Positions 1 to 64,000 of a stretch of DNA of 64,000 bases are shown in pieces. A model generated the notes under the pieces. It had not been told where the DNA came from, did no database searches, and worked only from the letters and a program-made list of their open reading frames with translations. The stretch comes from an uncultured Thermococci archaeon (GTDB lineage Archaea; Methanobacteriota_B; Thermococci; Thermococcales; Thermococcaceae). Numbering within the stretch: position 1 is the stretch's first letter; each line of letters opens with the position of its first letter. Made by a program: the position numbers and the translations under genes. Location of the stretch: assembly GCA_964615185.1 (NCBI GenBank), contig CAZTOS010000003.1:1-64000 (forward strand), given 5' to 3'.

Positions 1-181
1 AACGGACAAAGCGCTTCTGGAACAATTTCAGGAGTAAGGACTGGCGTAGGGTTCATAGGTTTGTTTTTCTGTTTGTCTTCTGGTATAATTTTGCCCGAAT
101 TCATTCTCGGTTCGGTGAGCCGCCTGGCAATGTAACTGAATGGCTTCAAGAGGTGATGCCAAAATTATCCTGACAGTATCC
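1..181 (+). mobile_element. Right end of an IS6-family insertion sequence (ISPfu-like): transposase C-terminus plus probable terminal inverted repeat
   Basis: Frame 3..173 reads RTKRFWNNFRSKDWRRVHRFVFLFVFWYNFARIHSRFGEPPGNVTEWLQEVMPKLS*, which I recognise as the C-terminus of Thermococcales IS6 DDE transposases. The stop lies inside TTATCCTGACAGTATCC (165-181), the likely right IR. The element is cut by the window edge and is absent from the ORF track. Confidence 0.85.
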
Positions 182-341
182 CTCAAGTGTGATTTCTTCT
201 TTGTTAAGTTTATATTCTTCTTCTGAAACATGAACAATCTCAACAAGATAAAACAAATAGCAAAACTTTTATTGTCAGTTTTCCTGTCTCAAAAATAATC
301 AAAAAATATAAGATAAAAAAGAACTCAATTTTGGTTTGTTA

Positions 342-1733
342 TCAGTACACAATTCCCTCACTACTCTTGGATGGTGGTGTATCTGTCTTTTCTGCCTCCT
401 TGTCCGCCACTTTTAAAGCTTCATCCAAAATCTCGATTGCCTCATCCACCTGTTCTTTAGTTATGATTAACGGCGGTGCAATTAGGAGTTGTATATACCA
501 ATTAACTACATATAATCCGCGTTTCATGGCTTCAGCAGCAATTTTGTCGTTCATTAAAGGTTTAACAAATTTGTCAGACTTTACATTGAACGGTTCTTTT
601 GTTTTCCTATTCTTAACTGTCTCAACTCCCCAGAAATGTCCCATTCCTCTTACATCTCCAACACATGGATGATCTTCTGCCAGCTCATACAACCTCTTTC
701 CGAGGTATTCAGATACTTTTTGAGGTCTTCCACTTTCAAAAAGCTTCTTGTACTCCTCTACTGCAGCAGGAAGAGCAGACAATGCAAGAGGATGATGGGC
801 ATATGTGTGTCCATGGCTGAGAACATTTTCTTCAAAATAGTCTCTAATCTCTTTAGTAGTTGCAGTAATTCCAAGTGGCGTATATGCTCCAGTTGCTCCT
901 TTAGCACTGGTTAAAATATCTGGAGTAACTTCCCAATGTTCTATGGCAAATGGTTTTCCTGTTCTATACCAGCCGCTCATAACTTCATCCACAATAAAGA
1001 GTACATCATTTTCATCACAGATCTCTCTGACCATCTTATAATACTCTTTTGGCGGGACAATAATGCCATTAGTGCCCACAACTGGCTCAAAAAGAACTGC
1101 CGCAACGTTACCCTCTTCTTTTATCATGTAATCCAAGTACCTAGCACATGCAAGGTCACATTCGGGGTATTTAAGGCCAAATGGACACCTATAGCAGTAG
1201 GGATCTGGAGCATGTCTCACTCCAGGAATTGTAGTTCTAGCCCGTTCTGCCCACCATCTTCTTGGATCTCCTGTTAAAGTAATGCTAGCAGCTGTTGCAC
1301 CATGATATGAATGATAGCGGGAAATTATTTTGTATTTACCCTCTTTTTCAAAATATAATCTTGCAATTTTCACTGCAGCTTCATTTGCCTCGGTCCCACT
1401 TGTTGAAAAGAAAAACACTTCTAAGTTTTCTGGCATCACTTCTAATAGGGCGCGTACAGCTTTGGCTTTTGACTCCTCAATAAACCCTGGTGCCACATAA
1501 GGTAACTTCTGAGCCTGCTCACAGATTGCGTTTATGATTGCTTTGTTTCCATGACCAAGGTTAGAACACATGAGTTGAGATGAGAAATCCAAGTATCTCT
1601 TCCCTGTATGATCCCAAAAGTACACTCCTTCTGCTTTTGTGACAAATATGGGGGATTTCCAAGCCCTTTGTGCCCTCCAAGTTCCATAGGTATGCTCTAC
1701 AATTAATTTTATTTCATTTTCCCTACCTTCCAT
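342..1733 (-). CDS. Class-III PLP-dependent aminotransferase (omega-amine / GABA / taurine aminotransferase-like)
   Basis: Motifs YLDFSSQL, SGTEANE, YHG, FIVDEVMSG and DILTSAKG (PLP lysine), plus HGHTY. Confidence 0.9.
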   Translation of the reverse strand: MEGRENEIKLIVEHTYGTWRAQRAWKSPIFVTKAEGVYFWDHTGKRYLDFSSQLMCSNLGHGNKAIINAICEQAQKLPYVAPGFIEESKAKAVRALLEVMPENLEVFFFSTSGTEANEAAVKIARLYFEKEGKYKIISRYHSYHGATAASITLTGDPRRWWAERARTTIPGVRHAPDPYCYRCPFGLKYPECDLACARYLDYMIKEEGNVAAVLFEPVVGTNGIIVPPKEYYKMVREICDENDVLFIVDEVMSGWYRTGKPFAIEHWEVTPDILTSAKGATGAYTPLGITATTKEIRDYFEENVLSHGHTYAHHPLALSALPAAVEEYKKLFESGRPQKVSEYLGKRLYELAEDHPCVGDVRGMGHFWGVETVKNRKTKEPFNVKSDKFVKPLMNDKIAAEAMKRGLYVVNWYIQLLIAPPLIITKEQVDEAIEILDEALKVADKEAEKTDTPPSKSSEGIVY

Positions 1734-1925
1734 TAGGCTTCACCTAAAAACATTACAATACCAATGAAAATTATTCAAAGAAGCTATTATTAAATATAAC
1801 CTACTGTTTCATGAAAAATTTTTAATAATTACTATCAAATCCTTATATCGTCTATAAGATTTTTAAAAAATTGTAAAATTGAAAAAGCAGTACCCTTTAA
1901 GAATTAATATTCTACCCTATACTGG

Positions 1926-3791
1926 GTGATAGTTACGAAAGGATATGCTGGGAAAATCCTATATATCGACCTAAGCAAAGAAGGAGTTAAAACAAACGAA
2001 ACAAACGAAAATTTTGCTCGAGACTACCTTGGTGGTGTTGGATTTGGAGCAAGGATATTATATGAAGAGATAAAACCAAAAACTGATCCACTTTCCTCAC
2101 ATAATGTATTAATAGTTACTGCTGGACCCATCTCTGGGTTGCCATTTATGGGGGCTGGTAGAACAACTTTTGTAAGCAAATCTCCCCTCACTAATGGATG
2201 GATGCACAGCAACATGGGGGGAAGTTTTGCTGCACATATGAAGTTTGCAGGATATGATGCAATAGTAATCAAGGGAAAAGCAAGTGAACCAGTAATGATA
2301 AAAATTGATGAAGAAAATGTAGAGATGCTTCCAGCGGAGGATTTATGGGGAAAAGGAGCAATTGAAGTTCAAAAAATTTTCAAAGAAAAATACGGAAAAG
2401 AATACGACACATTTGCTATAGGACCCGCTGGAGAAAATTTAGTCAGATATGCTTGTATAATCGGCAGTGGGGCAAGAGCAGCAGGAAGAGGAGGTCTAGG
2501 GGCTGTAATGGGATCTAAAAATTTAAAACTCGTTGCAGTAAGAGGTTCCAAAAAAGTAAAAATAGCAGACCCCAAAGGATTTAAAGAATTCAGAAAAGAA
2601 TTTACAAAAAAGATAACTAAGAAATTAATTAATTATACCCTCTATGGAACACCTTATCTCGTCAATATCATAAATGAAATCCATGGCGGGCTAGGAACAC
2701 GGAACTGGCAAGAGGAAACATTTGAAGGTGCACGCAAGATTTCTGGAGAAGTTCTCAAAGAAAAGCACTTTGTAAGAAATACGGCTTGTTTTGGGTGTCC
2801 AGTAGCTTGTGGAAAGGTCTTTAGATCTTTAAGAAACCCAGAAATTACTTCGGAAGGCCCAGAGTACGAATCTATCTATGCACTTGGTTCAGCTTGTGGA
2901 ATTGATGACCCGAACGTATTGATTGAGGCAGATAAGAAGTGCGATGAATATGGTCTTGACACCATCTCTACTGGACTTTCGATTGCGTTTATAATGGAGT
3001 GCTATGAAAAGGGATTAATATCTGAAGAAGAGCTTGATGGCATAAAAGCAAACTTTGGAAACTCCGAAGCGTTGTTGACTTTTATAGACAAAATAGCAAA
3101 GAGAGAAGGAGTAGGGAACTTACTTGCTGAAGGAACTAAGAGAATGGCTGAAAAGATCGGGAAAGATTCTTGGAAGTTCGCAATTCACGTGAGAGGATTA
3201 GAAATTGCAGGACATTCACCAAGAGTTTTAAAGAGCATGGCAATAGGATATGCAGTTTCCAACAGGGGAGGAAGCCACCATGACGGAAGACCCGGACCGG
3301 AATATGCAATGCAACCTGAAGAGAAGAAAAAAGTAGACGGAAAAGCAAGACTCAATTATGAAATAAACCTTTGGACAACAATTGGAGATTCCCTTATAGT
3401 CTGCCACTTCGTCGAAAATGTGTTGGGAACCTCATTAAACGAAAATCACCTTAAGCTAATTAATCTCGTAACGGGCTTTGACATGTCCATAGAAGAACTC
3501 AGGGACATTGCACATAGGATTTACACTCTAGAGAGATGCTTCAACATAAGAGAGAAAGAAGTTGCAAGAGAAGAAGACACTTTGCCATGGAGGATACTAC
3601 ACGAAAGAATTCCAAAAGGGCCAGCGGCAGAATTTGGAGTTACTCCAGAAGAATTAAACAAAATGCTTGAAGAATACTATCTACTCAGAGGTTGGGATGA
3701 AAATGGAATACCAACAGAAAAAGAATTAAGAAGATTAGGACTGGACTTTGCCATAGAGGACATGAACAAAGTAAGAAAGAAAAGTGCTTGA
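1926..3791 (+). CDS. Tungsten aldehyde:ferredoxin oxidoreductase family protein
   Basis: Motifs GRGGLGAVMGSKNLK, CFGCPVAC, EYES, DEYGLD and YYLLRGWD, with typical AOR length. Confidence 0.92.
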   Translation: MIVTKGYAGKILYIDLSKEGVKTNETNENFARDYLGGVGFGARILYEEIKPKTDPLSSHNVLIVTAGPISGLPFMGAGRTTFVSKSPLTNGWMHSNMGGSFAAHMKFAGYDAIVIKGKASEPVMIKIDEENVEMLPAEDLWGKGAIEVQKIFKEKYGKEYDTFAIGPAGENLVRYACIIGSGARAAGRGGLGAVMGSKNLKLVAVRGSKKVKIADPKGFKEFRKEFTKKITKKLINYTLYGTPYLVNIINEIHGGLGTRNWQEETFEGARKISGEVLKEKHFVRNTACFGCPVACGKVFRSLRNPEITSEGPEYESIYALGSACGIDDPNVLIEADKKCDEYGLDTISTGLSIAFIMECYEKGLISEEELDGIKANFGNSEALLTFIDKIAKREGVGNLLAEGTKRMAEKIGKDSWKFAIHVRGLEIAGHSPRVLKSMAIGYAVSNRGGSHHDGRPGPEYAMQPEEKKKVDGKARLNYEINLWTTIGDSLIVCHFVENVLGTSLNENHLKLINLVTGFDMSIEELRDIAHRIYTLERCFNIREKEVAREEDTLPWRILHERIPKGPAAEFGVTPEELNKMLEEYYLLRGWDENGIPTEKELRRLGLDFAIEDMNKVRKKSA

Positions 3792-3828
3792 AGGTTTGTT
3801 CTTTTTCTCTTTACTCTTGGTGATTTCA

Positions 3829-4335
3829 ATGGAAATTGAAATAACAGTTATTAAAGGGAATTTTGAAACAATAGATAGTCTGGAAAAGATTCTAAACTTA
3901 ATTAAAAGAAGAGGAATTCAAATAGAGAAAATTGAGTATCTATATTATCCCTATTGGATAGTCAGTTTAACTATCATTGTTAAACAATTATTTGGGACTA
4001 GAGAATTCAAAAAAGTACATTTAATGGTGGAAGGATTAACTGGTATTATCGGATACTGTGAAGAACCCCGTCTAAAAGGTGGATATGCTAAAAAGGAAAA
4101 ACTTATAGAGCCAAAAGTTAAGAAAGTTGAAATCGAAGAAAAAATAAAAAAATTTATTCTTGAAACCTTTCCTCGAGAATATAAAATTTCGATGATCAAA
4201 GAAATAACACTAAACAACATGAACATTACTTTAGCCTATAAAAAATTTTGGATACTTAATTTGTTCAATCCAAGTAATGGAAAAAGAACAAAACTTCTAA
4301 TTGACAGTGTCTCTGGTGCAACTGAGTATGTTTAA
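3829..4335 (+). CDS. Hypothetical protein downstream of AOR
   Basis: Open frame with GGTGA RBS before ATG 3829 (track start 3784 is probably too long). AT-rich. Confidence 0.7.
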   Translation: MEIEITVIKGNFETIDSLEKILNLIKRRGIQIEKIEYLYYPYWIVSLTIIVKQLFGTREFKKVHLMVEGLTGIIGYCEEPRLKGGYAKKEKLIEPKVKKVEIEEKIKKFILETFPREYKISMIKEITLNNMNITLAYKKFWILNLFNPSNGKRTKLLIDSVSGATEYV

Positions 4336-4478
4336 GTCATGCTCGTAGTTAAACATCTACGACTTTTTAATGACATTCTTAGCACTCAAGATGATTCTTA
4401 AAGAACTTGGGTATCCCATTCCTTGAGTTTTTATTATTAATTGGGAAAAATTTAAAGTGATTTTTGTGAACTTTTTTC

Positions 4479-5234
4479 ATGCTTCAGTATATCCTCAACA
4501 TCTTCATTGGCTTTTTCATAGGTTTGCTCGCTGGTTTATTTGGAGTTGGCGGAGGGTTCTTGATAGTTCCGGTTCTAACTCTTATGGGTTTGCCTATCCA
4601 TGATGCAATTGGAACAAGTTTGGCATGCATATCTATGAGTTCTTTTGCATCTGCTTATGGGCATTTGAAGCGAAAAAATGTTCTTTTCAAAGTCGTGGTG
4701 TTAAAGGAAGCATTTTCAATCCCATCTGCATTGTTTGGTGCCTATATAACTGCATTCCTAAATACAAGGCAGTTGAGTGCGATATTTGGCTTTGCTTTAA
4801 TATACGTCGCATACAAGCTGATTAAAAAGCCCGAGATAGTCTCAACAAAAAAGAAGGTTAAAGTTGACTATAAGAAGGTTCCATTGGTGGGTGTTATATC
4901 TGGCTTTTCTTCTGGGCTTTTGGGGATAAGCGGTGGAATTTTAAATGTTCCGCTGTTTTATTCGCTGGGACTTCCAATCCACTATGCCATTGGCACCTCA
5001 AGCGTTGCTTTATTCTTCACAGCCTTAGCAGGAGTAATTGGACATTACACCCTTGGGCAGGTTCATTTTGACAAAGCAATATTGTTAGCTCCGGGGTTAA
5101 TATTAGGGGGTTTTTCAGGGGCGAGACTTGCTCACAACACACATCCAGAGCGTCTCAAAATTGGGTTCTCGGTGATACTCATCATAATCGCAATTAGGAT
5201 GATCCTAAAAGGTTTGGGGGTTTCTGTGCCTTGA
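4479..5234 (+). CDS. TauE/SafE (TSUP) family sulfite/sulfonate exporter
   Basis: Internally duplicated GLFGVGGG / GLLGISGG and AIGTS motifs, about 8 TM helices. Confidence 0.9.
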   Translation: MLQYILNIFIGFFIGLLAGLFGVGGGFLIVPVLTLMGLPIHDAIGTSLACISMSSFASAYGHLKRKNVLFKVVVLKEAFSIPSALFGAYITAFLNTRQLSAIFGFALIYVAYKLIKKPEIVSTKKKVKVDYKKVPLVGVISGFSSGLLGISGGILNVPLFYSLGLPIHYAIGTSSVALFFTALAGVIGHYTLGQVHFDKAILLAPGLILGGFSGARLAHNTHPERLKIGFSVILIIIAIRMILKGLGVSVP

Positions 5235-5378
5235 TTTTATTTATGTTTGCTCCCATGCCTTTTGTTAGTTACTCAACCCTATCCTTACGTAGATTATAAC
5301 AAAATGTCATTTTCAATTTCTCATTTTTCTATCGAAAATTTTATAACTTTATTAAAATGGAACCCTTAATGATGTTCC

Positions 5379-6434
5379 ATGAGAATTGCAAAAAGGGCAT
5401 TAGGAAAAATCATTACTATTTATCTAACAGTTATGATAATTCTGATTTTAACCGCGGGAGTCACTGCCAATCACTTGCTCAAGGAGAAAGCTAAGGATTT
5501 AGCCGAATATGGCATTGGAATGAAAAATCCAGCTCTTTATGAACAGATAAAAAGGGAAGCAGCAAAAGAAGGAGTTGAACCATGGAAGTATATTTACGAG
5601 CATCTTCTTCTTGAAAAGTATGGTCTGGCAAAGAATCCGTTCATTATGGGAATCCAGCTCCTCCTAAATAAAGGAGAGCCTCTAAAGACACAAATTGATA
5701 AAAGGAAGGAAAGAGAATTAAGTCTTTTTCGTGCAACCCTTGTAACTTTAACAGTAATGCTGAGCTCAATGGCATTAATTGTTGCCTTTGGAGTCCTCTT
5801 TGGGATGAAACTTGCAAATCATTCGAGATTATTGGAGATTGTAGAAGGTATAACGAGGTTCTTCAATGGCTTGCCCTCCTGGTGGGTTGGAGTTTTGCTT
5901 ATAGTAATTTTTGCAGTTAAGCTAAACATTCTTCCTACAGGCGGGCTTTTTACACCAAAACTGCTCCATGGTGTTGCATATCTTTTTGATTTAATAAAGC
6001 ATCTTGTCCTTCCTATAATGACTTTATTCCTGGTGTTCATTTGGGAATTCATGAGCATAGTTGCCAGAGAAACACAGAAAGAGATGTATCAGCCCTATAT
6101 CCAGACAGAGAGAGCAAAGGGGGTACCGGAGAGGATTATCTACAGGAAGCATATTTTGAGAAACATTGGAATTGTGGTGAGTAGCTTTACAGCTCAAAAG
6201 TTCATGGAGATGTTTACAGACTATCTTATCATAGATTATCTTTTCGGGCTAATGGGCCTGGGATTAGTTCTCAAAAATTCTTTTGTAAGGGAGATAATAC
6301 CCAATGTTGGTATCAATGTAACCTTTAACTTTTACCTCTTCTTTGCAACCACTCTTATAATTGCCACAATATCCTTTGCTGCTTCTCTGCTCCTTGAACT
6401 TCTTAAGGGCATTATAGATCCAAGGGTGAGCTGA
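5379..6434 (+). CDS. ABC transporter permease, DppB/OppB-like
   Basis: GLPSWW, HLVLP and the EAA-like loop RAKGVPERIIYRKHILRN. Confidence 0.85.
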   Translation: MRIAKRALGKIITIYLTVMIILILTAGVTANHLLKEKAKDLAEYGIGMKNPALYEQIKREAAKEGVEPWKYIYEHLLLEKYGLAKNPFIMGIQLLLNKGEPLKTQIDKRKERELSLFRATLVTLTVMLSSMALIVAFGVLFGMKLANHSRLLEIVEGITRFFNGLPSWWVGVLLIVIFAVKLNILPTGGLFTPKLLHGVAYLFDLIKHLVLPIMTLFLVFIWEFMSIVARETQKEMYQPYIQTERAKGVPERIIYRKHILRNIGIVVSSFTAQKFMEMFTDYLIIDYLFGLMGLGLVLKNSFVREIIPNVGINVTFNFYLFFATTLIIATISFAASLLLELLKGIIDPRVS

Positions 6435-6435
6435 A

Positions 6436-7698
6436 ATGGTGAGAAGACAAAAAGTCGGTGCAGTACTCTTAATGCTTTTCACGATTTTTGTCGTTGCAAG
6501 TTATCTTTCAGTCCCGAAAGAGAAGCTTGATAACTGGGAAAATGGGGTATACTGGATTGGCTATCCAAAAAGAGCAAAGCCCGTCTGGTTAGGAGGAACC
6601 CCAACGGTTAAGCTATCCCCTAAGCTAAACTGGTCTTCCTCAGAATACAAAGAATACCTCTACACCTATGGGCATGAATACGATGAAAAACCCAACGATA
6701 TTGCAGTTATCATATCTCATCCCGCTTTCTATGTTATTGATGTAAAAAGGCCTGATGGGATTTTAGTTAGCGTTTATGATGAAATGCTTTTTCAAAATAT
6801 CACATTAAATACAAATGATAAGATTGCTCTCTCAACTTTTAGAGCCTTAAGGGAGAAGTTTAACCTGACTGATGCTGATTTAGGAACAAGAACACCTACA
6901 GAGATTCTCTTCTCCACAGATTATCAGTTCAATACACTAAAAGGAACCTACATCTTCAGGATTTTATGCAACTGCTCAGCTCCACCAGAAATCATCGTTT
7001 ATGGAACAAGTTATGGACTACTTGGAACCGACAGCTATGGTAGAGACATATGGGTGGGATTTGTTAAGAGCATGGTCAACACACTTTATCTGGCACTATT
7101 CACAACGGTTATGATAATTGCTTTAGGGCTTCTGTTTGGTTTAATTTCTGGCTACTTTGAAAACCTGCTCTCGTCCATAGTTACGTTCTTCTTAGAAGTC
7201 CTCACTGCTCTTCCAATTCTGCCGATTCTTGTTGTTCTAACATGGGTGATGTCAAGGCAGGGCATTGGGGCTCATGTTGAAGTCAATCCCATAAAGTTCA
7301 TGCTTTTGGTCTCAATATTGCTGGTGGGCAAATTTGCCAAGACCATCCGAATAATGACAATCCAGGAAAAGTCAAAGGAGCACGTTACTGCCAGCATCTC
7401 TTTGGGAGCTTCTGGATTTCATGTCATCAGAAAGCACATTTTACCAGTGGTTTTAGAGCACAGTGTTAGGTACTTCACATTCCTAATGCCAAGAATCGTT
7501 GCACTAATATCAATATTCGGCTTCTTCGGATTGGTACCTGGTGTAAACTGGGGCTCCTTCGTTGTTGAAGCTCTACAACAAGGTGCATTGTATGGTGGCT
7601 ACTGGTGGTGGGTGCTTTCGCCTGGATTTGCCATGGCATTCTTGAGCCTTGGCTTTGCTCTGTTGATGCCCGTTGATAATTCTCTAACTCTTTCTTAG
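6436..7698 (+). CDS. ABC transporter permease, DppC/OppC-like
   Basis: LLGTDSYGRDIW and ASISLGASGFHVIRKHILP; directly follows the dppB-like gene. Confidence 0.85.
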   Translation: MVRRQKVGAVLLMLFTIFVVASYLSVPKEKLDNWENGVYWIGYPKRAKPVWLGGTPTVKLSPKLNWSSSEYKEYLYTYGHEYDEKPNDIAVIISHPAFYVIDVKRPDGILVSVYDEMLFQNITLNTNDKIALSTFRALREKFNLTDADLGTRTPTEILFSTDYQFNTLKGTYIFRILCNCSAPPEIIVYGTSYGLLGTDSYGRDIWVGFVKSMVNTLYLALFTTVMIIALGLLFGLISGYFENLLSSIVTFFLEVLTALPILPILVVLTWVMSRQGIGAHVEVNPIKFMLLVSILLVGKFAKTIRIMTIQEKSKEHVTASISLGASGFHVIRKHILPVVLEHSVRYFTFLMPRIVALISIFGFFGLVPGVNWGSFVVEALQQGALYGGYWWWVLSPGFAMAFLSLGFALLMPVDNSLTLS

Positions 7699-8169
7699 CT
7701 TTGTGTACAACAAAAGTGCAGCAAAGCTTATCAAAAGCTCTGCTATTATCAGAGGCAAATCATACGAATAGTAGAGCCTGTGAATATATACGAGACTTGG
7801 AATAAAGAGCATGAGAGCTAATACCATGCTTACTGGACAAAGTATTAAGAAATCAGTGAATGAGAAGTTAGGGTTTATGTCAGCAACCACAAGCTTGGAA
7901 ATATAGTATGAAAAGGCTACCAACAGTGCAGCAAATATTAAATAGCCCCCAATTACTTTCTTCCCAAGTTTTTCACGGTCCCAAAAAGCATATATGAGAA
8001 CAAGTGGTATGGTTCCTACATAAGCCTCCAGCCATGCTGACAAATCTTTCAGGAAGCCATATGGAGCGTCAAAGTTGGCAAAAGCTACTGCTCCTGGCTG
8101 GAGAACAGCCAAGGTAAGGAGATTAACTAAGAGAAATTTAAGCTGTTCCCTCTTCAAGAACGTCACCAT
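7684..8169 (-). CDS. Hypothetical multi-pass membrane protein
   Basis: 161 aa with about 5 hydrophobic segments. Confidence 0.75.
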   Translation of the reverse strand: MVTFLKREQLKFLLVNLLTLAVLQPGAVAFANFDAPYGFLKDLSAWLEAYVGTIPLVLIYAFWDREKLGKKVIGGYLIFAALLVAFSYYISKLVVADINPNFSFTDFLILCPVSMVLALMLFIPSLVYIHRLYYSYDLPLIIAELLISFAALLLYTKLRKS

Positions 8170-8285
8170 ATCAAATTTTAGTTTTGCAGTATTTATCCTT
8201 TTTCTTGTCGTTTCAAATTCAAAATCTTGGAATTTTCTTGCTCAAAAAAGTTAAATACTAAAAAAGCAAATCAAAATTAACAAGT

Positions 8286-8305
8286 GGAACGTTCCGAAAC
8301 GTTCT
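8286..8305. promoter_or_regulatory. Candidate operator: palindrome GGAACGTTCC followed by a second AACGTT box 10 bp later
   Basis: GGAACGTTCC-GAAACGTTCT lies between a TTAAATA box (~8251) and the start of the 8359-10412 operon, which encodes an HTH protein. Confidence 0.45.
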
Positions 8306-8358
8306 TTTCACCGGGTTCCTAAAATAAGTCAAAATCACACTCATAATTGGTGATGTCC

Positions 8359-9552
8359 ATGAGATGGGGCGCCTTGGCATTAGTAGTGTTGCTTCTTGGA
8401 AGTTTGATACCATTTAGTATGGCCCAAAATGAAGCCAGCAATACGACAGAGATTCAACAATTAACCCTTGACAATGCAACAAGAGAGCAGATAATTGCAG
8501 AACAGCTCATTAACCAACTTACAAGGTTAAGTGAGTTCACTGAAAAAAGAGTTGAACCAATAAAGGACAAGCTTCCTGAGAACTCAACAATATTAATTCA
8601 CTATGAGAAAGCAGAAGAGTTTAAGGAAAAAGCACTTGAAGAGTTCAATAACGGCGATTATTACAACTCAATACTTGATGCATTAACTGCAATGCACCAC
8701 TACAAAATTGTTTTAAGAGGGCTAAAAGAAGGAAAAGAAAAAGTTGAAAAAGCAAGAGAGTGGATAAGAGCAGAGATAGAGAGAACAATTCAGTACTTCA
8801 AATTCGTTGGGAAGACAATCCACATGGCTGAAAAAGAGGGAATTGATGTCAGCAACTTGACAATGCTCTACAATGAAACAAGGCAAACATATAAGGTTGT
8901 GTTAGAGGATATCAAGGCAAAAGATTTTGAAAAAGCAAGAGAGGATCTCCAAATAGCAAAAGAAAAGAAAGCACAGCTTGATGAAGAATTAAGGAAGGTT
9001 AGAAAAGAACTGGCTTATGCAAATGCTGACAAAATTGTGAAAGAGTTCTTAATTAGAACTGAAAAAGGCATAACTTTTGCAGAGAGAGTAATACAAGAAG
9101 CAAAGGAAAGAGGAATAGATACCTCAGAGGCGGAGGCTAAACTTGAGGAAATAAAAGCTATTTATGACGAAGTCAAAAACTTAGCAGAACAAGAAAAGTG
9201 GGAAGATGCTCTAACAGTGATACTCGAAAATAAGCCAAAGATTGACGCATTTTTCAGAAGCATCAATAAGATTCACGAAAGATTCGTTGAGAAAAAGATA
9301 AAAAGGGGTGTTGGTGCATTCCTTAAAGAGATGCAGGACAGAATTAGAAAAGATGCCAGAGCATTACAAGAGCTCAAAAAGAGGGGAATTAATACAAGAA
9401 GAGCTGAAATTGAACTCAGAACTGCTGCACAAGAGTTACATATAGGATTGAGGTTGCTAAAAGAGAGGAAACCTGCTCCCGCAAGAGAGCATTTTGCAAT
9501 TGCACTAAGATTGCTTTACAATGTTGAACAATTTATCCTCTTTCATTCTTGA
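8359..9552 (+). CDS. Secreted alpha-helical / coiled-coil protein
   Basis: Signal peptide MRWGALALVVLLLGSLIPFSMA, repeated GIDxS helical units, GGTGA RBS. Confidence 0.8.
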   Translation: MRWGALALVVLLLGSLIPFSMAQNEASNTTEIQQLTLDNATREQIIAEQLINQLTRLSEFTEKRVEPIKDKLPENSTILIHYEKAEEFKEKALEEFNNGDYYNSILDALTAMHHYKIVLRGLKEGKEKVEKAREWIRAEIERTIQYFKFVGKTIHMAEKEGIDVSNLTMLYNETRQTYKVVLEDIKAKDFEKAREDLQIAKEKKAQLDEELRKVRKELAYANADKIVKEFLIRTEKGITFAERVIQEAKERGIDTSEAEAKLEEIKAIYDEVKNLAEQEKWEDALTVILENKPKIDAFFRSINKIHERFVEKKIKRGVGAFLKEMQDRIRKDARALQELKKRGINTRRAEIELRTAAQELHIGLRLLKERKPAPAREHFAIALRLLYNVEQFILFHS

Positions 9553-9578
9553 TTTTTAATTTTTGGAGAGGTGATTAA

Positions 9579-10412
9579 ATGAGAAAAACAATGGCTCTAA
9601 TCGGTCTCGTCCTCCTTGTGATTCCATTGGTTAGTGCTGAATTTACTGTTTCTGAGCTGAAACTCACTGTTTATAGGGATGGATACGTTGAAGTTTATTA
9701 TCAGATTATTCCCAGCGACTATGCTGTTCAAATAAGTGTCCCTGTTTTAGGGGAGAATTATGAAAATCTCATTGTAGAAGATGAAAATGGAAACCCTCTC
9801 AATTTTGAGGTTTCTGGTAATAAGGTAATAATCTATGTTAACAATGCTCAACTTATAAGGATCTCGTATTATACTCCTGATTTAACTTCTAAATATGGCC
9901 TCGTTTGGACTTTAAATATATCGTCTCAGTATTCATTTAAGGTTGTTCTTCCTGATGATGCAATAGTAGTTGATTTGAGTGATATTCCGCTTTCAATAAG
10001 CTCAAATGTTATTTCCATGCCCCCAGGAAATCAAAGTATATCATACACTTTGGAATACGGCATAGAAGAGAAATCTCAAAATGCAGTATATTATCTCCTT
10101 GCAGGGATTTTGGTTATCAGTGCAGTATTCATTGGAATAAGGTTAATCTCCAATAAAAAATCCTCTAAGAGCATCAAAATTAATAGAGATGCATTTTTAA
10201 AAAAGATGCAAAAATTTGATTTAAATGATGAGGAAAGGAATGCATTACTGTACATCCTTGAAAAAGGCGGAAGGGCAAGTCAAGCTGAGGTTAGAAATGC
10301 TCTCGGACTTCCAAAAACTACAGCATGGAGAATGTTCAAACGGCTCGAAAAGCAGGGATTAGTGAGAATAATTAAAGGAAGAAAAGAGAACTGGGTGGAA
10401 CTTAAACTCTAA
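9579..10412 (+). CDS. Membrane-anchored winged-HTH regulator (COG2512-like)
   Basis: Signal peptide, extracellular beta domain, one TM helix, C-terminal wHTH (QAEVRNALGLPKTTAWRMFKRLE). Confidence 0.82.
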   Translation: MRKTMALIGLVLLVIPLVSAEFTVSELKLTVYRDGYVEVYYQIIPSDYAVQISVPVLGENYENLIVEDENGNPLNFEVSGNKVIIYVNNAQLIRISYYTPDLTSKYGLVWTLNISSQYSFKVVLPDDAIVVDLSDIPLSISSNVISMPPGNQSISYTLEYGIEEKSQNAVYYLLAGILVISAVFIGIRLISNKKSSKSIKINRDAFLKKMQKFDLNDEERNALLYILEKGGRASQAEVRNALGLPKTTAWRMFKRLEKQGLVRIIKGRKENWVELKL

Positions 10413-12607
10413 TGGACTCTTGCTCCCAATTTTACTTCTTTATCTGGTACAAGCAATGCAACATTTTTACCATCATCTGCGGCCAAAAGCATTCCCTGAC
10501 TTTCAACTCCTCTAAGCTTCTTTGGTTCAAGGTTTGCTATAATCACAACATACTTATTGAGTAACTCTTCCTTGCTGTAGTACTTCTTAAGACCAGCGAC
10601 AAGCTGTCTAACTTCACCTCCGAGGTCAACTTTGACAATGTAGAGCTTGTCTGCATTTGGGTGATCCTCCACACTTATTACCTTTCCAACCCTCAGGTCA
10701 AGCTTTGCAAACTCATCAAACTTTATATATTCCATCTTTTTGCCCTCCTTTTTCTTATCCTTCTTCTCAAGTTTTTCCTTATAGATGCTCTTAAGTATTG
10801 CCATTGCTTCATCCTTTCTCTTTTCGCCGAACTTCTTGAGGGTAACCTTTACGACTTCGTCCATCTTATAGTATTTTTCAAGAAGAAGCTTTGCACTCTC
10901 TGGATTTCCTTTGGCGATGTGTTTGACTATGAAGAATATAATGTCTTCATCAGTGACCTTCCTAAAGAGTATTTCAGCTTTTCTAACCTTATGTCCAGCT
11001 GGAATTTCGGTAAACTTCCACTTTTTAAGCTCTTCAAGATTTAAGAGGTGCCATATTTTTTCGCTTGCATCAGGGAGGAACGGCTCGATGAGTATTCCAA
11101 GGGCTTTAACTATCTGGAGGGAAACATTAATCATCGTTGCTGTTCTCTGTTTGTCAGTCTTTGCAGTCTTCCAAGGCTGCTGGTAATCGAAGTAGCGGTT
11201 TCCAAAGGCAGCAAGTGCCATTGCTCTCTTCAATGCATCTTTGAAGCGGTATTTCGCTATCAACTCTCCAACTTCCTCAAAGGCTTTTTCAATTTCCTTA
11301 AATGCTTGTCTGTCTAATTCATCAAGTTCTCCTCTCTCAGGGACTTTTCCATCGAAATATCTGTTAACGAAAGTTAAAGCTCTGTGGACAAAGTTTCCAA
11401 GAACATTAACCAATTCCTCGTTTATCTTTGCCTTGAAGTCCTTGAAATTAAAATCGGAATCCCTTGTTTCGGGCATTATCGCTGTCAAGTAATAGCGGAG
11501 GTAGTCAGCGGGAAATTCATCCAAGAATTCATGAACCCAAATAGCCCAGTTTCTGCTGGTTGAGAACTTCTTGCCTTCTAAGTTGAGGTATTCGTTGGCT
11601 GGAACATCATACGGTAGTAGCCACTCAAATTCTCCATTTTCATCTTTAAACTTCCCATAGCTCATTAGGAAAGCCGGCCAGAAAATTGCATGGAATGGTA
11701 TGTTATCTTTCCCGATGAAGTGAATTATTTTTGTTTCTTCTCCGTCATAATTTGACAGCCAGTACTTTTTCCATTCTTCCTCCTTACCTATGCGCTTGAA
11801 GTACTCAATTGTTATTGATATGTATCCTATTGGAGCCTCAAACCAAACATAGAGGACTTTGCCCTTCATATCCTTGTCTTCAAGTGGTACTGGAATTCCC
11901 CAATCCAAGTCCCTGGTTATAGCCCTCTCCTCAAGTCCCTCCTTTATCCATCCAAGAACGGTATTCCTAACGTTGGGCTTCCAGTGTTCATTACCCTCAA
12001 TCCACTTTCTAAGCTTTTCTTGGAAGTCTTGCATTTTGATGTAATAATGGGCTGAATCTTTGAAGGTTATGGGGTTTCCGCATATATTACATCTTGGGTT
12101 TATCAAAATTTCAGGGGTTAGCGGTCTACCGCAAACTTCACACTGGTCTCCCCTCTGCTCCTCAGCCCCACAGTAGGGACAAGTTCCAATTACATACCTA
12201 TCTGGGAGAAACCTTTTATCATGCTCACAATAGGCTTGTTTTGTTACCTTCTTTACAAGATGTCCATTCTCAAGGGCTTTCAGGAAGAAATCCTGACTGA
12301 CCTTGTAGTGAACTGGCAACTCCGTTCTTCCGAAGTAATCAAAGCTTATTTTAGCCCTTGCAAAAGTGGTCTTTATGTGTTCGTAATAGTAATCAACAAT
12401 CTCCCTTGCACTTTTACCTTCTTTTAATGCCCTGAATGTTATCGGCGTCCCATGTTCGTCAGTTCCACAGATATAGATGACATCTTCTCCTTTCAGTCTG
12501 AGATATCGGACAAAGATATCCGCTGGCAGATATGCTCCAGCCAAATGCCCTGCATGGATGGGGCCATTAGCGTAAGGCAGAGCTGATGTTACCATATATC
12601 TTGTCAT
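10409..12607 (-). CDS. metG: Methionine--tRNA ligase with C-terminal tRNA-binding domain
   Basis: PYANGPIHAGH (HIGH), Zn knuckles, KFSTS (KMSKS), C-terminal Trbp111-like domain. Confidence 0.97.
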   Translation of the reverse strand: MTRYMVTSALPYANGPIHAGHLAGAYLPADIFVRYLRLKGEDVIYICGTDEHGTPITFRALKEGKSAREIVDYYYEHIKTTFARAKISFDYFGRTELPVHYKVSQDFFLKALENGHLVKKVTKQAYCEHDKRFLPDRYVIGTCPYCGAEEQRGDQCEVCGRPLTPEILINPRCNICGNPITFKDSAHYYIKMQDFQEKLRKWIEGNEHWKPNVRNTVLGWIKEGLEERAITRDLDWGIPVPLEDKDMKGKVLYVWFEAPIGYISITIEYFKRIGKEEEWKKYWLSNYDGEETKIIHFIGKDNIPFHAIFWPAFLMSYGKFKDENGEFEWLLPYDVPANEYLNLEGKKFSTSRNWAIWVHEFLDEFPADYLRYYLTAIMPETRDSDFNFKDFKAKINEELVNVLGNFVHRALTFVNRYFDGKVPERGELDELDRQAFKEIEKAFEEVGELIAKYRFKDALKRAMALAAFGNRYFDYQQPWKTAKTDKQRTATMINVSLQIVKALGILIEPFLPDASEKIWHLLNLEELKKWKFTEIPAGHKVRKAEILFRKVTDEDIIFFIVKHIAKGNPESAKLLLEKYYKMDEVVKVTLKKFGEKRKDEAMAILKSIYKEKLEKKDKKKEGKKMEYIKFDEFAKLDLRVGKVISVEDHPNADKLYIVKVDLGGEVRQLVAGLKKYYSKEELLNKYVVIIANLEPKKLRGVESQGMLLAADDGKNVALLVPDKEVKLGARVH

Positions 12608-12765
12608 CGTTATCACCTCGAAAAACTAACGTTATTGGCTTTATAAGTGCTGTGAAATTTAAACATTACGATGGGTTATTTTTAAGGGATAAAAATATGC
12701 TTAATTATGTATAACAGATACCGAACATTATTTAACATAAGAGCAGAGAGTCTTTTGGTGGTTAC

Positions 12766-13113
12766 ATGAAAGCACGGATAATAGAGAGGTTTACATTTGA
12801 TGCAGCCCATGCAGTTGTTATTAATGGGAAACCAGAAGAAATTCACGGTCATACTTTCAGACTTGAGGTAGTTGTGGAGGGAGAGCTTAGAGAAGGGTAT
12901 GTAATTGATTTTTTGGAACTAAGAAACATTGTTGAGAATATTGTAGCTAACCTAAGACATAAAAACCTCAATAGGTTTTTTGATAATCCCACCACTGAAA
13001 ATATAGCACTGTGGATTGCTCAAAAGATTAGGGAGAAACTGCCCTCAAATATCAGACTTCAGAGAATTATTCTTTGGGAAGGAGATGAAAATGGAGTTGA
13101 GTTTGAATTTTAA
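12766..13113 (+). CDS. queD: 6-carboxytetrahydropterin synthase / PTPS family protein
   Basis: FDAAH, IHGHT and NPTTENIA motifs. Confidence 0.85.
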   Translation: MKARIIERFTFDAAHAVVINGKPEEIHGHTFRLEVVVEGELREGYVIDFLELRNIVENIVANLRHKNLNRFFDNPTTENIALWIAQKIREKLPSNIRLQRIILWEGDENGVEFEF

Positions 13114-13116
13114 ATT

Positions 13117-14334
13117 TCAGGCACTCAACACTTCTCTAAACTTGGCATAGTATATAATGACCACCAAGAACATCAAACTCCAAAGACCAAGTGCAACTTT
13201 CCATGCTGGGTAAAGATCAAGGAGAGGGCCTATAATAATTAGCCCAAGTGGAGTGGAGAGATTTACAAGCACTCCAATAGCTGAGAATACTCTACCCCTG
13301 AGTTCACTTGGCACTGCCCTTTGAATCCTCGCCTGCAGGGGGATGTTGATCACTGCACTGGTGAGACCCCACAGGACATTTATCCCAAGCAGACATGCAA
13401 ATGTTAATGATGTGGAAATCATGATTAAGGGAGAAATCAGAAAGACAAAGGCTAACATCATAGCACCGTTAAAGAAAATGGATTTAAAAAACAGTTTTCC
13501 AGCTGTTCTTCCAAGTTTTACCGCAACCAACATATTGCCCAAAAGCATTCCGACCATGAGTGAAGACTGAAGAACTCCAAACTGCTGGCTTGATAGCTTT
13601 AACACCACTCTATAAACGTATGGTTCCAAGACAGAACCAAATGGCTGACCCAATGCATTCATGAACAGGGCAAAGCTTATCAAAACCATAAGATAACGAC
13701 TTGACCTTAGGAATAGAAGTCCCTCTTTGATATCTGCTAGGATTTCACCAAGCCGCTCTATCTCCTTTGTTTTCCATTCGTATTCTATCAGCAACTCAAA
13801 GAGACCTGAACCAAAAAAGCTGAGAGCGTTTATCATAAATGCGAGTTTTATGCCGCCAATTGCATATATCAATCCACCAAGCGCAGGACCAATGAGGCGA
13901 GCAACTATTGAGAGTGAGCTTATTATTGAATTTGCTCTCTCAATTTTGTCAGACTCAACCAAATCAGGAAACATGGCACCTGTGGAGGCTCCAAAAAACG
14001 TGCTCATTATTGCAAGAACAACTTGAAGAACAAGAAGCTGATATATCTGGAGGAGATTAAGAAAGATAACTCCAAAGAGAAGAACTCCCCTAATCAAGTC
14101 AAAACCTACCATTAGAGCTTTTCTGTTGTATCTATCCCCGATAACACCAGCAAGTGGCATGAAAATTAAGGAAGGAACCATATCTGCAAGAACAAAAATG
14201 CTCATCATTCCTCCGCTTTGGGTTTTGTCGAGAATATACAGGGGAAGTGCCACTTCGTGAACTGCCCATCCTATTTGGGATATGAACCTCCCAACAGCAA
14301 AAAGCCAAAAATTTCTACCTAAGCCGTTTACCAT
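13117..14334 (-). CDS. MFS transporter (DHA3 / macrolide-efflux-like)
   Basis: GVIGDRYNRK motif A, 12 TM, ELRGRVFS. Confidence 0.88.
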   Translation of the reverse strand: MVNGLGRNFWLFAVGRFISQIGWAVHEVALPLYILDKTQSGGMMSIFVLADMVPSLIFMPLAGVIGDRYNRKALMVGFDLIRGVLLFGVIFLNLLQIYQLLVLQVVLAIMSTFFGASTGAMFPDLVESDKIERANSIISSLSIVARLIGPALGGLIYAIGGIKLAFMINALSFFGSGLFELLIEYEWKTKEIERLGEILADIKEGLLFLRSSRYLMVLISFALFMNALGQPFGSVLEPYVYRVVLKLSSQQFGVLQSSLMVGMLLGNMLVAVKLGRTAGKLFFKSIFFNGAMMLAFVFLISPLIMISTSLTFACLLGINVLWGLTSAVINIPLQARIQRAVPSELRGRVFSAIGVLVNLSTPLGLIIIGPLLDLYPAWKVALGLWSLMFLVVIIYYAKFREVLSA

Positions 14335-14441
14335 TATTACCACTATTATAGTTTTTGCTAACACTTTCATAAGTGGGATTTATAAATTTTTCTGTCTCTA
14401 TTTAATGGTTTGTGAAAAAAGTACAAGAAACAAGAATGGCA

Positions 14442-15767
14442 TTATTTTCCAGCAATCTTGACATCCTCAAAGGCAATCCACGGAGTTATTGTCGTTCCGT
14501 GGAATGGAATTACCTTCTGCTCTTTGCTGATTGCGTAAATCTGATTGATTAGTTCGTAAACATTGCCGCTCATCATGAAGACTGTTGAGCCTTTAACCTC
14601 TCCGCTCTCAATTAGGAAAGCCGGATTAGCAACGACGGCGAAGTTTCCATTGTCCGGATTACTTGAGTGTGCCCCTTGGAAGCCATCAACGAGGTAGCCA
14701 TGGTCAATCTCAGATATCAAGTCGCTTAGGCTTTCTTTTCCTTTCTCAATAACAATATTATGGAAGCCTATTCCAACTCCGCCTGTTGAGAGGTTCCTCG
14801 TCCCATTTCCTGTGCTTTCTGTCCCATAAACTTTACCCCAGTAGTTGTTCCATACGAAGCCTTTGAAGATGCCGTTTTCAATGAGAATGTTCTTTCTCGT
14901 TGGAACTCCTTCATCGTCGGCTATAACTGGCTTTAAACTAAGTTCGTGGAATGGGTCATCGTAAATCGTCAAAAGCTCGCTTGCAATTTTTTGCTCAACT
15001 TTGTTAAGCAGTGGTGTTGTTTCTTTAATTACCCTTTCACCGCTAAACGCTGGGAAGAGAGCATAACTTAAAAGGGAAGCCATTGCCCACGGTCCAACTA
15101 TCACCTTTGCCTCCTCGGTCTTGCTTTTCTCAACGTTGTAAGCCCACTTGACTTTTTGAGCAACCTCTTCGACCACTTTCTCAACCTCAAGGTTCAAGCC
15201 AAGCTTGGCATCAAATTCAAATATACCTGGCGTTACATTACTATTCTTCCTTCCGATGAGCTCAAGGTAAAAGTAGGCTCCTCCTCCTTCCTGGAAGACA
15301 TCTACGCCGTGAGAATTTACTATTAAGCTCTCGCTCCACTGAGCACCTCCGTCTCCGTCAGCAACAACAAAGCCTTTGTCTTTCTCTAATGCAAGCTTGA
15401 TAGCTTTAGTTGCTAAGTTCACAAAGTAATCTGGAGAAACCTCTTTAACTTCTTTGCTTATCTTCTTTGGCTCTCTGTATTTGCCAGGCTCCGGAAGTGA
15501 AACCCACTTCTCATCTGGAGCATTGAGCTTAGCCATCTTGTATGCTTCTTCAATTGCCTTCTTGATTTCCTCTTTATCCTTGCTGTCAATTATGCTTATC
15601 CCTATGCGTTTATCTATTATGCCCCTAATTACAGTAATTGTTCTTTGCCTCACAGAGGAAGTTGAGACCTCATTAAGCTCAATGTTAACTCCAACGTCTC
15701 TGTTTCTGTAAACGGCAATCTCAAGCTCGTCAAAAAACTTTTCACCATAGCGGATGAGCTCTTCCAT
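14442..15767 (-). CDS. TldE/PmbA family protein
   Basis: DDEGVP motif and a PmbA-type C-terminus, no HExxH, coupled to tldD. Confidence 0.9.
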   Translation of the reverse strand: MEELIRYGEKFFDELEIAVYRNRDVGVNIELNEVSTSSVRQRTITVIRGIIDKRIGISIIDSKDKEEIKKAIEEAYKMAKLNAPDEKWVSLPEPGKYREPKKISKEVKEVSPDYFVNLATKAIKLALEKDKGFVVADGDGGAQWSESLIVNSHGVDVFQEGGGAYFYLELIGRKNSNVTPGIFEFDAKLGLNLEVEKVVEEVAQKVKWAYNVEKSKTEEAKVIVGPWAMASLLSYALFPAFSGERVIKETTPLLNKVEQKIASELLTIYDDPFHELSLKPVIADDEGVPTRKNILIENGIFKGFVWNNYWGKVYGTESTGNGTRNLSTGGVGIGFHNIVIEKGKESLSDLISEIDHGYLVDGFQGAHSSNPDNGNFAVVANPAFLIESGEVKGSTVFMMSGNVYELINQIYAISKEQKVIPFHGTTITPWIAFEDVKIAGK

Positions 15768-15772
15768 TTCAA

Positions 15773-17143
15773 TCACCCGATAATTATTCCTCCATCAAAT
15801 CTCATGTGAGGTCCTCCGGAACTAACAAATGCTGTCTGTCCCTTTCCACAGAAACCTGTCTCAATTCCAAAGTCCTTTCCCACAGCAGTTATCTTCTTTA
15901 AAGCTTCAATTGCAATTCCGCTGATGGAAGTGTCTCTTATTGGCTTTGTAATTTCACCGTTCTCAATCATATAGCCCTCTTGCACACCAACTTGGAATGC
16001 TGAATTGAGCTGAGCTTGACCTCCTCTGAAGTCAACGACATAATAGCCGAACTTAATGTCCTCGATCATCTCTTCAAAGCTCCAGTCACCGGGCTCAAAC
16101 ACCGTGTTGCGCATTCTAATGATTGGTGGAAAAGTGTAGTCTTGGGCTCTCGCATGTCCGTTTGGCTCAATTCCCCACTTGTGAGCATATTCTCTATTGA
16201 CCATGAGTTCCTTCAGAATTCCGTTCTCAATTATGTGAATATCTTTAACGGGAACGCCCTCATCATCGTATTTGTCGTTTCCAAAGCCGCCATCAACGAT
16301 TCTCTCGCTCATTGTAACGAATTCTGGTGCAATTTGCTTACCCATGAGATCCTTAAACGGTGAGTTAATTGTAAGATCAGCCTCAGCCAAATGACCTAAA
16401 GCCTCGTGGGCAATGATTCCAACTATAATTGGTCCCGCAACAATGGGGAATTCTCCCCTCTTTGGTGCAACGCCGTTAAGCTGAGCATGGAGCTTCTTTA
16501 AAACTCTCTGAGCAACAACTTCATTGGTTTCCTTTGTCTCGAATATCTCCCAGCCGTAATCCACCTGCCCTATTGAGTCTCTGCTTGCAGCTAACTTATC
16601 CCCTTCCTTTCCAGTTGTCCAGATGTACTGGACAAGATAGTTGACGTCCCACTTTATCTTTGTCCCCTCGTTTGTGAGGAGAATCTTTTCACCGCTTGCA
16701 TCTTCATAGCGAATCATTGTGGACTTAACGACTTTATCCTCTTTGAGAAGTTTTTCAAGTTCTCTGAGATGTCCAATTTTGTCATCAATGTTAACTTCAA
16801 CTGGCTTAATCTTCATCTTGCTTTTTACTATGTCTTCAATGGGCTTTATCTCAGCAAGCTGAATCTTTTCCCTCTTTGCTTTTGCTCCGGCTTTTGCTAA
16901 CTTATATGCTTCTTCAATTGCCTTTTCTAAGTTCTCCAAGCGGTTGGTTGAAGAAAATCCCCAAGCTCCATCTGCAAGAACCCTTATTGCAACTCCTCTT
17001 TGGATTTTTCCAGTGAAGGTCACAAAAGTTCCATCCTTAAGTTCAAGATTTGTTTTTTTGAGATTCTCATAGCGTAGCTCCATGTATTCTGCTTTCAAAT
17101 TGTTCATAGCCCATTCAAGGGCTTTTTCGAGAACATCTTGCAT
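15773..17143 (-). CDS. tldD: TldD family metalloprotease
   Basis: HEALGHLAEAD, RMRNT and CGKGQ motifs. Confidence 0.92.
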   Translation of the reverse strand: MQDVLEKALEWAMNNLKAEYMELRYENLKKTNLELKDGTFVTFTGKIQRGVAIRVLADGAWGFSSTNRLENLEKAIEEAYKLAKAGAKAKREKIQLAEIKPIEDIVKSKMKIKPVEVNIDDKIGHLRELEKLLKEDKVVKSTMIRYEDASGEKILLTNEGTKIKWDVNYLVQYIWTTGKEGDKLAASRDSIGQVDYGWEIFETKETNEVVAQRVLKKLHAQLNGVAPKRGEFPIVAGPIIVGIIAHEALGHLAEADLTINSPFKDLMGKQIAPEFVTMSERIVDGGFGNDKYDDEGVPVKDIHIIENGILKELMVNREYAHKWGIEPNGHARAQDYTFPPIIRMRNTVFEPGDWSFEEMIEDIKFGYYVVDFRGGQAQLNSAFQVGVQEGYMIENGEITKPIRDTSISGIAIEALKKITAVGKDFGIETGFCGKGQTAFVSSGGPHMRFDGGIIIG

Positions 17144-17264
17144 GTTGACCACCCTTAAGTAATTTACATTACCACCATATAAAAGGATTTTGCGCAGATT
17201 TGAACACTTAAATACTCATCTGAAGGAAGTCTTTTTAGGGGAGTAAAAATAGATTACACTGGGG

Positions 17265-17615
17265 ATGAGGGATATGAAAGCCGAAATTAATGAGTTCATT
17301 GACAGGGGAACTTACAGGAAAGCCCCATTGTTTGAAGGTGAGCTTCCTGAAGGGAGTTACGCTCAAATAGTTGAGATTAAACCCAAGCAGACAGTTCCAA
17401 AACACTATCATGAAAGACAGTACGAGCTGTTTTATATAATAAGTGGAGAAGCAAAGCTTGGTATTGGAGAAGAAGAGTACAATGCAAAACCTGGAGACAT
17501 CTTTTTGGTCAAGCCCAAGACTGTTCACTGGGTTGTTAATGAAAATGAAGAGCCGTTTAGGCTTTTTGTGGTTAAGCTGAACTACTTCGGAGATGATAAC
17601 GTTTGGCTTGAGTGA
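17265..17615 (+). CDS. Cupin domain protein
   Basis: HYHERQYELFY...G and PGD...H cupin metal motifs. Confidence 0.88.
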   Translation: MRDMKAEINEFIDRGTYRKAPLFEGELPEGSYAQIVEIKPKQTVPKHYHERQYELFYIISGEAKLGIGEEEYNAKPGDIFLVKPKTVHWVVNENEEPFRLFVVKLNYFGDDNVWLE

Positions 17616-17616
17616 T

Positions 17617-18858
17617 TCAAATTCCTTCTTTCTCTGCTTCTGATGCCAGGATAATGCTTTCATATCTGACAAAGTAGTATAAAGTAACACCAAATCCAGC
17701 GAACCATGAGATAATCATCAGCTGATATGGGTGGAGAATCTCTAAGAGAACTCCGACAATTGCCATTCCTATTGGAGTCGTTCCCATTGCAAACATATCA
17801 AATACTGAGAACACCCTTCCCCTAAGCTCACTCGGCATCATCTTCTGCAGTTTTGCCGAAATCGGGACATTCACGAGAGCATTCAAGATTCCTAATAAAA
17901 CATCAACAGCTACAAATGCTATAAAGAGATACGATACTTCCAGGCTTATGAATGGTGAACACAGCAGAGTTATTACTAAGAACAAAGTTAGCTCCATGAA
18001 CAGAGCTTTGAACAGCAACATCTCTGCCCTGTCGCCGAGCTTTGCCATTATCAGAGCATTTCCAAGCAGCATACCCACCATTATGGCGGTTTCCAATGCT
18101 CCAAACTGCTGAGCTGAGAAGCCAATTTGAATCCTGAAGACGTAGGGCAAAACGACGGCTCCAATTGGGTTGAAGAGGAAGTTGATGAGCAGGGCATAGC
18201 TCATTAAAATCATTAAAGCCTTTTTTGTTTTGATGAATCTCAATCCTTCCAGCAAATCTTCTTTGATTTCACGTATGTCCTTCAGGTCTTTTGTTTTCCA
18301 TTCATAATGGATGAGCATCTCAAATAGTCCAGAGCCAAAGAATGAGACTGCGTTTATTAAGAGCGCTAACCTTATGCCTCCAAAAGCGTAGATAACACCA
18401 CCGAGGATTGGACCAGCTATCCTTGCTATTATGCCAAGAGTTTGAACCGTTGATGTAGCTCTCGTAAGCTCATCTTTTTCAACCAGATCAGCAAACATGG
18501 CGCTTGTCGCCGAGGCAAAGAAAGCCCCCATTATACTCATTAAGACTTGCACAATCAAGAGAGTCTTAAGATTAAGCAGTCCAAAAGCTATTACCCCAAA
18601 GAGCAGAATGCCTCTCGCTATGTCGAGCCACACCATAAGGGCTTTTCTGTTGTATCTGTCGCCCACAACACCTGCAATTGGTGATAGGATCAAGCGAGGG
18701 ACCAGCTCGGCTATGAGGAAGATGCTCATCATTGCACCGCTCTTCGTTACATCAAGGACGTAAAGCGGTAAAGCAACATCCTGAACTGCCCAGCCGAGCT
18801 GTGAAATGAACCTCCCTATGGCGTAGAGCCAAAAGTTCTTTCCAAGGTTGAGCATCAT
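17617..18858 (-). CDS. MFS transporter (DHA3-like), paralog of 13117..14334
   Basis: Near-identical blocks to the upstream MFS (NFWL..GRFISQ.GWAV..VALPLY, GDRYNRKALMV, SFFGSGLFE). Confidence 0.88.
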   Translation of the reverse strand: MMLNLGKNFWLYAIGRFISQLGWAVQDVALPLYVLDVTKSGAMMSIFLIAELVPRLILSPIAGVVGDRYNRKALMVWLDIARGILLFGVIAFGLLNLKTLLIVQVLMSIMGAFFASATSAMFADLVEKDELTRATSTVQTLGIIARIAGPILGGVIYAFGGIRLALLINAVSFFGSGLFEMLIHYEWKTKDLKDIREIKEDLLEGLRFIKTKKALMILMSYALLINFLFNPIGAVVLPYVFRIQIGFSAQQFGALETAIMVGMLLGNALIMAKLGDRAEMLLFKALFMELTLFLVITLLCSPFISLEVSYLFIAFVAVDVLLGILNALVNVPISAKLQKMMPSELRGRVFSVFDMFAMGTTPIGMAIVGVLLEILHPYQLMIISWFAGFGVTLYYFVRYESIILASEAEKEGI

Positions 18859-18904
18859 CACTAACCCCTTTGGATTTTTCCAAAAACTTTTGGAGGATAA
18901 CTGG

Positions 18905-19555
18905 TCAGATGAACTCAATCGTTATCGAGCCATTTACCGTGCTTACATTCACCTCGTATTCGCCCGTGCCTATGGTGTCGGTATCAATCATGCGAACGCT
19001 TCCGTTGACAGACTTCGCTTTTATCTTGGCGTCACAGAACTCAGTCAGGATTAAATGAACGCTTCCGTTGACGGTGTCTATCACAGCATTACCTTCAAGC
19101 TCTTCTATCGTGAGCCTTATTGGTCCGTTTACAGTCTTCACCTTTAGGGATTCTGCCCTGCTCAAGGATGCCTTGATTCCACCGTTGACCGTTGATATAA
19201 TACCAGCCATGCACTTCTCCAATATTATTCTCCCATTGACGGAATTAACGAGCTTAAATTCGACTTCTCTGCCTTCTATTGTGCCGTTTACATTTGTGGC
19301 GCTTACGACAGCCCATTTTGGAACCTTAACCCTAATCTCCGCCCAGCCATTTGAAGATTTCTCAAATATTCCCAAAATTTTCTTCTTTTTGGGCTCCTCT
19401 TTGATGATGAGCTCGTCTCCAGGCTTTTCAACTTCAACGTTAACTTCGCCATGAGTTATGTACTCCACCTCAGCACAGCTTTCATCCCATCCCTCGATCA
19501 TTACCTTTCCGTTCACTGCCTTTATCCCGACTTTCTTCACATCCTCGAACCTCAC
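18905..19555 (-). CDS. DUF4097-like beta-helix (putative adhesin) protein
   Basis: Repeated [ST]VNG-x-[IV] units. Confidence 0.8.
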   Translation of the reverse strand: MRFEDVKKVGIKAVNGKVMIEGWDESCAEVEYITHGEVNVEVEKPGDELIIKEEPKKKKILGIFEKSSNGWAEIRVKVPKWAVVSATNVNGTIEGREVEFKLVNSVNGRIILEKCMAGIISTVNGGIKASLSRAESLKVKTVNGPIRLTIEELEGNAVIDTVNGSVHLILTEFCDAKIKAKSVNGSVRMIDTDTIGTGEYEVNVSTVNGSITIEFI

Positions 19556-19561
19556 GCTTTC

Positions 19562-20860
19562 TCACCCCAGATACTGCATCAGCTCGTCTAAGAGTTCTTT
19601 TACATGTTTGTTCAGCTTTGCTTTGTCTATTCCTAAGCCTTCAATAAGTTCGGTGCTTTGCTCTTCCACAATCTCCTTTGCTTTCTCAAGGACAAGTTTA
19701 TAAGCCTGGGAGCTTTCGATGGAGTAGCTCTTCTCACCGACCCTAATCCTGACCTTACCTTCTTTAGCTGAAATAACGACGTCTTCAATGCGTATCTTAG
19801 CTTTGCCTCTTCCCACAGTTATTGAAATCTCTCCAGAGTGAAGTGAGACGTAATCCGTTCCCAATGCCAAACTTTCATTTCCACTCTTGTATACAACTTT
19901 TCCATCGCTCACCTCTATGGAGTAATCCTCTGTCTGAACTTTCAGCTTGTCTCCAACTTTTGTAAGCTGGAAGCCGTTGGTGAGCTCTCTTATAGTGAGC
20001 ATCTCACTTGATGGTTTATCTGGATGTCCCTCACGGATTCTAATTGGACCTACTCTGACCTCCTCACCGCTCGGCGTTTCTATAACCTCAATGAACGGCA
20101 GCTTCACATATTCGAAACCTTCGCCCTCATAAACTTTTATGAAGCCAAGATCCACTATACTATCGCTCTTGTTCTTCTTGTAGAGCCTATCGGGATTTAT
20201 TAGCTCATTTGCCCGCTCTACGAATGCTGGATCAGAGGAAGTTCTCTTACCGGCTATGTTGACAGAGGTCCAAATTGCAACTGGAGAGATGAGTCTCTTT
20301 CTGATCTCGCCCAGCGGTGTCTTTGCGGTAACTTCAATATCCCCATCTATTATCCATCCAGCCTTTTTCTTTCCAAACTTTATTGGATATGCCTTACCGT
20401 CACCTTGAACTTTTACATCACCAAAGTCAGCTCCTTTAAATTCGTAAGCTTTGCCCTCTACCTTTAACTCAAATCTCTCCTTGCTGAACTTTGCTGTTAG
20501 GACTCCAGCTATCGCCAGAACAACAGCATAAGCAAATGCAGTTCCAGCGTAACCGCTTAGCTTAGGTGACATTCCAAGCCACTTCCCGAAGAACAGAAAG
20601 ATACTTGTCCAGAATGATGCCTTAGCTAAAGCAAATATGATGCCGCTTAGCGTTACTCCCAGCCATTTACCGACACTTAAAAGCTCAAAGGCAAAAATCA
20701 AGCCTATTATTGCATAAACCATGTAATCATTATAAAGGGTGAGCTTAAGATGCCCCTTTAGAAGCCAGAGGATCAGCATTAGTGCCGTTAGCGTTTTTAG
20801 ATATTCAGCAAGTTTGAATCGCAAGCTTTTTTCCTCAAAAATACTATAATCCCACTTCAT
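19562..20860 (-). CDS. Membrane protein with 4 N-terminal TMs and a beta-rich soluble domain
   Basis: Hydrophobic N-terminal third; ATGA overlap with the ArsR gene. Confidence 0.75.
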   Translation of the reverse strand: MKWDYSIFEEKSLRFKLAEYLKTLTALMLILWLLKGHLKLTLYNDYMVYAIIGLIFAFELLSVGKWLGVTLSGIIFALAKASFWTSIFLFFGKWLGMSPKLSGYAGTAFAYAVVLAIAGVLTAKFSKERFELKVEGKAYEFKGADFGDVKVQGDGKAYPIKFGKKKAGWIIDGDIEVTAKTPLGEIRKRLISPVAIWTSVNIAGKRTSSDPAFVERANELINPDRLYKKNKSDSIVDLGFIKVYEGEGFEYVKLPFIEVIETPSGEEVRVGPIRIREGHPDKPSSEMLTIRELTNGFQLTKVGDKLKVQTEDYSIEVSDGKVVYKSGNESLALGTDYVSLHSGEISITVGRGKAKIRIEDVVISAKEGKVRIRVGEKSYSIESSQAYKLVLEKAKEIVEEQSTELIEGLGIDKAKLNKHVKELLDELMQYLG

Positions 20861-21270
20861 TCTTCCACCTCCCCTAAAGCAGAGATAATTTCAAGCAAGC
20901 GTAAAAACAAGCGACCATTTTCGGTAATCTCATACATTTCAACACTCCTCACCATTCCAGTTTTTTTGAGGAGCTTGAGATGGTGAGAAACGGTTGGACT
21001 TTCAACTCCCAAGGCTTCCTTAATTTCCTTGAAAGACATTGGTTTCTTCGAGAGCATCTTGAGAATCTTAATTCTATCTGGATTGGCGAGGCTTTTGAGA
21101 ATCTTTGCGGCTTTCTCTTCATTCAACTCCAAGCTTCCAGTTTCAAGCTTCTTCCTTAGACGCATCTTAATGGATAGCATTATTTCATCTACCGGGTCTA
21201 TGCTTTCCTCAAGCACCTCCAACCTTTTCTTAAGTTCTTCAAGTTGTCTCTTCAAGTCCTCCATTTTCAT
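20857..21270 (-). CDS. ArsR-family transcriptional regulator
   Basis: LKSLANPDRIKIL...VSHHLKLL wHTH with an N-terminal coiled coil. Confidence 0.88.
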   Translation of the reverse strand: MKMEDLKRQLEELKKRLEVLEESIDPVDEIMLSIKMRLRKKLETGSLELNEEKAAKILKSLANPDRIKILKMLSKKPMSFKEIKEALGVESPTVSHHLKLLKKTGMVRSVEMYEITENGRLFLRLLEIISALGEVEE

Positions 21271-21273
21271 CAC

Positions 21274-21306
21274 AGTACAAATTTTTGTAGTACATTTTTC
21301 TGTACT
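21274..21306. promoter_or_regulatory. Tandem TACA-N6-TGTA palindromes (probable ArsR auto-operator)
   Basis: TACAaattttTGTA (21276-21289) and AGTACAtttttcTGTACT (21289-21306) lie between the minus-strand TATA (~21323-21330) and the ArsR start. Confidence 0.6.
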
Positions 21307-21754
21307 AAACTTGGGTGCTTAGTATATAAAAATTTATCGATTGAAAACTGAACATATCATTTTTGAGATATTTCACTTGCTGTTGCATATTCCTAATGAG
21401 CCCACGCTAATAAGGAGCAACTTTAGTGATACAGGTATTAGCCATTTATTCACTTATACTGAGAGCTTTTGTTAAATTCCAATAATAGCTGTAATAGGTC
21501 AGCTTTTTGAACATTCATATTTAACCAAAGTTTGATAAACAAACTTCCAAAGACTTATGACTGCTATTAGTGATGTAGCTCTAATCATTTTCGAAAATTT
21601 TTCGGAAGAGAGGAGAATATTTTTGAATAAATTGAAATTTCCACAGAATTTTAACATATTTTGAATAAATATTTTGTCCGTTTAGATGATTATGGAAAAA
21701 AAGCAAATAAATAGTAAGATCGCACTATAATGGGTACGAATTGAAAACCCTTAC

Positions 21755-21801
21755 AACCAAGAAGAGAGTGAGTTCCTACCTGAGCTCCTCTCTTCTTGGT
21801 T
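21755..21801. repeat. Perfect 14-bp inverted repeat / long hairpin
   Basis: AACCAAGAAGAGAG (21755-21768) and CTCTCTTCTTGGTT (21788-21801), with inner GAGTTC/GAGCTC pairing; abuts CTATATAAA. Confidence 0.85.
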
Positions 21802-21845
21802 ACGCTATATAAATTAAAAAAGTATAGATTTGGACGGTGTGATGT

Positions 21846-22259
21846 ATGGGATTTTTGAACAAACTGAAAGATGTGGCAGGCAAAATGGTTAAGCAACTCA
21901 AGTATGTTGAATTTGAGCTTACAGCAGAAGAACTTGCACAAAAGTGGGACAAAGTGAAATTCTACAGGCCTGAAGTGTTTGTAGATGAAAGATACAGTAA
22001 ATATTGGGCAGAAATTAATAGAGTTATCGAAAAGGAAGTCGAAGTTGGACTATTCCACAAATCCAAAAAGACTGTTGTTGAAATCGAATACACGCATATC
22101 TATGAAGAATATGAATATGAAGATGATGAAGAGGAAGGATGGTGGGAAGAGCGTAGGGAAATTGGGACACTGAAGTTAAGTCCTAAAGACAAAGTAAAGA
22201 TTCGCCTGACCGAAATGAAATATCAAGAAATGCTCCAGAAGGAGGGAAAAGTATTATAG
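21846..22259 (+). CDS. Hypothetical acidic protein with an N-terminal amphipathic helix
   Basis: GGTGTGA RBS, MGFLNKLKD start, EEYEYEDDEEE tract. Confidence 0.75.
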   Translation: MGFLNKLKDVAGKMVKQLKYVEFELTAEELAQKWDKVKFYRPEVFVDERYSKYWAEINRVIEKEVEVGLFHKSKKTVVEIEYTHIYEEYEYEDDEEEGWWEERREIGTLKLSPKDKVKIRLTEMKYQEMLQKEGKVL

Positions 22260-22272
22260 GAGATCGATTAAT

Positions 22273-22374
22273 ATGAAAAGAGAGGTATTGCTACTACCAG
22301 TCTTACTTTTTCTTTCATTCCCCCTTTCAGTTCCAAGTGCGTACATTAGCACAGATAAGTTGATAGAGTATTAA
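22273..22374 (+). pseudogene. Signal-peptide-only remnant or microprotein (33 aa)
   Basis: GGAG RBS followed by MKREVLLLPVLLFLSFPLSVPSAYISTDKLIEY*. Confidence 0.4.
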
Positions 22375-22429
22375 GAGGTGTTAGTACCTTATCAAGCGAT
22401 ATAGGGATTAAAGTGTATCCTGGGGGGAT

Positions 22430-23029
22430 TTGGGAGTGAAAGGAGGGAAAACTCTCTTTTTAATAGTTCTGCTTGGAATTGTTTTAGTTGTTAGTGGATG
22501 TACCCAAAACGGCATGCCCACTGAAACCCAAAAAACACAGAGTCGTGAAAGTATACTCCAGCAGACTACAACACAAACATCAACCACCACAACATCAACA
22601 GCAACGCAGACACCTCAGGTTAAGAAAGGCACTGAAACTGTCAGCATTTTCAACCAAACCTACGCCGTGAACATGTCCCTAATTCCTCCTGGATATCAGG
22701 AATGTCTTCAAAAAGCCCCTGAAGTTATCAAAGCATATTACAAGGCTGTGAAAAATGAACAACCGATCTTAGACTATTTTGACTTAAGAATAGTTGATAA
22801 TGAATCTCTTGCTGAGCTTCACAATGCCCTTTATCAGGCAGTTGATTTTTCAAAGCTTGAGATAAGCGAGCCGGAATGTGTTATGGCAAACACAGAGCTT
22901 GTCGCATGTAAGTATCACTATTCTGCAGAAATAACGAAAAACGGAGAAAGTAGAGGTATTGAAAGAAACTACATAACATTCCTATCATCAGATGAATGTA
23001 AGATAATCTGGACGGAGGAAGAAAAATGA
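22430..23029 (+). CDS. Predicted lipoprotein with Thr-rich linker and NTF2-like beta domain
   Basis: Lipobox LVVSGC, TTTQTSTTTTST linker, four Cys in the mature domain. Confidence 0.8.
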   Translation: MGVKGGKTLFLIVLLGIVLVVSGCTQNGMPTETQKTQSRESILQQTTTQTSTTTTSTATQTPQVKKGTETVSIFNQTYAVNMSLIPPGYQECLQKAPEVIKAYYKAVKNEQPILDYFDLRIVDNESLAELHNALYQAVDFSKLEISEPECVMANTELVACKYHYSAEITKNGESRGIERNYITFLSSDECKIIWTEEEK

Positions 23030-25659
23030 GGAAGATTGCCCTTTTACTCTTCTTGATGCTGATAACTACACCGCTGAAAGTCTCGGTAACTGCTCAGAGT
23101 CAAAGCATGTACATGGACACTGACGGAGACGGCCTTACTGATCGGGACGAGATAAATGTTTACAACACCCATCCTGCTCTGTTCGACACGGATGGTGATG
23201 GTCTCGGAGATGGCACTGAAGTCAAGCTTGGGACCAATTCCCGCTACGATGACACGGATGGGGACGGATTAGAGGATGGAGAGGAAATAAAGCTTGGCAC
23301 GAATCCCCTGCTTAAGGACACTGATGGAGACGGCTTATCGGACAAGTTTGAGCTCGTTGAGCTTCCCAAGATATATCATCTTCCGCCTTCCGACCCAACC
23401 AATCCAGATACTGATGGAGATGGTCTTAGCGACAAGTTCGAGTGGGAGTACAGGATAAAGGGACATATGGAGAGATACCTTAACCCTGATGAGGACGGAG
23501 ATGGCATCAAAGATGGAGATGAGATTTATACTATGATTGAAGGGAATAGTATCACTGAATATCACTGTGATTTAACAACGGACTGTGATGGAGACTTCAT
23601 CCCGGATAGTGAGGAACTTAAACTCGGCACGTTGCCATATTCACCCGATACGGATGGAGATGGCTTGTTTGATAATCTTGAGCTCAAGTTTGGTTCAAGT
23701 CCCTTCAGAAGGGACACTGACGGCGATGGCTTAACGGACTTTCAGGAGGTTCTTCCTAAGCTCATATATGAGTTCAAGCTAACTGAAAACATTACATCCA
23801 TTTTGGGAAGAGAACTTCCCAGCGATGAAGAATACACCTGGTGGGAAAGTTTTGTCAGTGATTATCTGAACACCACTGATATCTGTGTTCCAACGATGGA
23901 GGATCTCAAATCATATGTAAAGTTGAATAAATACCCCTTCAGCATCGTGGAAAGATACATCCATACTGGAATGCACAGCTATCTCGATCCCGTCTTTACG
24001 TCAGACTACAAAGAGAGATATACGAAAAACGAAGTACACATAGACAATGCGATCTGCTATTTCGGCATTCCAACAGACCCCACAAAGTACGACACGGATG
24101 GTGATGGGTTGAGCGATTATGAGGAGCTTCATTATACAGTTGGGATAGGATACTGCCCGGCTTTTTTCCCAGATAATAGGAGACCTCTTTTGCTTGATCC
24201 AAATGACCCAGATTCCGATGGAGATGGGATAATTGATTCCGTGGACCTCGTTCCCGTAGAGGATGACATAGATGGGGATAATCTGATTGAGCAGGACACC
24301 TGTGCATATCTCATGGATTGCGACGGTGATGGGTTAATTGACTACAAGGAGTACATTTTGAAAACTGACCCCAAAAATCCGGATACGGATGGTGACGGTT
24401 TAACTGATTATACAGAGGTTAGCACCACATGGACAGTAAACGGTAAAACCTCACACACTGATCCGCTCAACCCAGATACTGATGGAGATGGATTTACAGA
24501 TTATCAAGAATATAAAGCCGGAACCGTCCCAACAGACCCTGCACTACATCCCAAAACTCCCCCCACAGTTCAAAAGCCGAAATACAATAAAACTAAGGAG
24601 TTAAAAGCTCCTCCTAGATATGGGGGGAAGAAAATATATAACATTACAGTGACAGTAAATGGTAAAAAAGTTAAGCCTGGCTATTCAACACTGGTGATAG
24701 ACACAGATACCGTAACAATCGAGATTAAAGTAGCCCCCCTGAAGATTGTCAAAGATAATGGTACAGTAGAAGAACCAGTTCAAAAAATCGGATTTTGGTC
24801 ATCAGAAACCGGATATTCTGAAGTCCAAGGGAATACACTTACTAAAACATTTGTGCTTGAGAACTTTTCAAGAATAGGTATTGCATTTGAAGAGGTAAGT
24901 GTTACTGCCTATTATACGAATAATATGAAGACCCTGAATTACGGCATAACTTTCAAGTACAAGACTCTTCCAGAGGTTAAACTTGAGGAATCCAATTGGG
25001 ACAACAACCTCGACGTTGGAAAGCTCGTCTTTGAATGCAGGTTCTGTAAAAACGTCACAATTATAGTTCCTGGAGCGCTTGTCAATGGAAAGAAAAAGAG
25101 AGTCATTGAACTGGGAAGAACCATCCCGCTGAAGTATATTTATGCAAGAATAATCCCACACCGCTACACTGTTGCAAGTGAAAGCGATGTTGGAACGATT
25201 TACACGAAGTACGAGAACAGCGTGGAAGTTCTTAAGACTGGTAAAGACATCGGTCTTCTAACTGCTAAAGCCATTGAAGCCAAGAGCTTTGGTTCGAAGA
25301 TAATATACGGCATGGTTGCAACGGCAAAAGGAATAAAAACCATAATTGGTGGAGTTGAAACCTTCATTCCAGAGGAGGAAAACGCTGAGGTTGAAAAACC
25401 TGAAGGTGTCGATACTCCAACCTCAGCGAAGTTTGATAAAGAGGCATTTAAGAAGGGTGTTCTCAATATGATCAAAGAGAAGCTCATTGATGCGACTTTT
25501 GATTATGTCACTGAGAAAGCCGTTGAGTACGCTGATGCCAAAGAACTTGAAGCAAGAAGACATAAAACCACTTATCATGTGACGGTTAAAGCATGCAACG
25601 ACTTTGGCTGCAAGACATATGGTTTCACGGTGGAGGGGTATGCATATGAATTTGAATGA
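23026..25659 (+). CDS. Secreted protein with about 15 Ca-binding DxDGDG (bacterial TSP3-like) repeats and Ig-like C-terminal domains
   Basis: Signal peptide, repeated DTDGDGLxD units, Pro/Lys linker, beta-rich C-terminus. Confidence 0.88.
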   Translation: MRKIALLLFLMLITTPLKVSVTAQSQSMYMDTDGDGLTDRDEINVYNTHPALFDTDGDGLGDGTEVKLGTNSRYDDTDGDGLEDGEEIKLGTNPLLKDTDGDGLSDKFELVELPKIYHLPPSDPTNPDTDGDGLSDKFEWEYRIKGHMERYLNPDEDGDGIKDGDEIYTMIEGNSITEYHCDLTTDCDGDFIPDSEELKLGTLPYSPDTDGDGLFDNLELKFGSSPFRRDTDGDGLTDFQEVLPKLIYEFKLTENITSILGRELPSDEEYTWWESFVSDYLNTTDICVPTMEDLKSYVKLNKYPFSIVERYIHTGMHSYLDPVFTSDYKERYTKNEVHIDNAICYFGIPTDPTKYDTDGDGLSDYEELHYTVGIGYCPAFFPDNRRPLLLDPNDPDSDGDGIIDSVDLVPVEDDIDGDNLIEQDTCAYLMDCDGDGLIDYKEYILKTDPKNPDTDGDGLTDYTEVSTTWTVNGKTSHTDPLNPDTDGDGFTDYQEYKAGTVPTDPALHPKTPPTVQKPKYNKTKELKAPPRYGGKKIYNITVTVNGKKVKPGYSTLVIDTDTVTIEIKVAPLKIVKDNGTVEEPVQKIGFWSSETGYSEVQGNTLTKTFVLENFSRIGIAFEEVSVTAYYTNNMKTLNYGITFKYKTLPEVKLEESNWDNNLDVGKLVFECRFCKNVTIIVPGALVNGKKKRVIELGRTIPLKYIYARIIPHRYTVASESDVGTIYTKYENSVEVLKTGKDIGLLTAKAIEAKSFGSKIIYGMVATAKGIKTIIGGVETFIPEEENAEVEKPEGVDTPTSAKFDKEAFKKGVLNMIKEKLIDATFDYVTEKAVEYADAKELEARRHKTTYHVTVKACNDFGCKTYGFTVEGYAYEFE

Positions 25660-25700
25660 ACTTTCTTTTCTTTATTCCCCGTTGACGGGAGGTAGTGGGG

Positions 25701-28289
25701 ATGAGAAAAGCCCTGCTGGTGTTGTTGTTAGTGGGTATAGTGTTAGTAGCTGGATGTATGGGTGGAACAACTGAAAAAACAGCATCCGGAGAGGAAACTG
25801 GAACGGTAAGTGAAACTCAAAAAGAAACATCCACAGTTCAAGAAAGCCCAGGAGAAGTCATGCAAACAACAACACCAGAAACCACTTCACAGCCCCAAGA
25901 AAGAACCACAGATATAGCTGATATTGGAACTAAAGCTCATATTAGACTCTTCAACTCCAGCGGTTTAGCTGGAATTGAGGTTCACGTTGACGGTGCCACG
26001 TGGGTGAGCAACGGCAACGCCTACAACACGCTCTTTGACTACGCCCCGATGTTTTACTCGGGAGGAAACCTCTACATTTACCAGTACGTCGACGAGAGCT
26101 TTTCGCAGGTGTACACGGACGGCACCTTAGAGGTTTATCCCTTCATCGTCCTCAAGATGCCAGTTAACGGGGTGGAGTTCACCTTCGCCGGCCCGCAGGA
26201 CTCAATACTAACCGTTGGGACCGACGGAAAGCTCTACCTCATCGTGTACGACTTAGATGAAAGGAAAAACTGGCCGAGCGACGATGACAAGAAGATTGTC
26301 TACTTCTACAAGACCAAACGAGTCGAGAGCTGGGATTTGAACGTTAAACACGTGGCGGCGGGTTCTGAAAAGAACGATGAGTACGTCTACTACGTCGCAT
26401 GGAACGGCAACGAGGTTTATGTAATCGGCTGGGACTACGAGAATCTCCTCGACTTCACGAAGGGAGAAGGTCAGAAAGCCGAAGCCAAAAGGTTCTCCTT
26501 TGATAACGTAAGGGACGTCCTGATTGGAAAGCAGGGCATCTACGTCCTGAGCGGCGGAAAGCTCTACGTCATGAACACAGTTGATGGGCCGGATGGAGTT
26601 GAGGTCTCAGCGGAATTTGACGTCGGTGAAAACGCCCAGCTATCGCTTGATGAAGGAGGCGACTACGACCTTGTTTCGCTCTACGACGGGAAGACCCTCA
26701 AGCTGATGGTCTTTGAGGACGGAAAACTCGACGAGGACTATCAGGCTGAGATTAAGCTCGAAGGGTACGAGAGCGTTTACGTCTACCTCCCGAGCAGTGG
26801 GGTTGAGTTCGTGGCGCTGAAAGGGAACAGGGCTTACTTCTACACCTTCGACTTCACTTATCGCGAAACGACTCTGGCCGGGTACCTCGACCTCCCAGTC
26901 AAGCCGGTGTGGGCCTCAGGTTACATTGACGGCTGGGATGTAGGAGTCATAACCTTCTGGGGCGACGATGGGAAGTACTACAGGCTGTTCGAGGTTCTAA
27001 AGACGAGCGAGGGTGAATCTCAGAGTGGTGAATCCGAAGGCACGGCCGGGGAGTCAGGGGGCTCGGGGACTTCATCCGGAACTTCAGGAGAATCAGGAGG
27101 GAGCACTTCAACAGGAACTCCAGAAAGCGGGCAGGGAACAGAGGCCTCTTTTGAAGGGCAACTCAAAAACTTCCTTGAAAACGCCTACACGGTGGAAGGG
27201 CTCGTTTACAGCAGAGACGGCTACAACTACAGGGGAGTGAAGATAACCCCCAAGACAGGCAAACTGTACTACTTCCCGTACGGCGATGAAAGCGTTCTGT
27301 TCCTCATTGAGTGTGATAAAGTTATCTGGATAGTTCCATGGGACCTCGACTTCTTCGAGGGGAGTACGGATAATCCCCGCATAGACCCCCACAATACCGG
27401 GAGTGTGAGGCTTATACTTCTTCCAGCGAGGGCAAGGCTCTACTACTCGGTCCCTAATGATGACATTGCGATGATGGTTGACAAGAGCGGGAAGCTCCAC
27501 ATCCTCGCAGGCTGGGAGGAGAGGCACTCAGAGAACGACGTTGTGTGGGAAACCTTCAAAGGCGACGCTGTTTACGACTTCGACGCAGAAGGACTCTCAA
27601 TATACCCATCCTACTGGGATAACCACGAATTCATAGTCTGGAAGGGCACTGAGCTGAGGGTTTACATCTACGACGGCGACACTCTGTTCCACAAGCTGAA
27701 AGAAGGAATCAACGTAACCGTTGAACCCAAGGTCTACACCCTGCCAGAGAGGATTAGGGAAGTTAACCCATATTTACCAGATGACTTCATCGTCGTTCTA
27801 ACGGAGGGAGGAACGTACCTCATTCCAGATCCCCTCGGACATTACAGTGAAGACACCAACGTTTACAGGATAGACGACCGCGTGGATTTAATTGGGGCCT
27901 ACCACTACTGGTATCTGGACGAACTGCTCGCCTACTCAAACGGTCAGCTCTACGGCCTTGCACCAGACTACTCGGACACCGAGAGGAAGATGACCATCGA
28001 AAAGGGACCCTACGTTTCCATATCAAACGTTGTCGGCCTCTACGGGGATAATGACCAGGATGAGCACTTTGCACTCTCAACATCTGACGGAACGCTCATG
28101 GTTTATCAGCGCACATGGAACAATCAGAGGCAGGCCTATGAGTTTGCCCTCAGGAAGACGTTCTACCTCCCGGCACCACTTGTGAAGTTCACCTTCGACT
28201 ACAGGCCGGAATGGGACTGGATTAAGGTGCTTGGCTTGGGAGCTGATGGCTCCTTCTACAACTTCGAGATACAGGGAGGTGGTAGCTGA
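25701..28289 (+). CDS. Large lipoprotein with two tandem homologous beta-propeller-like domains
   Basis: Lipobox LVAGC, T/E linker, central G/S/E linker; the two halves share motifs. Confidence 0.8.
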   Translation: MRKALLVLLLVGIVLVAGCMGGTTEKTASGEETGTVSETQKETSTVQESPGEVMQTTTPETTSQPQERTTDIADIGTKAHIRLFNSSGLAGIEVHVDGATWVSNGNAYNTLFDYAPMFYSGGNLYIYQYVDESFSQVYTDGTLEVYPFIVLKMPVNGVEFTFAGPQDSILTVGTDGKLYLIVYDLDERKNWPSDDDKKIVYFYKTKRVESWDLNVKHVAAGSEKNDEYVYYVAWNGNEVYVIGWDYENLLDFTKGEGQKAEAKRFSFDNVRDVLIGKQGIYVLSGGKLYVMNTVDGPDGVEVSAEFDVGENAQLSLDEGGDYDLVSLYDGKTLKLMVFEDGKLDEDYQAEIKLEGYESVYVYLPSSGVEFVALKGNRAYFYTFDFTYRETTLAGYLDLPVKPVWASGYIDGWDVGVITFWGDDGKYYRLFEVLKTSEGESQSGESEGTAGESGGSGTSSGTSGESGGSTSTGTPESGQGTEASFEGQLKNFLENAYTVEGLVYSRDGYNYRGVKITPKTGKLYYFPYGDESVLFLIECDKVIWIVPWDLDFFEGSTDNPRIDPHNTGSVRLILLPARARLYYSVPNDDIAMMVDKSGKLHILAGWEERHSENDVVWETFKGDAVYDFDAEGLSIYPSYWDNHEFIVWKGTELRVYIYDGDTLFHKLKEGINVTVEPKVYTLPERIREVNPYLPDDFIVVLTEGGTYLIPDPLGHYSEDTNVYRIDDRVDLIGAYHYWYLDELLAYSNGQLYGLAPDYSDTERKMTIEKGPYVSISNVVGLYGDNDQDEHFALSTSDGTLMVYQRTWNNQRQAYEFALRKTFYLPAPLVKFTFDYRPEWDWIKVLGLGADGSFYNFEIQGGGS

Positions 28290-28786
28290 TGGAAGCGCAA
28301 CTCATAGTCCCGGTGCAGGAGATAGCGAGGGGAAAGCCCAAGTTCGGAATATGGGCGGTAGTAGGGGAAAAAGTCTACTACATCAGAATGAAGGAGGGAA
28401 CGTGGGGCGACGCCCTCAAAAGGGGTCTGATGTATGGGGGAGCGTACATCTCAATCTACACCGCCGCCAAAGCGAGAGAGGAATACGAAGAGGCAGTCAG
28501 GAACTACCTGTCATCCCTTGAGCTTCCCCCAAACTTCGTGGAGCACATAGACGACTACGCCAGGGAAAGCGCCAGAAGCTTTGTGGCAAGAGTTGAAGAG
28601 ACCTCAGTAAAGCGCGGAAAGGGCTTTCTGGGCAACGAGGCCAGCGGCCAGACCCCAGTCGAGCTTAAAGCTCCGAACGGCTCGATAAAGTTCTATGTCG
28701 CCACGGAGACCTTTGAAAAAATAAAACCGACGCTCCAAGCACTGCCCTTTAGGGAGTACAAGGAAGCAAGGCTCTGGGTTTTCTGA
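28289..28786 (+). CDS. Hypothetical protein
   Basis: GGAGGTG RBS, TGATG overlap with the upstream gene, same GC-rich codon style. Confidence 0.75.
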   Translation: MEAQLIVPVQEIARGKPKFGIWAVVGEKVYYIRMKEGTWGDALKRGLMYGGAYISIYTAAKAREEYEEAVRNYLSSLELPPNFVEHIDDYARESARSFVARVEETSVKRGKGFLGNEASGQTPVELKAPNGSIKFYVATETFEKIKPTLQALPFREYKEARLWVF

Positions 28787-28889
28787 GGTTTTCCGCTCTC
28801 TTTTCTTTTTATCATACTGTGTAATTCTTAACTGGCTTAAAACCCAAAATCGAAACTAAAACCTAAGAATTAAAAAGAAAAATTAAAAC

Positions 28890-29040
28890 TCATTCAATCT
28901 TTGCTCCACAAATGGGGCAGAAGGTTGTATGAGTTGAGAGAATAAGAACCATTCTAAGCTCAGTAGCGACCTGCTTTACAGTATCAAGTTGCATGACATA
29001 CTGGACATTTTCAGTCTCCATAATCTAATAATCTCTGCCT
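28890..29040 (-). pseudogene. Decayed small zinc-ribbon gene
   Basis: KCPVCH in one frame and FCPICGAKIE* in another, with stops and a frameshift between them. Confidence 0.35.
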
Positions 29041-29073
29041 CCACTCACCCCTCGTGTTAACACCTTCAATCTG

Positions 29074-29447
29074 CTGACCTCCTCCCCGCCCTGAAGGGTT
29101 TAACCCCTTGCCAGTGGTGGGGAGGTTTGCGGGCTCATAACCTACTCGCGTTACCACTTTCGGTTCAGCCCGCAGGCCCGGTCTAAGGCCCATTACCCCT
29201 ACTGCGCAGAGCGGCTCAGGGTTATCGTCTCAGAGGCCACCTCACAGGGTTTCAACTACCGAGAGGCAATTTTGAAAGGACGCTTAACAGCGTCATCCCT
29301 CCAATGGCGGAGGGACACGATAAACCCCTTGAAGGGGTATCTGACGGTGGCCTCTCCGAGGCCCTATTACGTTCAAGAGTTTAAAAAGGTTTCTATTCGA
29401 ATGCCGATTTTAGAATCACTGCATCCCCGCCCCGAGGCTTTCACGAG
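29074..29447 (-). mobile_element. Non-autonomous IS200/IS605-derived element lacking tnpA/tnpB, with an internal promoter and GC-rich structured RNA
   Basis: On the minus strand: left end TTTAC|CTCGTGAAAGCCTCGGGGCGGGGATGCAG and right end CCCTTCAGGGCGGGGAGGAGGTCAG. Internal BRE/TATA GAAACCTTTTTAAA (~29380-29393), several GC hairpins, no credible ORF. Confidence 0.75.
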
Positions 29448-29472
29448 GTAAATACCAAAAGCGTTTTGAACG

Positions 29473-30138
29473 TTAATACATGCCCAACCTTTTGACCAAC
29501 TCCACGAGCTCATTAAGGTTTTTAACATGGTAGTCAGCTTCCTCTACAAAATTGTCGAATCTTAGAACCTGAACTGCCCTAATTTCCGCTCTATGTGCTG
29601 CTTCCACATCCAGCTTACTGTCCCCAACAACAAGAACTTCATTAGGAGAGACATTCAAAGCTTTGAGAGTTTTCTGGATCAAATACGGGTTTGGTTTTAC
29701 ACCATTGAGGTATGAGTAGTCTTTGCCAAAAACTACCTCAAAGTAATTTTTCAGGTCAAATAGCTCCAACACGAACTCTGTGCATTTTTGAGAAGCATTG
29801 CTTACAGCGGCAAGCTTTAATCCCATTGTTTTTAACTCAGAGAGGGCTTGAGGGACATCTGGAAAGATCTTAATCTTGCCTTCTTTCGCTAATACCTTCC
29901 GATATTTAAGGTTCACATTATCAACAAGCTTCCAGAATTCTACATGGTCAATTCCAAGCTTTTCAACATAACTTCGAGGGAGAATTCCCTTAACCATCTT
30001 CCTATATGTCTCAAAATCCACATTTATATCATACTGTTTGAATGCGGGCTCGAGATATCTGTTAAACCACTCCTTTGCATCATAGCTTTCGTAGTACACA
30101 AGAGTTTCGTCAACGTCAAAGATTAACGCCTTAATCAA
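29473..30138 (-). CDS. HAD-superfamily hydrolase (subfamily IA)
   Basis: FDVDETL, SN, KP and GDSxxD motifs. Probable TTG start at 30138 after GAGGTG. Confidence 0.9.
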   Translation of the reverse strand: MIKALIFDVDETLVYYESYDAKEWFNRYLEPAFKQYDINVDFETYRKMVKGILPRSYVEKLGIDHVEFWKLVDNVNLKYRKVLAKEGKIKIFPDVPQALSELKTMGLKLAAVSNASQKCTEFVLELFDLKNYFEVVFGKDYSYLNGVKPNPYLIQKTLKALNVSPNEVLVVGDSKLDVEAAHRAEIRAVQVLRFDNFVEEADYHVKNLNELVELVKRLGMY

Positions 30139-30145
30139 TTTGCAC

Positions 30146-30200
30146 ACCTCAGACAAGACCGATATCATCATTATTCAGCCGGTTGATCCTTCATCATTGG
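30146..30200 (-). ncRNA. C/D-box 2'-O-methylation guide sRNA
   Basis: ATGATGA-aggatcaaccgg-CTGA-ata-ATGATGA-tatcggtcttgt-CTGA gives canonical C, D', C', D boxes with two 12-nt guides. The D' guide is complementary to the archaeal 16S 5' end CCGGUUGAUCCU. Confidence 0.93.
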
Positions 30201-30237
30201 CCAAGAAAAATTAAAAGAAAGAAGTTAAAAAACTTTT

Positions 30238-30969
30238 TCAGAAGAGATCTTCAAGCTTGACATCAATCTTATCTGGTATAAATGGCAACACATGTCTCGT
30301 TGTCTTTGGTGAGAAAACTTCTCCTCTTTTCACTAACTCCATAACTTCCTCTTTACTTGGGGCTTTTCTAATAAAGACGTAGTCAATTTCTCCTTTGTCC
30401 ATGTCCTCTTTTGCATCTTCTTTGAGACCATAATAAATAAGTTCAATTTCTCCTTCAACACTCATCTCATCAAGGACTTTGCTCACAATCTTTTGTTCTC
30501 TCAATCCACCTGGAATCTTGAATGCCTTATCTTTGCCAACAAGAGCAAAGGCAATTTCTCCTTTCTCTGCCAGTTCTTCAGCATTTTCACATTCTTCAAT
30601 TGTTAGCCCTTCTTTCTTGAGTCTTTCAAGAACCTTCTCCAAGTCACCCTTAAAAGCCGGACACCAAGTATAGACTTTCACATCATCACTAAAGTAGTCC
30701 AAAATTACTGATGGTGCCCTCTTAGCTCCAAGCTTCATGAGACCAGCCCACCTGTGGTGACCGTCTACAATCAGATACATATCCTCACCGGGAACTTTAG
30801 CCAAAAGCATAGGTTTCCAAAAAACACCCGAACCGGTAACACTTTCAATAAATGCCTCAAGTTCCTTTTGAACAAGCTGTTCGTGAGGCTTCATTTTCTC
30901 CAGCTCAATGAAAACATACTCAACTTTTTTAACGGGGATATCGTATTTTGGAACCTTTTCAACTCCCAT
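30238..30969 (-). CDS. serK: ADP-dependent free serine kinase (ParB/Srx fold)
   Basis: MGVEKVPKYDIPVKKVEY start, PHEQ, IVDGHHRW and PKTTRH match Thermococcales SerK. Confidence 0.9.
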   Translation of the reverse strand: MGVEKVPKYDIPVKKVEYVFIELEKMKPHEQLVQKELEAFIESVTGSGVFWKPMLLAKVPGEDMYLIVDGHHRWAGLMKLGAKRAPSVILDYFSDDVKVYTWCPAFKGDLEKVLERLKKEGLTIEECENAEELAEKGEIAFALVGKDKAFKIPGGLREQKIVSKVLDEMSVEGEIELIYYGLKEDAKEDMDKGEIDYVFIRKAPSKEEVMELVKRGEVFSPKTTRHVLPFIPDKIDVKLEDLF

Positions 30970-31187
30970 GAACATACCTCCCAAACGCTTTACACTATTG
31001 TGAAACATTTCATAAAATAAAAAGCTTTTCCTACAAACTATGCACGAATAAACTTCAATCAAAAATATTTAGTTAGGTGATAGGAAAGAATTTGCAGTCC
31101 TCTTGGATTTCTGTAAATCTCGAAAATAAAATTACAGATTAATACTTAAGTCGAAGAAAATCATCATTAACATTCATTAAAAAGCTT

Positions 31188-31265
31188 TGGTGGGCCCGCG
31201 GGGATTCGAACCCCGGACCTCCACCTTGTCAGGGTGGCGTCATAACCAGTCTAGACCACGGGCCC
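31188..31265 (-). tRNA. tRNA-Val(GAC), CCA encoded
   Basis: GGGCCCG acceptor stem, CCACC-CT-GAC-AA-GGTGG anticodon arm, GGTTCGAATCC T arm, ACCA end. Confidence 0.97.
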
Positions 31266-31274
31266 GCCCAGGTC

Positions 31275-31352
<78 letters not shown>

Positions 31353-31398
31353 ACCTGCCAAATTATAGACGTTGAAGTTAGTTTATAAAGTTTTCGCC

Positions 31399-32100
31399 TC
31401 AGATATAGCCGAACCTTTTTAAAACATGCAGTATTCCTTCAGCTCCTCCCGCTCCATAGGGCTTTGTAGTTATGTAATCTGCCTTTCTCTTCAGACTTTC
31501 TGGGGCCTGAGCAACCGCCACTCGATAACCAACAACCTCAAAAGCGTCCAAGTCATTCTCACCATCTCCAATGTGAGCAACCTCACTTGGCTTAATACCC
31601 AAGATTTCACAGGCTTTCTTTATCCCATTGCCTTTATTAACCCAAGGTTGCTTCACATGGATTGCATATCCAGAATCAACGGCAATTAAATTCAATCCAA
31701 GCTCTTTTATGAGCTCTCTAACAACTTCAACAGAGATGGTTCTTCTTAAGACAAGTCCAGCTCTTCTTTCACCATATTTCATTGTATAGCTCATTTCTGC
31801 CTCAGGATAGCGTTTCTTCAGCTCGCTCCAGAGTATCATGCACTCTCCCATATCACCAAGATAAATGCGGTTGTTTCCTTTATGATCTGCGACAACTCCA
31901 CCATCTTCAGCTATTATTGGTCCCGTAGTCCCAATTAAAATGCTGGCTCCCATTGCAAAGCCTGCGGTATTTCCTGTTACAAGCATCACTTTGACTCCTA
32001 AGCTTTCAGCTAATCTAATAGCCTTGAGAGCCTCTTCGTGAAGCCTTCTATCTTTATAAGTTATTGTTCCGTCAATATCCACCGAAATAACTTTAATCAT
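31399..32100 (-). CDS. Phosphoglycolate phosphatase (HAD IIB, archaeal type)
   Basis: DIDGTIT, TGN, NKG and GDGEND motifs. Confidence 0.9.
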
Positions 32101-32110
32101 GCAAATCACC

Positions 32111-33379
32111 TCAATGATCCTTCATAATCTCCCTCAAGACGCTTGTAGCATAAACCCCTTTAGGAAGGAAGAACTTAAAAGCCAGAGCATTCTCTTCAGG
32201 GAGGGCTTTATATTTAAACTCCAATGGCTTTATTAAAAGCTCTCTCCTTCCACCAGGCTCAGCCAAGATTTTTAGACTTTTCATTTTGAACTCTTTTAGG
32301 CTTATTTCCTCCTCTTCAAGTATCTCCCTCTCTATTCTACCCATTTCTCCGTCTGCTAAACGAGAAGCAAAGCCAAATATTGGACCTGTAACCATTGTCT
32401 CACCCTTTTTGATTTTTTCATTTACCAGCCTTAGCGTTCCTCTTGTGACTTTGAAAGTCTTGCTCCTCAAAGGAATTCCGTGCTTAATTTGACAGACAAT
32501 ATCCCCCACTAATGCTTCATTGAGAGGCAAACCTTCCTCAATTCTCTTAGAGAGGGCTTTATTGAAGAGATATGACTGATATGAATGTATAAAAATTCTG
32601 AGAATTGGTCTTGGCAAAACTGCAAACGCCTTTTTCCAGCTTCCCGTTTCTTTATAACGATATAGCATTGCTCTCTCGTATCTCAAGAATTTTGGAAATT
32701 CTTCCAATGCTCTCTCGATGTCTCCAGTTTCTAAGAAGTTTTTCCTCGCTTCATCACCTTCCATCTCGCCGGTATATTCACCTAAAAATTTAATTGCAGC
32801 CTCTTCAAACCGTCCTTTTAATAGGAGCTTCCCGATTTCATGATTCACAACTCTTCTCTCACCAAAGCGTTGATATCCAAAATAATTTGGGAATCCCCCT
32901 TTAGATTTAAGCTCAGCTATTATTTCCTTTGTTCTTTCAAAAGCCTCCTCAATTGGTAAATTTGGCTGCCTAATTATGATTCTAAACTTGTTCCCAACCA
33001 ACATGCCGAGCTTTAAAGGTTTGCCATAACCCACAAACTCGAGCTTTATATCTTGGATTTTTAGAGAATCGAGCTTTTCTTTTAATGCAATATCACAAAT
33101 GCTGATGTATTGGACTGTAAATGCATGTCTGTCTTTTGTTCCGGCAAATCCAATCTCTTTATAATGGATCCCAATTCTTTTTGCGATTTCTTTTATAGCT
33201 GCCATTGTCTCCCAATTCTTCTTCTTGAGCTTGTAGATTAAGCAAGGTCCCCTGCTAATCAACCTTTTTGGGACTACTTCAACGACTATAAAATCCTCTG
33301 GTCTTTGCTTAATTTTTCCCCCAATGCCAGGAGTTTCACTTAGATGTTTAAATTGTCTGAAAAACTCTCGGTAGTCCAT
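32111..33379 (-). CDS. truD: tRNA pseudouridine(13) synthase
   Basis: [26 protein letters not shown] and LPKGVYAT motifs. Confidence 0.96.
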
Positions 33380-33384
33380 TTATG

Positions 33385-33903
33385 TCACCGTAGAGCATCC
33401 ATAAATTCTTGAAAGGATTTGCAACTATTGGATAAATCTTCGAAATTTACTTTGCTTACATACTTAGGGAGCTGACTCTTCTTATATCCAACTTTCCTCT
33501 TTAAGGCATCAGAGGGTTTAGAATCCCATTTAATGTCTAAGCTTTTACAAATCCATTCTTCAACTTCATACTCAAAGAGAACTATCTTTATGGGAGTGTT
33601 TGTTTTCGCAGGGATATGGCTTTTTACTTGATTAAATCTTTGAGAATAATTTGATGGTCCATCTCCGTCATAAATTAAGATTATCCTATCAGCATTTGCC
33701 GTATCTGTTGCTGTTATTATCTTTTTTAGCTTTGGGTTGCATAGATATGGAGCGTGAATTGGATTTCTTCGCCCAGAGAGTTTCTTTAACTTGACCTTAT
33801 ATGGCAGAAAATTACTTTTATTCAACTCTTGAAGTACTCTTTTGAAAAACTCACCACCATAGGTATCTTCAACTATCAAAATCACTTCCAATGTCACTGG
33901 CAT
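33385..33903 (-). CDS. TOPRIM-fold protein, partner of the upstream ABC ATPase (DUF4276/DUF4435-like)
   Basis: LIVED and IYDGD TOPRIM acidic motifs, plus EVEEW. GAGGGA RBS before ATG 33903. Confidence 0.65.
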   Translation of the reverse strand: MPVTLEVILIVEDTYGGEFFKRVLQELNKSNFLPYKVKLKKLSGRRNPIHAPYLCNPKLKKIITATDTANADRIILIYDGDGPSNYSQRFNQVKSHIPAKTNTPIKIVLFEYEVEEWICKSLDIKWDSKPSDALKRKVGYKKSQLPKYVSKVNFEDLSNSCKSFQEFMDALR

Positions 33904-33913
33904 TCCCTCACTT

Positions 33914-35320
33914 TCAATGGCTTTCATTGTTTTCAAATATTGAACCATAGAGCCATCCTTCACTCAAAGCTAAACCCCTTTCCTGAAGAAACTTCTTTAT
34001 TTTTTCAGGCTCTCTAATTCTCTTAAATTTGGTTTCTCCTCGTTCCTTATCTACAAGGATTAAATCCGCAGGCTCGGTCATATCAACAACAACTGGAGAG
34101 TGTGTAGTGATTATCGCTTGAACGTCACTTTCTTTTATTGTATCAAGAATTAGTTCCAAAGTCTCTGGATGAAGGGAATTTTCGATCTCGTCAATAATCA
34201 GAAGGGGAGGCTTTAGATAAACAGCAGTTAGGAGTGCTAATACTTTATAGAATCCATCTGAAATACTCGGTGGGGCCAACTCAAGTCCATTTTCAAAAAC
34301 TTTCATGGTAACTCTGCCATCTTCCATTAGCTGGAAGAATACACGAGTGTTAGGAAAGATTATTCGTAGAGGAGCTTCGATTTCTTCGGGAAGTCTGCCT
34401 TCTCTTAGCCAAATAGTATACAGAATGTTGGTTAAATTACTTCCATCTTCATAAATTCTATTTTCCTTCTTGGGATATTGGGGAGTCTTGATAAAGTTGA
34501 TAATAAGTGGCTTTAATACTATCATATGATTTATCATAAAATAAAATTCATCTCGAAATTTTGTTAGGAGAGTATCAGGTAAGTCTTCTCTTTTATTTGG
34601 TATAATTGGATTTATTATGTAAAGAATACTCTCTCTAGAGAATTCTCCTTTTTCAGCAACATCTATTAGCGCTTTAAGTGGGCTTACTTCATGAATAGAA
34701 TTCACACCAAATCCAAATTCCTTTAAAAACAGTGTCATTCCGTGCTCTACGCTAATGAGAGATATCAAATTTTCTTTGTCTTGTATTTGTATTTCCAATC
34801 TTTTGAGATTTTTAATATTTAATCTGAAAAAGTCATCACGTAGAAAATCTGGTATGATATAGTTATTTTTGAGATGTTCTTTAATTTTGGAAATAATAGG
34901 AAGTACTTTCTTTAATTGAACTTCATCATGCTCAACTCTAATCCATTGTCCTTCTTTCTCAATCTTAACATATCCTCTAATATCCAGAATCTCCCTTAAA
35001 ATTTGGAACCTTCCACCTGTTCCCGTAAAAGTTGTCTCAAAATATACATCATACCCCTCCACATCAAAGAGCATGCCAATTGTTATAGGTAATTCCTCCT
35101 TTCTCTGCCATACAACGTTGTTGTAGCCCCACCATTCAAGAAATGGATTTGAGTCTTTTTCAACATAAATCTTTCTTAAAAGCTTAAAAATCTCCACAAG
35201 ATTGGATTTACCTGAGGCATTAACACCAATCAGCACGTTAAATTTTCCAAGCTCAATTTCACAATCATGAAGACTTTTGAAGTTTTTGACGATTAATTTT
35301 TTTAGTCTCACACTTCTCAC
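33914..35320 (-). CDS. ABC-type ATPase (AAA_15/AAA_21, COG4637-like)
   Basis: NFKS, Walker A GVNASGKS, SDG signature, Walker B LLIIDEIENSLHP, TTHS H-loop. Confidence 0.9.
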   Translation of the reverse strand: MRSVRLKKLIVKNFKSLHDCEIELGKFNVLIGVNASGKSNLVEIFKLLRKIYVEKDSNPFLEWWGYNNVVWQRKEELPITIGMLFDVEGYDVYFETTFTGTGGRFQILREILDIRGYVKIEKEGQWIRVEHDEVQLKKVLPIISKIKEHLKNNYIIPDFLRDDFFRLNIKNLKRLEIQIQDKENLISLISVEHGMTLFLKEFGFGVNSIHEVSPLKALIDVAEKGEFSRESILYIINPIIPNKREDLPDTLLTKFRDEFYFMINHMIVLKPLIINFIKTPQYPKKENRIYEDGSNLTNILYTIWLREGRLPEEIEAPLRIIFPNTRVFFQLMEDGRVTMKVFENGLELAPPSISDGFYKVLALLTAVYLKPPLLIIDEIENSLHPETLELILDTIKESDVQAIITTHSPVVVDMTEPADLILVDKERGETKFKRIREPEKIKKFLQERGLALSEGWLYGSIFENNESH

Positions 35321-35394
35321 CTATTACAGACTTATCATAGTGAAGATATTTAAAAATTCTGCATTGAGCAGAAACCAACGAATGAACTTTTGAC

Positions 35395-35751
35395 TCACAA
35401 CAGCTTTAAATGTCCCGTAACTTTATCGACAAGCTCTTCAGGTGCAGGCCCAATTGCCAAGCATGTTATTGTTCCAGGGGGGATCTCAGTCAGTCCAGCA
35501 TCTCTAATAAGAGCAGTTGGCATACCAAGTTTTTCTGCTTCCGCTTTTAATTCAAAGAGCTCCTTTTCATTCTGCACTTTTACAACTACTTTTTTCTGTC
35601 CTTCGTGGAACCATGCTTTGAACCATTCTGGTTTCTCTTTATATGCTTTAAACGCTGCTGTAACTGCACCATGGGCAACTTGAACTGCTAACTTCCCCTT
35701 ACTGAGCTTTAAATCCTGCCTAATGACCATAACTTGCTTGTACTTGAACAT
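35395..35751 (-). CDS. pth2: Peptidyl-tRNA hydrolase Pth2
   Basis: [23 protein letters not shown] and GHLKLL motifs. Confidence 0.96.
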
Positions 35752-35803
35752 GTCCCATCCCTAAAATAGGGGAAGAAAGAGAGTATATAAAGATTAAGAA
35801 GAG

Positions 35804-37852
35804 TTAGGGAGTTTCCTCTTTCTCGACTTCTGGGGGTTTTGCTTCTTGCTCCTCTTCTTCTTTCTTGGGAAGTCCTCCAGGTCTCTTCTTTCTTCTTTCC
35901 AGCTTACTCTTGACAATTTCATACTTGTTCTTGTAGTTCACTGTTGCGGCTCCAAGAGCAATGACTAATATCAGCAGAATCACTATTAAAGGAGTCTTGT
36001 AGTCCGATTTCTTTGGAAGGTAGTTTATTGTGACATTTTCAATAGCTTGTGCAAGCGGTGTTGGGTCTTTTAAGGTACTTAGAGTTTTCTTTATGTAATC
36101 AGGAAGTTCTTTGGGTTTTGGATATACCTTAACAATGTTCTCTTTAACAACAACTTTTGGTGGAATTGAATTGATGATTAGCAAGTTGCCAAAGTACTTC
36201 TCGTGCCAGTTGCCAAGTGGGTCTTGATATTTGAGCTTTGCACCTATGATTGAAATCGCTTGCTTGAGAACAACATATTGTCCCTCGACTATCTTTTCCT
36301 CGCCAGCTTTTATATCTCCGAGCTTAATTGTCGTTTCACCATCAATACTGTCTGGTAGTATTAGTTGGAGGGCTGCATTCCTTATGAATTCAAATTCAGG
36401 ATTGCCCTTTGCAGCGGAAATCTTAAACCTAAGCTTAATGTTCTTTTCTTGTGTTGTGATATAATTCCTCCATGTTCCGTTGAAAGATTCTGCAGAGAGA
36501 GAAATTTCTGGAATTGAGTACACCACAATTCCTTTGACCTCGTTTGAAGTTACAACCTTCTTCTGTCCAGCTTCATTGTAATATTCCACTTTTACCTTTC
36601 CAAGGTCATACTTGCCAACTTGAGTTGGCTTTAGGGTATATACCAGAACTGGCATTTTTGTAAAGGCATCAAGGGTTTTTAATGACCACGTGCCAATTCC
36701 ACTCTTAAGCTCAAAGTTGTTTGGCAGAGGCGCAATTACTTTCACGTCAAAAGCTTTTCCTCTTCCTTGATTTTCCACATTTACAAATACTACAAGCTCT
36801 TCACTGTTAAGGAGCATTTCCTTAACATTTGTGCTTAGGTCAACTTTAATTTTGGCTTTTCGAACTATTGGAGAAACCTCTGCACCGCTTGGGGCATAAA
36901 CTTTGATATAAGTGCGGTTGTATGCTAAATCAACACTATTTGGAGGTATTTCAATTCTAATTGGAGCTTTCTTGCTTGTATAGCTACTTCCTTCTTTTAC
37001 ATTAAACGTTTCTAAGGGCTTATTATTCTTATCAAAGAGGCTCAAACTTGAATAATATCCTATCGAATTAAGCCTGAGCTTGTAGATTGTTGAGTTATAA
37101 TTCATCATAAGAATCTCTCCGACGTATAGAATATCGTTATATACAAGCTCTGTTGGTTCAACTGTAGTTTCAGTTGTGGTTTCTTCAGTGGAGGCTCTCT
37201 TAATTTTCAACTTGGTTGAGGCATATTTTGGAGCATAAATATCAACTATAGCGTACTCATTGCTTACGGAGCTCTTTAAGAACACAAAAACATAGGGATA
37301 GTATGACACTTCGCTGGTCAATTTATAAGCAACTCCAAAGCCATCATTTTCACTAACCGTTTTGGTCAGTTTAGTATATGGTAGGTAAACGGTGAATCTG
37401 GCACTTGTGCTATAAGCATCAATGAGTTTTATTTTTATACTCGGAAATCCTGTTGGGAGAGTGTATGTGTCCCCCTCATCAAGCCTTTTATCGGATGCTA
37501 TTTTAATCAAGGGAGAATCAATTGCTATCAGTATTGTCTTTTTATCAGCTTGAGCCCATTTCAGCGTAATTCTGAAGAAGGTATTTGTTGAACTGGGATA
37601 GTAGTAGCTGTCTCCTAAACCAAGAACTGCTGTTGCTTTCTTATTACCGTTCTCATAAATGTCCAAGGCTGCTTTTGTCCAGTATGGATCAACATCAGTA
37701 AATTTGATCTCATAACTCCCAAAAACCACGGAATCCTTAAGTCCGAGTTCAATTAAACTTAATCTTGCGTATTCTGGGACAGATACAGATTTTACGGCTG
37801 GGGCTGTTGACAAAAGTAACAATCCAATTAACATTAAAGCCATCCTTCTCAT
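35804..37852 (-). CDS. Cell-surface protein (S-layer-like / BatD-like Ig domains, C-terminal TM anchor)
   Basis: Signal peptide, beta-rich domains, VENQGRGKAFDV, TM helix and charged tail. Confidence 0.8.
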   Translation of the reverse strand: MRRMALMLIGLLLLSTAPAVKSVSVPEYARLSLIELGLKDSVVFGSYEIKFTDVDPYWTKAALDIYENGNKKATAVLGLGDSYYYPSSTNTFFRITLKWAQADKKTILIAIDSPLIKIASDKRLDEGDTYTLPTGFPSIKIKLIDAYSTSARFTVYLPYTKLTKTVSENDGFGVAYKLTSEVSYYPYVFVFLKSSVSNEYAIVDIYAPKYASTKLKIKRASTEETTTETTVEPTELVYNDILYVGEILMMNYNSTIYKLRLNSIGYYSSLSLFDKNNKPLETFNVKEGSSYTSKKAPIRIEIPPNSVDLAYNRTYIKVYAPSGAEVSPIVRKAKIKVDLSTNVKEMLLNSEELVVFVNVENQGRGKAFDVKVIAPLPNNFELKSGIGTWSLKTLDAFTKMPVLVYTLKPTQVGKYDLGKVKVEYYNEAGQKKVVTSNEVKGIVVYSIPEISLSAESFNGTWRNYITTQEKNIKLRFKISAAKGNPEFEFIRNAALQLILPDSIDGETTIKLGDIKAGEEKIVEGQYVVLKQAISIIGAKLKYQDPLGNWHEKYFGNLLIINSIPPKVVVKENIVKVYPKPKELPDYIKKTLSTLKDPTPLAQAIENVTINYLPKKSDYKTPLIVILLILVIALGAATVNYKNKYEIVKSKLERRKKRPGGLPKKEEEEQEAKPPEVEKEETP

Positions 37853-37914
37853 ATTCTTCTCCTCCAAGGATTTATCAGCCTAAATGGAAAAAAGGATAAA
37901 GAAGTATAAAGCTG

Positions 37915-39231
37915 TTATGGTGTCAGTCTTTTTCTATCTCTTGGGAATAATATAACTTCCCTTATATTACCCAAGTTAAGCATTTGCTTAATCAGCCTCT
38001 CAGCACCCAATCCGAAGCCACCATGTGGTGGCATTCCATATTTGAAAGCTTTTAGGTAGAATTCAAAGCTTTCAACATTTAGTCCCTTTTCCGCTATCTG
38101 TTGCTTGAGGATTTCATATCTGTGTTCTCTCTGACCTCCAGATGTAATTTCAACCCCCCTATACTCCATATCAAAAGCCCTTGAAATTTTTGGATTATTA
38201 TCATATTTCATGATATAGAATGGTTTGGCTTCACTTGGATACTGATATATGAAGTATAAGTCTTCGTCATAGTTCTCCTTAATATACTGTCCAAGAAGCT
38301 TCTCACCTTCGGTGTCTATGTCTTCGCCCCAAGGGATGTCTTTACCTAAATCTTTGAGAATTTCTAAAGCTTCTGTGTATGTTATTCTCCTAAATGGCAA
38401 CTTTGGTTCTTCAAGTTCAAAGTTGAGAATCCCAAGCTCCTTCTCGTTGTGCTCTCTAACATAATTGATTACGTATGCCACAAGGCGTTCTAACACCTGC
38501 ATAACTTCATCTTCATTCTCAATAAAAGCAATTTCAGCATCAATGCTCCAAGCTTCGTTTAAATGTCTTGTAGTGTTGTGCTCCTCTGCTCTAAATATTG
38601 GAGCAATCTCAAAGACTTTGTCCAGTCCTGATGCCATCATCATCTGTTTATAAAGTTGAGGAGATTGGGCCAAGAAGGCATCTTTCTCGAAGTATTTCAT
38701 TGGGAACAGCTCAGTTCCTCCTTCTGTGGCAGTAGCTATGATTTTCGGGGTATGGATTTCTATAAACCCTTCCTTGTAGAAAAACTCTCTTACAGCTTTA
38801 AAAACATTTGACCGGATTTTAAATATTGCCATGACCTCTTGCTTTCTTAAGTCAATAAATCGATTGTCTAATCTTGTGTCAAGTTCTGCCTTAACTTTTC
38901 CTGTTGGATCCAATGGAAGGGGTGTTTCAGCTTTTGAAAGCACTTCAAGCTTTTCGGGTATTATTTCAAATCCTAATTTAGCTTTGGGCGTGAAGTTTAC
39001 CACTCCTTCAACAGCTACAACATCTTCGCTATTCAGTTTTGGAATTAATTTGAATATCTCTTCACTGACTTTCTTTTTAGGGGCTGTTACCTGAACAATC
39101 CCTTCTCTGTCCCTAATCCAGAGAAATTTGATTCCCCCAAGGTCTTTGACTTCGTAAACCCAGCCAGCAACTTTAACTTTTTGTCCGTTAAGTTCCTCAG
39201 TTATTTGACTTGAATAGTGGGTTCTATACAT
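37915..39231 (-). CDS. aspS: Aspartate--tRNA ligase (archaeal)
   Basis: [28 protein letters not shown] and GLGAER motifs. Confidence 0.97.
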
Positions 39232-39258
39232 TTTTCGAACCTCCAAAAAAGAATGGAA

Positions 39259-39771
39259 TCAGATAAAAGCAATTTTAGCATCTTTTCCAGTGATTTGGCT
39301 CAAAATATTTTCCAAAACCTCTGGCTTTTCAGGAAGCTTGTTCCTGTCTCTCTGAAGAACCAGGACTTTGTAGTACTGTCCACCATTTGGTTTATAGACC
39401 ACATTGACTCCAAATATGCTTGCTGGATAAAACAAATCTGTTGCAAGTTTTTTAACGTCATCTGTCCCTTTGATCTCTCTTCCTTCAATTACCCTAATTC
39501 TCTTGCCAAGTTCCCTCATGAGAAGTTTGATATTTTTTCCACCCTTGCCAATTGTAAGCGGAACGTCCCCCTCGCCAACCATAATTACAATTAAGTCTCC
39601 GGCTTCAACAGCTCTCTTGAACTCTATGTCTGCATCTCCTAAGAGCTTGTATAGCAATCTTGCAATTTTAACGTCAAGCTCAGAAATAACACCCTCTTGT
39701 AGCTTCTTTTCATCTGCCGGGCAAAGAATGTCGTCAGTTTTCAAACAAACCTCACAGATTGGTGCTTTCAT
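39259..39771 (-). CDS. NusA-like KH-domain protein with Zn-binding N-terminus
   Basis: CEVC...LC and the IGKGG KH motif. Confidence 0.85.
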   Translation of the reverse strand: MKAPICEVCLKTDDILCPADEKKLQEGVISELDVKIARLLYKLLGDADIEFKRAVEAGDLIVIMVGEGDVPLTIGKGGKNIKLLMRELGKRIRVIEGREIKGTDDVKKLATDLFYPASIFGVNVVYKPNGGQYYKVLVLQRDRNKLPEKPEVLENILSQITGKDAKIAFI

Positions 39772-39905
39772 TTGCTCACCTCCTGCTAATATTAAAAATG
39801 AACATAACAAGCTAACACTTTTTTGTGAGAGTTATTTAAAAACCTTATCATTTAAAAATTCAAAGTGACCCGCTAACAGGAACATCTAAAAGAGAGAACA
39901 AGTGG

Positions 39906-40520
39906 CTAAAGCTCACCCTCAATTTCCTTCTTGATCCTCCATATGAATTCCTCTACATATTCATGTCTCTCAAGTGCAATTTGTTTTGCAGTTTCAGTGT
40001 ACATCAGGTCTTTAAGTTTTAGTATTTTCTCTTCGAAATGTTTGAGTGAAAACTCTATGCTCCTTCCATGTTCCCCGGAATACATAAAAACCCTTGCAAT
40101 TCCTATTGCACCTATTGCATCAAGCTTGTCTGCATCACTGAGGATTTTTGCTTCTAATGTCTGCGGTTCTGGTGGTTTTGAAAAGCGATGAGCTTCAATT
40201 GCATGAGCAACTTGATCTGCTTTTTCATAACCTAAACCTTCAAGGAAGCGTTTAGCGATTTTTGCACCTTCTTTAGCATGATCTTCAACCTTTCCTTTAC
40301 TTTCAAGAGGTCTTGCAATGTCATGGAGGAGAGCAGCTAAGGCCAAAACCTCCAAATCTGCTCCCTCTTTTTGGCCTATATGCATGCAAAGTGCGAGAAC
40401 CCTTTCAGTGTGTGAAAATCCATGTGTGCCTTCTCGCTCAAAAAAGTTTTTGGCAAATTCTTCAGCCTTTTTGATTAAAGCTAAGCTCTTCTCATCTTTT
40501 ATGAAGTCTTCGATTCTCAT
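39906..40520 (-). CDS. HD-domain phosphohydrolase
   Basis: H...LLHDI...H...DADKLD motif set. Confidence 0.9.
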   Translation of the reverse strand: MRIEDFIKDEKSLALIKKAEEFAKNFFEREGTHGFSHTERVLALCMHIGQKEGADLEVLALAALLHDIARPLESKGKVEDHAKEGAKIAKRFLEGLGYEKADQVAHAIEAHRFSKPPEPQTLEAKILSDADKLDAIGAIGIARVFMYSGEHGRSIEFSLKHFEEKILKLKDLMYTETAKQIALERHEYVEEFIWRIKKEIEGEL

Positions 40521-40542
40521 TCTAACCACCTGACTTCTCTGA

Positions 40543-41349
40543 CTAAAGCTGATAATTCACTGTTTCCTTTAAAAGCTCAACGATTTTTTCGTGAATTTTA
40601 ACATTCAAGCCATCAACACTCATTATGGGTTTTTTAATTATACCATCAATTAATCCAGCAGAAACTATGACTTCTAAGTTCTTTCGTTCATTCCAATCCC
40701 TTAGAAGGTTCTCTCCAATTTCAAGCGAAACCTGAGCAACCAATCCGTAAGCTCCCCAATTGGAGACCGCAGAAACTATGAGCTCATTGGTCTCAACCAC
40801 AGTTGCAATCTTCTCTCCAAGAGGAATATATTTTTCAATGAGCTGTCTGATTTTACCCATACCTATCTCGTTACCACCATCGCCAATCCCAATGGTTGAA
40901 ATGCCCAACTCTTTGGCTTCTAAAAATACCTTATCGAAAGGAGGAACTTCCACTTCCATGCCGCTCATGGAATAGTATTTTCCATCTTTTGCCCTCCCAA
41001 CAGTCTCAACACTTATTAGAAGTGAGTACTCTGAAGTGGTTGGATGATCAACAAAGTTAACGCCAAATGGCTTCAGAGCTTTTTTTACCTGTTCATGCGC
41101 CCAGATTTCGGCTTTTCCTCCAATCTTTTCAACAGCTCTATAAATTGCCAAAGCTCCCAATGGTCCGTCAGTTTCGCAGATGTTCATAGGAGGGATGGGA
41201 AAGCTTGAAACAATTAGGACTTTCTCTGAATTATCTAAGAGTAATTTTGCAGCATTTTTTAAAAAATTGAAATTTTTGAGACGATATTCCAAATAAACCT
41301 TCAGAATCCCTCTACCATAAATATCGGTATTTATGATGTGAGCTATCAT
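40543..41349 (-). CDS. DUF4392 / D-glutamate cyclase-like protein
   Basis: ETDGPLGA, GIGDGGNEIGMG and VSNWG motifs. Confidence 0.82.
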   Translation of the reverse strand: MIAHIINTDIYGRGILKVYLEYRLKNFNFLKNAAKLLLDNSEKVLIVSSFPIPPMNICETDGPLGALAIYRAVEKIGGKAEIWAHEQVKKALKPFGVNFVDHPTTSEYSLLISVETVGRAKDGKYYSMSGMEVEVPPFDKVFLEAKELGISTIGIGDGGNEIGMGKIRQLIEKYIPLGEKIATVVETNELIVSAVSNWGAYGLVAQVSLEIGENLLRDWNERKNLEVIVSAGLIDGIIKKPIMSVDGLNVKIHEKIVELLKETVNYQL

Positions 41350-41353
41350 TTTT

Positions 41354-41533
41354 TCATTCCTCGATTTCATACACTACAACTTTAACTCTCTTACCCTTGA
41401 GGGCTTCTTTCAGCTCCCACCAGAGTTTTGTTGGAGATTCTTGAGTATGAACAAGCCTATCACCATTTTCGAGTTCAACTATCTTCTCTTTATATTCAAC
41501 AAAAACTCCTTCCCTGTTAAATATTTCCCTCAT
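41354..41533 (-). CDS. Small hypothetical protein (59 aa), missing from the ORF track
   Basis: MREIFNREGVFVEYKEKIVELENGDRLVHTQESPTKLWWELKEALKGKRVKVVVYEIEE*. ATGA overlap upstream and 4-nt gap downstream; it fills the operon gap exactly. Confidence 0.8.
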   Translation of the reverse strand: MREIFNREGVFVEYKEKIVELENGDRLVHTQESPTKLWWELKEALKGKRVKVVVYEIEE

Positions 41534-42174
41534 TCTAAACCCCCCAAGATTTTTCTTAATTCATGAAGAGTTCTAATTTCGTAATCAGCAAAGTTATATC
41601 CTCTCTCATTACCCCTATTAATCCAGATCGCAATCATGCCAACATTTTTTGCACCATATACATCTTGCTGCAAGCTGTCACCAATCATTATTGTCTTGCT
41701 GGGTTCAACTTTAAGCTTTTCTAATGCGTAGAGAAATATTTTTGGATCGGGCTTTATTGTTTTCGCATCTTCTCTTGTAACGATTATATCAAAATAGTTA
41801 TCAAGCTTTGCTATCCTGAGCTTGAGTCTCTGATACTCTGGTCCGCTTGTAATGACTCCAAGCTTGTACCCCTCCTCTCTCAACCACTTTAGTGTTGGCT
41901 TTACATCAGGGAATACATGAATCTTGTGAGGATACGCAGTTAAAAGTTCCTCATACCTTAGATTCAAGTTAAAAAGTCTGAAAAAGAAGTTCCAATCATA
42001 CCATTCGTAGGTATCTTTCCGGTTCATTATCTCTCTAAGAAACTTGATTCTTGCCTCTTCTTTTTTAATCCCAAGCCTCCTTGAAATTTCTTCATAGACC
42101 TGAGGAAGGAAAAGCATCATTAATGGTTTTTCCGTCAAGAGTGTTTCATCTATATCAAACAGAATCGCTTCCAT
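41530..42174 (-). CDS. HAD-superfamily hydrolase (subfamily IA)
   Basis: FDIDETL, KPDP and GDSLQQD motifs. Confidence 0.9.
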   Translation of the reverse strand: MEAILFDIDETLLTEKPLMMLFLPQVYEEISRRLGIKKEEARIKFLREIMNRKDTYEWYDWNFFFRLFNLNLRYEELLTAYPHKIHVFPDVKPTLKWLREEGYKLGVITSGPEYQRLKLRIAKLDNYFDIIVTREDAKTIKPDPKIFLYALEKLKVEPSKTIMIGDSLQQDVYGAKNVGMIAIWINRGNERGYNFADYEIRTLHELRKILGGLE

Positions 42175-42937
42175 TTGACCACCTCTTGATTAAAAGTGCT
42201 AATATTTCAATCTCATTATCAAGCTCTTCGTTCATTCTAACTCCCCATATTATATCCTTTTCTCTCAGAAGATTCTGGAACTTTTCCAAAATCTCATGAG
42301 CATTTCTTAGAGAAACCTTCTTACCTACCATTATGCTGATCAGTCCTCTGTCCCATATTCCCCAGTTCCACTCAAAATTAACCTTCCTTAAAATTCGCAG
42401 TATTCCAATATTGCCCCCCTTAATCATGTTGAATAGGTCAGCATAGTCAATATTAACAAGCATTTGATTTTCAAGATAATAGTAAAGCTTCGAAAACATT
42501 ACACCAATTTGCTTACTTGCCGCATTAAACGCATCTTCCAGAGGTGCCGATGTGTATGCACTTAAAAACTCTGAAAGGGAATCGTAAAAGACAGTTTCAA
42601 AATTGCATGCCCATTCTGGCTTCTCCTCAAGGACAAGTTCCTTATAAGGGGATAATACATAAGCCAGACGAACAACTTTCTCTGGAAGACTGTCATTTAT
42701 GAGGTTTACGATATCAATATTGATCGGCTTGTCCTCAAAAATGATCCAGACTATCGTATCCTCACTTAGACTGCTAAAAAAGTTTTTAATCTGATTCACA
42801 AAAGAAAACTTCTTTTTATCAAAGAGATAATAAGAAGAGTCAAGAAATACTTTAACAGCATTTGGTACCTCAATGTTTTTTACTATTCTGATCCCACTAT
42901 TCCCAATTCCAACAAAAATATGGGTAAAGGAAATCAT
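42155..42937 (-). CDS. Divergent tubulin/FtsZ-like protein
   Basis: N-terminal VGIGNSG (T1-like) and VNIDYADL (T7-like), but no GGGTG signature. Confidence 0.55.
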   Translation of the reverse strand: MISFTHIFVGIGNSGIRIVKNIEVPNAVKVFLDSSYYLFDKKKFSFVNQIKNFFSSLSEDTIVWIIFEDKPINIDIVNLINDSLPEKVVRLAYVLSPYKELVLEEKPEWACNFETVFYDSLSEFLSAYTSAPLEDAFNAASKQIGVMFSKLYYYLENQMLVNIDYADLFNMIKGGNIGILRILRKVNFEWNWGIWDRGLISIMVGKKVSLRNAHEILEKFQNLLREKDIIWGVRMNEELDNEIEILALLIKRWSNGSDSV

Positions 42938-42945
42938 GGTAACCC

Positions 42946-44166
42946 CTATTCTAAGGTCGCATGCTTTTTCCTCATATCCTTTTCGGTCTTCTGGAATGTT
43001 GCCATTAAGAGTGCAATTATACCATCCAGAAAAACCATTGTGGAGTCCTCGAAAAGTGTCCCCATCGGAGCTGTCCATTTGTATTGAGTCAACATCTGTC
43101 TTGCTATGTAATCTGTTGGAACATCCGTTTTAGCCCTTCCCGGAATTTCAACCACAACATCAGCTAACTTACCGAGTGTTGAGTTTTTGTATGATGTTAT
43201 TGCAACAACCTTTCCTCCTTGTCTTTTTGCAATCTCTGCGGCATCAACTATTGTCTTTGTCTCCCCACTCCCACTGATTGCTATTAGCAGATCTCCTTCC
43301 TCGAAGGCTGGAGTTATAGTTTCACCAACAACATAAACATTGAAGTCAAGGTGCATTAGCCTCATGGCAAATGCCTTACCAACCAATCCACTCCTTCCTG
43401 CGCCGTAAATGAAAATTTTGTTGGCTCCAATCATTGCATCTATCATCCCTCTTACCTCTTCCAGTTTGAGTGCATCACTGACTTGATTAATATGTTCAGT
43501 GATATCATGCATTGCTTTTCTGATTGTCTGCATGTATTCACCCCAGAATAAGTCAATTATTCTCCTTGTTGTCTCCTCAGGATCTTCTGCCCTGGTTATT
43601 GCCCCACCCACAATAATTATAGTCGCACCGAGCTCAATGACTTTAGGAATAGTTTCTAAGTTTAATCCTCCTGCAACAGCAACTGGGATTTTAACCGCTT
43701 TGACAACCTTTTCTAAATCTTCAAGCGGGGTTTTTCCCTGTGCCTGTTCATCTATTCCTGTATGAACAAGAATATAGTGAACTCCCATTTTTTCAAGCTC
43801 TTTGGCTCTTTTGACTTTATCTTTAACACCTATCAGATCAACCATTACCTTTACTCCATATTTTCTCGCTACCATGAGTGCATCTTTTATTGTCTTGTCA
43901 TCAGCAACACCAAGAATAGAAACTACATCTGCTCCATGCCTCGCTGCCATCTCGACCTCTAAAGCTCCAGTGTCCATGGTCTTTAGGTCGGCAACTATCT
44001 TCCTATCTGGAAAGCGTCTCTTCATGAGCTCAACTGCTCTCATTCCCTCTTTTTTAATGAGTGGAGTTCCAACCTCAAGCCAATGAGCACCGCCACGAGC
44101 AGCTTTCTCTGCTATAGAAATAGCCTGTTCAATATCGGTCAGATCTAAAGCAACTTGTAGAATCAT
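42946..44166 (-). CDS. hxlAB: Bifunctional 3-hexulose-6-phosphate synthase / 6-phospho-3-hexuloisomerase
   Basis: LQVALD, EVGTPL and DLKTMD (HPS domain); GAGRSG and APMGTLFE (PHI SIS domain). Confidence 0.95.
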   Translation of the reverse strand: MILQVALDLTDIEQAISIAEKAARGGAHWLEVGTPLIKKEGMRAVELMKRRFPDRKIVADLKTMDTGALEVEMAARHGADVVSILGVADDKTIKDALMVARKYGVKVMVDLIGVKDKVKRAKELEKMGVHYILVHTGIDEQAQGKTPLEDLEKVVKAVKIPVAVAGGLNLETIPKVIELGATIIIVGGAITRAEDPEETTRRIIDLFWGEYMQTIRKAMHDITEHINQVSDALKLEEVRGMIDAMIGANKIFIYGAGRSGLVGKAFAMRLMHLDFNVYVVGETITPAFEEGDLLIAISGSGETKTIVDAAEIAKRQGGKVVAITSYKNSTLGKLADVVVEIPGRAKTDVPTDYIARQMLTQYKWTAPMGTLFEDSTMVFLDGIIALLMATFQKTEKDMRKKHATLE

Positions 44167-44342
44167 CTTGAACTCCTCCATCTAAAGCTTTCACCTTAAC
44201 ATCAATTGCACACTTTTTAACTTTAACTCTCAAAATTTTTGACAAGAATTTGTAAACATAATTGAGTAAGTTTAAATACATAAGTAGAGAGCACTGGACT
44301 AAGTTTAAAAGGAGTTCACTGAATTAAATTTCGGGAGTTACG

Positions 44343-45071
44343 ATGGTTACATTTATTCCGTTTGGAGAAAAGCCAAATAGAGAAGGTGTCATGTATGTTC
44401 TCAATTTTCTTCGAAAGAACAAACTTATTGAAGATTACATGATTGTTGAATCAAATACCATTGAATTACTTTCTGAGAGATTGCCAGTTGACAGGACGTA
44501 TATAATTGGAGATCATCTTGCAACTTATGGTATAGTCCAAAAGCTCAAGCCGAGAGCAGTCATAAGTATAGATGCTCACACTGACCTAATGCATGATTAT
44601 TTGGATCATGGTTCTTGGCTCGCTTATGCCCTTTCCGAGAGAATAATTGAAAAGGCTTCAATTATCGGCCCTGTTCTGATGATACCTACCACAGAAGGTA
44701 CCGAATTGTGGACAAGACGGGTTAAGATATTCCCAGCCTTACCCAGAAGTAGAAAAATAAGAGGTAAATGGAGAGCATACAAGAGCCTGAAAAATCATCC
44801 AATAGAGGAAATCATTAAGGATGTCAAAAAATATCTTGGAGAGGAAATCTATCTCACCATTGATTTGGATGTCCTCCTACCTGAGTACAAAATTGCCCGT
44901 TTTCAGCATGGTGAGCTCACATTAGAAGAGCTTCTTCATATCCTCGAAGAGATTAAAAAGAACTTCAAAATCATAGCATTTGACATAGCAGAGATTTCAG
45001 ACAGAATAACACGTTCACGTCTGGGAAAGAAAGCGTTGGTTGATGTATTCCAACTGTTGAGTGGTGAGTAA
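44343..45071 (+). CDS. Arginase/ureohydrolase family protein (divergent)
   Basis: GDH, DAHTD and TIDLDVL motifs. Confidence 0.82.
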   Translation: MVTFIPFGEKPNREGVMYVLNFLRKNKLIEDYMIVESNTIELLSERLPVDRTYIIGDHLATYGIVQKLKPRAVISIDAHTDLMHDYLDHGSWLAYALSERIIEKASIIGPVLMIPTTEGTELWTRRVKIFPALPRSRKIRGKWRAYKSLKNHPIEEIIKDVKKYLGEEIYLTIDLDVLLPEYKIARFQHGELTLEELLHILEEIKKNFKIIAFDIAEISDRITRSRLGKKALVDVFQLLSGE

Positions 45072-45073
45072 CA

Positions 45074-45394
45074 ATGGCATTAAGCGATGAGGAGATTAGA
45101 AAGATAATAACACCTCTCCTACTTTCCGGAGCAAAAATGCTCGATAAACACTGTCCTAAGTGTGGTTCTCCTCTTTTTGAATTAAATGGAAAGGTTTTCT
45201 GCCCTGTATGTGAACACAGGGAAAAACAGAAAAAGGCTGAGCTGAAAGGTATTGAGCAGATATTAATGGAGAAGCTGAAAATACTTGCAAATAACTTGCC
45301 TGATGATATTGAAAAGCTTGAAAAGCACTTAAAAGTCATGGAAAAGATAATTGACATCTTAGAAAGATACAAAAAACTGGAGGGTGAAAAATGA
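45074..45394 (+). CDS. UPF0148 / autoantigen p27-like Zn-ribbon protein
   Basis: GAKMLDKHCPKCGSPLF...CPVC. Confidence 0.85.
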   Translation: MALSDEEIRKIITPLLLSGAKMLDKHCPKCGSPLFELNGKVFCPVCEHREKQKKAELKGIEQILMEKLKILANNLPDDIEKLEKHLKVMEKIIDILERYKKLEGEK

Positions 45395-45603
45395 GGCATT
45401 TAAAAATTTTAGAGATTCTTGAAGGGAAAGAGCTAACAACTGAGGAGATATCGAAAGAAACAAAGATTTCCCTTGCAGAGGTTAGGAAGCTATTACTCAG
45501 ATTAACAGAACAGGGAAAAGTTGAGAGCTTTCAAAGAGGCGGGAAAATTTTCTGGAGAATCAAACAAAAAACTCCTGAAGAAGAGAAATTTAAATATGTA
45601 TAA
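45391..45603 (+). CDS. Small winged-HTH protein
   Basis: LTTEEIS...VRKLLLRL..QGKV pattern; ATGA overlap. Confidence 0.78.
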   Translation: MRHLKILEILEGKELTTEEISKETKISLAEVRKLLLRLTEQGKVESFQRGGKIFWRIKQKTPEEEKFKYV

Positions 45604-45615
45604 AAGAAAAATGCA

Positions 45616-46410
45616 TCAGACTTTTGTTGCCTTTTCCCAATATTCATCGAACTTTCCTCTAAAGAGGCTGACAACTCTGAAGTCCTTGATCCAAACTTGG
45701 GTCTCATAGTTAAAGTATCTGGCAGCCATGTCTTCCAATGCAAAGAACACTTCCTCATCACAGATTAGCATTGGCAGTTCAAGAGTGTCAATAACCTTAA
45801 GTTCAAACTTTCCGTTTTTGTAGTAATCCATTAGTTTTGATGCTTGAAGTCTCGGGAGTATCTGCTTGGTAACAACAATTTTAACGGTAATACCCTTTTC
45901 GATAGCTTTAATGAGGTCATCCTCAAGATTTATCGCGACATAACCATCATCTGCAAGAAGTATCTCTTTTTGAACTCCTTCGAGCATTTCTTTTGTCTTG
46001 AGTGTTGAGTTTCTGATTCCCCTGACAACCCAAACCCTTTCAACACCGTACTTTGGAATTTCTGTCTCTATCAATGGTGTCATGAGTTCAAGTAACTCCT
46101 CCTTAGCCTTCTTCTTTGCCTCAAGTTCTTCCTTAATCCTCCCCTGCCACTCTTCAATGAACTTCTCAAGGATGTTCTTTGGATGAACCGGCCTGTACTT
46201 GTTAACCTTACCTGGCTGACTGATGGCAAAGCCCTTCTTCTCCAAGCTCCTCAACACATCGTAAGTTCTTGGTGCTGGGACTTCAGAAACGCTTGCCAAC
46301 TCTGCTGGAGTAAGAACTCCAAACGCAACCAAGGCAACATATGCTCTTGCTTCGTATAAGTTCAATTCAAAATGTTCTTGTAAAAGTTCTACCATTCTAT
46401 CTTTTGCCAT
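45616..46410 (-). CDS. trmBL2: TrmB-like chromatin protein / global regulator TrmBL2
   Basis: FELNLYEARAYVAL, VPAPRTYDVLRSLEKKG and ERVWVVRG match Thermococcales TrmBL2. Confidence 0.88.
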   Translation of the reverse strand: MAKDRMVELLQEHFELNLYEARAYVALVAFGVLTPAELASVSEVPAPRTYDVLRSLEKKGFAISQPGKVNKYRPVHPKNILEKFIEEWQGRIKEELEAKKKAKEELLELMTPLIETEIPKYGVERVWVVRGIRNSTLKTKEMLEGVQKEILLADDGYVAINLEDDLIKAIEKGITVKIVVTKQILPRLQASKLMDYYKNGKFELKVIDTLELPMLICDEEVFFALEDMAARYFNYETQVWIKDFRVVSLFRGKFDEYWEKATKV

Positions 46411-46675
46411 TTTTACCACCATCATATTTCTGTCAAAATAGTATGGGAGCTTAAAGTATATAACTTTTTTCCAACTCAATTAGTTTTACGTCTTATTTAA
46501 ACCTCTGATTTGAGCATGACTCCATTTGATTTTATCCATATTGCACCGACATACAAAGCTTTTACTCAATCTTAATTTTAAATTTTTTGGTTAAGACAAC
46601 AATATTGACCAAAAAGAGCAATATATTACTAACAACAATAGTTGTAAAACAGACAAAGACAACAAAGAAGAAGGA

Positions 46676-49600
46676 TCACTTCAAAATATACTGTCTGATC
46701 TCTGCATACATATTGTTAAGTACCTCTTGATAGTCTGCCTTGTTTTCCTCTACCAAGTCCATGAGCTCTTCAAGTTGTCTTGTTCTTTCCTCACTGACAA
46801 GCTCCTTATATTTGCTTATGAGATAGTGATAAACTTTGGTTCCAAGTTCCGTTGGAACTAACTTCTTCCTTCCTTTTGTTTCAATAACATAGTGTCTATC
46901 TAACAATGTCTTGACGATTTTTGCATATGTGGAAGGTCTTCCAATTTTGCGCTCTTTCATAAGAGCAATTAAATCACCCTGGGTGTAGAGGGAAACTTTC
47001 GGTGCTCTCCATTTCTTAACCTCAACGACTTTGAGTCTCTGTCCTTTCTCAAGCTTTGGCAGCTGCCTTAATGGCGGTGCCCTTAACTTAGTCCAACCAT
47101 CAAAGATCACTTTAATATATCCTTCAATCTCAGTCTTGGCAACTTTTGCATCAATCACCGCTTTTTCATAGAGAACTTTTGCAGCTTTCATCTGTGATGC
47201 CATGAAGCGCCTGAATATCATATCATAAAGCCTGAAGTGATCTCTTGTGAGTCCCCTTGCGAGGGTAATGACACCATCTCTCAGCAGTTGCATCAATCTT
47301 CCGGTGTCAATTGGTCTTGTGGGTCTTATACACTCGTGTGCTCCCTCTTCACCCCACTTTCTTGGAGCGAAATATTCTTCTCCAATTTCTTCGCTAATGT
47401 ATTCCTTTGCAACTTCAATACCCGTGTTGCTGACGTGAGTTGAATCAGTTCTGTGATATGTACAGTTATGTGATAGCATTCCATTCGCAAAGAAGTTCTC
47501 TGTGCTTGTTGTGAAGTCATAGAGGTAGCCACTGTATTCTTCATCTGAAATCCCAGCAACCTCTACCCATGTAACATTCGACTCGACTAAACTTTTGAGA
47601 TACTCTTTTTCTGGAGATTCTTCAGCATAATCAAGGACAACTTTAAGTTTCTCTCTTGGTATACCATTGCTATTTTCCTTGAGCCAGTTCCAGATGTCAA
47701 TTTTATGTCTCCTTAGAATCTCAGCCTTAGCACCTTTTGGGAATCTAAGTTTTTTGAATATGCTCCCAACTGGGAGAATATCACCATGTCCCTCCTTTCT
47801 GAATTTTCTGTATGTTTGATATGCTTGTTCAAACTGACTTTTGCGTATCCTTAAGAAGGCTGCAATTTCTTCTCTGAATTTTTCCAGATGTCTATTGCTG
47901 ACCGTTAGAGTAGCTACGCCAGTCCTTTTATCATCTCTTATATAAACAGGTATCCCAATTGAGTACATGTAAATGCCGATTTTCTCAAGAACATCTCTTC
48001 TTTTCGATGTCAGCAGAGCTCTAAAGTTAGGGCCTCTTTTGTCATTTAAGAGGGAGAAGCAACCATCAGTATCAAAATATCCAGCAATCATGGCATTTAT
48101 CTGCTTCTTTGGAAGGGAAAATACGATTGGATGAAGCTCTCCGCTTCTTGCTCCTAAACGTTTACAGAGCTCGGCAAGCAGTGAGTTAGAGAACACTGCC
48201 TGGGATTTTGTTAGAAAAACATGTACTGGAAGGGTTTCTTCAATTATTTCCTTTACCTGCTTGAGTGGGGTTTGAGACACCGCAATTTTGCTTTCTTTTA
48301 TGCTTCCATCACCTAAAATCAAGCCAAAGAGATACCAGAACTTCTCGTCGAGCTTTATGTTAGGTATCTTCTTTGCTCCAGCACGCTGTTTGTAAAGTCC
48401 AACTACATGATTTTCTGCTGCTTTAATGTCAACTCCCCACTTAATCAGCAGTTTCAGAGGAACGGCACGATTTCTTAAATACTTATACTTCGTACTCGTC
48501 TTGATGTTCTTCTTTATGAGCGGTGCTATTATGTCGTCAAAAGCTTCATCAAACTGAATCATCACATCAGTTATGCCAAGCTCAATCAAGAGCTCAAGCA
48601 GTGTGAACTCTCTGCCTTCCTCTCCACGAATGTCATAGGAGAAGGCAACGTAATCACCGGGCATGATGTTCTTTGCGGACACCCATCCAATCCTGCCATC
48701 CCTCATTACAAATAATCCATGATCTGGAGTTGCCTTTATTTTGTAGCCATTCTTCAGTTTTATGACTCTAATCTCGTCGTTCCACTTAACCCTCCAGAGG
48801 TCAGTAACTTCAGCATTCTTTGCTTTGAATCCGTTCACTCCAGCAAGTTCCTTCACTTTGCTCTTCACAGCATCTTCAATTCTCATTATCTGACCATCTG
48901 CAAGAGTTACAAGGGTATCTGGTGTTATACACAGACCCAGCTCAAACAGGTCTTGAGCAAGCTGCATCGTGTAAGTCGCCGAGAACCCTAAAAACCTTGA
49001 GGCATCTTGGAGCATCGTATCTGTGGTATATGGTGGGAATGGATTGATTTCCTTCTCCTCGATTTGGACATCTTCAATAGTTACTTCCCCAACTTCCTCC
49101 TTGACACCTTCAAGGGTTACGCTTAAGCCGTTCTCCAAAGTTAATGCCATGAAGTCTGTCTCGCTCTCGACGAATTCCTTGTATCTCTGTATCACCCATC
49201 CAAGAACGGGTGTTTGAACTCTACCAGCTGATAAGTTTCTGCTCTCAAAGACCTCCCAGAGCTTTTGGCTGAGCTCGAATCCAATCCATCTGTCCTCTAT
49301 TCTTCTCACCAGCTGGGCATTAACTCTGAACTCATTAACGTCTCTCGCTTTATTCAAGGCTTTCAATATGGCTGGTCTTGTAACCTCGTGGAACTCAATG
49401 CGCTTGATGTTTGGAGTGTAGGGACTTAGAACATTCCTGATATCCCATGCAATCTTTTCCCCCTCGACATCTGGGTCAGTTCCTATGAGAATTTCATCAA
49501 CTTCTTGAGCTATTTCACGCATTGCAATTACATTCTCAAGAGCATTCCTAACATTCCTTGAGCCGCATCTCGGGCAGACCCCCTTCTCCTCCCAGTCAAC

Positions 49601-51793
49601 GAACTGATGACCGCAGTCCCTACAGCGCTTAATCGTGTCATAGACTGGTATGAAGTGGAACTTTCCATCTCCCTCCTCTATGAGGACGCCGTGATAACCT
49701 TCCGTTGTAACGAGGTCGAACATATGCCCACCGCTTGCTAAAATCGTCAGCATCCTGTCGCCTATGCTGACTTCATATGCCACCAAGTCGCCAATCCTTC
49801 TCTTGCTTGGCTGTCCAAAGAAGTTGGCTATTGTTCTGGCTTTGTTTGGAGATTCAACTATCATGAGGGCAGACTTAACTAAGTCCTTGGTCTTCTCACT
49901 TATCTTTCCGGCAAGAATCAGCCTGACTTTCTCCCTATCGGCATTGATCTCCTTAAGAAGCTCCTCAAGGTTAAGCTCTTCAAACGGCTTCATTTCAAAC
50001 TCAGCAAAGCGCCACCTCATCTGTCTCTTCAAACCGTTGAAGACCTTTTCGTTGTCAACTATTATTACGCTCAGTCCCTTTGTAATTCCACCAGCGAAGA
50101 GACGTGAAGTTCTTCCGCTTGCCTGGATGTAAGTCCTAACATCTGGAATCTCAATGTACCATTTTCCTTCCTCTTCTTTGAGGCTGACGAATGGGTCTTC
50201 TTCTATGCGCTTGAGCACTTCCTCCTTCTTCAGAACTCTCCTCAAGAACTCAACAGCTTGTCTAAAGACCTCCAAAACATGGCTGTGGAATCCTTCCAAA
50301 GGCAAGCCTTCCGCCAATGCCTCTTCAATCTTCATCAATTCAAACTGGGGAATGTTTCTAATCAAACGCCTTAAGCGAGCATATAATCTTTCACCTTCTC
50401 TCCTGTCTTCTTCATCAAGGAACTCCATGACTTCACTCATCAGTCCTAAAACTCTGTAAATTGTGGGTTGCTCCAAATCAAGGCTGAATCTAAATTTCGG
50501 CACACCTGTAAAGATTGCATATCTAATCAAGTGCGGCAAGTCAAGTCCTCTAACTATGGTTCCATAATAGGTCGCAACACCAACCAAATAGTCAATTTCT
50601 TCATTTTCAAATTTCTCCAAGCCTTTCTTGTTTCTTGCAGAGACAAGCTCAACCTTAAGGCCTTTCTCTTGGAGGTATTGTGTAAGCCTCTCAGCATAAC
50701 CGATTCCCTGATCAATTGGGACAAAAATTAATCCGCCTTTACCGAGCTTTGTCAAAATCTCTTCAACATGTTCCTCAATTGGCTTCTCTGGGAAGAGATA
50801 GCTGTCAACAACATTTCTCAACGCCGACCTTCCGCTTCCCACCTCGAAATCCAAAAGCTCACGGTAGAGCTTTATCCTATCCCCTCTTGCTCTTCCAGTT
50901 GCTGAAGCTACAATTAATACTCCAATCTTATTCTCACGCTTGAATTTTCTTATTTCTCTCTCAAGCTTGTTAATCTGCTTGTTGAGTTCATTGAGCTGCT
51001 CTTGCTTGTCTGGGCTGTTGCCATTGAGGAATTTTGCCATCTGCTTCTTCAACCTTATGATCTCCCAAGCCTTCTGGATTATCTCCTCTGTAAAGCCGAG
51101 CAGAATAAGGGAGCGGTCAATGTTCTTTGAGGCTTTCAAAAATGCATCAACATCATCAACAAAAATGAAGTCAAACCTCTTATCCTTGAGCATCTCATCG
51201 AAGTTTCTCGCAAGCCATTGGGCTGAAGTTATGAGAATATCAAAATCCCCGTTCATGATCTTTTCAATCATTTCCTCCTTTTCCTTCTTCTTCATGCCAC
51301 CGTGGTAATAGGCAAGGTTGATTTCAACGCCAGCTCTTTCTGCAAATGTCTTTACCCTCTTAATTGTCTGCACCACAAGCGGTGTTGTTGGTAAGACTAT
51401 ATAGCTCTTCTTTTTCTTTTTAGCATAATACAACGCCATGAATGATCCAAAAACGCTCTTACCCATACCTGTTGGGGCTATGATGGAAAAGCTCTTGTTT
51501 TTAATTAGTCTCTTTACCCAGGTTTTTTGGGCACTCCAGAAGTTGAAACCTGTGGCTTTCTCAAAGAGCTCCTCAATCTCCCTCAACCTTTTCTCAAGCT
51601 TGTAAATTTCATCCCAGTGCTTTAGTGTTCCACGTAGTTTGAGAGCTTCTCTAACGCCCGTTATTAAATCAAAGTAAATTTCAGCCTGAATTTCTTCATC
51701 AAGGCAAACATCACACGGATGCTTCTTATACAAGCGTTCATCACTAATTCTATCCTCACAATTTGGGCACATTTCTCTATAAATCGCTTTCAT
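46676..51793 (-). CDS. rgy: Reverse gyrase, intein-containing
   Basis: N-terminal Zn finger, [41 protein letters not shown] and GRPSTY motifs. Confidence 0.97.
47465..48931 (-). mobile_element. Intein (489 codons) with LAGLIDADG homing endonuclease, inside reverse gyrase
   Basis: Junctions [10 protein letters not shown] and [17 protein letters not shown] block B; GLILGDG and [17 protein letters not shown] blocks. Confidence 0.95.
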
Positions 51794-51870
51794 TTTCTCA
51801 CCCTCTAATGTTCTATTTAGGTGATGCAAAGTTTATAAGGGTTTTTTAGATTCCCATTGTGGGTGAGATA

Positions 51871-52251
51871 ATGATAATTGAGAGAATTAAGCTTAAGGCT
51901 GAGCTCACCGAAGAGCAGTATGAGAAGGCAATAAAACTCATAGAAAGGCTAAAATCACGATTTCCAAGCGCTCTTGTGAAAAAGTTCAAAACACAAGAAA
52001 AGATAAGCTTTATTGATGTGGATTTAGGCGTAAGATTGAATTTTGATGTAATAATTGGAAATCGTGGTAAGCCCTTTATAGCTGTAGAGATGGAAGGAAA
52101 CAAATCAAAATATGCCTTTCAGATAATGAAATTCTTCCTTGATGAGATTAACGTTGAGTATTCCTTCGATTTTGACGGAAAAGAAATTTATGACACGTTG
52201 AAAAGAAATATCAAGGCAAAGAGCTTGCTGGACTATTTGGATACAGGGTAA
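51871..52251 (+). CDS. Hypothetical protein, possibly a degenerate PD-(D/E)xK fold
   Basis: GGTGA RBS and an FDVII...IAVEME pattern. Confidence 0.65.
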   Translation: MIIERIKLKAELTEEQYEKAIKLIERLKSRFPSALVKKFKTQEKISFIDVDLGVRLNFDVIIGNRGKPFIAVEMEGNKSKYAFQIMKFFLDEINVEYSFDFDGKEIYDTLKRNIKAKSLLDYLDTG

Positions 52252-52255
52252 AAAG

Positions 52256-53539
52256 CTACATTTCAAGTAGCCACTTCCAGAGAGGAACAAGCTTAATATC
52301 TTTCCCATTGAACTTGAGGGAGTGTTCATAATCCCATGTTATGAGGAGTAAATTACTCCAGCCAAATCTTTTGGAAGCTGAGATAAGTGCTTTGATTTCC
52401 CGTTCCATGGTTTCTGGATTACTAACATCATAACTCACTTGGATTAACAGTTCTTTTTCAGGTATTACAAAGTCAATTTCCCAGTTGCTTTCTTTTGCAT
52501 AACTTGGAGTGTATCCCCTTCTCATTAACTCCACGAAAACTGCGTTTTCCATAAGTCTTCCTATATTGTCGCTGAATTTGACACTCAAGAAAGTTAAAAA
52601 CGATGTATCAACAAAGTATATCTTTTTAGGATACTGTATTCTGAGCTTCACCTTTGGGGCATAAATCTCAACTGGAAAGGCAAAGTAGCATTCAGTAAGG
52701 TAACGGAGATAGTTTGAGAGAGTAGCCTTGCTTATTGAATAGCCCATACTCTTCATAATTTTCTCAAGCTTGCTGAGGCTGAAATACTCCGAGTTAAGAA
52801 GCAGACGGATAAATGTTCTGAGCTCTTCGGAATTTCTAACATTATATCGCTCAACCACATCAAGTGATATTATTGTATTGAAGTATTCTCTTACAAGCAT
52901 GCGCTTTATTCTCACGTCATTTACAAGAACAACCTCTGGAAATCCACCATAGAGTAGATATTCTCTCAAAAGGTTTAAAAGTTCAAATTTTTTATCACTG
53001 AATTCAATGTTCTCTGGTATGTTAAATCCCTTAAATTTCAAAAACTCCCTAAAACTGAGTGGAAAAACTTCAAATGTTAAAGCCCTTCCTCTCAAGCTCG
53101 TTGGTATTTCTTTGCTTGAAAGTTTTGAAGAAGAACCGCTTAAGAAGAGCTTGATATCTCTTCGTGAGTCATTGATTCGTCTAACCCATAAATCCCAGCG
53201 TTCTATGTTTTGAATCTCATCAAGAAAGAGATAAAAGGAGCTTTTTTTTCCAAATAGCTCCTCAATTGTCGGTATCAGCTCCGTTAATGTCTCGATTCTC
53301 TTTTCGAGTCTTTCGTCTTCAAAATTAATGTAAAATATTTCCTCCCTTGGAATTTTTTTTGAAAGCTCGTTTATCAGCTGAAACATTAAGTACGTTTTTC
53401 CCACTCTCCGGCATCCCGCAAATGTTATCACTTTGTTGATATTTTGGAGGATAAGTGATGTATCAAACTCTCTTTTTATTAGAGGAGGAGTCCAGCTCTC
53501 TTGCCATTCTATCAACACCTTGGCTATTTCGGGTCTCAT
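52256..53539 (-). CDS. AAA+ ATPase with DUF4143 / C-terminal nuclease-like domain (COG1373)
   Basis: GCRRVGKT, LDEIQ, SGSS, GGFPE, KIYFVD, ENAV and EIDF motifs. Probably a leaderless ATG at 53539. Confidence 0.9.
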   Translation of the reverse strand: MRPEIAKVLIEWQESWTPPLIKREFDTSLILQNINKVITFAGCRRVGKTYLMFQLINELSKKIPREEIFYINFEDERLEKRIETLTELIPTIEELFGKKSSFYLFLDEIQNIERWDLWVRRINDSRRDIKLFLSGSSSKLSSKEIPTSLRGRALTFEVFPLSFREFLKFKGFNIPENIEFSDKKFELLNLLREYLLYGGFPEVVLVNDVRIKRMLVREYFNTIISLDVVERYNVRNSEELRTFIRLLLNSEYFSLSKLEKIMKSMGYSISKATLSNYLRYLTECYFAFPVEIYAPKVKLRIQYPKKIYFVDTSFLTFLSVKFSDNIGRLMENAVFVELMRRGYTPSYAKESNWEIDFVIPEKELLIQVSYDVSNPETMEREIKALISASKRFGWSNLLLITWDYEHSLKFNGKDIKLVPLWKWLLEM

Positions 53540-53571
53540 GCCATAAGCTACATATTTATCCTTTATAAAGT

Positions 53572-53624
53572 TGTTTATCAAGCTAAACAAACAAATATAA
53601 ATATAATGTTTAGTATATCAAACA
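53572..53624. promoter_or_regulatory. Two TGTTT-N8-AAACA palindromes upstream of the COG1373 promoter
   Basis: TGTTTatcaagctAAACA (53572-53589) and TGTTTagtatatcAAACA (53607-53624), next to TTTATAAA (~53562-53569). Confidence 0.45.
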
Positions 53625-53660
53625 ATTCAAACAATAGTAAGCACCTGTCAGATAGAAGAT

Positions 53661-54188
53661 TCATAGAGAGCATTTAAATTTCTCAAGCTCTCTCTCAATT
53701 TCCTCCGTGAGCCCATAATCATAGAAAACTTTCTTAAATTCTTCAAACTGTATGAGCAGAGATTCGTAAAATTCTTTAGAAAACTCCATCTTTAGCAGAG
53801 CAAAAGCTTTCCTGAATAGCCTCGCAACTTCGCTTCCACTTTCATCGTGATTTATATAGTAAGTAAGCTCTTTTAAAATAATAGACCTTCCAATCTCAGG
53901 ATTTTCAAAAATAATCTCATCCACAACAGCTTGAGGCGAAACTTCTGCCAAGGGATTTGGCGTCTTAAAATATCTCCCGTTCTCAAAAGCCTCCAATACA
54001 GCAAATACATGCTTGCAGTCTTTCCCAATAGGACAAGTGCATCTGTTTTTTCCACTTTTTATGCTGACCTCAACGTAATAGGGATAAGTACCTAACACTT
54101 TTCCATAAAGTCTATCTCCATATTTCAGCACCCACAGAACCTTGCCCTTTTTGAAATACTGCTTTCCCTTCTTTTTCGCATTGTCCAT
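53661..54188 (-). CDS. SWIM zinc-finger protein
   Basis: CTCPIGKDCKH. Confidence 0.88.
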   Translation of the reverse strand: MDNAKKKGKQYFKKGKVLWVLKYGDRLYGKVLGTYPYYVEVSIKSGKNRCTCPIGKDCKHVFAVLEAFENGRYFKTPNPLAEVSPQAVVDEIIFENPEIGRSIILKELTYYINHDESGSEVARLFRKAFALLKMEFSKEFYESLLIQFEEFKKVFYDYGLTEEIERELEKFKCSL

Positions 54189-54301
54189 TTTAACCACTAA
54201 AGTTAGTAACGATGAGGACTTTTAAAGATTTCGCTCTGCGATACCATTAAATGGAGAAACCTATAAATTCACAAGAACATACCTAATATTGAGGTGGTAG
54301 C

Positions 54302-54535
54302 ATGGACGTTTTTGAGCTTGCGCGGAGGTATCATCAAGAGATTGGGATAAAAGAGCCAAGCTTTGCAACCCTGGCTGCAGAAATCTTTGGAGAGCTTGGT
54401 CTCAAGATATACGAGCATTTAAAGGAGGAGGGTTACACCCTCAAAAGCACTCGTTTTATTGACTACGACAAGAGCCTTGTATTGGAGGTAGTAAAAGAAG
54501 AAAAGGCCTTCGAGATTCTTCTCAGAAAGGCTTAA
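54302..54535 (+). CDS. Small hypothetical protein
   Basis: GAGGTG RBS and host-like codon use. Confidence 0.75.
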   Translation: MDVFELARRYHQEIGIKEPSFATLAAEIFGELGLKIYEHLKEEGYTLKSTRFIDYDKSLVLEVVKEEKAFEILLRKA

Positions 54536-55839
54536 ACTCTATAGTCGAACACTATTTCCTTCTTTTCTCTTGGCTTTACAGTTACTTTGAACTCCACATA
54601 ATGTACTGTTTCATTTATTGGTTCTACAGTAGAGCTCAATATTTTGCCACTCCACTTGTAATGTCTGACAATAACTTCCTTCGTCTCGTTTCCAAAGTTC
54701 TCAATTGTAATCCTCACTTTGTAGTACGTTGAGTCGTTTTCTCTTCTCTGTTCAAGGATTTCTGTTTTGCCTTTTAAATCTACATCTCTTCCAAGCTTGA
54801 GCCTCAATATATCGCCTTTAGCGGTGTGATCAATTTTCTGCTCGCCAATTAAAACTGTTGTATCGTTCATTTCTTTGTAAATCTCTACAATGCCAGCTGG
54901 AAGCACTTTCTCAGTCTTAAATGATACAATTTCGTAAATTTCATTACTTCTACCGTGGGGATAACTCTCGTATAGATACTCCCTTTCAAAAGATGTCTCT
55001 TGGGTAATGTAAGGTATCATCTTCTTTTCAAAGGGGTTTACACTGAGCATTCCAAGGTTGTAAAGGTAGAATGCTTCAATTTTTTGAGGCTGCTCTGGAA
55101 CTCCAACAACTGCTTTTTCTACTGTCGCATAAACCCTTTCCATAACGACTTGTGGGGGAGCATAGAAGTTTACTTCTCCAGAAACGAGCATGACTTTAAA
55201 GTCTTCAAATGTCTTGTTCGTAGGATTATCAATCACTATATATCCAAAGAGCAGGGCTTTGTTGGTTAGGTAAAGCTTATACCTTGAGCTCCAGCCAATC
55301 GACTGAACTCTGTAAATCAGCTTGAACTTATACTTTCCATCTTCCTCAGCCCGTATAATGGCATAAGTTTGGGCTTTGGCTTTGCTTCCAAGTTCAGCGA
55401 GCTTCATATATGCAACTTCCTCAGGCTCAATCAGATAGTAAGAATCTCCCTGAACTGCTATCTTACCGTCTTTGTAGCCTAAAAATTTTCCCGTTATCCT
55501 CTCGCCACTTTTCAGCTTTATTGTGACTGTTTTTCCAATGTTTGCTTCAAACACACCTCTGCTTGGGTATGCCTGCGAAATAATTCCCAAGACCGTAACT
55601 TTATCGCTTAAAGGCTTTAGTGTAACTTCCTCAATATTTAAACCTTCAATCTCTTCAAGAGGAACTTCGTTGAATCCCTTTTTGAGGTCTAAGATAATTG
55701 TTTCCTCAACAACCCCAATGCGTGCAGAGTCGTAAAGCACCAAAGTCCCACTCTCATCTGCAGCCCTTGTTTGATGTAACACTATCATTGCCAAGAGCAA
55801 AAAGAGTGCAAAAATTCCAGCTAAAATTTTCTTCCTCAT
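54532..55839 (-). CDS. DUF4139 domain secreted protein
   Basis: Signal peptide, W...Y, LPAG.V.IY and IGE..I.HT patterns. Confidence 0.8.
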   Translation of the reverse strand: MRKKILAGIFALFLLLAMIVLHQTRAADESGTLVLYDSARIGVVEETIILDLKKGFNEVPLEEIEGLNIEEVTLKPLSDKVTVLGIISQAYPSRGVFEANIGKTVTIKLKSGERITGKFLGYKDGKIAVQGDSYYLIEPEEVAYMKLAELGSKAKAQTYAIIRAEEDGKYKFKLIYRVQSIGWSSRYKLYLTNKALLFGYIVIDNPTNKTFEDFKVMLVSGEVNFYAPPQVVMERVYATVEKAVVGVPEQPQKIEAFYLYNLGMLSVNPFEKKMIPYITQETSFEREYLYESYPHGRSNEIYEIVSFKTEKVLPAGIVEIYKEMNDTTVLIGEQKIDHTAKGDILRLKLGRDVDLKGKTEILEQRRENDSTYYKVRITIENFGNETKEVIVRHYKWSGKILSSTVEPINETVHYVEFKVTVKPREKKEIVFDYRV

Positions 55840-56046
55840 TATTCATCACCAAAAAATAGTTGGCTTTCATACTATTTATAGAGACCGACAGCTTCAAGCT
55901 GAGTTGAAGTATTATTGTGTTCGTGTGTTCTTTTGTTCTCTTCAGTTTTTGATTACTATTTATAATGGTGTGTAAAATCCGTAGAACAAAAGTTATAAAT
56001 AAAAGGTGCATTTCTCTATATCGTGACTACTTATAGGGGTGATGTT

Positions 56047-59000
56047 ATGAGGAGGGCATTGAGTATCATGTTAATGGCCTTGATATTGGGGTTGAGCTTT
56101 AGTGCTGCAGTAAGTCAAAGCTTTGTGCTGGCAGAAACCCAGGAGGATGAGGTTTATGAGGACTTCTGGAATATTCTAAACAAGGAAGCTGAATTAATTG
56201 TTAAGCTCAACTCAACCATTAATGCTAATAAGACTCAAAGCTTGGCACTACAATTGATCCAGAATTCTCGGAATGGTTCCTCCAACGCAGCTCAAATTTC
56301 TGCATTAATCTGGCAGAGTTTAGAGGAATTAAAGAATTCTGGAGTTAAGACTTATTATACAGCAGAAGAATTAAGACAAATGGCTCAGAACATTAGTGAG
56401 AACGGATTACCTGATGAGACGGTACAACTCTTAAAACAACAAGGCTGGAGTGATGAAGAGATACAAGCATTGCAAGAGTACATTGCTCAAAACGCTGAAA
56501 ACATTACCGAAGACTTCAACCTCACGGCATTTCTGGAAAACTTCTCCACAGCCTTCGTACAAGTAGCATTCAAATACAACCACTACGAAGCATGGGCAAT
56601 AGAAAAATGGAAGTGGAGAAATCCGGTGAATGGGAGTACTCCTCAAGGAGAAGAGATGATAAATCCACTTTTAACCGATGAGTGGATAAATTTCTACAAA
56701 GCTTACTATAACAGAACACTTGAAGAACAACTAACCTCACTGAACAAACTCCAAAGTAAAGTGTACTCATTAATAACGGGTTCTTTGGCTGGCAAAAAGG
56801 AGAGTTTGATTCTTCCTCCAAAGCCTATACATCAGCCTGTAGGGGAAAGCACTACATCAATTCTTCTCCCCATTAGAATACCGCAAGTAAAGAACATTAA
56901 GCATTTAACCGGCAATGCATTAGAGTTCGAAACTTGGGAACTTGTTAAAGTGGACAGCAAAGAGTGCACCTCCGAATATAATGTCACTAAATACTACTGG
57001 AAGTCTCCTCTTGAGGCCTATCAATTAATTAGAGAAATTCACTCCCTGCTTTTGGCAAAGCAGTTTGGAAACAAGGACATTGAACTAAACTGGCAGTTAA
57101 ATGAGAAAATTAGTGAATTAAAAGAGGCTTTGGTAGTTACAAAAGGTGAAAGCGTTATTAAGAGGATTAAGAATAAGTGCGAACCAATAATACTTCCCCC
57201 ACAACCACCAAGAGATCCAAAAATGAATCCCAACACCAAGAATCCCGGTGATACAGAACAAACAAATCAACACCAAATGATGCAGATAGACGAGTTAGCA
57301 TTGAGGGCTTTAGATGTTGGTGATGAGACTAAACTGCATGTTAGTGGGGAGATTATTGTTCACTCGGTTACACCCTCAGAGGTTAAATACAAGGTAAAGG
57401 TTACTGTAAAGGCTGAAAATGCACAAGCAACTAACATTATCATTTACATTGACGGGAAAAAGGAATATGGTTCATTTGATTTGGGAGCTGGGGAGAGTAA
57501 AACAGTAACCTTACCTGTTGGGAAATATTTCAGGGAGGATGCTCCTACTAATGCTCAAGAGGTAACGCTCAGCAAGACCATAAAGGTTACATACACCAAA
57601 TGGTGCAGTGGCATTAACAGTGCTCCCGGTAGGGAGGAAGTTTTAAGCACTCCAGCGGGCTGTGGTGGAACTGCGGAGGTTGTAAAAACTGTAACTAAAA
57701 CGATTGAACTCTTCGATGTTAAAGTTTCCGTTTCAGATACTACAGTGAAAGTTAATGAGCCAGTAGAGTTAACTTTCACGATAACCAATTACATGACGAG
57801 TGATAAAACGTTCAACTTGCTGGTAACTGCTGGAGGGGAATCTGAAGAGGGTACACTCACAGTTCCAGCTGGTGAAACTAAAACCAAGACTCTACAGTTA
57901 ACTTTCAGTACACCAGGTGAAAGAACATACTACGCGAAGGTTGATGGGACAACATATGCAGTGGGGACGATAAAGGTGGAAGATGATGACAGCAGTCCAC
58001 CAATTGGCAGTACTTTGAAGATTACTGGGTTTTATTATAGTCCGGAGGGTCCTGTTGAGGGTGATAATGTGACGTTTGGTGTTAGGGTGTATAATTCAAT
58101 TAGCAGTGGGATTACTGCAATGTTAAAGCTGATGGTTAGAGATAAGAATTCTGGGGAGGTAGTGTATTCTGAGGAAAAGTCAATAAGCCCAGACTATCTT
58201 GATGATTCAGAGTACACGTTCACTTGGAGCAATGTCAAGGCTGGAGATTATACAGCAGAAGCAAAAGTACTATATAACGGAGAAGTAAAAGACAGTGAAA
58301 CGAGGGATTTAACAATTGGAGAAAAAGTTTTTGAGGGCTCTTTATTTGCAACTCCATCAGAGCTAGAAAGTAATGGAACAGTACTATTTGACGTCTTTGT
58401 AAAGAAGGTCTCTGAGGGTATTGAGAGCACTTTGGTAGAGGTAGTTGATAAAGATGGTGTGCCAGTTTACACTTTCATAACAAAACTCTCTAAAGATGAT
58501 GTATTCCACGAGCAATTTACACTAGATCTACATGCTTCTGGCAATTATACATTCACTCTGAAAGTAAATGGACGTCCCCTCGATTCTGCTAAAGTTTCTG
58601 TGATAGACAACGTTCCAAAAGACATAGTTGCAGAAATGGAGTGTCATGGGGACACTTATTCCTCAACAATACGATTGGGAAGTTATGTTAGTTGTATAAT
58701 ACATATAGAAGGCAAAAACATTCAAGAATATCAAGAAGTCAAATTGGAAGAAGTAATTTTTGGAACTAAGGTTATATGGGGTTCTTACGGGCAAATAAAT
58801 GCGCCTACACTAACAGTTGATCCACAACCACCAGTAGTAGGAATAACTCCAGCAGACACTAAAGAGGACATAGAAATCAAATTTACACTAAATGACGAAT
58901 TTGCAATGTATTATTTTGATAGCTCATGGGACTTCTCGTATAAATTAGCTGGTCATTCATATTACATACAAGCTAGACTTACACCCTCAATTACAGTGGC

Positions 59001-59235
59001 AGACTTAATAGAGATTATAGAAACAACAGATTCGGGAAGCATAGATTCAAAAATAGAAAAAGCAAAAAAAGCAAAAGAATTCCTTGATACAGTCAAATCT
59101 ACCATAGAAGCTCCCAAAAATGCTATCTGGATTGCAATTGAGAAGTTAGTTAAAATTGGAAAAGAGATATGGTGGTTGTGGAAATATTCAAGGGACTTTG
59201 TAGAAACTGATAAAAACAACGTTATAGGGGGGTAA
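56047..59235 (+). CDS. Large secreted protein: helical N-terminal domain, Pro linkers, several Ig/CARDB-like domains, amphipathic C-terminal tip
   Basis: GGGGTGA RBS, signal peptide, beta-sandwich repeats (VKVNEPVELTFTITN; EGDNVTFGVRVYN), ends KNNVIGG*, no TM anchor. Confidence 0.85.
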   Translation: MRRALSIMLMALILGLSFSAAVSQSFVLAETQEDEVYEDFWNILNKEAELIVKLNSTINANKTQSLALQLIQNSRNGSSNAAQISALIWQSLEELKNSGVKTYYTAEELRQMAQNISENGLPDETVQLLKQQGWSDEEIQALQEYIAQNAENITEDFNLTAFLENFSTAFVQVAFKYNHYEAWAIEKWKWRNPVNGSTPQGEEMINPLLTDEWINFYKAYYNRTLEEQLTSLNKLQSKVYSLITGSLAGKKESLILPPKPIHQPVGESTTSILLPIRIPQVKNIKHLTGNALEFETWELVKVDSKECTSEYNVTKYYWKSPLEAYQLIREIHSLLLAKQFGNKDIELNWQLNEKISELKEALVVTKGESVIKRIKNKCEPIILPPQPPRDPKMNPNTKNPGDTEQTNQHQMMQIDELALRALDVGDETKLHVSGEIIVHSVTPSEVKYKVKVTVKAENAQATNIIIYIDGKKEYGSFDLGAGESKTVTLPVGKYFREDAPTNAQEVTLSKTIKVTYTKWCSGINSAPGREEVLSTPAGCGGTAEVVKTVTKTIELFDVKVSVSDTTVKVNEPVELTFTITNYMTSDKTFNLLVTAGGESEEGTLTVPAGETKTKTLQLTFSTPGERTYYAKVDGTTYAVGTIKVEDDDSSPPIGSTLKITGFYYSPEGPVEGDNVTFGVRVYNSISSGITAMLKLMVRDKNSGEVVYSEEKSISPDYLDDSEYTFTWSNVKAGDYTAEAKVLYNGEVKDSETRDLTIGEKVFEGSLFATPSELESNGTVLFDVFVKKVSEGIESTLVEVVDKDGVPVYTFITKLSKDDVFHEQFTLDLHASGNYTFTLKVNGRPLDSAKVSVIDNVPKDIVAEMECHGDTYSSTIRLGSYVSCIIHIEGKNIQEYQEVKLEEVIFGTKVIWGSYGQINAPTLTVDPQPPVVGITPADTKEDIEIKFTLNDEFAMYYFDSSWDFSYKLAGHSYYIQARLTPSITVADLIEIIETTDSGSIDSKIEKAKKAKEFLDTVKSTIEAPKNAIWIAIEKLVKIGKEIWWLWKYSRDFVETDKNNVIGG

Positions 59236-59241
59236 AGGGTA

Positions 59242-59706
59242 ATGTATGGGGAGTTTTCCTTTTTGATATTTTTTGCAATCTCTCTATTTTATGTTGTTAT
59301 TCTAATAATTACATGGGTACTTCAGAGTATGATGGGGGATTATGAAGGTAGCGCTACTTTAATGATACTAGCTCCGTGGTTTTCTTTACTATATGCATTC
59401 AGTAATGTTTCAGCAGCTCAAGGAAAAGGAACTGCATCAGTACTTGCTTCTATTCTTGCAATTTACTTAATTTATAGAGTTGTAAGGAGCATTTTAGGCG
59501 TCGATTACCTAAGACAGAAATGGAAACATATTCACATTCCAGCACTCATAGTTTTAGTGATGATTTTCCTAGCAGGAATAAAAGAAATTCTTGTCTGGAT
59601 AGTGGCAGTGTTTACATTCATTCTTTATTGGAAGTCCTTGAGGATGCTTCAGCAGGCTATTAGAGAAATTGAAGCATTGGAGAGAAAGCAAAAACAGTAT
59701 AGTTAG
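59242..59706 (+). CDS. Small polytopic membrane protein (candidate immunity / cognate partner 1)
   Basis: 154 aa, about 5 TM; starts 6 nt after the large gene. Confidence 0.8.
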   Translation: MYGEFSFLIFFAISLFYVVILIITWVLQSMMGDYEGSATLMILAPWFSLLYAFSNVSAAQGKGTASVLASILAIYLIYRVVRSILGVDYLRQKWKHIHIPALIVLVMIFLAGIKEILVWIVAVFTFILYWKSLRMLQQAIREIEALERKQKQYS

Positions 59707-60628
59707 TGGTGATGTGTCAGTGGGTGTTAAGGCGAGGTTCACTCTTACTGTCAGGAATGATGAGAACGCCCCAAGGTACTCTATTCCGGTTAGGGTGTAT
59801 TATGTTTACACTTCGCCGGATGGAGTGTGGCATAGTGTTATTAAGGTCAAGGAGGCTGAGGTTGACTTTGATCCTCTTGGAGAATACCAAGACTGGTTTG
59901 ACTTCACCTTCGCAAATCCAGGCACTTACAAGTTTTACCTCGTAGTTAACGGTCAAGAAGAGGATGAAAAAGTGATAAGGGTGAATTCACAGGGAAGTAT
60001 TAGTGCGGTAATGACTTGCAATCCAGAATTCGTTACAGAGGATGTAAATTCAGTGTCCTGTCGTGTTGATGTAGATAACTTGGGAGAGACCACAGAAGAC
60101 ATTTGGATTACTAACATTTACTTTGCCGGTGGCGAGATTTACGATAAGAGCAGTGCTGATAATTTGGTGACTCCGAGTCCGAGCAGTTTAACTTTAAACT
60201 CGTACTCTACGGGAGTGTTCACTTTCACAATTCCAATTAATGATGAATTACAGAAGAGGGTTCCAGTAGACTTAAGCGACATAAATCCAGGAACACCAAT
60301 AGCAGTGAAAACTTACTTAAACACCCTCCAAGAACCAATAATGTTCGTGGTACAAATGAACCCAAGGAATCTTGGAGGGGATATTCACATTTCTTCTAAG
60401 GATGTAATTTCAGTGGCAGTTGGAGTTGGAAAAGCAGTTTGGAGCGCAGTAAAAGAAAATCCAAAATCTGTAATGACAGTAGTATCCTCAATTGGAGAAT
60501 TTGCTTACACCGCTGGAATTTCATGGATTATCCAAACTTGGGTTGAGCTCTACTGGAGGGGCTTAATGGAGCCAGTACCTCCTGATAACTCGGGAGATAA
60601 CAACTTAATTGTGGGGGATGAGTCATGA
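59707..60628 (+). other. Headless (orphan) cassette: Ig domain + C..VSC domain + alternative amphipathic tip
   Basis: Open frame without signal peptide or convincing start, homologous to the last ~300 aa of the 56047 protein, ending GDNNLIVGDES*. Confidence 0.7.
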
Positions 60629-61161
60629 ATTTTGGGGAAATTCCTGCCTTTCTTTTAGTTTTTATTCCTGTGTTGGTGCTTGTTTTTGTGTTAGTGTATT
60701 TTGCTACATTTAGCACCCTTGAGCAGAAGCGGCTTGAGTATCTGCTGAATCTTTACTTGGGCTTGCCGTATGTTCTCTTATTCTGGAGTACAATAATGGC
60801 AGAAACAAAAAGTAGCGTATTGGGCTGGCTTATAATCTTTGGATTCCTAATACTAGCCAAGGCATTAAGACCTCCTCATTTGGTCGATGGGTTGACCCTT
60901 GGGGCGTTAATATACCTATCATTTTCATCAAGAATTGCCTTGGTGAGTGTTGCGTTTTATCTGATTGTACAGCTTACAAGTAAGTGGAAAGGTAGTATAA
61001 TGACCTACCTCCTCTTATTTTGGAGTGGAATGCTACTGACATTTACAGAGTCACCTTTCCAAACATTGGCAATTTTAGCCTTTGGCACAATTCATGTCCT
61101 CGGTGCATTAAAACTTTTGAAAACAACAAATCAACAAATGATGCAGGGGATGATAACCTAA
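60625..61161 (+). CDS. Small polytopic membrane protein (candidate immunity / cognate partner 2)
   Basis: 178 aa, about 6-7 TM; ATGA overlap with the cassette stop. Confidence 0.8.
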   Translation: MNFGEIPAFLLVFIPVLVLVFVLVYFATFSTLEQKRLEYLLNLYLGLPYVLLFWSTIMAETKSSVLGWLIIFGFLILAKALRPPHLVDGLTLGALIYLSFSSRIALVSVAFYLIVQLTSKWKGSIMTYLLLFWSGMLLTFTESPFQTLAILAFGTIHVLGALKLLKTTNQQMMQGMIT

Positions 61162-61177
61162 TAGTAGGGGATGAAGG

Positions 61178-61648
61178 ATGATGAGATTACTCCTAAGAAA
61201 AAATCTCCAATCCTATCTTTTTGCTATCTTTGTTTATTTTATCCTCTGAATTCATCTGACGACTATTAGCTCCGACAGATGATATCAGGAGGGGTTCCTT
61301 TCGGGAAGGTGGAGCTTAGTCCTCCTGTGGCTTTGGGGAGTTGTCCATGTCGTTGCCATCCTGAACAGAAAATTAAAGCGGTTGGCGATATTTACAATTA
61401 GATATCTCCCCTTAATCTCTGTCGTTGTTTATATGATCCAGTGCGGCAACTGTCCTTCGATTGTCTATGGAGGGAGTATCTTGGCCTCATGGATTTTCAC
61501 TATCAAAGTCAAACATCAACAGACGAAGAGAAATACACATAGCATTGATGATGAGGTTTCCGTGAAGGGACAAAATGGGGAGTGGTTAGGGACGTTAACT
61601 AGATGGTGGTTCCAGTGTCTCTTAACCCAGCAATGGAAAGACTTTTAA
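61178..61648 (+). pseudogene. Third membrane-partner gene, interrupted by two in-frame TGA codons
   Basis: ATG 61178 overlaps the stop of a GDDNLIVGDEG* remnant. The frame MMRLLLRKNLQSYLFAIFVYFIL*IHLTTISSDR*YQEGFLSGRWSLVLLWLWG... continues in frame into ORF 61382..61648. Confidence 0.7.
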
Positions 61649-61698
61649 CACTGTAAACATAGTTGAAACTGCAGTCATGATAATTAGAGGTGGTAAGG

Positions 61699-62397
61699 AT
61701 GGATAGGGTTGCAAAAGCAAGAGAAATTATCGAAAAAGCCAAGGCTGAGGGTAGAGCTCTTGTAGAACCAGAGGCTAAGGAGATTCTTAAGCTCTACGGC
61801 ATTCCAACCCCAGATTTTAAGGTTGCAAGGAATGAGGAGGAAGCCGTTAAGTTTGCAAGGGAAATTGGCTATCCGGTTGTCATGAAGATTGTCTCACCAC
61901 ACATTATACACAAGAGCGACGCTGGTGGTGTTAAGATCAACATCAAAAACGATGATGAGGCAAGAGAAGCCTTCAGAACAATTATGGAAAATGCAAAGAG
62001 ATACAAGCCAGATGCAGACCTTTGGGGTGTCATAGTCTATAAGATGCTCCCACTCGGAAAGGAAGTTATCGTTGGTATGATTAGAGATCCACAGTTTGGT
62101 CCAGCTGTCATGTTTGGTCTCGGTGGTATCTTCGTTGAGATCCTCAAGGATGTCAGCTTTAGAGTTGCCCCGATAACAAAGGAAGAAGCCCTTGAAATGA
62201 TTAAGGAAATCAAGGCTTACCCAATCCTTGCTGGTGCAAGAGGAGAAAAAGCAGCAAACATTGGGGCTTTGGCAGACATAATCGTCAAAGTTGGCGAATT
62301 GGCTCTCGAGCTCCCAGAGGTTAAAGAGCTTGACATCAACCCAATCTTTGCTTATGAAGATGAAGCAGTCGCAGTTGATGCAAGGATGCTACTTTGA
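61699..62397 (+). CDS. acdB: Acetate--CoA ligase (ADP-forming) beta subunit, ATP-grasp
   Basis: GYPVVMKIVSP, HKSDAGGV, DPQFGP and ELDINP motifs. Confidence 0.92.
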   Translation: MDRVAKAREIIEKAKAEGRALVEPEAKEILKLYGIPTPDFKVARNEEEAVKFAREIGYPVVMKIVSPHIIHKSDAGGVKINIKNDDEAREAFRTIMENAKRYKPDADLWGVIVYKMLPLGKEVIVGMIRDPQFGPAVMFGLGGIFVEILKDVSFRVAPITKEEALEMIKEIKAYPILAGARGEKAANIGALADIIVKVGELALELPEVKELDINPIFAYEDEAVAVDARMLL

Positions 62398-62438
62398 TTT
62401 TGCTCTTTTCTTTCATTTGCTACAAAAATAAACGAGAG

Positions 62439-63866
62439 TCAAGCAATTGTGAAAATCTTTACTGTATTTGTCCCTACTGTCTTTTCTATTGGCTTCCCGG
62501 AGGTCAAAAGCACAGTATCGTTAGTCTTTACAATTCCGAGGTCTTTTATGAGTTGAATAAGCTCCCTTTCATTTGTGGTATCTTCAACACAGAAGGGATA
62601 GACGCCATAAGAGAACATTAAACCGTTACACACTTTCTCATCTTCAGCAAATGCCAAAACCCATTGTTTTGGCTTGAATCTTGCAATTAAGCGAGCAGTT
62701 TGACCCGTTCTTGTGGGTGTTAGAATATACTTTATATCAACCGTGTTTAATGCTTCAATTATGCTTCTGGTTATTGCATCTTTTATTGTGCCCCTTCTTG
62801 GTATCTTTTCCTTCCATTCAAGCATTCTCGTATGTCCGAAAGACTCCCTATATGCTTCAGTGGTCTTCGCTATTCTTGCCATCATCCTTACAGCTTCAAC
62901 AGGATACCTACCTATCGCCGTTTCTTCAGAGAGCATGACAGCATCGGTTCCATCCAGGATAGCATTTGCAACATCCGTAACCTCAGCCCTCGTTGGGATT
63001 TTGTCAGCAGTCATTGATACGAGCATCTGAGTTGCTGTTATAACTGGTTTTCCGACAAAATTTGCCTTGTTTATAAGTTTTTTCTGGATTATTGGAAGCT
63101 TTTCTATTGGCATCTCAACCCCTAAATCACCACGTGCTATCATTATCCCATCTGCAACATTGAGTATCTCGTCAAAGTTTCTAACAGCATCTGGTCTCTC
63201 AATCTTTGCTATTGTGAATATTCTCCTTCCTTTCTTTTCGGCAAATCTCTTGACCTTCATAACGTCATAAGCTGAGCCGACAAAAGAGATTCCTACTGCA
63301 TCAATGTCATGCTCAAGTATGAATTCCAAGATTTCCAAGTCCCTTTCAGTAATTGCCTCAAGTGGAAGATTAATCTTTGGAATGTTGATACCCTTTCTTG
63401 AAAAAAGCGTACCCCCCACTATTACCTTGCAGATAACGTCATTTCCCTGAACATCTTCAACTTTCAAAGTGATGTATCCATCACTCAGATAGATTACATC
63501 TCCCTTAGAGACCAGTTTTGGAAACGTCTCACATTCCACTGGAATGGTTGTCTCATCCCCTTCTATCTCTTTAGTTGTCAGCACCACAGTCTGTCCTCTG
63601 TGCAGAACAACGGCATCATCTTTGAGCCTGCCTACTCTAATTTTTAAGCCCGGTAAGTCTCCAAGAATAGCAACTCGAATATTCAACCTTTCTGAAGCCT
63701 CTCTTATCCTTTCAATTGTCTTTGCATGCTGTTCAAAGTTTCCATGTGCAAAGTTGATTCTTGCAACATTCATTCCAGCCTTTATCAGCCTTTCGATTGT
63801 GCTTTTTGAGTTAGAAGCAGGGCCTATTGTGGCAATTATTTTTGTTTTATGGGATGGGAGTCTCAT
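62439..63866 (-). CDS. pyk: Pyruvate kinase
   Basis: TKIIATIGPAS, AKIE, MIARGDLGVE, ATQML and MLSEETA motifs. Confidence 0.97.
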   Translation of the reverse strand: MRLPSHKTKIIATIGPASNSKSTIERLIKAGMNVARINFAHGNFEQHAKTIERIREASERLNIRVAILGDLPGLKIRVGRLKDDAVVLHRGQTVVLTTKEIEGDETTIPVECETFPKLVSKGDVIYLSDGYITLKVEDVQGNDVICKVIVGGTLFSRKGINIPKINLPLEAITERDLEILEFILEHDIDAVGISFVGSAYDVMKVKRFAEKKGRRIFTIAKIERPDAVRNFDEILNVADGIMIARGDLGVEMPIEKLPIIQKKLINKANFVGKPVITATQMLVSMTADKIPTRAEVTDVANAILDGTDAVMLSEETAIGRYPVEAVRMMARIAKTTEAYRESFGHTRMLEWKEKIPRRGTIKDAITRSIIEALNTVDIKYILTPTRTGQTARLIARFKPKQWVLAFAEDEKVCNGLMFSYGVYPFCVEDTTNERELIQLIKDLGIVKTNDTVLLTSGKPIEKTVGTNTVKIFTIA

Positions 63867-64000
63867 CTTTTAAGCACCTCTTAGTTTAATACATTTATAA
63901 ACACTCTTATAATACTTGCTAAGTTAGAAAGCGAAATCCAAGGCTCGGGATTAATGTAATCATTATACTTAACAAACCGCCAAGAATCAAGGCGGGAATT

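Follow-up and report, generated by a model that had tools for sequence, protein, structure and literature searches.

A new copy of the VARTIG module of Thermococcales and its exchangeable tip and membrane-protein cassettes

Judged by sequence homology, the locus studied here, which lies in a 64,000-nucleotide stretch of Thermococcaceae DNA (the window), is a new copy of the VARTIG module (arCOG07710) already described in Thermococcales, hyperthermophilic archaea of the deep sea. A single carrier gene of the expressed type leads a co-directed array, and the last ~700 nt of the carrier (a Cys-Ig domain and a helical tip of 60-90 aa) form one mobile cassette with the next membrane gene. Exchange occurs mostly with DNA of other strains, at short conserved linkers; displaced cassettes decay downstream, and partner genes accumulate. 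VARTIG was named in 2021 by Makarova et al., with toxin and self/non-self hypotheses (PMC8416519). The original prediction proposed the same hypotheses, and its statement that it recognised no characterised family proved wrong as far as description goes. No function of VARTIG was found in print in the literature searched, and its authors regarded a missing toxin domain and missing mapped breakpoints as the main gaps (PMC8416519). The features of the locus are as follows.

55910..61632: whole VARTIG island (5,723 bp), replacing 6 bp of the empty allele
55986..56043, plus strand: what we take to be an archaeal BRE/TATA-like promoter with a ribosome-binding site (TATA at 55993, RBS at 56036)
56047..59235, plus strand: carrier of the arCOG07710 type, 1062 aa (Pfam CARDB, homology to PAP_07455)
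56140..57189, plus strand: conserved, mostly helical N-terminal domain of the carrier (carrier alignment; AlphaFold2 pLDDT 89.8)
57979..58006, plus strand: recombination breakpoint in an inter-Ig linker (DNA identity to other carriers)
58642..58695, plus strand: Cys pair C866/C883 of the distal Ig domain (C-terminus alignment)
59095..59235, plus strand: distal carrier tip with end motif DKNNVIGG (headless remnant in loci L032 and L033)
59242..59706, plus strand: membrane gene A (154 aa), cognate to the carrier tip and putative immunity gene (homologue in genome G098)
59708..60628, plus strand: orphan cassette, two Ig domains and a three-helix tip from ~60356 (open frame, structural model)
60625..61161, plus strand: membrane gene B (178 aa), cognate to the orphan tip, its start overlapping the orphan stop
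61149..61181, plus strand: end-motif stub NDAGDDNLIVGDEG of a lost third tip (motif match)
61178..61292, plus strand: decayed fragment of another cassette, not a membrane gene start (matches pieces of L031 and L032)
61295..61516, plus strand: 3'-terminal third of another partner membrane gene, lacking a start (homology to L032 and L053)

The carrier shares 32% identity with the VARTIG type protein PAP_07455 (= P0019) over 1034 aligned aa (E 9e-128), and its N-terminus is nearly identical to WP_056934707, an arCOG07710 member in the supplement of PMC8416519. As in the published module (arCOG07710/arCOG14200), a large arCOG07710 protein with a hypervariable C-terminus is the first gene of a co-directed array that includes headless short Ig genes and membrane genes; the GN motif, the Cys pair and the end motif are present, and occurrence in Thermococcales is patchy. 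All named matches belong to Thermococcus, Palaeococcus, Pyrococcus or Thermococcaceae, and among 1.84 billion representatives only 39 clusters, none of them named, were matched (37 at E <= 1e-10). There is no difference in kind from VARTIG: the locus brings new alleles and an insertion site that is also new and whose empty allele is known, and its carrier end motif deviates by one residue. PMC8416519 reported that breakpoints could not be mapped and saw no sign of recombination within loci, whereas both breakpoints and within-locus repeats were found here.

In five of seven genomes of the same genus the insertion site is empty, with the flanks 6 bp apart, and the same joint is present in contigs of runs X2 and X4. 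At their 5' ends, other carriers and an insert in genome G095 have DNA homologous to the promoter stretch; scans for bacterial promoters and terminators gave chance levels. A second, paralogous VARTIG locus in this genome was rejected, as only self matches were obtained (the assembly is 95.6% complete).

The carrier was borne out as a full-length reading frame. A signal peptide (recognized by eye) is followed by the helical N-domain, a Pro-rich linker, an Ig/CARDB stalk (CARDB 25.9 bits, cut-off 22.7), the Cys-Ig domain and the variable tip. Of 13 N-glycosylation sequons none lies within the C-terminal 229 aa. In 34 carriers the GN motif (G341-N342, at 57067) is at least 90% conserved, as are both cysteines across 97 aligned C-termini. 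Fold searches with the N-domain yielded no clear match (none at E 0.001 in Foldseek; best Z 7.6 in VIA), which does not establish a new fold, and a search of the ESM Atlas with it gave no usable match.

The end motif, D[ND]NxxxG[GD], is exact in the orphan (DNNLIVGD at 60596) and in the stub; it occurs on 45 of 120 tips and in 9 of 31 intact carriers, and VARTIG members do not all have it. Its G-G part overlaps the ribosome-binding site of the partner gene. Since the D-N-N codons vary at background rates, the motif is preserved as protein, and a role as a DNA recombination site was rejected on the same ground. A universal sortase signal was likewise rejected, given its presence on only part of the tips.

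Genes A and B had been predicted to be membrane genes that do not obviously align with each other, and both points proved right (hydrophobic, four predicted helices each; E 3.2). The gene A homologue in G098 is 91% identical and comes after the same tip remnant. Gene B has matches in 10 of 99 genomes: in G096, G042 and G061 directly behind a tip of the orphan's class or what remains of one, in G098 and G072 behind nothing more than an end-motif stub; in the ESM Atlas it fell into unnamed clusters (0.92). Co-folding of the orphan tip with the gene B product, run without controls, scored 0.00, which gives no verdict.

The orphan had been described as a headless copy of the carrier C-terminus. 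It is an open frame modelled as two beta-sandwich domains with Ig-type matches, and it has two cysteines (C104/C118) as the carrier does, but its relationship to this carrier is distant (best piece 26% identity over 69 aa, E 0.003). Over its whole length, however, it is 64-67% identical to the C-termini of the full-length carriers P0035 and P0011, which bear another tip. No DNA repeat was found between the orphan and the carrier of the same genome, and a swap of the orphan onto the local carrier within its own genome would be unlikely because the two share no DNA homology. A breakpoint at 59993 in the orphan is common to L032 and L033. The orphan lacks a signal peptide and may be translated, since a candidate GTG start at 59720 is located 7 nt after GGTGA. 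An RBS-like word with a start was counted, without a random control, in 38 of 59 orphans versus 79 of 99 partners.

Further downstream, the predicted third tip remnant is present as the end-motif stub ending at 61181. The "broken membrane gene C" of the original prediction is not one gene; it consists of two unrelated fragments that match different elements of L031, L032 and L053. The product of the second is 48% identical to L032 6086-6682 and 42% identical to L053 5925-6692 (oriented coordinates).

Comparison of 41 loci supported the anticipated pattern of a constant trunk, variable tips that co-vary with their partners, and orphan C-terminus/partner cassettes, as in polymorphic toxins. The tips fall into 46 sequence classes. 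A membrane gene directly follows 99 of 120 tips, and 88 of these 99 start within 20 nt of the stop. Among 189 cross-locus pairs of same-class tips, 96 also agreed in the membrane class directly downstream, against a mean of 4.6 and a maximum of 13 after shuffling; the pairs are not independent, and linkage and shared ancestry would produce co-variation too. Agreement was 0/56 for the upstream neighbouring membrane gene and 14/166 for the second one downstream. The dN/dS ratios, 0.30 for both partners and orphan membrane genes and 0.19 for orphan tips, indicate purifying, not diversifying, selection on tips and do not separate living from dead cassettes.

Diversification by cassette swapping, also proposed earlier, is supported by breakpoints, internal repeats (28 of 41 loci) and recurring tips: 24 of 39 carrier tips recur as downstream cassettes in other loci. 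In the window, the match to three related carriers stops at 57995-57999 and is followed by 295 bp with 89% identity to a downstream cassette of L032; run X2 has a loose end at 58001. From 59095 onward, DNA identity with the L032 and L033 remnants is 89-92%, and this allele is replaced in run X4. The swap points fall in short linkers, including a DNA-conserved box preceding the Cys-Ig domain. Of 46 repeats starting in a carrier, 23 end between -60 and +45 nt from the first Cys; in this crossover box identical residues share their codon in a fraction of 0.69 (0.83 within loci), versus 0.42 in the N-domain, and 15 tip classes sit behind it.

No enzymatic toxin family was detected among 97 C-termini; a few members gave weak glycine-zipper and bacteriocin matches (Pfam Gly-zipper_Omp in 5 of 97, best E 3.5e-5). 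Glycine-zipper patterns occur in 17 of 38 tip class representatives versus 15 of 175 trunk 60-mers, and membrane-spanning hydropathy is reached by 11 of 38 versus 0 of 175, leaving 27 tip classes below it. Both window tips are predicted to be amphipathic rather than membrane-spanning, in line with the original prediction (19-residue hydropathy at most 0.85 and 1.18, moments 0.52 and 0.46), and neither has a Pfam zipper match.

Homologues of cognate partners account for 79 of 100 membrane ORFs that have no intact tip before them. Locus L067 holds 17 membrane genes and three tips. At the same insertion site as the present island, G095 carries a 1,710-bp insert with a carrier-type promoter and partner genes only; its genome holds two tips, of other classes. 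A carrier is absent from 31 of 80 near-complete genomes. Gene A, gene B and partner class 1 had no match in these 31, and class 2 was matched only in G039, as a stand-alone gene at a housekeeping site. Broad immunity-only genomes are therefore not seen, as far as the four partner classes tested out of ~40 are concerned.

We consider it rather probable, though far from assured, that VARTIG is a membrane-damaging, contact-range polymorphic toxin directed against other Thermococcales, with putative cognate membrane immunity. The carrier would be exported by the Sec pathway and presented on its Ig stalk; the tip would enter the membrane of a neighbour and depolarise it, and would be neutralised by the cognate membrane protein, whose translation would be coupled to that of the tip gene. 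Partner genes without tips may protect against foreign tips. Several observations count against a toxin: carrier-less genomes have hardly any partner genes of the classes tested, the C-termini show no enzymatic toxin family, neither window tip has a Pfam zipper match or membrane-spanning hydropathy, dN/dS does not tell living from dead cassettes, orphan and carrier of this genome lack DNA homology, and no means of delivering or releasing the tips was identified. A fuller, contact-dependent version can be offered only tentatively, in which depolarising helical tips with cognate neutralisers are reloaded through homologous exchange at the DNA-conserved linker boxes and act, through carrier-carrier contact, mainly on cells that themselves display a carrier, a target range that is the weaker part of the proposal. 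The N-domain, for which no solved relative was found, would be a display or delivery fold, and the end motif might be a latch folded back on the Ig domain: in the orphan model confidence is good for the final 10 residues (pLDDT 76) but not for the tip (~52).

The co-variation evidence would fit equally well with non-lethal kin recognition, in which tip and cognate membrane protein are ligand and receptor gating aggregation or DNA exchange and extra partner genes widen the range of accepted strains. Confinement of partners to carrier-bearing genomes and the resemblance of the stalk fold to adhesins such as RbmA speak for it, as does the allele-specific binding of IdsD and IdsE via membrane subdomains in the available text of PMC4471559. 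We nevertheless regard kin recognition, the strongest of the rivals, as unlikely: a large stock of foreign partners would make identity less distinct, partners persist in spite of a broken carrier in 10 of 41 loci, and the promoter-led, partner-only insert of G095 suits protection better.

Quite improbable is a variable surface adhesin whose tip is only a membrane anchor and whose partner serves the producing cell as a dedicated anchor or assembly factor; variation would evade viruses or tune adhesion. An anchor has no need of so many sequence classes, an assembly factor is useless without a client and yet the tip-less partner genes are kept, and most tip classes lie below membrane-spanning hydropathy; on the other side stand the hydrophobic C-termini, the tight coupling of tip and partner genes and a C-terminal helix predicted in eight published members (PMC8416519). 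We find hardly credible the options, put forward in PMC8416519, of an innate immunity protein that is complement-like or sortase-anchored and whose N-domain is a serine protease cleaving itself. By fold the Ig domains resemble chains of alpha-2-macroglobulin and complement C5, but these matches are generic for Ig (TM 0.2-0.3). Preservation of the end motif as protein would agree with such a protein; its limited spread and the overlap of its G-G with the partner's ribosome-binding site would not. The model places the invariant serines S74 and S85 within a single long helix, with GN as a helix cap, and the cognate partners would be left unexplained.

The trunks of CDI, Rhs and MafB systems are defined by haemagglutinin and VENN, YD-repeat or MafB domains. 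None of these was present in the carrier at E up to 1 (Pfam/NCBIfam). A precedent for the toxin is provided by CDI ionophores with cognate-specific polymorphic immunity; in the available part of PMC11630599, CdiA-CT/CdiI resemble VARTIG in the long surface stalk, the cognate polymorphic partner gene and the variable two-part C-terminus of folded domain and helical tip. The VARTIG carrier differs in lacking CdiB in the Pfam scan, in its predicted Sec-type export in an archaeon and in its putative toxicity. The antibacterial glycine-zipper proteins CdzC/D of Caulobacter with transmembrane CdzI are a second precedent, as far as PMC5380434 was available: part of the VARTIG family shares with them, and with the T7SS proteins TelE and EsxX, Gly/Ala-rich hydrophobic helices and small membrane partner proteins. 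VARTIG has no type I or type VII secretion parts, however, and the zipper is on a minority of its tips. In Proteus mirabilis IdsD/IdsE, likewise neighbours matched by allele, specificity would reside in membrane segments; IdsD is a substrate of type VI secretion, whereas VARTIG tip/partner binding is putative and was compared by description (PMC4471559, available text). Acquired interbacterial defence arrays, in the accessible portion of bioRxiv 10.1101/471110, also have runs of partner genes without toxins, comparable to L067 and the G095 insert, but VARTIG runs occur only in carrier-bearing genomes and no recombinase was seen beside them.

From the locus and its relatives come cognate pairs of tip and partner, crossover boxes, and close relatives in which the site is empty or carries partners alone. 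With these the three published VARTIG hypotheses could be addressed by cross-protection, cheaply and in a group open to genetics. If the tips are toxic, hyperthermophilic archaea would have in VARTIG a family of membrane-acting polymorphic toxins.

The open reading frames of the original prediction were re-found at their places in the window: the carrier gene (56047-59235, 1062 aa), membrane gene A (59242-59706), a headless cassette referred to as the orphan (59708-60628) and membrane gene B (60625-61161). The locus, previously not recognised as a characterised family, is on sequence grounds a VARTIG module (arCOG07710/arCOG14200), already described and named, with its function uncharacterised (PMC8416519). 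The VARTIG type protein PAP_07455 aligned with the carrier at 32% over 1034 aa, and the GN motif, Cys pair and end motif of the family are all present. A literature search for later work on VARTIG returned an editorial mention only. Carrier matches were detected in 56 of 99 genomes of the order Thermococcales, and matches to the N-domain profile in 49 of 80 near-complete genomes (0/14 within one genus). No second copy of the locus was found in the same genome.

The module occupies an island of 5,723 bp (55910-61632). Its flanking genes, and genes of a lower-GC stretch (about 35-38%) in the same window, are as follows:
51859-54197 (within), AAA_14/DUF4143 ATPase and SWIM-finger gene, lower-GC stretch
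54532-55839, minus strand, uncharacterised 435-aa protein with no Pfam match, left flank
61690-62397, plus strand, ATP-grasp_5 protein, right flank

Elsewhere in the window, a 1717-aa reading frame (46676-51829, minus strand) carries motifs that we take to be those of a candidate reverse gyrase with an intein.

In five of seven same-genus genomes the flanks are joined with 6 bp between them (empty site), while genome G096 has the right part of the island in common with the window. At this site G095 carries a 1,710-bp insert (G095:C7, about 96538-98247; regions L089 and L098) composed of a carrier-type promoter followed by partner-class membrane genes only; no tips matching these classes were found in the G095 genome. 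Neither an integrase nor a target duplication was evident at the island.

For comparison, 37 of the 55 other genomes with a match were sampled, by score and contig size, yielding 40 regions and, with the window, 41 loci. An iterated profile detected 120 variable C-terminal tips, which fall into 46 classes (end motif removed before classing). A membrane gene lies directly downstream of 99 of them. The predicted co-variation of tip and downstream gene held across loci: same-tip-class pairs had the downstream class in common in 96/189 cases (shuffle mean 4.6), these pairs being non-independent and co-variation arising from linkage alone too. The upstream class was common in 0/56 and the second downstream class in 14/166, and this asymmetry shows the unit of exchange to be the tip plus the next gene. 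Each of the window's two pairs was seen again in other genomes: G098 has gene A with a remnant of the carrier tip, and G096, G042 and G061 have gene B with the orphan tip. Elsewhere gene B is preceded by a motif stub only (G098, G072), lies 270-900 nt from the nearest related tip (G010, G013, G015) or stands at a contig end (G055). Published figures and remaining supplements of PMC8416519 may list further pairings.

Region L067 (G044:C29:161200-180000) contains three tips versus 17 membrane genes, 14 of which are of classes found at other loci as cognate partners. In L110 (G074) and L119 (G003), partner-like membrane genes form small clusters at a distance from the genome's carriers, with no tip within the fetched stretch.

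The carrier and the orphan are only distantly related (26% over 69 aa). Over its entire length the orphan shows 64-67% identity to the C-terminal ~300 aa of two full-length carriers, P0035 and P0011. These share its Ig domain and tail, and the tip between the two is a different one. It is thus a headless C-terminus, as predicted, but not a copy of the window carrier, with which it has no DNA repeat in common. "Gene C" (61178-61648), formerly read as one broken membrane gene, is a composite, made up of a degraded piece of a cassette and the final third of a different partner gene.

Sharp homology ends were located in the window at ~57999, 59095, 59993, 60587 and 61139. Across the family, 24 of 39 carrier tips reappear at other loci as downstream cassettes. 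Repeats within a locus are present in 28 of 41 and concentrate just upstream of the first cysteine; 32 of 53 cross-locus matches of at least 80% spanning a tip start at most 120 nt upstream of this residue. Synonymous-site conservation in the box preceding it (0.69; within loci 0.83; baseline 0.42) agrees with what a site of homologous crossover should show. The window carrier and orphan both lack this box and any DNA repeat between them, so new tips at this locus must come from outside; cassette swapping is supported family-wide, but transfer of the orphan onto the window carrier within this genome is unlikely. Metagenome contigs (likeness 90, possibly from related species) contain alleles diverging at the window's own breakpoints, with two loose ends (58001, 59095), one replaced segment (59100-59593) and a joint spanning 60376-60571. 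In metagenome run X4 a replacement ending at 59594 resembles a gene A-like chimera in region L085 (G066:C7:738-1209; residues 5-109 at 30% and the last 35 at 97% identity).

The predicted structure of the N-domain is confident and mostly helical (pLDDT 89.8), and in it the invariant serines and GN motif look structural, not catalytic; this would weaken the protease idea raised in PMC8416519. The orphan model comprises two Ig domains and three low-confidence helices. Tips exceed trunk segments in Gly/Ala content and in hydrophobicity or amphipathicity; among 97 C-termini, Pfam matched glycine zippers in five and no enzymatic toxin family. The end motif is found on 45 of 120 tips; its D-N-N part is conserved at the protein level, while its G-G part overlaps the ribosome-binding site of the partner gene.

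VARTIG is best explained, with somewhat better than even probability, as a putative membrane-damaging toxin with membrane immunity: the tip would damage the membrane and the partner membrane protein would protect against it. This fits the 1:1 tip/partner coupling, the many unrelated classes, hoarded tip-less partners, broken carriers (10 of 41 loci) and membrane-seeking tips. Precedents are CDI ionophore toxins (PMC11630599) and glycine-zipper CdzC/D with CdzI (PMC5380434), and, for kin recognition, Proteus IdsD/IdsE (PMC4471559). However, tips are under purifying selection, dN/dS did not mark orphans as special, and the four partner classes searched for in 31 carrier-less near-complete genomes were absent save for one stand-alone class-2 homologue. 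The last observation fits kin recognition, which we consider rather unlikely overall, or else a toxin reaching only carrier-displaying cells.

Stand-alone class-2 homologues (35-47%) occupy one fixed housekeeping site in regions L122-L128 (G039, G017, G056, G055, G065, G052, G060), where the neighbours presumably resemble aminotransferase and thioredoxin reductase genes. They may be either domesticated partners or the source of class 2.

The locus is a new VARTIG member, of a known but functionally uncharacterised kind; added here is a defined set of cognate pairs and of breakpoints, together with near-isogenic contrasts.
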